A DNA stretch of 64,000 bases from Zootoca vivipara (taxonomy: Eukaryota), in NCBI RefSeq assembly GCF_963506605.1, contig NC_083290.1, positions 26,040,001 through 26,104,000 of the forward strand, given 5' to 3'. The position numbers were made by a program, and so were the translations under genes. The notes beneath the pieces are model-generated. The model had not been told where the DNA came from. It did not search any database and saw only the letters and a list, made by a program, of their open reading frames with translations. Positions 1 through 64,000 of the stretch are shown in pieces. Every line of letters begins with the position of its first letter. The first letter of the stretch is position 1.

Positions 1-841
1 GGATACCACTACTACTGAATTCAGGAGTGATTAAGGATTTGGGTTGAACATGTACCCCCTTCACACCCCAAAAAGGCACTTTACAGACACGAGCGCCACT
101 CACAGGCTCCCAGTAGTTAAATGTCTCATCGCAGTCGGAGATGTTACTCAGCAGTGCAGCACAGAACCTGGCTGAGATTAGACACTTGAAAGCTGTAGAT
201 CCTTCAGGGGCCCAGACATGTCCTGCTTTGCTCCCAGACGACCTAGGGGAGAGCCAAAAAAAGACAGGTGTTAGCCCCATGGGTGGATGATAAGGTGAGG
301 GGATTAGACTGGCAAGGTGACTGAAGCTGAGAGAAGGGAAGGGTGCTCAGGGAATCATTCCAGATTTTAAAATGAAGCATTTTTAAACACCCAGAAATAC
401 TGCATACATCTAAAAATTCTCACTGTGGAGACAATCGTCGATCAATTCTCACTGATTTGCACATTGATCAGTGAGTGCTGATTCTTCTTCTGACAAAATA
501 CTGATCGGCCCAAACTTTGGTTGGCCTATAATCAAGAAGGGATGTCATGTCCACCACAAGGGTTGCTAAAGGTTCTTTTCTAAATACCAACTTGCATGGC
601 TACTGGCAGGAACAAGATCTGCATTAGTTTCTTGCCTTGAGGCAGCATCCTGCCTTCAGTTCAAGAAACTATGCACAAGAATGCACACACACCCCAAATG
701 GGAGCCTGTGGCATGAGAGAGAAATAAGTGTGTGTCTCTGCTTCAGAATCCCCCATGAAACATCCCATTTATATGCAGGGAGAACAGCAACACATTCTAT
801 TGGTTTGATGCAGTCTCCATAGAGTTGGGGGGAGTCCCACA

Positions 842-844
<3 letters not shown>

Positions 845-913
<69 letters not shown>

Positions 914-916
914 TGT
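845..916. repeat. (CT)n(GT)n compound microsatellite
   Basis: Visible dinucleotide arrays. Confidence 0.95.
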
Positions 917-1051
917 GAGTACTGACCCTATTTATATGACACTGTTATGGGCCATGTGTGGCTTTGTCTTGTTTTTGCAGTGCAGGAAGGCAGCTGAATA
1001 GGGTGAGGAAGATAGTATAAAGAATAGGGAGACTCTATCCTTTTGCCAAAT

Positions 1052-1384
1052 GGGACGTGGGTGCCACTGTAGGTTAAACCAGAGCCTAGGGCTTGCCGAT
1101 CAGAAGGTCGGCGATTCGAATCCCTGCGACGGGGTGAGCTTCCATTGTTCGGTCCCTGCTCCTGCCAACCTAGCAGTTCGAAAGCACGTCAAAGTGCAAG
1201 TAGATAAATAGGTACCGCTCTGGCGGGAAGGTAAATGGCGTTCCCATGCGCTGCTCTGGTTCGCCAGAAGCAGCTTAGTCATACTGGCCACATGACCCGG
1301 AAGCTGTACACCGGCTCCCTCGGCCAGTAAAGTGAGATGAGTGCCGCAACCCCAAAATCGTCTGCGACTGGGTCACTTTACCTT
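1052..1384 (+). mobile_element. Sauria/Squam1-type SINE, near full length, in ALG9 intron 1
   Basis: tRNA-like head with a B-box-like GATTCGAATCC; body shared with the copies at 12628, 13972 and 54781; ACTTTACCTTT tail; imperfect TSD TATCCTTT(T/G)GCCAA. Confidence 0.85.
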
Positions 1385-2073
1385 TATCCTTTGGCCAATG
1401 TCCTCAACTCTGCTTCATTGCTCTTACTGGATTGAGGGATGTGTTAGTTTATGTATGTACAATATGACAGTGGCGGACAGATATTCAAGGGAGGGAGTTA
1501 CTCAATTCTGAGAGGTGCATTTTTTTTATGTGGGAGCCCTACTCCCAAGCAGCAATCCCTACCTCAACATGGCTTATAATATCCATGATGCAACACAGCA
1601 TTTTACAAAGCCTGAAACCAGTCAAGAGTCTCCCACCCCTGCTCCACTTCCTTTTTCTTCTTCAAATTTTCAAATTTACTTTTTCCAAATTTTGAAATTT
1701 CCAAATTTTGAAAATCACCCAACAACCAAAACAAAAAGAGAATTCCATAAATTCCACTTCCAAAGCCCCCACAGCTCATGACCCTTTGAGCCCGACTCTT
1801 AAGGAAGATTCCTTCAGCCCAATGCCCCCCATAAAATAAAAATTAAAAAGTCAGGAAGGCCCTTATAATTCAGGCACCACAGGACCCACCCCCCACGAGC
1901 CCATCTCGAAAGGAGACTCCCCTATTTGATCCTCCCTCAAATTCTTCGAGGGGAACCCATTTACCTTAGGCAACCCTCCCCCCTATAAAGTCTATCTGTC
2001 CCTCCAAGTCACCCCCTAATGGCAGTCTCCCCATATCCTCCTCGCTCACCCCACCCCTTTATCTGCCACCTAC

Positions 2074-2189
2074 TCTGCTTTGGTCTCCTCAGTGGCCGGC
2101 GGGGGCGCTTCTTCTCGCTGGCGGGAAGCGGCAGCCGCCGCATCCCCACCTCCCCCTCGAGGCCGCTGCCGGGGCCCCTTGGCCGCCAT
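2074..2189 (-). CDS. ALG9: ALG9 alpha-1,2-mannosyltransferase, coding exon 1 (gene continues off the left edge)
   Basis: MAAKGPRQRPRGGGGDAAAAASRQREEAPPPATEETKA(E) resembles the ALG9 N-terminus (MASRGARQRLKG...); phase-2 donor GA|GTAGGT; lies in a CpG island; syntenic next to FDXACB1. Confidence 0.8.
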
Positions 2190-2400
2190 GCCGAGTGTGG
2201 GCAGGAGAACGGCCTCGCCAGCAAGCTCCTCCCGGCAGTCAGGAGAGGGACACGTCAGAGGTGAAGGTGGCGGCCGCCATGATGGGTCCGGGCAAACAGA
2301 CACGCGCAAGCGCAGTCTCTTTCTCTGCTGGGGCACCGGCGGCCGCTAGGAAAACGTCTCTCTCTCTCGCAGGGTGAGAAGAGTCTACAGAAGGGAGCCG
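2080..2400. promoter_or_regulatory. CpG island / ALG9 promoter with UPRE/CRE-like TGACGTGTC (2249-2257, - strand) and YY1-like GCCGCCAT
   Basis: High GC and CpG density around the ALG9 ATG; motifs read directly. Confidence 0.65.
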
Positions 2401-3217
2401 CAGCTGACTGTTACCTTATCATGCATTCTCAGACTGTACCACTTCACTTTCCAAGTGGGAGGGTCACTTTTCAACGTGCCCTTTCCTGTTGTTTATTATC
2501 CCTTGTATGTCATCAGTTAGCAGAGTAATGTTGAGCCTCTCGCTGATGCGCTAGTTTTCTCCTTGCAGGGATGCGGATTTTTTAAATATATACATATATA
2601 AATGTGAACGGGAAGAAGTATTCAAAAATATGACCCCTTCTGTCTTTAGCAGCAAAATCCAGAATTCCACCAGCTCACCAAGTGAGGTGGGTGGCTGTTC
2701 AGGTTTTCCACCTGGTGCATACCATGGCTTGCTCCCTTCCCTCTCAGGCTGCTTACAGCTGTATCTTTAGAGCACATTCAAAGCACAGCTTCACCCTCAA
2801 AGAATTATGGACACTGTAGTTGGCTATGGATTGATGGGAATTGCAATTCAGGGAGTGGTAAACTACAGGACCCAGAATTCTTTGAGAGGGAAACGAGCTT
2901 TGGATGTGCTTTAAAGGTATAGTGTGTATTCGGCCTCACACCCTCAATGCCTGAAAGGGAAATGCCTCACCTTTAGGGTGTCCTTGCTATCCTGGACATG
3001 TTTACTCAGAAGTATTTACTGAAGTAAAAACTGCTTCCAGGTAAGTAATTGAAGATTGCAGATGTGCACACACAGCTGGCAACTTGTGCACAAGATGATA
3101 GTTTTACAGAGTGTGCTCCAGTTGCAGAAATACACTCATTACTTCTCCCCAGGGAGATGAATCCTAGAATTGCATGCCCAAAGTACTGTATGTAGGATTT
3201 ACTGATGAGTAAATTGT

Positions 3218-4363
3218 GCTGGATTATGGAGAAAGCTAGAGAGTTCCAGAAAAACGTCTACTTCTGCTTCATTGACTATGCAAAAGCCTTTGACTGTGTC
3301 GACCACAGCAAACTATGGCAAGTTCTTAAAGAAATGGGAGTGCCTGATCACCTCATCTGTCTCCTGAGAAATCTCTATGTGGGACAAGATGCTACAGTTA
3401 GAACTGGATATGGAACAACTGATTGGTTCAAAATTGGGAAAGGAGTATGACAAGGTTGTATATTGTCTCCCTGCTTATTTAACTTATATGCAGAATTCAT
3501 CATGCGAAAGGCTGGACTAGATGAATCCCAAGCCGGAATTAAGATTGCCGGAAGAAATATCAACAACCTCAGATATGCAGATGACACAACCTTGATGGCA
3601 GAAAGTGAGGAGGAATTAAAGAACCTTTTAATGAGGGTGAAAGAGGAGAGCGCAAAATATGGTCTGAAGCTCAACATCAAAAAACCCAAGATCATGGCCA
3701 CTGGTCCCATCACCTCCTGGCAAATAGAAGGGGAAGAAATGGAGGCAGTAAGAGATTTTACTTTCTTGGGCTCCTTGATCACTGCAGATGGTGACAGCAG
3801 TCACGAAATTAAAAGATGCCTGCTTCTTGGGAGAAAAGCAATGACAAACCTAGACAGCCTTTTAAAAAGCAGAGACATCACCTTGCCAACAAAGGTCCGT
3901 ATAGTTAAAGCTATGGTTTTCCCAGTAGTGATGTATGGAAGTGAGAGCTGGACCATAAAGAAGGCTAATCGCCGAAGAATTGATGCTTTTGAATTATGGT
4001 GCTGGAGGAGACTCTTGAGAGTCCCATGGACTGCAAGAAGATCAAACCTATCCATTCTGAAGGAAATCAGCCCTGAGTGCTCACTGGAAGGACAGATCCT
4101 GAAGCTGAGGCTCCAATACTTTGGCCACCTCATGAGAAGAGAAGACTCCCTGGAAAAGACCCTGATGTTGGGAAAGATGGAGGGCACTAGGAGAAGGGGA
4201 CAACAGAGGACGAGATGGTTGGACAGTGTTCTCAAAGCTACGAACATGAGTTTGACCAAACTGCAGGAGGCAGTAGAAGACAGGAGTGCCTGGCGTGCTA
4301 TGGTCCATGGGGTCACGAAGAGTCGGACACGACTAAACGACTAAACAACAACAACAACAACAA
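3218..4363 (+). mobile_element. RTE-BovB LINE, 5'-truncated (RT domain and 3' end)
   Basis: RT motifs FIDYAKAFD and LRYADDT, C-terminal HGVTKSRTRLND, (CAA)n tail; one in-frame TGA at 3448-3450 (probably CGA>TGA in GVRQG). Confidence 0.95.
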
Positions 4364-6220
4364 AATGTGTTCAGGACTAATACTTATCTCACTTACCTCC
4401 CTACCCCCTGTGCCTTTTTAAAATTAACACCCACAGTGTGCATTACAATTTATTTTGTGCCAAGAGTGAGTCTGTGGTTGAGATTCTATTTACATGCAAG
4501 CAAGACCCACTTATTGGAACAAGACTTGCTTTTCAGTAGATTACCACAACTTAGGGTGGTTTGCATTGCCTAACTTTTATCTGGATCTTGTACACCAGCC
4601 ATCATTACATGATTTTGCTCTTCCTGCATTCAAAAGTTTTCCACACTCCACTTGACGCAAACCAATGAACAAGGGGGGGGGGGAATAGAATTTGTCTCCA
4701 TCTTTCATGCATGTTTTCTGAAAACTGCATCACCCTGTTCCTATGAATTCACAAGTTCCTCTGAATTTAATGGAGCTTACATGAGTCTTTATAAGCTTGC
4801 AGCAACACTATGCCTGTTTACTTGGTTGCATTCAGTGGTGCTTTTTATCTATGTAGTATTACAACATTGGCAGTAAATATCACTGTATGTGCACATTGAA
4901 TTCACCAACAAGTCACTGTGCACCAAGTGTGCCAATATGAAGCAGGGTAGCAGAGAAGTGACTGGATTGGTTTTAAATAAGACCTGAGCTCATCCAAGCT
5001 TGTGAGCATCCAGACTGATTGGATTAGTTAAGGCTTGGCTGGCATAAGACCCATTCTCCTTTCTTCCAACTATCCTGCACAAGCTTAGCAGATTCAAAAG
5101 GCTCAGGATTCTGTAACAGTCTCTTATTTTAACCAAGAAACAACTGTGACAATCCTCTCTAAAAATAAGAAACAGCACTTGCTGATTTTATTTAGGTCTT
5201 TGCCAGACCGGATTATAAATATATTGGCATTTTGTTACTCATACTCTTTGCATTCCATCACCTAAAGACGTTGGCATGGGTAAGTCAACATGGTGACATT
5301 GCACAGCAAGGTTGGGAAACCTCAAGCCTTTGGGCCAAATGTGGCCCTCCAGGCCTCTCTACCTGGCCCATGGGATCCACCAGTCCACACCCCTCTCCAG
5401 TCCTGCGTTGCACCCTCCTTGAGTGTTTTTGCCTGGGTGAAATGTGCCCTTGAACTCTGATCCTGCTTCTTACTCACCTGGATCGTGGACAGGACAGGGC
5501 AGGGCATATGTGTGTGTGTGAGAGAGAGAGTTAGGTAGTTGATTGTACAAAGGTAAAATTGCTATGCTCACTTTTGCATCTGGCCCCCCACACCACTAGC
5601 ATGTGGCCCCCGAAAGGCTGTCCAGAAAGCAAAGTGGCCCTTCAGCTGAAAAAGTTTCTCCACTCCTGCTGTAGTAGAAGTTCCTGCATAAAAGCCACTG
5701 TTAATGTAGCAGTCAGCACTTTGGACTCGGAAGAGGGAGGCCCAAGGTAAAGTCCCTGGTTCAGCCACAAGCCTTGCTGAGTGAACTTAGGCCAGTTACC
5801 ATCTCTCAGCCTAGCCAGGTTGTTGTGATGGTTGAATCGTGTGCATTGCCATGAGCCTGTCTGCAGGGTGGCAGAACTGAAATGCAACTTCTTCTTTTAA
5901 AATTGCATAGTTTATCCGACTTTGCAGGAATTCCACTTCAGAAATATTACCTCTTCAGATACACAAACTGAACAGCTTAACCCTACATATCTTGCAGTTA
6001 CATATCCAGCATTTCCATTTATGCCATTCCAAATAAGCAAAACAAGAGTGGGTGGGACTAAATGAAACTGCCCTGTATTATTTTCTCTGACCACCTGCAG
6101 CCTTTATAAGCTTTTGAACGGGCGCTAGATACAATTGCATCGGCCTGCAATGGATAACCTCTTCCAAAAAGAACTCACTGAGAGTGACAAGAGTTAAACA
6201 AGGTTTATAAAGTGTTTGAC

Positions 6221-6226
6221 TTTATT
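6221..6226 (-). terminator. Candidate FDXACB1 poly(A) signal AATAAA
   Basis: TTTATT on +, 160 nt past the stop codon. Confidence 0.5.
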
Positions 6227-6385
6227 GCCTTAAATAGGAAAATAGAAAAAAGGTGGGGTATGCACCACCTTCAAGCCCATCCAGCCTTTATAAAAGGCTT
6301 ACTACGGTTGGCCTGATGTTAACACACAGTTAATTTGAATTATGGAGTCCAATAAAACCTGTCTGCACAGAATGAGGATAAAGAA

Positions 6386-7571
6386 CTACCTAAGAGTCAC
6401 GTGCAGACAGCGCTGTACTTCTTTCCTAAGCTTCATCTGCATTGTTGCCACCTGCTGGCGACTGAGTGCTTTGTCACAAGACTGGTAAGTGATCCTGTAG
6501 CAGAGGCTGGTTTGCCCTGTGCCTGGGTGCCGAAAGCTGTCGAGCAGTTGGATGGACACCACTGATTCAGAAGACACACACCTGGCAATGGCATGGAGCT
6601 GAGTCTCATTAAACTCTTCTGGTTTCGGAACCCAGAAGCTGATGTCATGAACGTAGGAGACTGGGTAGAGGGAAAAGGTCTTGAACGGACCTAAATGCCC
6701 ACCTGCAAACTGATTTAGGAAGCGCTCATCAGAAGTCCAGAGCATGCGCCAGTCAGAGATTTCACATACATGCATGGCCAGAAGATCAAGGTTCAGCGAA
6801 GCGCAAATAATTTCTCGATCAATGCTTGTAGGCTGCCATGGCGTTGTACTTACGGTACCTACACAAAGTTTATTTGGGTCTGGGTCAGAAGTGTCAGGGG
6901 TCACACTGAAAAAGTACTTTGATTTAAGGAGCTGAAGTTCAGGATTCGCAAAAGTATTTAGCTGTGTCTTTGGCTTGTCCACTGTACAGTCTAGCTTGAA
7001 GCCTGAAGGCTGGAGCAGTGCACTTAAAGTACTTGTAAGGTTTTCCGCAAGGAGCTGGCTACACGCTTCTTCTGTGCCCTTATTAACCACACAGATAAAA
7101 ACGGACTCATGAAAAATGGGCAGTGCATGAGCAGAGAGCTTGCATTTCCTAAATGCCAGCCCACTGAGGACCAGGAAAGTCCCCAGAGGAAGCTCTTTGT
7201 CTCGTACAGTTCTGTGAAGAGAAACCAGAAAGGAAGGTTGGAGACAATAATGTCCAAAGATCCAATCTCTTTCCCAGCTGATCAAGTTGCCACCCTGATC
7301 TGTATCATCCCAGCCAGGAAAGCCAGAAGGAAAGGCAAAGGCCTCTGTATCCGCTGCAGTTTTATTAACCACAGACTTGGCTTTTGGGTTACTTTTGGCA
7401 GCAGGAACCATCCAAGTGGCATCCAGAGTGGAAGTAGAGCTGTGACGATCTTGGAACATCAAGGAAAGAGGAGCACTCACTTTCTGAACTGGGAAAGACT
7501 TGCCAAGCTCCTCAGTGAGCTTTTCGTTTATTGTTCTTATAGGATGTTCCGAATTTGTATCCAGGAAACCC
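6386..7571 (-). CDS. FDXACB1: FDXACB1 last coding exon (PheRS-like region and FDX-ACB domain)
   Basis: Acceptor tttaaatag|G; open frame with DWRMLW, YPVSYVHDISFW and SLCYRITYQSCDKALS, typical of the ferredoxin-fold anticodon-binding domain; TAG stop. Confidence 0.93.
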
Positions 7572-8165
7572 CTATTTAAAAACAGGAAAAAAACAACAGA
7601 AAGCAATATTCTTAGGCAAGTCATTAAAATCGGATTTTATATTTTAAAGAAATGTTCATGTAGTGCCAAAATGTGCAAAGGTGCTAAATGATCCTTAGTG
7701 AGTTTTGCAGGTGGGAAGACCATCTGGCAGCAAATATTTCTTCCAGATGATCCAAGACAGACAGGACTATTTGTCGTTTGACAGCTGGAGTCCCCTTCCA
7801 GCAGTAACGGCAGCAGGATATCATGTCTCTAGTAGTTCAAAGTTACAAAGAGATCCCATGAAGCAGAATTTGAATGCAGCTTTTCCCAGGATTTGGATTC
7901 AGCAAACATCCATTAAACCACAATATATTTTATACATTACAAACGTTAGATTAAGATTAGACTGTAATGCCAACCGTACCCACTCAGAGGTAAATACAAG
8001 TCAATGGAACTTGTATCAAAATTAACATTGTGAGGACTGGTCTAAAGATCACCCCAGTGCTAAGAAAATAGGATGCCTACTGAATTTTCCACAGTCATCA
8101 ATGGAGTGACTATGCTGTACGTATATTCATTAACTTCAAATGGGTGCTGAAACTCAGTTACATAC

Positions 8166-8324
8166 CTGTTAATCTTATCTAGAAATATCTCTGGAACAAG
8201 GAAGGAAACCAACTTCCCTTCCAGTTCTGTTTGACAGATCACAGGCTTGGGATGCTGAAAAGGCACACTCTGTGTGAATATGTGATTCAAAGCTCCTTCT
8301 ACATGAAAAGATTTATCCTGACTC
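8166..8324 (-). CDS. FDXACB1: FDXACB1 coding exon 4
   Basis: ttgcag|GAGTCAGGAT...AACAG|gtatgt; SQDKSFHVEGALNHIFTQS; 159 nt, phase 2/2. Confidence 0.93.
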
Positions 8325-8943
8325 CTGCAAACAAACAAGTCAAGAATGGTTAAATAGACACTCTTTATTTGCACAACATAAAACCAAACAAACTATGTTG
8401 AGCTACATGATCAACAGTAAACCAATTAGATTCAGGGCCCTGGGTATAAATGCCAGGCTGGCTGAAAGTACATGGTGGAAGGAAGGCATGGGAAATAGTG
8501 CTGACTCTTTCCCCCGACATCTCTGTAGCATTTAACTGGAGAATGATATCCAATCCATTCCCTCTATCAACTAACCTGTTAGAAGTCCTGAGAACCAAAG
8601 ACAGTTAAAATGCAGCCTTCCCCATCCTGGTGTCCTTCATGAATTTTTAATTTCAACTCCCATTACCCCAACCAGCAAGATCAGTGAGTCAGGGCTGGTG
8701 GGAATCAGCAGTCAAAAACATCTGGAGGGCACCAGATTGGGAAAGGCTGGTATAAGATATAGCACTCTTGCTGCTAGAGGCAGGAATCTTATACTGCAAC
8801 ATACAGCAAAGAAACTTCCTTGCCGTTTCTTAAACACAGAGGCATCTTAAGAAGCAAGAGCAGATGCTAATATGCTGGTTACCATGACAACACCCAGAAT
8901 GACATCTGGAATGCCACTGTCTGCTTGCTGTGCCGCAACTTAC

Positions 8944-9147
8944 CTGTAACCTGTACTTTTATATCTGCAAGCACTACTGATGTTGAATGGATGAACGCCG
9001 CTCAAAATAAATCCTGCCTCCGCTGCCATAGCCACTACTTGCCAGCTGTTATGCCATTCCCTCACATGCTGGTCTGCAGGGGTACCACCCTGCCCTCTGC
9101 AAAGTGCCACATGGACCTCACCTTTCTCTGCCAGGACCTCTGCACAG
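8944..9147 (-). CDS. FDXACB1: FDXACB1 coding exon 3
   Basis: ttccag|CTGT...TACAG|gtaagt; CAEVLAEKGEVHVALCRGQGGTPADQHVREWHNSWQVVAMAA; 204 nt. Confidence 0.93.
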
Positions 9148-9834
9148 CTGGAAAAGGAACAGAGGAGTGATGGGTAACATTCTTTTGTGCCTGAGGAAAC
9201 ACTCTGCCGCCTTCTTGAGCTGATCCCAAGAAGTCCTTGGATTGTGTTGCTTTTAGCAATATTTTAGGGGGTGGGTGAAGGAATGTGAGAGTTGTACTTT
9301 GGGAGGGGAAAGAGTGTGTTATATGATTGTTTACTGTGCTTGGGCAGATATGACAAGAAAGATTACAAAGAGAGGAAAACACATAGTGCTTATATTTTCT
9401 CACTGGACCTTATCAGCATTGCTCCAAATTGGATCTTTATAGTTCCTAGAACTGGAGGTGTTTGCTGGCAAGCTTGCAAAAATGGGTAGCAACTCCAAGG
9501 TGCAGAATTATTAGTTCTCTGCCCATCACCTCTTGCATGAAAACCCTGGTGCATTTCCTCTAATCGTACAGACCATCTGCTACCACACTGCCTCATTGCA
9601 CAAAACAGCCAATTGCAACAAAGCATTTATCTGTATACAGTGTTTTAAATAAAGTGCATTGACTAAATATGCCTGCCTGTATAATACCAGAAAATTTGGA
9701 CTTAGCTGGCTCACATTTATATCAATTTTATATTGAAGACAGGTTTTGGTGTAAGATAGCAACATCAACTAAAATTAACACACACCACCTTCTCAGTAAC
9801 AAGAGTACATTGACATGGTTCATTTTGGCCTCAC

Positions 9835-9991
9835 CTAAAGAAAAACCTGGCAAGAAGCTCCCTGTTCTTTTTCACTCCAGCTTTTCTCCCACAGTGAGGG
9901 AAGTTGAAATAAATGCAATCAAATTTCCAATCAGCTGGCAAAAAATGCTCCTTCAGTTTTGTGCAGTCAACACAAAAGAGAACTTCAGCAC
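9835..9991 (-). CDS. FDXACB1: FDXACB1 coding exon 2
   Basis: ttccag|GTGCT...TTTAG|gtgagg; AEVLFCVDCTKL...IYFNFPHCGRKAG; 157 nt. Confidence 0.93.
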
Positions 9992-10863
9992 CTGGAATGG
10001 TAAAAGAAAAATGATATGCAAGATACTAGATTATCTTCATGCAATACACACTTTAATGGGCACTTGAGAAAGGCAGAATCTTTATTATTATCTTAATGAG
10101 ACACTGCCTGGAAGAGTATTCCCAATGCAGCAAAGGTAACAACTGAAAGCAAATTTATATGTTCTTTAGGCTTGGATTTGCAGGGGTCCTCACCCAACAC
10201 CAACATCACAGTTCCTTGCTTCAAGACAGGGTCTTCCACAAATTAATTCTCCTAAACCTGATTGCTGTGCCCACAAGTACACAGCAGATACAATAAATAG
10301 CTTCAAGTGACTCAAGAAGCAAGTCAAGCTAGACTGCAAAAAGATCTTTTTCAGCTCTCTCAATGTGCCAAGAATGCAGATGACAATGCTGTAAATTATT
10401 CCTTTTGACTGTGGTCTGGCAATGGTAGAGCCACGGTTTGTTTCCATTTAACTGATCTGGGAAGTTAGAGGCTGAATCCAACAAGTGGAACAACTTCCAC
10501 AAGCACAATCCAATTTTTCCTCTCTCTCCTAGTTCCTAATAATATTGTTATTTTCCATTTTGTTCAACTTGCTCTAATCAGATATTGTGAAAATGCAACC
10601 ATGGCTTCTGCACACCATTCATTTCCCTGGTCCCTTAATCCTGCTTCTTCCATCTCACCTACTGCAGGGCAAGTCCAACTTGCTATAGAGAGGACAGATG
10701 AACCTCCAGTTACTTATTTAGAAGGTTTACATGTCCTAGGCAGGATCCTAGCAACCCTATTTATCCTGTCACATCCCAGCAACCCCATTATCAGAGTCCC
10801 AAGAGCCATCAGAAATTATGCAACAAACAATTTTTCTTTCTTGATTTTTCTTCTTCCTTTTAC

Positions 10864-11047
10864 CTCTGTCCCTCAGATATTGTATGTTGGACTTGGCAAC
10901 AGCTTGTCTAGTTGCAGAATCTTCACTCTCATAGCAGGTAGCAACAATGTGTGCCTCACAGCTCCTCCCTTCACACAAACTGGCAGAGAAGGAAAAGTTT
11001 CCTTCTCCAACTAGGAGGAGACAGGGCTGATGATGCAGAGGCCTCAT
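10864..11047 (-). CDS. FDXACB1: FDXACB1 coding exon 1 (DUF2431/Bmt5-like methyltransferase N-terminus)
   Basis: Kozak GCCACCATG after an acceptor (exon starts 11058); LLLVGEGNFSFS; donor AG|gtaaaa. The five exons total 1890 nt = 629 aa plus stop. Confidence 0.93.
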
Positions 11048-12169
11048 GGTGGCAAAACCTTAAGGGGAGAGAAATGTAGTAAAATTATTATTATTATTTA
11101 TATCCCGTCCATCTGCCCCAGCCACTCTAAGTGGCTTCCAACACTAATAAAAACATAATAAAACACCAGGCATTAAAAACAAAAAATATAGGAATCACGA
11201 TGGTTGCAAAAACATCTAGAGTTGTCTCCAGTCAGCAAAAGCAGCATTTGTTAATAATACCCACCAGGCCAGCCTAGCTGACATGACAGCAACGAAGAAA
11301 ATCCTTCGTGCAGGTCAAAAATTCAACTTCATAAGCAAGCAAGTATTCTAATCTTACTTTAACATACACAAATAAATGCTGAAAAAATCTGTATGGTGAC
11401 AGGAAGCTGGAATCAAACTAGCAGCAAGCGGTTTATATTGTTTCATTAATCATGTTCATTCCTTCCATTCCCAACACTGCAAATATTCTATACAATTATT
11501 GTGTTTTTGAAATACCAAATAATAAAGAGTACAGGAAAGACTGAACAATAAAAATATTAGTAAATTTAGAAAAGCAAGTCCTTCTGGCTCTCAAAGGTTG
11601 GAAATACAGGTGAGTAAATCCCCCCTCCTTGAAGCAGTGGTGAGTTGGTATGAGACTGTAGTCACTCAGTACCTCACACTGAGATTAGGGGAGAAGAGAT
11701 CCAGGGTCAATACCCCGAAGCTATGAGGTGACCTTTATTCAGCTAGTCCAGTCCAGTCTGCTGCCCTTCAGACACTGCTGGGACTAGGAAGCCCCTTCAT
11801 TCCTGACCAGTCTTTGAAAGCAAGTTGTGAGAGAACAAACGGAAGGAGGTTGAGCTGGGAGAGAATTACGTATACACCACCTTGGAGCTCCTTCACCGAC
11901 GGGCAGGATATACTGTATGCATTGCTTTTTTTTCCTAAATAAATGTTTAGGGCTACTCTCATTTTGACTCAAGAAAATCACAATTTCATAATTCAATTCG
12001 GGAAAAATAAAAACACAAAGAAAGCACTGACTGTAAGTAAACAAAGAAATAGGGGGTTTCTAGGGGGCGTGGCATGGGATTGACCACGCCCATCTCTTTA
12101 AAGAGGTAAAGGACTGTTGCCCCCTCCCCACGCCTTTTCCCTTCTTCATCGGGTCTTTTAACCCACTTA

Positions 12170-12420
12170 GGTCTCCCCGCAAACACACCTTTCCACCCTC
12201 CCGAAGCCGGCGTCGCGGTATGTTTACGTCACTTCCGCCAGAGTGCGCCCTTCGCTTCCGGCGCGCGCCGTTTGGGCGGTTGCCTTGGAGACGGCTTCCT
12301 GCTTTTCCTTCCCCTTACTCCGCCTTTTTGTCAGGTGGGCATAGGGAAAGGGCCGGGCTCCCCTGAGACCGAGGGAAGGACGGAGCGGGGCAGGGTGGGC
12401 GGAAGGGAAGGGGCCACCTG
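12170..12420. promoter_or_regulatory. Bidirectional CpG-island promoter of FDXACB1/CFAP68 with CRE-ETS composite (TTACGTCACTTCCG 12224-12237) and RFX X-box (GTTGCCTTGGAGAC 12279-12292)
   Basis: CpG-rich stretch between two divergent genes whose first coding exons both start after acceptors; candidate + strand donor CAG|GTGGGC near 12334. Confidence 0.75.
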
Positions 12421-12627
12421 GCGAAGGGAGCTGAGGAGAGAAGTACTGTAGTCTTTAGGGATGGCTGCTGAAATGGAGCCACCGTATTCAGATGCAGCCT
12501 ACCATCTTTTCCTGTTCTTAACCTCCCTCCCTCCCTCCTTGCTTCCTTTTTTTGTTGTTGACGATTTATAAAATATTTTTTAAATTTTTTTTAATTACAT
12601 TCCAATAACAGCCACATTATAACAATA

Positions 12628-12908
12628 AAGGTAGTGACTGACTCTGGGGTTGCAGTGCTCATCTCGCTTCCGGGTCATGTGGCCAGCATGAGAAAGCCAC
12701 TTCTGGTGAACCAGAGCAGTGCACGGAAACGCTGTTTGCCTTCCCGCCAGAGTGGTACCTATTTATCTACTTGTACTTTGACATGCTTTCGAACTGCTAG
12801 GTTGGCAGGGGCTGGGACCGAACAACGGGACTTCACCCTGTCGCGCCAACCTTCTGATCGGCAAGGCTTAGGCGCTGTGGTTTAACCCACAGCGCCACCC
12901 ACGTCTCA
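12628..12908 (-). mobile_element. Sauria/Squam1-type SINE with 15-bp TSD CACATTATAACAATA
   Basis: Reverse complement of the SINE at 1052; TSD at 12613-12627 and 12909-12923. Confidence 0.85.
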
Positions 12909-13329
12909 CACATTATAACAATACCAATTGTTATAATTGGCATTATAACAATACCAATTTATAATACAATTATTAATACCAGTCGTTCAAATAACGAATA
13001 ATATATTTTTGGTGCCCCCCCCCGGCATGCTAGAATGGATGGTTTGATGATTTTCTTTATTTCTGCATTCCAAAATCTTATTAATTTCGATCACATTCCC
13101 GTCATAATAATCCCTTATACAACAACTGCAATATTAATAATAACATTTAATGGTTTATGCCATCAGCAGCAGCATCATTTTTGGACAATATTATTGAGGG
13201 CATCACAGCTAATAGGAGAACACAAAAACCTCAGAAGCAGCAAATTTAAATAACAAAATAAGGGAACTTTTTAATATATCCAAAACGCATGTCCATATCA
13301 CAAATGTGGACATAGGTCTGCCTCTGGAC

Positions 13330-13471
13330 GTTGCGGACTCTACTTCCTTGGAGGTTTTTAAGCACAAGTTGGATGGCCATCTGTCATGGATGCTATAGTT
13401 TAGATTCCTGCATTGCAGGGGGTTGAACTAGATGACTCTTGGGGTTCCCTCCCAGCTTTGTGATTCTATGA
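13330..13471 (+). mobile_element. CR1 LINE 3' end
   Basis: TTGGAGGTTTTTAAG...GGTTGAACTAGATGA...GATTCTATGA terminus, shared with 40600-40752 and 55401-55531. Confidence 0.75.
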
Positions 13472-13971
13472 TATACATATGTGCATACACAGCAGGAAGA
13501 TTGAGTCAGGTGTTGGAGGAACGATGGGTGAGGGGACGCTTCTCCTAATTAGCATGGAGAACCCAAGAAAGCAGGTGCTACATGAGCTGGCCAGTCCCTT
13601 TTATGCCCAGATTGCAAACCTTCCAGAGGTATATGACTGGCTGGTGTTGGAAACAGAAAACTTTGCTTTTTATGTATTTATTGTAATATTCAGATGTCCT
13701 TCTGGCAAGAAGTGCAGGGTGGCACAAAAGGTTCTCTATTCCACTCCGTCTCACCCCGCTTCATCATGACAGCAACTATGTTAGGAAGATTAGTCTGAGA
13801 GTGACTGGCCAAAGTTCTTCCACTAGACAGACTCTTTCAAGGTGATTCTTTGGTTGGGCTCAATGATGCATTGCTCGTAGGGGTGTGCAGTACTGTTCAA
13901 TGCACATTTATTAGAAGTGTGTCCTAATAGCCTCCATGGTGCTTACGAGGAAGTGTGCAAAGGCTTGTAAA

Positions 13972-14332
13972 AAAAGGTAAATGATCCCTGGATGGTTAAG
14001 TCTAGTCAAAGGCGACTATGGGGTTGTGGCGCTCATCTCGCTTCAGGCCAAGGGAGCTGGCGTTTGTCCACAGACAGCTTTCCGGGTCATGTGGCCAGCA
14101 TAACTAAACCACTTCTGGCGCAACGGAACACCATGATGGAAACCATAGCGTACGGAAACTCTGTTTACCTTCCCACCACAGTGGTACCTATTTATCTACT
14201 TGCACTGGCGTGCTTTCAAACTGCTAGGTTGGCAGGAGCTGGGACCGAGCAACACCCTGTTGTTGGGATTCGAACTGTCAACCTTCTGATCGGCAAGCCC
14301 AAGAGGCTCAGTGGTTTAGACCACAGTGCTAC
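13972..14332 (-). mobile_element. Sauria/Squam1-type SINE (diverged)
   Basis: Shares the GTACCTATTTATCTACTTGCAC...GGCAGGAGCTGGGACCGAGC body and AAAGGTAAA tail. Confidence 0.8.
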
Positions 14333-16200
14333 CTGCTGTAGGCTGTTTTCAATTCAGGTAACTTGCTCATCCCTAAAAGCTTCTTGAAAAGAGCAATAAG
14401 AGAGCGAAACCTGCCCTTAAGCATGCACAGATTGCCTTCCATTTTGTTTCTGAGCCATCAGAACCAGCGTTATCAGAAGGGAGGAGAGTGCTTTCAGGTA
14501 CACACCCTGAGTGTATGGCAGGATCGTGTTCCAGTATGTCATATGCACACCTTTGTGCTAGTAATGTTTCTGGGAAATTAAATATATCAGGCAATATTGT
14601 GCATATTAAATTTTAAGATACAAAGCTTGTAGCATTGGGGTGGTATTCAACTAATTTTATTCAGAGCAGATCCATTGAAATAAGGGGATGTAACTTAGTC
14701 GTGTACGTTAATTTCAGCAGGACCACTGAATACTACCCTTAATTAAAAAGATGGTTCTAGGGAACTCGAGCGGTGAGTTGTACAAATCATTTTTAAAATA
14801 ATTCTAGGTTTCAAATCTCATCAATATTCAATTGAAGTGGCTGCTTCAAACATTTGGTAGTACTTCTACCTACGTGTTATTATGCAGTGCAACCTTTTGG
14901 GTGTGTTTACTCAAATCTAAATGCTGCTTATTTCAATGGGCCTTACTCACTAGTGAGGCTATATAGGAATACAGCTGTATCTTAGTGCTTGACCTCCTTG
15001 ATGACAAGGTCCGGTCATATTGATTTTTGGATAAAAGTCTCTCATCCCATGGATGGTCTGAAACCAGTGACATCAGGACTAGCTGATGATCAGGAAGTTG
15101 CATCACAAACAAAAACAATCAGTTTTTCTGGTTGCCTGCTCCAGTTCCTCCTGCCACCTTCCTTTGTAAGGGCTGCCAGAAAAAAGTCAGCACTTTTTAA
15201 CATCAGCTACAGCCTTGAACTTCACTCTACTGAGGCTGCCCATTCTGGCTGAGATTCTGAAGCAAAATTACAATTAAAACCAAGACAAATAAGCAGGAAA
15301 ATGTGGGATTTGGATGACATCGATTCTTCATATCTATCAACTACAACCTCTTCTGATTCAGAGGTATTCCCCTACTGAACTCCAGTTCCAAATTTCAGCA
15401 CACTCAATCCTTCTAATCTATCCACATGATGAAACCATCCCCATGTGTTTTGGTTAAAATAAGATCTTTCAGCACTTAATATCACTGTCCAGTGTCAGGG
15501 AATCAGACTGATTTTGGTGTGGGAAAAGAACTGGAGAAGCATAGGGCTGAAATACAAATTTTAAAAGAATGTAAAGTTACGTTCTAAAATGTAAAATGTA
15601 GAAATAGTTAAATCCCAAGTGTAATGAGGAAGTAAGTCCCACTAAAGGTGGGTTTTCAGGAGTACAAAAGTTTATTATTAGATTGCAAGAGGTGTAGTAG
15701 AGGAGCATGTACCATATTAGTGAGATAAAATAAATACTGTATTAAAAAGTAGTATTAGAGGAGAAACATAATTTTAAGAACAGTGACTAATACTGTTGAT
15801 TTTTCTGAGACGTACCTACACCACAGACAATGAGTATGTTCCTGTGCAGGTTTATTCAGAAGTAAGTTGTACTGATTTCAGCTGAACTTTGTCTAGTAAG
15901 TCAGTGTGTGGGGGTTTGCAGTGTTAAAAGGTCATCTTGAACATGTTTGCTCTGATGTAAACCACTATTTGGGGCATATAGTTTGTGTGATTAGGATTAT
16001 AGCCTTAACCTTCTTTAATAGTTACTTCCTTAGGGGGTATTAGGAGTTTTCTGAGAAGGCAGCTCAGGACATCTTCAAATACGGTTCCCAGAATTTGTTG
16101 AGAGAAGACATGGCACTTGATAGGTTTGTAGTGTAGTTGTGCCTTCCCTAATATGAGTTGTTTCCTGTTCTCATTTGACTTTTCTGTCTCTTCCTAGGCC

Positions 16201-16425
16201 ATGTCCCTGTCTTGCTTCTTTAACCCGCATCATGGCTGTTTAATGCGCGCCAATGGTCATGGGGAAGTGTGGACAGATTGGAACAGCTCTGCCAAGTTCT
16301 TCCAGTATGGCTGGAGGTGCACCACCAACGAGGACTCCTACACCAACAAAACCCTCTTGGGGAACTGGAACGAAGAGCGCTATGACATTCGAAAAATACT
16401 GCAGCCCAAGCCTCTCCCTTCCCAG
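16201..16425 (+). CDS. CFAP68: CFAP68/C11orf1 coding exon 1
   Basis: ttcctag|GCCATG; KFFQYGWRCTTNEDSYTNKTLLGNWNEERYD matches the C11orf1 family; donor CAG|gtcaga. Confidence 0.9.
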
Positions 16426-16628
16426 GTCAGAGTACCATATTCACATCGCTCTGTTTGTTAGCTTGTTAACGTAAAGTGAAATATTCAGCCCTCTGGCACA
16501 GGGGCAAGTAACCTGCGGCCCTCTGGATGTTCTTGGTCTCCCGTTTCCATCAGCACCAGCAACCAGTTAGGGATTAGGGGAGATGTAATTCAACAGCATC
16601 TGGTTGGCCACAGGTCCTTGCTCTAGTA

Positions 16629-16886
16629 CAGGGGTCAGCAAGGTTTATCTTGCCTGGGCTGGATCGGTCCCTCTGTGGGCCGGCCCACATGAACGCATGC
16701 CCCCGTGATTTTCGGCGTCTGTGTCTGCGCAGACGCGACTTTTGTTGCCATGGAAGCGAGTCCCTGCGCTGCACCAGTTTAGCACAGGGCGCAAGCGGAC
16801 AGCTCGGTTTGGGGGCAGCTCGTGGGCCAGTCAAATGACCTCCACGGGCCGCTTCCAGCCCATGGGCCTTAGGTTGCTGACCCCTG
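16629..16886. mobile_element. Non-autonomous hAT DNA transposon (MITE)
   Basis: TIR CAGGGGTCAGCAA/TTGCTGACCCCTG; perfect 8-bp TSD CTCTAGTA. Confidence 0.9.
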
Positions 16887-17778
16887 CTCTAGTACTCTGT
16901 GTTCAATTTATCTTATAACATGTTGAATGATTCAAGCCCAGCTTTAGAAGAGCAAGTGTGAAGATGTTCTGTTGTATTTTATATTTGAAGGGGGACTTGG
17001 CTGACCTAAATCAGGCATCACCTAGGAGCTCATGTCTGTTGCTTCAAGCTCTAAGGAAGAAGCACAAATGTAATACTGTAGTAGACAGTATTCCTGTATA
17101 AGATGTTGTCCTTCCTTGCTTTCCATCTGTTCAGTTCCAGTTTATTTTCTTTGGCTGCAATCCTATCTACACTTCCCTGGGCAAGAGTCCCCCTGAACAC
17201 TTTTTATGAGTAAATTTGCATAGGATTGCAGTAATAGCCATTTCATCCCACCAACCCCTCCACCACCACGTGATACCTCATTATACCCAGCCCTTCTGCC
17301 TCGCTAAGCCAAGCCAAGCTGGGGTTGCTTTGGTGATAAGGCTCTTTCTCTTAAAAGTTCTACTGAATTTTTGTCTAGAAAAAAAAGGCAAGTAAAGGGG
17401 GACATGATAGAGGTGTACAAAATTATGCATGATACAAGTATATGAAGTTGCATGTGGTGTGAATAAAATGGGTAAAGAGACATTTATTTCCCATTAAACT
17501 GGAACCCAGTGTGGTCATCCAATTAATCTGAATGTTACAAGACTCAAGGCAGACAGAAGGAAATTCTTCTTCACAGTTAAACTATGGAATTCACTCCCAC
17601 AAGATGTTGGGATGGCCACCAACTTAGGCCTTAGGCAACTTAGCTTTTGCCTGGTCTTTCCAGGCACGGATTTGTGTCCCAAGAGATTTTATTTTATTTT
17701 TTAACTTGGAAAACCTGCTCTTAAAACCTGAAGCACAATAAATGGTAATTCGGGTTTCCTGCAGATTGCTGCAAAGCA

Positions 17779-17818
<40 letters not shown>

Positions 17819-18197
17819 GGTGCTTGAACACGGAGGTTTAAAGTGTGGACCATGCCTGAAAAGTGTGAAGGAAAGGTAACTATGGATAAGCCCTTAGAGG
17901 AATTTAAAAGAGGATTAGACAAATTCATGGAGGTTAAGGCTGCTAGTCATACTAGATACAGTATATTCTACCTCCAGGATCAGAGGCAATATGCCTCTGC
18001 CTGAGTACCAGAACGTGAGCAAGAGAGTGCTGTTACCTTCATGCCCTGTTTGTGGACTTCCCAGAAATACCTGGTTAGAATTGGGTTTCTGGACTTGAGA
18101 GGGCATTTGGTCTGATTCAGCAGCCAGTCTCTTCTTAATGTTCTTATGGTTTCTCGGTTACCGTAAACATGCAGTCAATCTGGGTTTTCCTTTTCAG

Positions 18198-18264
18198 TAT
18201 GCTCACTATTTTCAGTCCACCTACACATCGGACTTCTCCAAGAAACAGCCCCACAGTACAAGAA
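18198..18264 (+). CDS. CFAP68: CFAP68 coding exon 2
   Basis: ttttcag|TAT GCT CAC TAT TTT...AGA A|gtaagt; YAHYFQSTYTSDF; 67 nt. Confidence 0.88.
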
Positions 18265-19015
18265 GTAAGTACATAAAACTGGAATGCAGGCACTTAATTT
18301 AAAAGCTGCAAGAGAACTTTGGGAAGATCTAGTTCTTCCCCCAGTTCTGAATCCTCTATTCTCAAATAAATAAATATCATGTGTCAAGTGTTAGTGGGCT
18401 CTGGTGGTGACAGCAAGGGACCTGTAGGAACACAAAGAAATCCATTGCAATACGTCCTGAAGTGCTAGCAGTCTGGATGCACAATTGAATGGTGCCACCC
18501 CCATCTACCCTGAAGTTGTCGGCTATCTGTGGGAACTGTTTCTACTTAGAAAGTGGCAGGCATCATCATCATTATTATTCATATACCTTTTTTACCCATT
18601 CTTCACCATAAGGTCCCCAGGGCAGGTAACAACATCATAAAAATGTAGAGTTAGTCCATGGTTTAGAAAGCAACAAAGACCACCCTGATAATGCAAGAAT
18701 GTAAATTTGGGATATATACACTATTGCATATGCTGAAATTTGCTGGTATGCAAATTGGAAACTGCACGCAGAGAAATGGGTGAATTCAGGTGCAGAATCT
18801 CCTGTACTGCACTTGTGATAAAGCAGCATGTCTCATATGACTTTCCTAATATGCCTTCTCAGGTATTCAGCTCCCTTTTAGATTGGCAGAAGCTAAGACT
18901 GCCTTTGGTCCTGCTGTCGAGTTTGTTCAGTGCAATATGTTCATTCCGCTTTACTGGCTTGCAACTGCCCTGCCTTCTTTTGAACTCCTCAGCCTTGTCC
19001 TCTCTCTGCTCTTAG

Positions 19016-19194
19016 GAGTTATGCGAGATGTTCACTGGTTCCCTGGACACCAGCCAGAGCTGGAGCCTCCTCCAATCAAGCCAACTGCCCGGTCATGCTA
19101 CATGATAGATTATGAGCGTCCACAGAAGGAGGGAGTGTGCTGCTTGGTTGACACGAAGCCCAAAGAACCGCAAGAGACTCTGCGGAAGGAGTAG
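19016..19194 (+). CDS. CFAP68: CFAP68 coding exon 3 (last)
   Basis: cttag|GA GTT...; HWFPGHQPEL motif; TAG stop; AATAAA at 19339-19344; total 156 aa. Confidence 0.9.
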
Positions 19195-19392
19195 GACTAG
19201 AGTAGGGCTCTCTTCTGCTTCAGGACAGCCTGGGTTGCTTGAAAGGCCCTGCCTGTGTGACCCAGTTGCTCCCTCTCTTCCCCACCCACCCACTTAAAAG
19301 CTAGGCTGCCATGCAGCAACTCACAAACCATGTCTGTGAATAAAAGAGTGCGTCAGAGTGAGAAGGAGATTCTTCTTACTTCTTGTGGCTTG

Positions 19393-19393
<1 letters not shown>

Positions 19394-19430
<37 letters not shown>
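19394..19430. repeat. (GT)n microsatellite between the CFAP68 and CRYAB 3' ends
   Basis: Visible. Confidence 0.95.
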
Positions 19431-19432
<2 letters not shown>

Positions 19433-19846
19433 AGTTTTTACTTTCCCTCTTACGTTTTGTGAAGCACCACCTAATTTTTGTTTGTTGGCTGTTACATTTG
19501 TTTTTCTGTGTATAGCCAAGGCTAGAATTATTTTCCCCCAATACTGTTTGTGGTTGCTCAGCCGGATCGGAAGGGAACTCTGCATATGCCCAGAGTGCTA
19601 TTCTCCCTCTCTCTTTTTTACCACAAGATCGCATGCTGTAGGGCTGAGCCCTGTCTCAAATGGATCCAGCCCCGAAGATTGAGGAAAGAAGCCACCAGAT
19701 GCTTACTCATCGGTTTATTTGTTAGTAAACAAGCTCATTTGCTTAGCACAAATAAATAAGAACAGCCAGCCAGTGACACCGCCTGCTGTTTGCATCCAAT
19801 GGAAAGGCTTTCTTGGGTATAAAAGAGTAGGTCTCACAGGGCGTGT

Positions 19847-20050
19847 CTACTTCCTTTGCGCTGCTGGTACGGCAGATTTCTCCTCCCTGGCAATGGGGAT
19901 GGTGCGCTCTGGGACTTCCATGGCTTTTCTTGGTCCATTCACTGTCAGGACACCATCTGAAGAGAGGGAGGAGGTGATGGAGAGGGGATCCACATCAGCT
20001 GGGATCCTGTACTTCCTGTTGAACTCCCTGGCAATGAAGCCGTGTTCATC
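19847..20050 (-). CDS. CRYAB: alphaB-crystallin exon 3
   Basis: [42 protein letters not shown]...[11 protein letters not shown]; - strand AATAAA at 19714-19719. Confidence 0.97.
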
Positions 20051-20505
20051 CTTTTCAAAAGAGAAGGGGGTGAGGGGAAGAGCAACATAACCATATATGT
20101 CTGGTTGCAAATGGTTTACTATAGAAAGTTCTGGTTGCAAATGGTTTACTATAGAAAGATCAGTCCCCTGGGGTACCCCAGTTTAGGGGTACCAGGGCCA
20201 GGAAAGACCATTGCCAGAGACCTGGGAAAGCTGCTGCCAATCAGAGTGGCCAGTACTAAATGAGCTGGGCCAATGATCCTTTGCTGTGGTCCAACTTTGA
20301 CCTTCTCAGATTTAAAACCAAATGAATAAATGAATGAGGGACCATTTCTATTTCCTCTGCCCAAGGCTGTCTCTCTGAGACTCTTCTTTGTGGCAGGTAA
20401 CATGGCACTGTTAACGTCTCCTTCCTTGATGGGCAACCTTGTTTAGAATGGGTCAATTTCTCCCTCCTTCCACCCTGCCTCCCATCGCCCTGCCAGCTGC
20501 GCTCA

Positions 20506-20649
<144 letters not shown>

Positions 20650-21159
20650 CTAACAAAAGAGTTTAGTTAGGGCAGTTATAATATTTAATGTTTACTAATT
20701 GTTAGGTGCTGCATGTGGAGCAGATAATTAGACACAAGGCCTTGCCTATAGCCTTATGATCAGTTGTAGATCGTTTGCTATTCCTTATCCTCAGAGTGCA
20801 AGACTGTTCTGTATGCTACTTTCATGGTAGCGTGTGGGTTAAGGTCAGGCAACATTTCTTCATGTTGAGGGCTTCAGTCCTCCAGAGGACTGGTACTGGC
20901 AGTGAGCCACACCCCATTTCTTCCCTCTTTTATCTCTACCCTTCAAACTCACCCACCCACATAGAAACAGGAAGAGAGTTGGATGTTGAGTGAAATCTTT
21001 TTTACATAAGCCTTCCTCAGATGGCAATTGTGCTTAGGAAAAAAAAGTTCCCACTGATGTAAATGAGGTTTAAGGTCTAATTTCAGGGGGGTAGGTGGGG
21101 CTGCTGCCCATCTCCACAGCTGACTGGGAGTGGGGCAGTGAGATAGAGGTTTTGCATGT

Positions 21160-21165
<6 letters not shown>

Positions 21166-21223
<58 letters not shown>
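21166..21223. repeat. (AAT)n microsatellite, tail of an L2-like 3' end on - (another (AAT)n at about 17778-17817)
   Basis: Visible; the adjacent sequence resembles the ends at 36290-36350 and 47655-47780. Confidence 0.85.
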
Positions 21224-21224
<1 letters not shown>

Positions 21225-21477
21225 TTTATACTCAGCCCATCTGGCTGGGTTTCCCCAGCCACTCTGGGTGGCTCCCAGTAGAATATTAAAAACACAATAA
21301 ATACATACATAAATATGAGTGTTTCTTCCCCCTTATAACACTGATTGGCAGTAAACTCAGGACAGACAAAAGAAAGGACTTCCCCACACATTGCGTAATT
21401 AACTTATGAAATTCACCCCCATGGGATGGGATGATGGCCAGTATATTTGCTTGCTTTACAAAGGGATTAGCCAAAAC

Positions 21478-21802
21478 CAGGGGTCAGCAACCTTTTTCAG
21501 CCATGGGCCGGTCCACCGTCCCTCAGACCATGTGGTGGGCCGGACTATAATTTTTTGGGGGGGGGGGAATGAATGAATTCCTATGCCCCACAAATAACCC
21601 AGAGGTGCATTTTAATAAAAGCACACATTCTACTCAAGTAAAAACACCAGGCAGGCCCCACAAATAACCCAGAGATGCATTTTAAACAAAAGGACACATT
21701 CTACTCATGTAAAAACACGCTGATTCCCAGACCGTCCGCGGGCCACATTTAGAAGGCGATTGGGCCGCATCCGCTCCATGGGCCTTAGGTTGCCTACCCC
21801 TG
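21478..21802. mobile_element. hAT MITE in CRYAB intron 1
   Basis: CAGGGGTCAGCAACC...GGTTGCCTACCCCTG; imperfect 8-bp TSD GCCAAAAC/GACAAGAC; internal direct repeat. Confidence 0.8.
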
Positions 21803-21947
21803 GACAAGACCATGGGGGAGGAGAGTTCATGTCAACAGTGGGAGACCAGTGTTCAACTCCTCACTGGGCTGATCACTGCGTCTCAGCCTTACCTACAGTG
21901 CAGGATGGTTTTGAGGACCGGAGGGAGGCAGCTTGAGCTTTTCAGAG

Positions 21948-22285
21948 TGAAATATACTCGGAGTCGAGAGTGAATTTCATGCTCTTTATTCAGCTCATAG
22001 TCATCAAAACCATCTGCTTATATACATTACTCTTTTCCCAAAACCATCTGCTTATATACATTATTTACACAATGGGCCTTGCGTGATTGGCTACTTCAGG
22101 GCTACACCTGTGGGCCAATCAGGTTGCAGATTCACTTCTGCCAGCCGCCTGATTGGCTGCTCCTGCAGGCCAATCAGGTTGCGGATTCACTTTTCCACCT
22201 GGAGTTGGATTGGGTAGCTCCTGCGGACCAATCAGACTGCTGATTCTGAATCCTATTGTTCTAGGATTCAGCTTAGTACATAACA
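21948..22285 (-). mobile_element. Solo LTR of the same Gypsy family as 27068-32028
   Basis: Reverse complement of TGTTATGTACT...GAGTATATTTCA; 5-bp TSD CAGAG at 21943-21947 and 22286-22290. Confidence 0.95.
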
Positions 22286-23961
22286 CAGAGCAAAGGTGCG
22301 ATATAAATATAATAAAAATACTAGTCATGGGGGCTATATAGAACCTCTTCAGTATATCACTGAATGCCAGTTGCTTAGGTATCACCAATGAGGGATGCTT
22401 ATCGCCTTCAGGCCCTGCTTGTGGGCCTTGCAGAGGCATCTGATTGACCGCTGTGAGAAACACGTTGCCGGGCTTAGATGGTCCTATCCAACCAGGCTCT
22501 TGTGTTCTTAATACAGAAAAAAACTATGGCTTTGATGTGATGGATTCTCAATGCCATAATGCTAGAAATGAGCTGTGCTGGCATGGAAATTCTACAATAC
22601 AAATCAGGCAGAAGGGGATCAGTGTAGCTACCAGAACTGTCCCCCACGGCGTCTCCTTTTCCCTTGCAACTTGCTACCACTGGAAAGTCCCCCCACCTGG
22701 CACCCAATTCTCTTCCTCTGTTTTTAGATCCAGGTTCTTTGAAAACAGATCTGTTCGACTTACCACAATTTACCCTTCTCGGCTTTTATTCTCCCTCACC
22801 TACTTCCCCATTGTGTCTTGTCCTTTAGGTTGTAAGAGCCTGCGTTGTTGGTTTTTAACTTTTGCACAGCATCTAGCAATTTTAGGGTGTAATAATAATG
22901 TGAAAACACATATTGCATGGTACACTTGCGTCCTAATGAAAGAATATAATGAAAGAAATTCCATGCGTGGAATGATTAACAACTGCAGTAAGACAATAAC
23001 AATGCTAACTGTCAGCCTTAAAATACAGGGTGGCTAATCCAACAGTGCCTAAACCTCAAAGTCACACAGAGTTGGGAAGGACCTTGGAGGTCATCTGGTT
23101 CAACCCAGTGCTTGGTGCAGGATCTGCCACTCAGCTGTAGCTACAGGATCTCTTGACAGGTGGACGTCCAGCTTCTGCTTAAGTAGAGGGTGCCCACCAC
23201 CTCCCAAGGCTGTTTGTTCCACTTTTGATCACTTCTTACCCCTTAGGAAGTTTCTTCTAACATTCCCCATTACAATTTCTAGTCCTTCACAGACATCTCG
23301 CCCTTGTTGACTGCCATATTCATGGTGGGAGTGGGTGGGAGTGCATTCTCTGCAGCAGCCTCCCAGGCTCCAGAATTTTGCTCCCTTTTTTGACTCTGTG
23401 TTGCACAATTCCATCAGGAACTTTTCTTGTGTGAGTCCCATGGAAATGGATACTCTTACACAGCTTTGATTATGGCCTAGCCTACGCAGAAGAACTCCCT
23501 TTTGTCTCTCCGCCTCCCCCCCTGCAAGCAATCCTTAACTGATGTTTCTGTTTCCAGAGTTTATCGTTCAAATGAAGTCTACTTTTAGATCTAAATCTGG
23601 CTGTTTTCTGTGGGCTTTCCTGTGTGAATAACCTTCACAGATGACTCATTCCAGTTTCAAATGTATTCTTAGCGTCACTGGAGAAAACAACAGGTTTCGT
23701 GTCGGGGTGCGTTAAGGGGCAGATATCGGTTTTCTTCGCCTTCATTCTCGGCTAGTCTTTATGCTTCCTTTGTCAAGGATTTTTACGTCACCCGTTTTAA
23801 TGCTAAGGTCTCTTGATTTGTATTTTAAGCTCCTAGTAAAAATGCAGTTAAGTAAATTAACCGATGAAGGGCACGAACTGCAAAGGTGACAGGTGTCCCT
23901 CCACCTGGTTGAAGGACTGCATGGGAGCTGAGGGAAGTTTAGCAAGAGAAAATATTTTTAC

Positions 23962-24159
23962 CTCTGAGAGTCGGCTCTCAAGCCAGCTGGGGTTCCTTAG
24001 GATGGAGGGTCTCAAAAAGAAAGAGCTGAAAGCTGAGGAACTGGGGAGCAGTTCAGATTCCACAAGGTGCTCCCCAAAAGTCTGGTTGAAGATGCGGCTG
24101 GGCAACAAGCTTGACAGCAGGGGTCTGCGGAAGAAGGGGTGGTGAACGGTGATATCCAT
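23962..24159 (-). CDS. CRYAB: alphaB-crystallin exon 1
   Basis: [13 protein letters not shown]...[13 protein letters not shown]...[10 protein letters not shown]|gtaaaa; 198 nt; total 174 aa. Confidence 0.97.
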
Positions 24160-24221
24160 CTGAGTTGGTCCCGGAGGAGGCAGTGGGCAGCAGTGCACTC
24201 CAGCAAGCCAAGAGCCAGGGC

Positions 24222-24370
24222 TTTATATGCTCCCTGGTGCCAGGCCGTGCCCAGGCTGAATCCTCTGGAACGGTGATGTCAGGCATTTCATTATCCCTGT
24301 TCTCCCATCTGCACCATTCAGCGCTGGCTGGCAGATTAGCTGGAGATTTGTACACTCCACTCAGCACCCA
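24222..24370 (-). promoter_or_regulatory. CRYAB proximal promoter: TATAAA (24222-24227), conserved GGATAATGAAATGCCTGACATCACCGTTCCAGAGGATTCA block with HSE-like element, half-MARE TGCTGA
   Basis: TATA about 65 nt upstream of the ATG; block resembles the mammalian CRYAB proximal promoter as I recall it. Confidence 0.75.
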
Positions 24371-25362
24371 CATTGCCAAGGAAAAAGAACACAGCTAAAT
24401 TCTAGCAGGTCAGCATGAAACCTCCCCGCGCCCCCTCCCTTCTTATTATATATTTTTTTATATAAAAAAAGCCCAGTCAGGCCGATCTGGCATTCTCCCC
24501 TACTTCAGATGCCAGCACCACTCACACAGTTACTATCTTTGTCTCACACAGAGAGAAACAAGGCACTGTTTCCGATTTCCACTGCAGCCTGGCTGTGTCC
24601 TTCCTCTCCACTCTGGCTGTGTTGAAACAGAATGGTTTCTCAATGAGACGTCTTGGTCTCATTGAGTTGCCCAAGAAAGTCGATTTGCGGCAGAATCTGC
24701 ACAGACAAAAAGGAAGTACACTTCCACTCTGTGCGGCCAGTGCTTAGAAAACTCACTGCCACAAGATGTGGTAGTGTCAGCAACTACTTTGGGTGGTTTC
24801 CTTTATTTTTAAGGGTGAGATAGATCCGTGGAAGAGATGCCCACTGCTAATAGCCAAGATATCTGAACACAGATCATCCACGTGCCTCTGGTTACCAGAT
24901 GGTGGAGGCAAACAGGACATACCTACTGCCTCAATGCCCTGCTTGTCATCTTCCAAAGGTCTTCAGGTGGCTGCTATTAGAAACATCATACTAGTGCAGA
25001 GGGAGCTGGCAAGGATTTTTCCTCTTTCATAGAACCATAGTGCTGGAAGGTGCCTTAGAGGTCATCTAGAACATAAGAATAGCCGCTGGATCAGGCCAAA
25101 GGTTCATCTAGTCCGGCATCCTGTTCTCACAGTGGCCAACCAATCTAGCTTAACCCAGTGCTCAGTGCAGCATCAGCAATGGCAAGATCCATGACAGATG
25201 AATTAAATACTTTCACTGAGAGAAATCCCAGAGTTGAACCATCGGGGAGTTTCTAATACATAGCCAAAATCTGCTCTCCATTTACTTTCCAGTCATCTGT
25301 TTTAGTCCTGTCCTTTGGAGTGACACAGAAAAAGTTTTCTTTCTTTCTTTCTTTCTTTCTTT

Positions 25363-25900
25363 GAATGAATTTATTAATACGGTCGCAGACCAGCATCAAC
25401 ACACACAGTAACACAGATCACAAAACATAACAAAAATACAAAGGGCAGTGTGAATATAACGAGGATTTAAATACAAAAATTAAAATCACTTATTTACGAA
25501 CTCCCTGTAGTTAACATTTAGGGGTTGGGTCATTACGGGATACCACTTGCTTCCTGCGATTGATTGCAGACACGCAAAATTTGGCTACATTTAATGTAGT
25601 CTTGGAGTTCTTGTCCTCTAGCAGTAGTTTTAAACTATGATGTTCGGATTCTTTCATGGACTTTTGCAGGACAGGTGTAATAAAAGTCAAACGTATATCT
25701 TCATACAAATGACAGCGTAAAAGTACATGTGAGGCAGTTTCTACTTCCATAGAGCCACAAGGGCAGACCCGTGCTGTATATGGTTTACCCTCAAATCTGC
25801 CCTGAAGTAAGGCAGAAGGGAGAACATTGAATCTGACGAGGGTAAAAGACCGTCTGTATTTGGGAATCTGAATTTCTGACAGATAGTTTGCTGGGGCGAA
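25363..25900 (-). mobile_element. Non-LTR retrotransposon 3' fragment (RTE-X-like, tentative)
   Basis: Reads RFNVLPSALLQGRF...CPCGSMEVETASHVLLRCHLYEDIR (C-terminal CCHC finger of a LINE ORF2), then a 3' UTR with AATAAA; flanked by (TTTC)n on both sides. Confidence 0.65.

Positions 25901-25970
<70 letters not shown>
25901..25970. repeat. (TTTC)n microsatellite
   Basis: Visible. Confidence 0.95.
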
Positions 25971-25971
<1 letters not shown>

Positions 25972-26623
25972 ATCATTTGACCTTATTGATCTGGAAGCCT
26001 TTGCTTGCTTGAATTCCATTTCTGTTCACGTGCTCAAGAGGTATATTGAATGAAGGTACAGTACTTTGTTATCCGTTTGGCCTCCTTGCCATGTTTGGAT
26101 CTGAACTTTTGAGTGTTTGTTTACTTCCTCATATCTTTCTCTTCAAGTCAAACACTTCCCATCCCCTTTCCCTCTGATTCAGCTGCTAAGAATAAGAGCT
26201 GACTAATGAAGCCTACTGGGCTAAATTTAAAACTGGGAGTGTTAAGTCTGAGTGCTCAGGCTCCTGAAAGAAGATGCAAGGCTGCAGCCAGCCATTACAC
26301 CACCTCCAGCTGAGCATGACATGAATGCTGCCTGACCTGTTTCCACTCTCTCTGTTCCTCTTTCTTCGCCCCCATCCCTCCAAGGGTGTGACCCGAGCTG
26401 TGCGTTGGTGGTACCCGTAGCTGGGAGTTGCCTTTTGCCAGATCTGTAGTTGTGATTGCACCTGAGGTGGGGCACCCCTCCGATAGAGCTGGCTAAGCTG
26501 AGCTCTGATTGCTAAATTTACGGAAGGACTGGACATGTGTTTCCATATACTGGCAATCATTCCCATGCCCTCCTTGAGAGCTTCTCAGAGGCATCTGGCT
26601 GGCAGCTATTGGGAATTGTCTTT

Positions 26624-27062
26624 ACCATGATGGCAGCTCATGTTTTGTTAGCCCAAAATTGGAAAATGAGCGAGGTCCCAGCCAAAGAAGAATGGCAACT
26701 TAAACTGATGGAATATGTGCCGCTTGTGGATCTAACTTATAGAATAAGAGAAGAACATTCATTTAAGGAAGATTGGAAAATGTTTATTGAATATATGGGG
26801 GGAAATTGTGTACACTTGAAAACATTGGCAGCATTAAGATAAATTCAACAGTGTAAATAAGTTTTGATGGAAGTAATAATGGAATACTGAATGGTTTAGT
26901 TTATATAAAATATGTAGGGATTTATGCTATGCAGAATGAACCATGGAAAAAGAAGAAGGGAAGTCATTTATATTTTAAGGTTGTTTAAATGAATATTCTT
27001 AATTGTGAAACAGAAAATTTAATAACACGCATGCATGCACACACACACACACACACACACAT
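26624..27062 (+). mobile_element. L1-like LINE 3' fragment ending in (CA)n
   Basis: AAHVLLAQNWK...EEWQLKLMEY...FKEDWKMFIEY resembles an L1 ORF2 C-terminus; AT-rich 3' UTR; TSD TGGGAATTGTCTTT at 26610-26623 and 32030-32043. Confidence 0.7.
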
Positions 27063-27067
27063 ATGGG

Positions 27068-27443
27068 TGTTATGTACTGAGCTGAATCCTAGAACAATAG
27101 GATTCAGATTCAGCGGGAGCTACCCAATCCAACTCCAGGTGGAAGTGAATCCGCAACCTGATTGGCCTGCTGGAGCAGCCAATCAGGCGGCTGGCAGAAG
27201 TGAATCTGCTACCTGATTGGCCTGTAGGAGCAGCCAATCAGGCTGCAGGTAAAAGTCAATCCACAATATAATTGGCCCACAGGTGTAGCCCTGAAGTAGC
27301 CAATCACGCAAGGCCCATTGTGTAAATAATGTATATAAGCAGATGGTTTTGGGAAAAGAGCCATTCGTCTTCTCTTCTCCTCCTTGATGACTATGAGCTG
27401 AATAAAGAGCATGAAATTCACTCTTGACTCCGAGTATATTTCA
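27068..27443 (+). repeat. 5' LTR (CCAAT array, TATATAA 27332-27338, AATAAA 27401-27406)
   Basis: Direct repeat of 31653-32028. Confidence 0.97.
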
Positions 27444-27444
27444 C

Positions 27445-27462
27445 TGGCGACGAAGGTGGGAT
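27445..27462 (+). other. Primer-binding site complementary to the tRNA-Ser(GCT) 3' end
   Basis: TGGCGACGAAGGTGGGAT is the reverse complement of ATCCCACCTTCGTCG-CCA, a vertebrate tRNA-Ser(GCT) 3' end as I recall it. Confidence 0.8.
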
Positions 27463-27571
27463 CCTGCTGAGCTGACCGCCACCACGCACTGCACCGCAGC
27501 ACCGCCACCTGCTGCACCGCTGCATCGCACCGTGCATCCAGGCTTCAGCTCCAGGACCCAAGGAACCCAGA

Positions 27572-30500
27572 ATGGCAACCGACAGCAGCTTCTCGCCATT
27601 CAAACCAGCATCAGGAGACTGGGAAGGGTACGCCGCCCGTTTCAACTTCCTCCTGCAAGCGAAAGAAGTCACCAACGATGCCACGAAGAGGGCGACATTC
27701 TTCAGCGTCTGTGGAGAGGAGACGTTTGAAATCGCCCGGGCTCTCCTTGCACCTAGAGATGTCGCTACCGTCTCTTACAAAACAATAATGGAACGGCTGA
27801 AGGAGCACTTCTCACCACAGCCCTCGGTGGTAGCTTGCCGAAATGCCTTCTACGCAAAGCGGCAAGCCCCGGGGGAAACCATAACTGGGTTTGTGACCTC
27901 CCTCCGCCAAGCCGCCCGGTTATGCAACTTCTCAGAATTGGAGAACATGCTTCGTGACCGCCTCGTCGGTGGCCTGAGGGACGAGATGTTGCAACGACGC
28001 CTCTACACCAAAAAAGACCTCACGTTCCAGATTGCTCTGGAGGAAGCCCTGGCAACCGAAGCCGCCGAGAGGTCAACGCAAGAGGCACGACCGGCCCCGC
28101 CATCCCAACCGAGGGTCTACCACGAAGACCTCACCGACGAATCCGAATCTGACAGGGAGGAAGTACACCGAGTACAGCGGCGCACTCAAGCAGCACACAC
28201 ACCACAGCAGCCTCGAAGAGAAGGAGGGAACTGTGCAAGCTGCGGGGAGAACCACGAGAGGAGGACCTGTCGTTTCCGCAACGCAGAGTGCAGGCAGTGC
28301 AGAAAATTGGGACACATCGCCCGGGTGTGTCGGGCTCGACTCACCCGTCGACAAGCATCAGATGACCGACCCAGGAGCCCCAGGTCACACGGCACCATGC
28401 ACCAAGGCAACTCGACGGAGATCACGGACTACCAGGTATTCCAGTTGCCCCATCCCAGCACAGAGAAAATTTATATAGAGGTACAGATAGAGGGAGCCCC
28501 ATGCCGCATGGAGCTGGACACGGGTTCAACTCTATCCATAATCTCGGCCCGAACATTAAGGGAACTGTGCCCTAATGGGGGTCCCAAACTAAGGCCGGCC
28601 CCATTCACCCTCCGGGACTTCCAGAAACGTAAGGTCCCTACTATGGGGGTGGGGACCTTCAGGGTGCAATATCGAGGGCGAAAGCAACAATTGGACTTGC
28701 TGGTAGTGAAGGGCCCCTACGTTAGCTTACTGGGACTGGCATGGTTTGGACCTCTGGGGCTAGCCGTTACCGGGGTGAACCGCACTAGCTTACAAGTGGA
28801 CGTGGACGCCATATGCAAAGAGTTTCCAGGGGTTTTCGATGGGGCATTGGGACGATATACAGGACCCCCCATTGCCCTACAGCTAGACCCCGCTGTACGA
28901 CCCATCAGGCACAAGGCCCGCCGGGTCCCGTTTGCCCTGAAACCCCGCATAGACGAGGAATTGGACCGGCTCGTGGAGCAAGGAGTGCTGGAGCCGGTGC
29001 CCAACGCCCCCTGGGAAACTCCAATTGTCACACCCGTCAAGCCTAACGGTTCGGTCCGCATCTGTGCAGACTACAAATGCACCATAAACAAGGCTCTCAC
29101 GGCCCATGCATACCCAGTGCCAGTGGTCAGCCATGTCCTCGCCACCCTGGCTGGGTCAAAAATCTTTGGCAAACTGGACTTGGCCCAAGCGTATCAACAG
29201 TTGCCTGTGGACGAAGCCACAGCAGAGGCTCAGACGATTGTGACGCACAGAGGGGCATTCAGAGTAAAGCGGCTGCAATTTGGCGTTAGCGTGGCACCAG
29301 GCATATTCCAGAATCTAATGGACTCTCTCCTTAAAGGGATTCCTGGTGTCACCCCCTTCTTCGATGATGTACTGATCGCCGGGCCCACACCAGAGGAATT
29401 TGAGGACCGCCTCCGCTCCGTCCTGCACCGTTTCCAGACGGCGGGCCTCAAGGTGAAGCGGGAAAAGTGTTTACTGGGAGTGCCGCAGGTGGACTTTCTG
29501 GGATTTAAGGTGGACGCAGAAGGGGTCCATCCAACCGGTGACAAGGTACGGGCCATTTGTGAGGCCCCAGCGCCCAAGAGCAAGCCCGAACTTCAGTCAT
29601 TCTTGGGACTATTGAACTTTTACCATGCCTTCCTTCCCCATAAGGCAGCGGTAGCGGAGCCCCTACACAGACTCCTAGATAAAAGGGCCCCTTGGGTGTG
29701 GGGCCAGCGACAAAGGGCCGCATTCCAGGCAGTCAAGGACTTGCTCGTCTCGAACTCGGTCTTGGCACACTTCGACGAGAGGCTGCCAGTGGTGCTGGCA
29801 TGCGACGCCTCTCCCTATGGCATCGGCGCTGTCCTGGGACACCAACTCCCGGATGGAAGAGAGGTGCCGGTGGCATACTTCTCCCAGACGCTTGCTGCAG
29901 CCGAACGAAACTACTCACAGATTGACAAGGAGGGTCTGGCAATCGTGAAGGGCGTAAAAAAATTCCATGATTTCTTGTACGGGCGGCCCTTTACCATAGT
30001 GACTGACCACAAGCCGTTGCTTGGCCTGTTTGCCCCTGAGAAGCAGACCCCCCAAGTGTTGTCTCCACGTGTCCTCAGGTGGTCAATTTTCCTTGCCGGC
30101 TACCAGTATGCACTAATCCACCGCCCTGGGAAGGCGATGGGCCACGCAGACGCCCTCAGCAGGCTACCACTACCAGAAACAGGCCCCGACCCAGCGCCTG
30201 CGCAAGAGGTTATGACCCTGGAGCTGCTTCCCGACCGACCCATTCAGGCACAAGAAGTTGCGCACCATTCCACAAAAGATAGGGTCATCTCCCGGGTCCT
30301 GGACTGGGTGTGGCGAGGATGGCCCAGCAGCAGCCCCGGGCCAGAATTCGCTGGCTACACAAACCGCAAACATGAACTGTCGGCCCACAAGGGGTGCCTG
30401 TTATGGGGAAGCAGGGTTGTTGTTCCCCAGCCCCTCCGCAAAAGGGTCCTCACAGCCCTACACGAGACACACCCAGGGGTAGTGAGGATGAAGGCCCTTG

Positions 30501-31642
30501 CCAGGAGTTATGTGTGGTGGCCGGGGATTGACAGAGAGATAGAGGCCTGGGTCCAACACTGCCAGACCTGCCAAGAATCCCGCCCGGATCCCCCAAGGGC
30601 CCCAGTCCAGCCCTGGGAGTCCGCCCGACATCCATGGTCACGCTTGCACGTGGACTTCGCTGGCCCCTTCCAGGGAAAAACATTCTTCATAGTGGTGGAT
30701 TCCTACACCAAATGGCTGGAGGTCGCACTGGTACCATCCACTTCTACGGCGGCAGCCATCCGGGTACTACGTAAGCTGTTTGCGACCCACGGGCTCCCTG
30801 ACACCCTCGTCTCGGACAATGGAACCGCATTCACGTCAGAGGAGTTCCAGACCTTCACAGCGCAGAACGCCATCCGCCACATCCGCTCAGCACCATTCCA
30901 CCCTGCCACCAATGGCCAAGCGGAGCGCATGGTGCGGACCACCAAGGACAGCCTCCGCCGCATGACACAAGGGGACTGGGAATACCGCCTTGCCGCATTT
31001 CTTCTAGCACAGCACAGCACCCCAAGCACAACGACGGGCCGGAGCCCAGCTGAATTACTAATGGGCCGGCGCCTTGCAACTAGACTGGACCGACTTCACC
31101 CCGACAGAGCTCAGGATGAGGTAGTGGTGGGGAAAGGCAGGAACCCCCGGACATTTGTGGCCCAGGACCCAGTGTATGCAAAGAATTTTGGGGCAGGCCC
31201 AGCATGGGTACCCGCCACAGTCACCAAGGTGACCGGTCCCGTGTCGTACGAGGTACTAACGGAAGGGGGGCAATGTTGGCGCCGCCACTGCGACCAGATA
31301 CGGCGACGATTCCCAGGAGGAACCCGGGAGGAGAGCGGGACAGAGGGGTCCCAAGGGGACAGCAGGGCAGTGAGGCCTGTAGAGCGAGAGGGGTGGGCAG
31401 AGGAAGCAGAAGCAGTAGGCACAGAGGGGCGCCCCGAGGCTGGAAGGACACCGGAACCAGAGCTACAACCTAGTGGTTCAGTGGCGCCAGACCAGACAGC
31501 CCCGGCACAGCCAGCAGCCTCGGAACACGAGCCAGAACCAGAACCCCTGACCAAGGAACACCCCAGGCCACAACGCACACGGAGGCGGCCAGCAGACCTT
31601 GGGGACTACGAATGCAACTTCCCGGGCAGGACTGGAACTTAG
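27572..31642 (+). CDS. Gag-Pol polyprotein (Gag, 2 zinc knuckles, protease, RT, RNase H, integrase), 1356 aa
   Basis: CASCGENHERRTC and CRQCRKLGHIARVC; LDTGS; LDLAQAYQQ...FFDD; DASPYG...TDHKPL; HETH...CQTC; VDFAG...SDNG...AERMV. Domain order PR-RT-RH-IN is Ty3/Gypsy. Confidence 0.97.
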   Translation: MATDSSFSPFKPASGDWEGYAARFNFLLQAKEVTNDATKRATFFSVCGEETFEIARALLAPRDVATVSYKTIMERLKEHFSPQPSVVACRNAFYAKRQAPGETITGFVTSLRQAARLCNFSELENMLRDRLVGGLRDEMLQRRLYTKKDLTFQIALEEALATEAAERSTQEARPAPPSQPRVYHEDLTDESESDREEVHRVQRRTQAAHTPQQPRREGGNCASCGENHERRTCRFRNAECRQCRKLGHIARVCRARLTRRQASDDRPRSPRSHGTMHQGNSTEITDYQVFQLPHPSTEKIYIEVQIEGAPCRMELDTGSTLSIISARTLRELCPNGGPKLRPAPFTLRDFQKRKVPTMGVGTFRVQYRGRKQQLDLLVVKGPYVSLLGLAWFGPLGLAVTGVNRTSLQVDVDAICKEFPGVFDGALGRYTGPPIALQLDPAVRPIRHKARRVPFALKPRIDEELDRLVEQGVLEPVPNAPWETPIVTPVKPNGSVRICADYKCTINKALTAHAYPVPVVSHVLATLAGSKIFGKLDLAQAYQQLPVDEATAEAQTIVTHRGAFRVKRLQFGVSVAPGIFQNLMDSLLKGIPGVTPFFDDVLIAGPTPEEFEDRLRSVLHRFQTAGLKVKREKCLLGVPQVDFLGFKVDAEGVHPTGDKVRAICEAPAPKSKPELQSFLGLLNFYHAFLPHKAAVAEPLHRLLDKRAPWVWGQRQRAAFQAVKDLLVSNSVLAHFDERLPVVLACDASPYGIGAVLGHQLPDGREVPVAYFSQTLAAAERNYSQIDKEGLAIVKGVKKFHDFLYGRPFTIVTDHKPLLGLFAPEKQTPQVLSPRVLRWSIFLAGYQYALIHRPGKAMGHADALSRLPLPETGPDPAPAQEVMTLELLPDRPIQAQEVAHHSTKDRVISRVLDWVWRGWPSSSPGPEFAGYTNRKHELSAHKGCLLWGSRVVVPQPLRKRVLTALHETHPGVVRMKALARSYVWWPGIDREIEAWVQHCQTCQESRPDPPRAPVQPWESARHPWSRLHVDFAGPFQGKTFFIVVDSYTKWLEVALVPSTSTAAAIRVLRKLFATHGLPDTLVSDNGTAFTSEEFQTFTAQNAIRHIRSAPFHPATNGQAERMVRTTKDSLRRMTQGDWEYRLAAFLLAQHSTPSTTTGRSPAELLMGRRLATRLDRLHPDRAQDEVVVGKGRNPRTFVAQDPVYAKNFGAGPAWVPATVTKVTGPVSYEVLTEGGQCWRRHCDQIRRRFPGGTREESGTEGSQGDSRAVRPVEREGWAEEAEAVGTEGRPEAGRTPEPELQPSGSVAPDQTAPAQPAASEHEPEPEPLTKEHPRPQRTRRRPADLGDYECNFPGRTGT

Positions 31643-31652
31643 AGGGGAGGGG

Positions 31653-32028
31653 TGTTATGTACTGAGCTGAATCCTAGAACAATAGGATTCAGATTCAGCG
31701 GGAGCTACCCAATCCAACTCCAGGTGGAAGTGAATCCGCAACCTGATTGGCCTGCTGGAGCAGCCAATCAGGCGGCTGGCAGAAGTGAATCTGCTACCTG
31801 ATTGGCCTGTAGGAGCAGCCAATCAGGCTGCAGGTAAAAGTCAATCCACAATATAATTGGCCCACAGGTGTAGCCCTGAAGTAGCCAATCACGCAAGGCC
31901 CATTGTGTAAATAATGTATATAAGCAGATGGTTTTGGGAAAAGAGCCATTCGTCTTCTCTTCTCCTCCTTGATGACTATGAGCTGAATAAAGAGCATGAA
32001 ATTCACTCTTGACTCCGAGTATATTTCA
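31653..32028 (+). repeat. 3' LTR
   Basis: Direct repeat of 27068-27443, preceded by the PPT and followed by the TSD. Confidence 0.97.
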
Positions 32029-34076
32029 ATGGGAATTGTCTTTCTCTAAACTAGAGTGAACTTTTAGAGGTGAACTTTCCTCAAAACAAGAAGCAGTCAG
32101 TTTAACTGCAGCCAAAACTAAGGTGGGAGCTAGTTTAAAATAAAACACTAGGGATGGATGAATCAGTCAATTTCTGTTTCTATTTCTCAAACTTCAATCC
32201 AGTTCACTAAATTTCCACATTAGTTTGAGGGTTGTTTTTTTTAAGTCCTTGCAAAAAATCACCAGCATTTTAGTGTGCATTTCCCTTAATCCATTTTGAC
32301 AAGCAATTTCACCTCATACAATGCACTTTTGTATCATATTTGCACTGATATTTGCATTTCTAGGAATCATTTTCCACTGGAGAGCAGCACGGCATTTGCA
32401 GGAAAGCGAATTTCACAGGAGAGAGAAATTGATGAGAGAGGCTGGTATGCTTTTATACTTTCCATTTAAAAGGGCACGGGTTCTCCCTTGAGCCATCTTG
32501 TGACAGCCAGGACCAGATGCTACTGAAGTAGGATGGAGCTGTAAGGTGGGGGGTTGGTGGGTGGGGGCAACATTTTGCCTGGCTGTAGCCAGCTACGCTG
32601 AGATGGCTTCCTTCTCCAGTTTCGTCCCATGTAAATAACGAGGGAGACAAGATGTCTGTGCACCTGCTGCCCCAAAGGGTCTTCAATAAGTCTCTGGTTT
32701 CACATCACATCACAAATGAATAAGGGATGGTGACTGCGATGGTGATGCTTCTTGCACTCTGTCAATCATTTCTACTGAGGAAATATTGCAGTCCTCTGCC
32801 TGCTTTCCTGAGGGTAAGAACTGAAGGGCTGGGCCTAATGGAGGGCATTTGGTTGTGGGGAAAATCATTAACACCTTTGTGTCTTGTCTTTCCTCCTTGG
32901 CAGGACATTTTACAAGGGACGGCACAGTTTGTTACTCACAGTACCCCAGGGAGGTAGATTAGCATTTGAGAGACTGGCCCAAGGTCACACTGTATGTTTC
33001 ACAAAGCTAAGTGTGATAGGGATCTGCCCGCACTGGGAATCTTAGTGGATGCTGGACCGATTCAGACAGGTTGAGGCAGATTGAAGTAGCTGCCTCAGGG
33101 GGCCAATGCTGGGGTGGGGGCAGAAAGGGGCAGCCTCTCCAGATGTTCCTCTCGGGGCCTCTGGCTGTACGCTTCTGTTGGGGACACACATCTTGGAGTG
33201 CCACACATCTTGTCCTGCCCCTTCCAAGCCTCATAACTAGCCTGCTTCCTTCATGTACAGACAGTTCAGAACTCTATCCTGTTGCCAGTGACAAAGTAAG
33301 ATTCAGCTCTCGGTCCAGTTGGTTTATCTACAGTGCAGTGCAGGGGTTAGGGTTAGTGGTTAGGGTGCTGGACTGGGGTTCAAATCCCCACTCAGCCATT
33401 AAGGTCACTGGATGGGCGACCTTGGGCTAGTCATCACCTCTCGGCCTGAACTACCCCGCAGGGTTGTTGTGAGGACTTGGTGAGCTGGTAAGCGCTTTTA
33501 CCTGAAGTGGTCTGTAAAAGATACTCAGGTACGCTCCCCATAGTTCATAGTTGTGGAGCAGCCACACAGAATGCCTCTAGTCTAGTCATCCTGGGAGTTG
33601 ACATGAGCTGATGAGACTTGTAGTCCAAAACTGCTGGAGGGCACCAGGTTGGGGAAGGCTGGTGGGTGGACTCCGTGAGGGAGTCATGGAGAACACAGTG
33701 GGACTGGAGGAGAGGACACTGCCTGTGGCTACAGTCAGCGCTTCATTCCATACATGTGGCTTCCCATCCAGTTGTCCCACAACATGGCTGGCTTGGGAGA
33801 ATCACAAATTTCTGACATTTCTAACAGCTGCAACTACGTTGTCAGAGGGCTGCACAGTGAAAAGATGCCTCTCGGGTGGAATGCAGCAAGGAGCTCTTTG
33901 GTCATCGTTGGGGGCTTGGCGTTCCAGGGCCTGCCTATCTATTTTGGTCCATATTTTATCACTTGCTCCCCCACCCCATGGAATTTGCCCCAGGAAAACG
34001 TCGCAGTCGGACTGCAGCCTTCGCGAGGAGACACAGAAACAGGTAGTGAAAGACGTCCATTCCCCCAGCAAAGACC

Positions 34077-34170
34077 ATGGCTGAGCGCACTGTCCCTCAC
34101 GCCTACCCCATGAGTGCGGAGTACGAGTTTGCCAACCCCAGCAAGATTTATGACCAGAACTTTGGAGAAG
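34077..34170 (+). CDS. HSPB2: HSPB2 exon 1
   Basis: ACCATGG; MAERTVPHAYPMSAEYEFANPSKIYDQNFGE G|gtaaga; head-to-head with CRYAB. Confidence 0.95.
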
Positions 34171-35984
34171 GTAAGAAAAATGACTGGCTGGTAGCGTTTC
34201 CCTTTTATTTGCACACAGTAGATTGCAAGCAATCCAAGGCTGAGCTGGTGGTTCTAACTCAGTGATTGAGGGAATCCTATGGAATAGTGATTATGAAACA
34301 AAGAATAACACACACATATTTTGCAATTGTAGAAATGTTCTCGTGAGCTTGCATGGAAAGAGTGTTTGAAGCCCCCCCCTTTTTAACCACACTTTTGCCT
34401 CCCTGAACGTGTGAACAAAGGCACAGTGTGTGGCAGTGACTACCTTCTTCATGGATCTGATGAGACTGAAGGTGCTTCCAAGTGAGTGTGTATTGTAGGA
34501 TTGCTGTCCTTCATGCATGTGAGATTTGTTGCAGCATCCACACAGCATCGTTGCATGAAAATGCCACCCCATTTTTCCTGCTGTTTAATCCAAATTTCCC
34601 CTTTCTTAGGAAAAACCTGTTTGTGATATCTCAGTGACCCATTTATAATATTAAAAACTCCATCTGGAAACAACCTCTCTATTGGAAACCTTGTAGTTTT
34701 TTTTTAGATTATTCCTACAATCAGAACTGTGTCTCAGTGTGTTACCCCAAGTGCTGATACAGTAATTTGATTCTGTGCTTGTTTACCCTGAAATAAGCTT
34801 TTCTGGGTTCAGTGGGGCAATGGATTGCAGTCTGAGATTATAGAAGACATAAATCAATCCTCTAAAAAGTGACTTCATTCAGTTCTTAATGTATAATGCA
34901 GTCAGATTGCAACTAAAGGCATTGATATGCATTTACTGTGCTAAATAGAATTATAGAGGCATAGCTATAGACTTTCTTTCTTGTGTGTGTATCCCTTGGG
35001 ATGATGAAACTATATATCCATATCCCCTGGGATGGGGAAACATATCTTGAAACACATCTCCAAATCCTTAATATTTTTTAGTCCATTGATATTGTGGTCA
35101 TTAAAATCAATATGTGCGCCCAACAGTCAACAACAGACTCGACCAACATAAAGGGATGCATGGGTTTGTTATACTGTAAGGCAAGGTTTTGGGTTTTTTT
35201 AAAAAAAAAGAAAAAACAAGCCAATATGGTACAACCACACACAACGCAAAAGAGAGAGACAGCATCCCAGGTGTAAGGGAGGAACAACCCATGAAGATGA
35301 GACCATATGGGCCAATTGGCTTTACTTCTGTTTTGCGAGAAGTTAAAAAGACTTCCAGCTGGCGAGGGAGCCCTCTCAAAGCTGCTGGCAGCCGGGAACG
35401 AGATCCTTCTCTTTCTGCATACGGATCCAGGGCACTTTATGGAATGTGGCTGGCACAGAGCAGCATGGAGGGGAACGATGCCAGCCAGAGACTATTTTTA
35501 TTTTTTTGCAAACTCCGTTAAAATTTGTGAAAAGCTGAGCTGGTGGGTTGTGCACAAAGCCTGGCTGGAGTAGCAGTGGCTGTTAGAGGAGAAAGAATGC
35601 AGAAGGCAGCAGTAAACCATTCAGCGCTGAACAGAGAGAAAAGCTGCAAGCCCCCAGAGAGAAGCCGGTGGGATGACTGTGTTGCATAAAAGGTCTTTTG
35701 TTGTCCGTTCCAGTCTGCAGCCGGCTGCCATGTGCTTCTCTTGCTTCTGGGCCTGGCAAAATGGCTGGGCAGGAGGACCAGGCCTAGGGCAATGGTAGGT
35801 GATGCCTTTGGTTGGGGTGGGGAAGAGCAGGCAAAGCATGAGAGGAAAGCTCCAGGGTAAGGAGAATGAGAATGCATAGAAACTGGGAAATAAATGAAAG
35901 CCCCAAAAGAAATATACAGTATCGGGAATTCCAAAATGCTGAGTTTGCCAAGTTTCCTTAGCATGGCAGCTTACTGAACATGCC

Positions 35985-36350
35985 TTTAAAGCCCTAAACG
36001 GCCTCGGTCCTGTATACCTGAAGGAGCGTCTCCACCCCCATCATTCAGCCCGGACACTGAGAGATCCAGCACCGAGGGCCTTCTGGCGGTTCCCTCATTG
36101 CGAGAAGTGAGGTTACAGGGATCCAGACAGAGGGCCTTCTCGGTAGTGGCACCCGCCCTGTGGAACACCCTTCCAAGAGATGTCAAGAAAATAGGCAGCT
36201 ATCCTATTTTTAAAAGACATCTGAAGGCAGCCTTGTTTAGGGAAGTTTTTACTATTTAATGCTGTATTGTTTTAATATTCGATTGGGAGCTGCCCAGAGT
36301 GGCTGGGGAGACTCAGCCAGATGGACAGGGTACAAATAATAAATTATTAT
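35985..36350 (+). mobile_element. L2-like LINE 3' fragment in the HSPB2 intron
   Basis: FKALNGLGPVYLKERL...RAFSVVAPALWNTLP...FKRHLK type ORF2 C-terminus and (TTA)n tail. Confidence 0.75.
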
Positions 36351-36711
36351 TATCATTATATATTTGCCGCTCTTTGACCTGGATACTTTCTCAAAAAGAC
36401 CTTATTCTCCATCTCATGATGGCGGCACAGCTCACCATTGCAAGCTATCAGGGGACTCTGGAGAGAAACTTTTATCATAAAGTTTGGTTAACAAAACTTT
36501 GGGGCCTGATTCTGATGGATAAGTTGGCACTACAGCTATGTGTATGCAGGGGCAGTCAATGGACTGACCCTTTTACTTCTACATAAGTAAACAATGCACT
36601 AAGAACAGATACCTTGCTTTGGCACGGAACCTAAATCCCCTTCCATTATTCTTATTATTTTAATTGTTCTCAAGTGTGGCATAATCTGTACTTGTCCATT
36701 CTCCCTTTTAG

Positions 36712-37154
36712 GTGTTTCCCCAGGGGAAATCCTGTCCCCCACATTGTACCACGGCTACTACATTAGACCTCGGATTAATAAGCAGCTGGACCGAGGGATC
36801 TCAGAGGTCAACCTCAATGACCACAAATTCCAAGTGTTCCTCGACGTTTGTCAGTTCACGCCAGATGAGATTGCTGTCCGCACAGTGGACAATCTCCTGG
36901 AGGTGACAGCTCAGCACCCACAAAAGGCAGATCGGCATGGTTTCATATCCCGGGAGTTCACCAGGACCTATATCCTCCCTCTTGATGTTGACCCTCTATT
37001 GGTCAAAGCCACCGTGACCCATGATGGCATCCTGAATGTAGAAGCTCCGCGGACAGGAAAGGAGGTGAAGGCCAAAATCAACGAGGTGAAAATAACACGC
37101 CAAGAACAGCCAGCAGCGGAAGGAAAGGGCTGTGAGGAGAAGCCACAGCCCTAA
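36712..37154 (+). CDS. HSPB2: HSPB2 exon 2 (alpha-crystallin domain)
   Basis: cttttag|GT GTT; LYHGYYIRPR...FQVFLDVCQFTPDEIAVRTVDNLLEVTAQHPQKADRHGFISREFTRTYILPLDVDP; TAA; AATAAA 37563-37568; total 178 aa. Confidence 0.96.
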
Positions 37155-37649
37155 AACATTCCTCAGCAATGTCGGCTCCCACATTGAACATGCCCCCTTC
37201 AACGTGTACACATTTCACTGGATGTCAGGATTGGACAGCTGATTTGGGGAAGGGGGCCTACCCACATGGCTTTGTGGGGTCCTGTCTCTTTTTCCTCGTC
37301 CTTTAGATGTGGCAGCCGTTTTGTGTTATGCCATGCATCCGCAGCAGCCATTTTTTTTATGCCATGCCTCCAAGGCAGCCATTTTGTGACTGGTGTCCAT
37401 AGCACATTCCCAAAAAAATTCCAAACATGCCCACTGGCAGAATTTTTTTTTGGCAAAAGCCCCTGTCCTATTGGATGCCTACTGACTTGGATCACATCTC
37501 TGTGTGTGCATTTAAGCTGTTAAGCCTCATGCTCTGAATGTATAAATTTGTTTTTTTAAAAAAATAAATAATCCTGAGAATTATACGCTTGTGGACCTCT
37601 GTACCTCACTAATACTCTTTCAAAACTGAGAGGCAAGGAGATGGGATGT

Positions 37650-37780
37650 TCATTTGACCAATCAGAAGGGAGCAGTAGAGTGCCTGGTGGGCATTCTGGT
37701 CAATCTGATTGGGCCGGGCTACTCCCATTGGTTCTGCCAGCCGCCGCCATCAATTGCTCATGTTGTCACGGCAACAAGGG
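37650..37780. promoter_or_regulatory. CCAAT/ATTGG cluster plus RFX X-box GTTGTCACGGCAAC (37762-37775)
   Basis: Motifs read directly; function inferred. Confidence 0.45.
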
Positions 37781-40129
37781 CACTGTCACTCATCGCAATG
37801 CAGCTAGTTTTGCCTATTTGGTCCATGGAGCTCAAGTTAGTGGGATTCTGAAAGAAAGAAGTTGGCGACAGTGCAGCAGTACCAATGTTGATACGGCCCC
37901 CTTCATGTGTGTGAGCTCCCACCATGCCCCAGATTATGAGGCATCTGTTGGCAGACTGGGCAAGCACACAAGCCACCTCAACCTCTTCCTGCTATGGTGA
38001 GATGTATTGCGTTCCTATTTAAATGCCAGCACAGTAATTATTCCTGAGTTTTAGGAACAGAATCAAGTGCCTGTCCATACCTCGACTTGATGTGGGTTGT
38101 GAACCCCCTGTGCCTCCTTTAATTCCCCCTCTGTTCATGCAGAATTCACCTCTAACTACTACTGTCCCAGACTTTCTCCTCCCTAAATTCAGAGATTCCC
38201 TATGCAATCAATATAGCTATTTTGGATTTTCAAATCACAGGGATTTGGGGAGGAGAAAGTGTGGGGCAGCAGTAGTTGGAGGAAAACACTGCATGGATGT
38301 GGGGGAATTAAAAGAGGACTGCCTCTAAGTTAACCATATGCAAATTGGCACCCTCTTTTCATGGAGATACGTATCCCCTTTTCTGATGGTGCATTGACTG
38401 GCTGCTCCGGCTGGGTGTGCTGGCTACTGAACTCATATGTTTGCTTTTTTTGTGCCGTGAGAATAAGGCATTAATAAAACCACAACTGAAAGGAGGCACA
38501 TGTGTGCTTTATCCAGTGAAGCATGCCATTCTGAAAGCTCATAAAAATAAACTAAGAAAAAAGAAAGAACCGAAGTCTGCAATGCTTACTATTCCTCATG
38601 ACTAAAACATTTCTCCTGTGCAAACAAGCTTACCATCTCTATTGACTTTTACTTCCACAACACACCTTGGAGGCAGCTCATTGTTAACCGAGGGCCATAA
38701 GCAGATGTTTAGCAACGCAGGTGACCTCAGGGTACACACTGGGAGTAGGTCCATCATGTTGATGTGAAACAGCAGGAACAGGAATATAAGTTAACAGGGT
38801 TTAGATTGCAGTCCTGTACCCGCTTATCAGGGAGCATGTCTCACTGAACTGAGCGATACTTCCGAGTAATTGTGTAGAATGTTATAATGACTACTTACAG
38901 AGCACCAGCATTTTATGGCATGACGTCAGTAGTGTAGTGGCAAATTCAGAAGTGCAGAGTCCCTTCTTAATAGTCACAGCCATGGCCACTCTCAGTCGCA
39001 CCCTCCTAAGATTATGCAGCATTCTAAGATCATGCAATCTTATAATGATGCAATAATGATAAATAGGGATGCCTTGCAATGCCCAGTGCCGATCTTCTTT
39101 CGGAGTCTCTTAATTTGTGTTTTCCTTGAAGTTCCTTTGTATGTAACAGAACTTGCACACCAGTCTCTTGAAATGGATGTACCTTGTGTTTTCAGTGTTC
39201 CTAAATGCTTAGGTTTGGAGCATACTAAATAACTCCCCCTTGGCATTTTTCTCATGCGCCTTTTCCAGAGTGACCCTAGCAGCCAGTCCTCAGTGGCTGA
39301 CTCATCTCCTTTCACTCTGACTGACTCCAATCGTCACTAAAGGTGAGAAGGCTTCTAGCCGCTACAAAAACTTTCCTTTCATGCTGAGTGTGGGGCTCTA
39401 GGATGCTGGAGACAGGGACCTTACTGCATATACAAAAGGGTTCCTTTTTTATTTTTTGCCCCCCTGTGATCCCAAATCACCGCATGTTTTGTGTGATGTA
39501 AAAAAAACCCACAGATCCCTGCCCAAGAAAACTTACGGTAGTTTTCTATATTTCAGCAAAAGGGGCGACTGCAAAAGATGGAGAGAGGAGAAGGTATCAG
39601 GGAAGCAAATGAATCTTCATGCAAATTTGGCTACAATATCTCAAGAGGCGTCTGAATGCACAGTGAACATACATACTTCCTAAAATATATAGTTGGGGGT
39701 TTGTCATTAAAATTGTAACGACCCTGAAAAAAATGCCAAGTGCTTGTCAGCCATCCCCAGGGTTCCTTGGGAAGAAGAAGAAAAACTATCCAGGATAAAG
39801 TTTCCTTCTTATTGAGCATCCCATTAGGCAGAGTGAGGCAGCTGGCTTGAGCAGCTGGTTGTGGGTGCTGCAAAAGGACAGCAAATGGTTACTTATTTTA
39901 TTCTTGTCGGGGAGGGGGGTTAATGCCCAGTGAAAGAAAGAGGTACTTGAGGACCCCAAATTAACTTGGGTGTTATGCACCTTCCCAGAGGTGTGGAGGA
40001 TAAACCATTTTTTGTACCTTCTCAGCAAAGACGGGAGAGAAATTAAATCCAATTCACATTTAACAACCCTACCAAATGCGCACTTTCTGAAATAATATGC
40101 AAGCCGAAACACAGTCATCTAAGATCTAG

Positions 40130-40752
40130 GGGTCTTAGTAGAGCACAATATTAATATGATTCGACAGTGTGATGCAGCAACAACAAAAAAGCAAATGTTA
40201 TTCTATGCTGTCTCCAGTTCTGGGCACCACAATTTAAGAAGGTTGTTGACAAGCTGGAATGTGTGCAAGCGATATGATCAAGGGTCTGGAAAGCCTTATG
40301 ATGCAAAGTTGAGGGAGGTTATTTATCTATTTTATTCAATTTGTATACTGCTTTTTATCCAAAGATCACAGGGTGGTTCACAACATAAAAAGTTATGTTT
40401 AGCTTGGAAAAAAAGGAGACTGAAAGCAGATGCGATAGCCATCTTCTAATATCTCAAGGTCTATCACCTGGAATATGTTTTCTGCTGCTCTGGAGGGTAG
40501 GACCTGAACCAATGGATTCATGTTACAAGAAAGGAAATTCCGACTAAATATCAGGGAAAACTTTCTGACGGTAAGAGCTGTTCAACAGCGGAATGGACTC
40601 CCTCAAAAAGTGATGGACTCTCTTTCATTGGAGGTTTTTAAACAAAGGTTGGATGGCCATCTATTATGGATACTTTAGTTGAGATTCTTGTAGGGGGTTG
40701 GACTAGATGACCCTTGGGTTCCTTCCAACTCTATAATTCTATTATTCTATGA
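40130..40752 (+). mobile_element. Degraded CR1 LINE 3' portion
   Basis: CR1-type ORF2 remnants (GATCTAGGGGTCTTAGT; CCAGTTCTGGGCACC) and (ATTCT)n terminus. Confidence 0.8.
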
Positions 40753-41253
40753 TGTTTAGAAAGTCATGCTTCTCATTTTGCAATGCAGTTCCCCGGCCAA
40801 GTAAGGTGTACAAAAATGCATATACTAGGGTAATCTTTGCATTAAAATGCATATATTAAATAACATGCAAGAATGCATGATATTGGGCAAATTTGCTTTG
40901 GAAGAATATCTACAGTAAACTAGGCTAAGAAACAGGAACTGGCTTCTGATCCTCCAGTGAGTTTCACAGCAGCCAAACTCTTGCACTCGAGTCCTACTTG
41001 TGGGTTTCTCATACGCATGCAGTTAATCATGGAGAGAAACGGATGCCAAACCAGTTGTGCCTTTGGTCTGATCCAGCAGGCCTCTTCTTACGTTTGCAAA
41101 ACTCAATAATTCTGACTTTTCATCCTCTTTTCTCTGCCCCATGCAGGTCTGGTGGACCTCAGGATGCCACTCTGCAAAGCTGGGCACTGTTCCCTTCTTC
41201 CAGCCAGTGCTCAATTCCTTCGTTATGGAAACAGATTTGCACACACCTCTCGT

Positions 41254-41343
41254 CATAGCTGCCAAGTTCTCCCTTTTTTTACGGGAAATTCCCTTATGCT
41301 GAATAGGCTTCCTCACGAGAAAAGGGAAAACTTGGCAGCTATG
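41254..41343. mobile_element. 90-bp hAT MITE
   Basis: TIR CATAGCTGCCAAGTT; TSD CCTCTCGT/CCTCTCCT; sister copy at 53173. Confidence 0.85.
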
Positions 41344-42198
41344 CCTCTCCTGTCAGTAGCAGTGGAGGAGAAATTTGACTTTGTTTACATTTCAGTGAGA
41401 AGCTACCTAATTCCACACCTCTCGAACCAATGTGTGAACCAAAACACAACCATCTTTCCATACCTGCAGTTCTCTGTATTTTGCAATGCAGCTATCCAAC
41501 CAAACAGTGCATAAAGATGAATATAATGGGGGAGGGGGTGGGATGCACATTAGAAATGTATATATTAGTCACAAAATAGCATGCAAAACATGCATATTGC
41601 TAAACGAGAAACTACAAAAATATGTTTAGTGGGAGAAAATTGCACTAAAATGCTGATGGATTTCCATGAGGATTTTAAAAACAAATCGCAAATTGCTGCA
41701 GAAATGTGGAGAGCTGGATTTAAGATTGGAATAATAACATTCTGGTTTGTCCATCCCTACATTTCAGGCCCCAAATAAGTGGGTCTTGGTTTTGGCCCAT
41801 CTACTGCAGGGAATTACAGGCCCAGATTTTTGCCAGCAAAGCATAATCCACCCCCACCCCACAGCCCCGCATTACATTGTTAAGCCTGGGCGCTGAGACC
41901 CAGACTCCCTTTTGTGCCCGCAGACACGTTATGAAAAGGGAATGTGGACTGGCAGCCAAGGATTGGCTGGCAGGGGTGGTGTTTTTGATGCTTCTCTATT
42001 TCCCCAGAGGAGCTAAAAAAAAAAACCCTGAGCAAACTGAGCACATGTCCAGAGAGGGGCTTAAAGGAGCAGGCGTGCAAACCCAGAGTTTGTGTTATTT
42101 TTGGGTCTCAGCAGGGCTAAGAAAACTCAATAGACGTTCTGGTAATCAAAACAGATTCAGGGACTGTGCTCATATTAGCAAAGGCCTAGTGCTTCTGG

Positions 42199-43008
42199 AG
42201 ATTGCCGGAAGAAATATCAACAACCTCAGATATGCAGATGACACAACCTTGATGGCAGAAAGCGAGGAGGAATTAAAGAACCTTTTAATGAGGGTGAAAG
42301 AGGAGAGCGCAAAATATGGTCTGAAGCTCAACATCAAAAAAACCAAGATCATGGCCACTGGTCCCATCACCTCCTGGCAAATAGAAGGGGAAGAAATGGA
42401 GGCAGTGAGTGATTTTACTTTCTTGGGCTCCTTGATCACTGCAGATGGTGACAGCAGTCACGAAATTAAAAGACGCCTGCTTCTTGGGAGAAAAGCAATG
42501 ACAAACCTAGACAGCATCTTAAAAAGCAGAGACATCACTTTGCCGACAAAGGTCCATATAGTTAAAGCTATGGTTTTCCCAGTAGTGATGTATGGAAGTG
42601 AGAGCTGGACCATAAAGAAGGCTGATCGTCGAAGAATTGATGCTTTTGAATTATGGTGCTGGAGGAGACTCTTGAGAGTCCCATGGACTGCTAGAAGATC
42701 AAACCTATCCATTCTTAAGGAAATCAGCCCTGAGTGCTCCCTGGAAGGACAGATCGTGAAGCTGAGGCTCCAATACTTTGGCCACCTCATGAGAAGAGAA
42801 GAATCCTTGGAAAAGACCCTGATGTTGGGAAAGATGGAGGGCACTAGGAGAAGGGGACGACAGAGGACAAGATGGTTGGACAGTGTTCTCGAAGCTACGA
42901 ACATGAGTTTGACCAAACTGCGGGAGGCAGTGCAAGACAGGAGTGCCTGGCGTGCTATGGTCCATGGGGTCACGAAGAGTCGGACACGACTAAACGACTA
43001 AACAACAA
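42199..43008 (+). mobile_element. RTE-BovB LINE, 5'-truncated, frame intact, 11-bp TSD AGTGCTTCTGG
   Basis: Near-identical to 3542-4350; TSD at 42188-42198 and 43009-43019. Confidence 0.95.
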
Positions 43009-44493
43009 AGTGCTTCTGGGGAGGGGGTTTGTTCAAGGCTACTGTACTGTACTTGTTTGCACTGTGAATATAGTCGTGGAAGCCACTAAAACGATCAGAT
43101 AATCTGAATGCTTCTAGATGAGCTGCTTATTGAAGATTCATTCTGATTGGTTCACAGAGAGATTAGATGATGTTGGTTATTTAATGAGCATTCGTTCTAA
43201 GTTGTTTGTGGGGAGGTTAGATGATGATGCGTCAAAGCAAGTGTTATTCACACTTTCTACAATCAGCATCTGGTTGGTGACTGTGAAAACAGGATACTGA
43301 AGGAGGCAGGCCTTTGGACTGATCCTGTAGGGCTCTTACGATTCCCATCACCTGCCGCCTGATCTTTTCAAATGGAGGTTGAACCTGGGCCCTTCTGCAT
43401 GCCAAGCACGAGCTCTCTCACTTGGCTATGGTTCGCTTCTTGGCCACAGCCTTTCCACCTAACCCCAATTCTGCTGGGGATCTCAATGAGCAGAATATCC
43501 CGTCTTCCTTTATCCCTTGCTGTCTCCTGCAGATGCAAGGTGACTGGTAATGGAGAAGAGCAGAGAGGGCTACATATACCCTGTTTTTGTTTCAAAACTT
43601 CCTGTCTAGTTTTTGGAATTCCCCTGCCAAAGGCCACCTGTGGAATTGCTGACTCTTTTGCATCTGCTCAGGGCTCAGCAGTCCTCTCAGGAACATAAAA
43701 GTAAAGAATACACACTAGCCCCCCTCCTACAAATTAACAATACACTCATAATCCAATCATATCATGGTGTGGTGGGGAAGAAGGGAGGATGTTGGCAGAG
43801 GCGGATTTAGGGGAACATGACTGGTTCACCCACACTGGGCACCGAACAACAGAAAGCGAGAAGGGGGGGCCTCTGAATTTTGGTGTTGCACCCATTTTGC
43901 TGCTGAAATTTTAAAGTCTACCACTGATGTTGGGCTAATAAGTCGAGCTCATGATCTTCAGGCGGGTTATTTTTTTTTTGGAGCAAAATGTTGCATGAGA
44001 ATAAGACAAGCCTGCAACCACGGGCAAGTCGGCTCCTCGCCCCACTGGAAGTTTGGAAATATTTTTCAAAATCAAAATCTGTGTATCCATCCATATGGAT
44101 ATGATTCCTTTTGCATGTGCCTTCCAGATTCCACACCCGTTTCAGCTGAATGTCCTGGGCACGATGCTACGAGCGGATGTGAGGAGCCCAATTGTGCATC
44201 TAAGTCCTATAACTCAAGCTGCCACACACTCCAAAGCCAGCAAAGGAAGAGAGTCAAGGGGGGAAGCAGCAACAGCAGCAGACGCTGCCTTCGGGAGATC
44301 TTCTGTCCAGTAGATGGCACACACAGCTTTGCCTTCCTTGATGGAGGGAGAAACCTGACACGTCCATGATCCAGACACTCCCTTGGATTGGATCTGCCAG
44401 GGGCTGAACAGGGAACCAGGAAATGCGGGCGCCCTGTGCTCCAGTGAGGTTCTCCTCCCCAGAAAGGCAAGATTTCTCCCTCCAGAGAGCGAA

Positions 44494-44528
44494 ATGGGCA
44501 ACCAGTGCTGCTGCTGCGGAGGCGCCTG
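44494..44528 (+). CDS. C11orf52: C11orf52 homolog coding exon 1 (MGNQCCCCGGA-W)
   Basis: GAAATGG; resembles human MGNRVCCGGSW; donor TG|gtgagt; weak CpG island. Confidence 0.85.
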
Positions 44529-46394
44529 GTGAGTTAGCTGGGGCTGGCTTGCTGCTTGGGAGCTGGGCAAAGAGGGAGGCGGGAGCGCTTCTTGGGGCAG
44601 CCCAGGGCTACGAAGAAGACCAGCTTTGCCAGCTGTGTCGTGTTAAAGAGAGGGAGAGGCGGTGTTTCGCTGCCGGGTCTGGAGAGCTTAGCTGGTGCCA
44701 CCACCATCCTCCTCAGCCCCGTGGCTGGGAGCAGAGCCACCCGGGGTATCGATAGGGGAAGGATGGAAGCGTTCCAGGTTTCACATCCATAGGCGGAGCC
44801 TGCCCACCTCCTGATCTGCCTGAAATGTTTTTGCAGGCGAGATACAGAGAGATCCTCCTGGAGTGGCGTCCGCTTCTCCAAAGGAGGCAGAGCTTAACTG
44901 GAGACAGGTGTCAATGGGGCTCCAGCCCTACGCAGAAGCTCATTCATTGTCAAAACCCGGACACTTATTTGCTGAACACATACAGGGTGTGCTGCCTGTA
45001 CCAATGAGAGCTGCCACCACTAGCCCATACATACCAGGTTGGCTGGGGGGTGGGTGGGCACCTGCGGTTTTCCAGATGTTGGTGGACTACAACTCCCATC
45101 ATCCCCAGCCATTGGCCGTGCTAGCTGATGCGGCTGATGGACGGCTGCAGGTTCCCCATCCCTGTACTAGATAATAGGAGGTGGTCAATGTGTATAAGTT
45201 TGATGGGCAGGCTGGAGTGCTAGCACCGCCCCTTTTAGAAATTAACCACTCAGAGGAGGGCTAGCAGGCTGCCAAACTTTTCCCACCTGTTGCCGCTCCT
45301 GTGCCCTTAGCAGCAGTTTTGTCTGTCCTTTAATGGCAGTTGTGTTTTATTATCTCCATGCTGGGGGAAAACTTTACTCTCTAGTTTCTATATACAGCAT
45401 CAGGCAACAGTTAAAATCATAAGAGCTGACCGGGGTGGGGGTCAGTTGGCACTCCTTGTTGGAATGACGGCCACTTGAGAACCCAGTGCATTAATCTGCA
45501 CTGGGGGCTCCTTGGAGAAAGTATGGAACAACAACCAGAAAACCCCCAAAAGTTTAATTATTGAAAAGAAATCCATCCTTTTCCTTATGTTGCAGGCTAG
45601 GAAAGAGTGCTGTGCCAATGCCACTGACTTTGGGCGACTTTCGAACTAGGAACTTCCCGGTTGTCACTCAGCCCATTCTCTTTCAGGGGGTTCCAACCAC
45701 TATTTGGACATGTGAGAACCTCAGGGTGCCAAAAATTCCTTCAGCCTACATTTGGAGTCCCAAATGGGAGTAGATTGGGGTGATCTAGGGAAATATGAAG
45801 TTGCCTTTTGGTCCAATCTAATTCAGTATTGTCTACACTGACTGGCAGCAGCTCTCCAGGGCTTCAAGCAGGGGGTCTCTCCCAGCTCTACCCGGACATG
45901 CCACTGGGGATTGAAACTAGGACCTTTGACATACAAAGCAGATGCTGTTCTACTGAGCTATAGTCCTTCCATTCTGGGGAGGAATCTCCCTAGGATTCCC
46001 CATTTATTTTGCCTCCTATATGCCGTATTTACTTGAGTCTAATGCGCCATTGAATCTAATGCACACCTCAATTTTCAGAACCTTGAAACCAAAAAAAGTA
46101 TTTGCTGGCAAATGTAAATGTGCCATTGAATCTAATGTGCACCTCAATTTTCGCAACGTAATTTGGGCAAAAAAAGGTGAGCATTTGATACGAGTAAAAT
46201 AGAAGCAGCACCAGAAAGAAGCAGGTTCCCTTTATGGCAGGTGGAAGGCTCTCCTTCTCCTACATTGGGAGTGCCAGTTGGGAGAGCCCAGCTTTGAACA
46301 AGAGGAGAGGCTCACTGTGAAACAGAAGTCCTGATTTTCGGTTTTGCTGTCAGGCTAATGGTTTGTGGCCGAACAGAGAAATAGCATCATCTAG

Positions 46395-46396
<2 letters not shown>

Positions 46397-46447
<51 letters not shown>
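46397..46447. repeat. (GA)n microsatellite
   Basis: Visible. Confidence 0.95.
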
Positions 46448-46448
<1 letters not shown>

Positions 46449-46451
<3 letters not shown>

Positions 46452-46933
46452 GAGACATCACCTTGCTGACAAAGGTCCGTATAGTTAAAGCTATGGTTTT
46501 CCCAGTAGTGATGTATGGAAGTGAGAGTTGGACCATAAAGAAGGCTGATCACTGAAGGATTGGTGCTTTTGAACTATGGTGCTGGAGCAGACTCTTGAGA
46601 GTCCCATGGACTGCAAGAAGATCAGACCTATCCATTCTGAAGGAAATCAGCCCTGAGTGCTCACTGGAAGGACAGATCCTGAAGCTGAGGGTCCAATACT
46701 TTGGCCACATCATGAGAAGAGAAGACTCCCTGGAAAAGACCCTGATATTGGGAAAGATTGAGGGCACAAGGAGAAGGGGACGACAGAGGACGAGATGGTT
46801 GGACAGTGTTCTCTAAGCTACGAACATGAGTTTGACCAAACTGCGGGAGGCAGTGGAAGGCAGGAGTGCCTGGCATGCTCTGGTTCAGGGGGTCATGAAG
46901 AGTCGGACACGACTAAACGACTAAACAACAATA
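46449..46933 (+). mobile_element. RTE-BovB LINE 3' fragment with stops
   Basis: Homologous to 3869-4350; (CAA) tail; TSD AGTGGAGAGAGA. Confidence 0.92.
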
Positions 46934-59900: not shown

Positions 59901-61024
59901 ACACAAACTGGTTCTTCTGTCTATCTAGTTGACGGAACAAAAATGGAACATGTGAAAGTTGTCTTCCAGCCATATCATTTGATGCAATTGGATAAGCAAG
60001 GCCTCAGACTTTTTTAAAAAAAATTCTGCACATGAAGTAACAGCAATAAGCACTGTCCTCAAATGAGCTTCACTGTACAAAGCCAGTATTTTATCTCTGG
60101 TTGCCCAGGGGAACGCTAAGAAGCTTGCAGATGGGTCTAGTATTACACGCCTGGTTTTAGAGGTGCAATGTATTTAACCAATAATCAAATGCTCTGCAGG
60201 GAAAGGGAAATAATAACAGCAATTTTGCCTGTTTAGCAGGCGCTAAATAGATGACATGTGAACATTTAAAGTGCTTCAAGATGATCTACCTGAAGAATTT
60301 ATTTTTATTATTTGCTCTGGTTTTATATCAGGCAGACACACCTTCTTGGCTTCTGGTTCCTGTTTATTTCCAACAATTGGAATGAGATCAGACCAGAAAT
60401 GGGTGTATGTAGTTACTCAAGTGGTTTTGCCTGACTTATTGAACAAGAATCCTGACAATCTCGTTTCACTTTTAATAGACTGGTTCTCAAGGTAGCAGGA
60501 ATACATAAAGCACCTCAAATTCAAGAGGTGAAAACAACACTTTCTGAAAACTTTTTTGATGATTTGACAAGGTTTACTCAGGAGTTTGAATTTTGAATAT
60601 CAGGATGCATGATAACAAGCCTTTAGTCACCTTTAGTTAAGTATTCAGCTGGCGCTAAGATACAGCATTGGTTGCTTAGTGAAAGTTTAATGCCACAGAA
60701 GACAAAGAGCTGGAGAAACTGAAGTTTGAAAACAGTTTCCCGGGCTTCCAATAAACAACCAAAACTGATAGCTATTTAATTGATTTTCACAAGTGTTGTA
60801 ACTTCTTGGTGATAAACCACATCTTCAGCTGGAGCTAACCTATGATGCCATCAAATATTAAAAAAACAGAGTATTATTGTTGCTAGACTCCTTGGACATA
60901 CACTTAAATTGGCATTGAATATTTCAGTTTCTTATCTTCAAACAAATTTTTTTAGTGCTTTCCCTATGTTTAAACAAACTGCATCCAGAGGAAGTGCAAG
61001 GTATCGCTCACTTGTGGCTTAGTA

Positions 61025-61318
61025 CAGGGGTCAGCAACCTAAGGCCCATGGGGGGTTGTTTAACTGGCCCATGGCCCCCTGCTCAGTCAGCTCCCGTGCA
61101 CCGCACTAAACTGGTGCGGAGCAGAGTGGGGACCGCCTTCCGCGAGGCTGGCCTGCTTCCCATTGGCTGCAGGAAGCTCCTGCAGCCAATGGGAAGCTGT
61201 GCATGCCTCCTCCGCACTGGACGGAGTGCTGGAAATAGCATTTGCACGTGCGTGCCAGTCCACCGTGGCATCTGTGGGACCGTGAACCAGCCCAAGCCAC
61301 AAAAACTGCTGACCCCTG
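61025..61318. mobile_element. hAT MITE
   Basis: TIR CAGGGGTCAGCA/TGCTGACCCCTG; perfect 8-bp TSD GCTTAGTA. Confidence 0.9.
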
Positions 61319-63256
61319 GCTTAGTACCATCTAAATTATGTTAATTACATGTCAATCTAGACATGCAGATCAGCTGTAGCTCAGGAAATGTGACCTCAGT
61401 GCTACACAGGGCCATGCATCCATGCATCAAACTGTCCTTCAGTGGGTTAATTTTAGCTTGCCAGCCAGCTGTATAAATGCCTAAGTTTCATACTGCACTT
61501 CAGACAATTTTGTTCTTGATCCCGGTAGGATACAGTTAATTAATAAAATCATATATTTATTACAGTGGGAACAGCTGGAGAAGGCAGAAGTCAATATGTT
61601 TTGCTATTAAAAAATATTTGGTCTTGCTCATGCATGCATTGAATAATGGATAAAAGTTGAGCTTTATCCAAGTCGTTAAATGGCCATAAGATGAATTAGG
61701 TCAGTTCTGAACTAGCTTATACTGGCAAAAGGTAGCACTGAGCAGCTTGTCACTCTGTTAAATATTATATGAAGGAAAGCTATTCCTATTTTCAGCACAA
61801 GCAAAGCTGAAAAGCAGAAAAAGAATCTGTATATATCCTGAATTATTCTTATTTTATTGTAATGATTTGTATAATGAACAGTATAACTAAATGTGTTTTA
61901 CTAAAAGGAAACTTTATGCAAACACCTCTGTGGATACTGTCTTTGAATGGGATTTTTCCTCCACCAGCATTTGTTCATAAAAATATTGGAAATAGTTAAT
62001 GGAGAACTTCCTGGCTCCTGGGTTTAGGGGCTGCACATTTTATTATTGCAAATAAATATTTTTTTATAGTTAACACTGGAGATTGCTCTGGTTTCTGATT
62101 GCTGTTTCTGATTGCTCTTTACCATCTTAACAATGTATATGATTTTATTTGATCAAGACATATTGATCAGAACTGCTTTTTCCATCCTGGGCTTATCTTG
62201 AGTCACGTCTCATTAGAGTTGAGTCCCAGAATCTGTTCTGAATGCAAATGTTCATTTGCGAAAGATGTCAAGCAATAATAAGAATAAGAGGTCCTCTGGG
62301 TGTATAGGAAGTGTATTAATCTTACAACAAAGTCATCTGAATTGATCCCTAACCATCTGGGCACTGACTTGTCAGAATACAGGTGTGTACGCATTGCCAG
62401 TTTAAAACACAGCTAGTTCATTCTTTTTCTCAATTCGGGTTGACAAAGTCTTTCACATGAAATGACAATATAGATGCTGCATAGATATGGACTGTGGCTA
62501 ATGCTGTGTGTACACTGCATCCCAAAACAGTGGTGGGAGTACACTGAATGCATAATACACAAGAGTGCTATATAGCCTATTGTTCAATATACAGGGCGAG
62601 TCCTTTAAAAGACACCCTGTAGTTTAAGACTAGTCTTCATGTGTGTCACCAAAAAAGAGAGATCAGACTTGCGTAATTTATTCTATTTCAAAAAACCAGG
62701 ACAAGCCTGGGTGGTGGTTTTTTTGTCTTTTTTAAATAAAGATTTTTATTGGTTTTACAATAATTGATACATTATGGTTGTTGAACTTTTTTTCATGAAG
62801 GCATCCATTCCGCCTTTAAATACATGGTACTATCCAGGAAAATCCTATTTATTACATACACACATTTTAATTAAATGACTATAATTTAAATCCATCTCAC
62901 CATAGTAGGGAAGACTGTGGCCAGGTGGCCTGTGTGCCTGCTTAGTCTGCTGTCCAGAAGCTAACCACTGATGAACAACTTCATGTTGCTCTCCTAAAAC
63001 CAGACTTGGACCAGAAAGACCCCTTCTAATACAATACTGTCCTATGTAAAAGATGCACCTCTTCACCCTGGCCTCTGTCACTTGGGGGACACACACACAC
63101 ACACAGACACACACACACACACCATTTATCCTGGAAAGTAAAAAAAAAGGCATCAGAGTTCAAAGACACTTTGCACCCAGGGGGGAAAAAACAGGGATGG
63201 TTCCTCTGCCCCCAATTTCCTCTTCTCCCTATTTTTCTTCACATTTACTTTACTTT

Positions 63257-63320
63257 CCTCCTCCTCCTCCTCCTCCTCCTCCTCCTCCTCCTCCTCCTCC
63301 TCCTCCTCCTCCTCCTCCTC
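63257..63320. repeat. (CCT)n microsatellite
   Basis: Visible. Confidence 0.95.
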
Positions 63321-64000
63321 CAAATACTTCTTTGTTTAGTGTCTGGAGATAATAACTGTGGTTGGCTATGTAAGACACTAATGAAAAGACATAATTTTAA
63401 TTGGGAGGAAGATTTACAGAGGATTTGAAATGGCAAGGGGCTGCATAAAAGTGAGGCGGTGGAAAGTTAGAGAATTATATGGGGGATGGAAAATTATGCA
63501 CCTACAGTATATGTTTGTAGTGCATTAATCTGCTTAAACCTCTCCATTTCTCATATCTGAGATTATTTTCTTGTGGCTACTTCTCTGTGGAACTCTTTAC
63601 CTTGAAATATTCTAGTGGCTTCCTCTTGATACTTCTTTTAAGCTTTATTCACTCTTGCATTTCCCTCTTGTGCTGTTTGCTTTTGTTTATTTCCTAATGC
63701 TGGGTTAATAATTATATCATCTTTCTTTCCTTCTTTCTGTCTTCCTCAGCTTGCACAAAGTTTCCCTTCTGTACAACTTTATGTGTTAAGAGTGTGAGTT
63801 TGCACACAGAGCAATTCCTTTGCATGTCTGCTCAGAAGTAAGATTAAGCAGGGCTAATTTTCAGGTAACTCAGAATATGGATTGCAGCTATTTTTCTTTT
63901 ATTTCTGGAAGCTGCAGTCTATATACATACACAACCTTACACATGCTTTACTAAGAAATAAACAACTCTAAGGTCAGTGGGGCCAGGTAGCGAACTGTAT

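What the first reader, a model, noticed from the sequence alone, without database searches (positions are those of the whole stretch)
27068..32028. Apparently intact, very young Gypsy/Mag-like retrotransposon in an amniote genome
Seen: two 376-bp LTRs with no difference I can find, a perfect 5-bp TSD, an 18-nt PBS, a PPT overlapping the stop codon, and one uninterrupted 1356-aa ORF with all catalytic motifs. The ORF is CpG-rich with little sign of decay. There is no env or chromodomain. Established: Ty3/Gypsy elements are inactive or domesticated in mammals and birds but persist in squamates. Inference: a potentially mobile, probably polymorphic copy of a family that may not be catalogued.
Basis: partly seen in the sequence, partly recalled or inferred. 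Interest (0 to 1): 0.7.

Follow-up and report, generated by a model that had tools for sequence, protein, structure and literature searches.

The report
Young Gypsy retrotransposon burst in lizard
This is an intact jumping gene, one of about 700 nearly identical copies in a lizard genome, present on some chromosomes and missing from others at this spot between two stress-protein genes; the family is likely still mobile, and an effect on those two genes is untested.

Summary
Observation confirmed. Two identical 376-bp LTRs, TSD ATGGG, an 18-nt tRNA-Ser(GCU) primer site and one open 1356-aa gag-pol frame are all there. It is an env-less Ty3/Gypsy element with Mag-lineage features, in a lacertid lizard.

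It is not a lone copy. The genome holds 697 exact LTR-PBS junctions. Of 80 copies taken in positional order, 69 have two LTRs, 38 have identical LTRs and 42 keep an open frame of at least 1350 aa. One public run holds both the filled and the empty junction, so this insertion is polymorphic.

It lies between the head-to-head CRYAB and HSPB2 genes and doubles their spacing; any effect is untested. The family switches between two tRNA-Ser isodecoders. In 9 of 12 imperfect target duplications the left copy carries G/GG next to the LTR, likely an unclipped 5' overhang.

Expression and present-day mobility were not measured. Mag membership rests on features, not on a tree with named references. No paper and no earlier scan note described this family. 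Verdict: new member of a known kind.

The parts
27063..27067 (+). left target-site duplication ATGGG
27068..27443 (+). 5' LTR, 376 bp, TG...CA; three ~55-bp U3 sub-repeats with CCAAT boxes, TATATAA at 27332, AATAAA at 27401
   Evidence: promoter and poly(A) use are inferred
27445..27462 (+). primer-binding site, 18-nt complement of tRNA-Ser(GCU) 3' end, one base after the LTR
27572..31642 (+). single gag-pol ORF, 1356 aa
27740..27982 (+). Gag capsid-like region (Retrotrans_gag E 3e-4, below Pfam's cut-off)
28232..28330 (+). two nucleocapsid knuckles, CX2CX3HX4C and CX2CX4HX4C
28475..28744 (+). aspartic protease (LDTGS; Pfam hit below cut-off)
29069..29512 (+). reverse transcriptase core (FFDD)
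29699..30103 (+). RNase H
30422..30925 (+). integrase: H2C2 zinc domain and D,D-E core
31641..31652 (+). polypurine tract, ending GGGG, overlapping the stop codon
31653..32028 (+). 3' LTR, identical to the 5' LTR
32029..32033 (+). right target-site duplication ATGGG
26610..27062 (+). older dispersed repeat (likely the 3' end of a LINE) with a (CA)n tail; a 14-bp duplication at 26610-26623 recurs at 32030-32043, so the Gypsy copy landed at the tail/duplication junction
   Evidence: LINE identity is inferred
23958..24159 (-). CRYAB exon 1 coding part (ATG at 24159; exon end approximate), 2909 bp from the element
   Evidence: gene name inferred from Pfam and synteny
34078..34171 (+). HSPB2 exon 1 coding part (ATG at 34078), 2050 bp from the element
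   Evidence: gene name inferred from Pfam, recalled motif and synteny
21948..22285 (-). solo LTR of the same family (338 bp, variant structure, TSD CAGAG) in CRYAB intron 1

Best explanation
This is an intact, polymorphic copy of an env-less Ty3/Gypsy retrotransposon, likely of the Mag lineage, from a family that recently spread to about 700 near-identical copies in a lacertid lizard genome and is likely still mobile. Shown: the anatomy, copy number, near-identity of the copies, different 5-bp TSDs, and filled and empty alleles at this site. Inferred from sequence signatures: (1) reverse transcription is primed by tRNA-Ser(GCU), with either of two isodecoders; (2) plus-strand synthesis starts at the PPT and leaves extra G bases on the U3 end; (3) integrase cuts with a 5-bp stagger at a weakly symmetric site with A/T at -3 and +3; (4) host repair usually removes the 5' overhang but keeps G or GG in about 8% of insertions; (5) copies are then methylated and decay at CpG. 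Assumed from known Ty3/Gypsy biology and untested here: LTR-driven transcription, polyprotein cleavage and intracellular particle assembly. The position between CRYAB and HSPB2 is most likely a chance, nearly neutral insertion.
For: Anatomy. Best PDB match is the Ty3 Gag-Pol, E 2.6e-88. All 40 scored places are 100% identical over 701 bp of RT (925 candidates). Exact counts: 697 LTR-PBS junctions, 745 RT 33-mers, 2275 LTR ends, with 0 for each reversed control. Position-ordered sample of 80: 69 two-LTR, 38 with identical LTRs, 42 open at 1350 aa or more, pooled LTR divergence 0.0017. 105 of 117 insertion sites have perfect 5-bp TSDs. Run X1 holds a filled-junction contig (depth 25) and an empty-junction contig (depth 30). 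PBS states in the 80 copies are 52/27/1; the two common states match two tRNA-Ser(GCT) gene types in the genome and occur on both LTR haplotypes. Variants shared between copies are N 21: S 28, singletons N+stop 109: S 69 (Fisher p 0.023; neutral 1.9-3.0), so variants that spread were filtered for protein function.
Against: No transcript, protein or de novo insertion was observed. The X1 contigs reach only 19 letters into the LTR and 30 into the empty flank, below the tool's 31-letter bridging mark. The window site has C at -3, where 96 of 97 other sites have A/T. The samples needed an exact junction or RT match and so favour young copies. The overhang signature was spotted after the fact; the fresh set gave only 1 of 2 imperfect TSDs with it. 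No named Mag reference was in any tree.
Confidence: 0.88

Rival explanations
1. The burst is recent but over: the family is now silenced by methylation and piRNA, and polymorphic copies are left over from the last few hundred thousand years.
For: Singleton changes are 9.6-fold enriched at CpG. 31 of 69 LTR pairs already differ. Mean age is 0.3-0.9 My at an assumed 1-3e-9 per site per year (the rate is my assumption).
Against: 38 of 69 pairs are identical. Some copies differ by only 2 bases in 4.6 kb (minimum p 0.00044). 42 of 80 frames are open.
Confidence: 0.3
2. The insertion is a cis-regulatory allele: it doubles the CRYAB-HSPB2 spacing and points an LTR promoter at HSPB2, changing expression of one or both genes.
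For: ATG-to-ATG distance is 9919 bp with the element and 4953 bp without; the element is co-oriented with HSPB2 and 2 kb from it. In mammals the ~1 kb intergenic region holds an orientation-dependent enhancer (PMC3073930, passages).
Against: The lizard spacer is already about 5 kb with other repeats in it. With about 700 copies plus solo LTRs, some fall near genes by chance. No expression data were examined.
Confidence: 0.15
3. The LTR identity is an assembly artefact (repeat collapse) or gene conversion, and the copy is old and fixed.
For: Collapse and conversion both give identical LTRs (general knowledge). The runs that match the window exactly (X2, X4) may be its source.
Against: The copy has 4 private differences, one carried by both LTRs. 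Its nearest copy differs at 7 sites. Other copies keep 1-6 LTR differences and their own TSDs. An empty allele exists.
Confidence: 0.03
4. A domesticated Gypsy-derived host gene.
For: The frame is intact, and RefSeq annotates family members as protein-coding genes.
Against: Hundreds of dispersed copies with LTRs and TSDs, presence/absence polymorphism, and stops and frameshifts in many copies.
Confidence: 0.01

Closest known systems
Mag lineage of Ty3/Gypsy (Bombyx Mag, mosquito Mag families, fish Jule)
   Same: About 5 kb, one ORF, no env, two NC knuckles, tRNA-Ser PBS, 5-bp TSD. PMC2577118 (passages) gives usually two CCHC arrays for Mag. PMC3286476 (passages and Table 1) gives Ser/Leu PBS, 1-2 ORFs in most families and mostly 5-bp TSDs. 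PMC6238403 (passages) says Mag occurs in vertebrates.
   Different: The first knuckle has CX3H spacing. The LTR (376 bp) is longer than the mosquito ones (119-304 bp). Copy number is about 700 against 1-31. The host is an amniote. Jule was seen only as a title in reference lists.
Squamate 'K02A2.6-like' RefSeq proteins
   Same: Cluster P0001 (133 members; the 15 listed are labelled Zootoca vivipara or Podarcis raffonei) is 98-100% identical by domain. RT is 97% identical to a P. raffonei and 96% to a Lacerta agilis protein.
   Different: These are annotated as uncharacterised genes, not as a transposon family. Other squamate families are 58-79% identical over RT-RH-IN.
Saccharomyces Ty3 (PDB 7q5b, 4ol8)
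   Same: Best solved-structure match over RT-RH-IN; same domain order.
   Different: Recalled, not tested: Ty3 uses a gag-pol frameshift, tRNA-iMet and one knuckle, and targets Pol III genes. Here there is one frame, tRNA-Ser, two knuckles and dispersed targets.
Retroviral integration (HIV-1)
   Same: 3' processing next to CA, symmetric target preference and a 5-bp duplication (PMC2615046, passages).
   Different: That review describes the 5' overhang as removed during repair. Here 9 of 117 sites appear to keep 1-2 of its bases. No env.

Membership tests
Ty3/Gypsy LTR retrotransposon | Paired TG...CA LTRs with a short TSD | tested here: met
   105 of 117 family sites have perfect 5-bp TSDs
Ty3/Gypsy LTR retrotransposon | Pol order PR-RT-RH-IN with catalytic motifs | tested here: met
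   Ty3 is the best PDB hit
Ty3/Gypsy LTR retrotransposon | tRNA primer-binding site and polypurine tract | tested here: met
   18 of 18 match to own-genome tRNA-Ser(GCT) plus CCA; PPT
Ty3/Gypsy LTR retrotransposon | Transcription and present-day transposition | not tested
   no RNA run was laid; mobility is inferred from copy number, identity and polymorphism
Mag lineage | Two CCHC arrays in nucleocapsid | tested here: met
   two arrays, the first with CX3H spacing; criterion from PMC2577118, shared with Micropia/Mdg3
Mag lineage | tRNA-Ser or -Leu PBS, 5-bp TSD, 1-2 ORFs, no env | tested here: met
   criteria from mosquito Mag families, PMC3286476
Mag lineage | RT phylogeny groups with named Mag/A/B/C-clade references | not testable with these tools
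   trees hold no labelled reference element
Chromovirus | Chromodomain after integrase | tested here: not met
   no Pfam chromo hit in the last 180 aa at E up to 1
Errantivirus / endogenous retrovirus | env ORF | tested here: not met
   the ORF stop abuts the PPT and 3' LTR; no room and no Pfam hit
Domesticated Ty3/Gypsy gene | Single-copy, fixed, LTR-less | tested here: not met

The most novel reading that the evidence does not exclude
A Mag-type Gypsy family is transposing now in an amniote germline, with several hundred open-frame copies. This segregating insertion is a cis-regulatory allele of the CRYAB-HSPB2 stress-gene pair. The family's junctions record a repair outcome, retention of the U3 5' overhang, that my searches did not find described.
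Probability: 0.12. Interest if true: 0.72.

Novelty: new member of a known kind. Interest (0 to 1): 0.42.

Why it matters
Recently active transposons in squamates are known (PMC5381603 section 13 read; PMC10379679 passages), so the kind is not new. The scale is useful: about 700 near-identical copies, about half with an open frame by extrapolation from 42 of 80, and polymorphic sites. That gives population markers and a natural record of how an amniote germline handles a Ty3/Gypsy element, including primer choice, target preference, junction repair and CpG decay. This copy is also a ready heterozygous test of whether CRYAB and HSPB2 need to stay close. The family inflates gene annotation: the protein cluster has 133 members, and those listed are annotated as host genes.

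Tried and rejected
Expression: no RNA holder listed. Four runs only guessed to be RNA held 0.61-0.62 of the words; neither they nor raw RNA run X24 were laid, because both lay calls went to the junction. No claim on expression is made.

(2-kb stretch) was swamped by other LTR copies and gave no genotype. X5, X9, X11 and X14 did not cover the junction, which says nothing. Summed contig depths were not used as copy numbers.

The first tree run timed out and was redone with FastTree (117 of 120 hits plus the window; P0015, P0022 and P0093 left out for short coverage) and IQ-TREE (30 hand-picked hits plus the window). No AU test was run.

Recent horizontal arrival of this family was considered and not adopted: relatives with 96-97% RT identity exist in Podarcis and Lacerta.

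L038 (misplaced ends) was dropped from the 45-copy analysis. L052 (30 private changes) was kept and inflates the singleton counts. 11 of 80 position-ordered copies had no second LTR in the fetched stretch.

Paper searches for the family, tick-squamate Gypsy transfer and overhang retention listed nothing on these points. The library lacks most subscription papers, and I opened no supplements, where repeat libraries would sit. Repbase, Dfam and GyDB were not available. Earlier scan notes: 8 listed by place, none on this family; 0 by sequence or words.

Full report
Observation. All stated features are present. The LTRs at 27068-27443 and 31653-32028 are 376 bp, identical and TG...CA, flanked by ATGGG on both sides. 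One 1356-aa ORF runs 27572-31642. It carries a weak Gag match, two Cys/His knuckles, protease, RT, RNase H and integrase in Ty3/Gypsy order, with catalytic motifs. The best solved-structure match is yeast Ty3 Gag-Pol, E 2.6e-88. The stop codon overlaps the polypurine tract, leaving no room for env, and the acidic, Pro-rich tail has no chromodomain hit. CpG observed/expected is 0.65 in the ORF against 0.28-0.30 in the flanks.

Host and family. The closest protein cluster (133 members) is 98-100% identical by domain. NCBI labels the 15 listed members 'K02A2.6-like' or uncharacterised proteins of Zootoca vivipara or Podarcis raffonei. RT relatives at 96-97% identity occur in Podarcis and Lacerta, which fits vertical descent in lacertids. 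In trees the element sits in a squamate-dominated clade (99; 100/100). No named reference element was available, so 'Mag' rests on features: two CCHC arrays (PMC2577118, passages), and a Ser PBS, 5-bp TSD and single ORF (PMC3286476, passages and Table 1).

The burst. All 40 scored places are 100% identical over 701 bp of RT, out of 925 candidates. Whole-genome exact counts are 697 LTR-PBS junctions, 745 RT 33-mers and 2275 LTR ends, with 0 for each reversed control. I took 80 junctions in positional order (78 on contig C1, 2 on C2; the second 40 skipped five already fetched). Of these, 69 have two LTRs, 38 pairs are identical and 42 keep an open frame of at least 1350 aa. Pooled LTR divergence is 45 substitutions in 25,884 sites, or 0.0017. 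At an assumed 1-3e-9 substitutions per site per year (my assumption) that is 0.3-0.9 My on average, biased young by the exact-match filter. The window's own 0 of 376 only bounds its age below about 2-4 My. Among 45 copies chosen for similarity, mean pairwise distance is 0.0039 and the tree is star-like. The window copy belongs to a small sub-lineage of 7 and has 4 private differences, one present in both LTRs. Shared variants are mostly synonymous (N 21, S 28) while singletons are not (N+stop 109, S 69; p 0.023), and singletons are 9.6-fold enriched for CpG transitions. I read this as selection on the copies that spread, followed by methylation-driven decay.

Polymorphism. On 32004-32110, run X1 gives a 74-bp contig that runs from the LTR end into the right flank (depth 25.1). 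It also gives an 85-bp contig in which the same flank is preceded by the (CA)n tail that lies left of the element in the window (depth 30). That is one sample with both alleles. Limits: the contigs reach 19 and 30 letters past the junction, under the tool's 31-letter mark. X2 and X4 show only the filled form with no differences and may be the window's source. X5, X9, X11 and X14 do not cover the site.

Mechanism. Priming: the PBS matches 18 of 18 bases of three tRNA-Ser(GCT) genes. Across the 80 copies it has two common states (52 and 27) and one hybrid. The second state matches another tRNA-Ser(GCT) gene type in the genome. Both states occur on both LTR haplotypes (14/4 and 11/5) and are scattered over the copy tree, as expected if the PBS is recopied from the primer in each round (inference). 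Targeting: A/T stands at -3 in 63 of 64 and 33 of 33 sites, and at +3 in 60 of 64 and 33 of 33. G/C is favoured at the outer TSD positions (48 and 45 of 64). The window site is an exception at -3.

Junction repair. Of 83 sites, 73 TSDs are perfect, 8 differ only at positions 4-5 of the left copy, always with G there, and 2 differ otherwise. The +3 A/T rule holds in 8 of 8 only for a 5-bp stagger (6 of 8 for 4 bp, 3 of 8 for 3 bp). The PPT ends in GGGG, so the simplest reading is a 5' G/GG overhang on the U3 end that was kept rather than clipped. A fresh set of 34 gave 32 perfect, 1 with the signature and 1 other: consistent, but at a lower rate. A review of HIV integration describes the overhang as removed (PMC2615046, passages). 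Two searches found no account of retention, which is weak evidence of novelty.

Neighbourhood. Pfam and frame reading give FDXACB1, CFAP68, CRYAB (minus strand, ATG 24159) and HSPB2 (plus strand, ATG 34078), then a DUF4578 gene (names inferred from domains and recalled synteny). The element sits 2909 bp from the CRYAB ATG and 2050 bp from the HSPB2 ATG, and raises their distance from 4953 to 9919 bp. In mammals the pair shares about 1 kb with an orientation-dependent enhancer (PMC3073930 and PMC3411653, passages). The element landed at the tail of an older dispersed repeat (87-90% to the 39 other scored places), splitting that repeat from its 14-bp duplication. A solo LTR of the same family lies in CRYAB intron 1. 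No expression data were examined, and chance placement is the default.

Comparison and verdict. It works like a standard tRNA-primed Ty3/Gypsy element and meets the sequence features of that group and the listed features of Mag. Recently active elements in squamates are established (PMC5381603, section 13 and passages; PMC10379679, passages). Five searches listed no paper on this family, and repeat databases and supplements were not seen. New member of a known kind. Interest 0.42, for the scale of the burst, the shown polymorphism beside a conserved gene pair, and the junction signature.

Noticed in passing
proteins P0023, P0025, P0102: Hard-tick elements (Rhipicephalus microplus, 41-member cluster; a cluster that includes Ixodes scapularis) fall inside the squamate clade (100/100) and group with a different Zootoca family (94/97, not starred). 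Possible old reptile-tick transfer; direction unknown, no AU test.
   Followed up: partly
window 21948-22285 (-): Solo LTR of the same family in CRYAB intron 1, in the gene's sense orientation, with TSD CAGAG and an AATAAA. It has fewer U3 repeats and a 20-bp internal duplication. It could cause early polyadenylation; untested.
   Followed up: partly
L023, L029, L050, L055, L071, L082, L085, L091, L146: Imperfect TSDs with G/GG in the left copy next to the LTR, likely a retained 5' overhang.
   Followed up: yes
L012/L108 and L102; L101, L149, L083, L141: Two different insertions have the same 4060-bp length, suggesting an internally deleted variant that was mobilised. LTR length variants (431, 397, 321, 318 bp) suggest gain or loss of U3 repeat units.
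   Followed up: no
L052: A copy with identical LTRs and an open frame but 30 private differences; possibly a recombinant with an older subfamily.
   Followed up: no
window 3502-4344, 41931-43001, 46449-46748: Three 95-98% similar fragments of a non-LTR reverse-transcriptase element (RVT_1 hit; likely RTE/BovB, recalled), also young.
   Followed up: no
window 32123, 32141, 32810: Run X1 carries another flank haplotype (one substitution, a 1-bp insertion and an 18-bp deletion), useful for phasing the empty allele.
   Followed up: no
L014 (G000:C1:102208353-102213288): Two family LTRs in opposite orientation around internal sequence: a rearranged copy.
   Followed up: no
proteins P0031, P0034, P0085, P0024, P0027: Several other lacertid families of the same clade have multi-member clusters (up to 121), so young Gypsy expansions look common in lacertids.
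   Followed up: no
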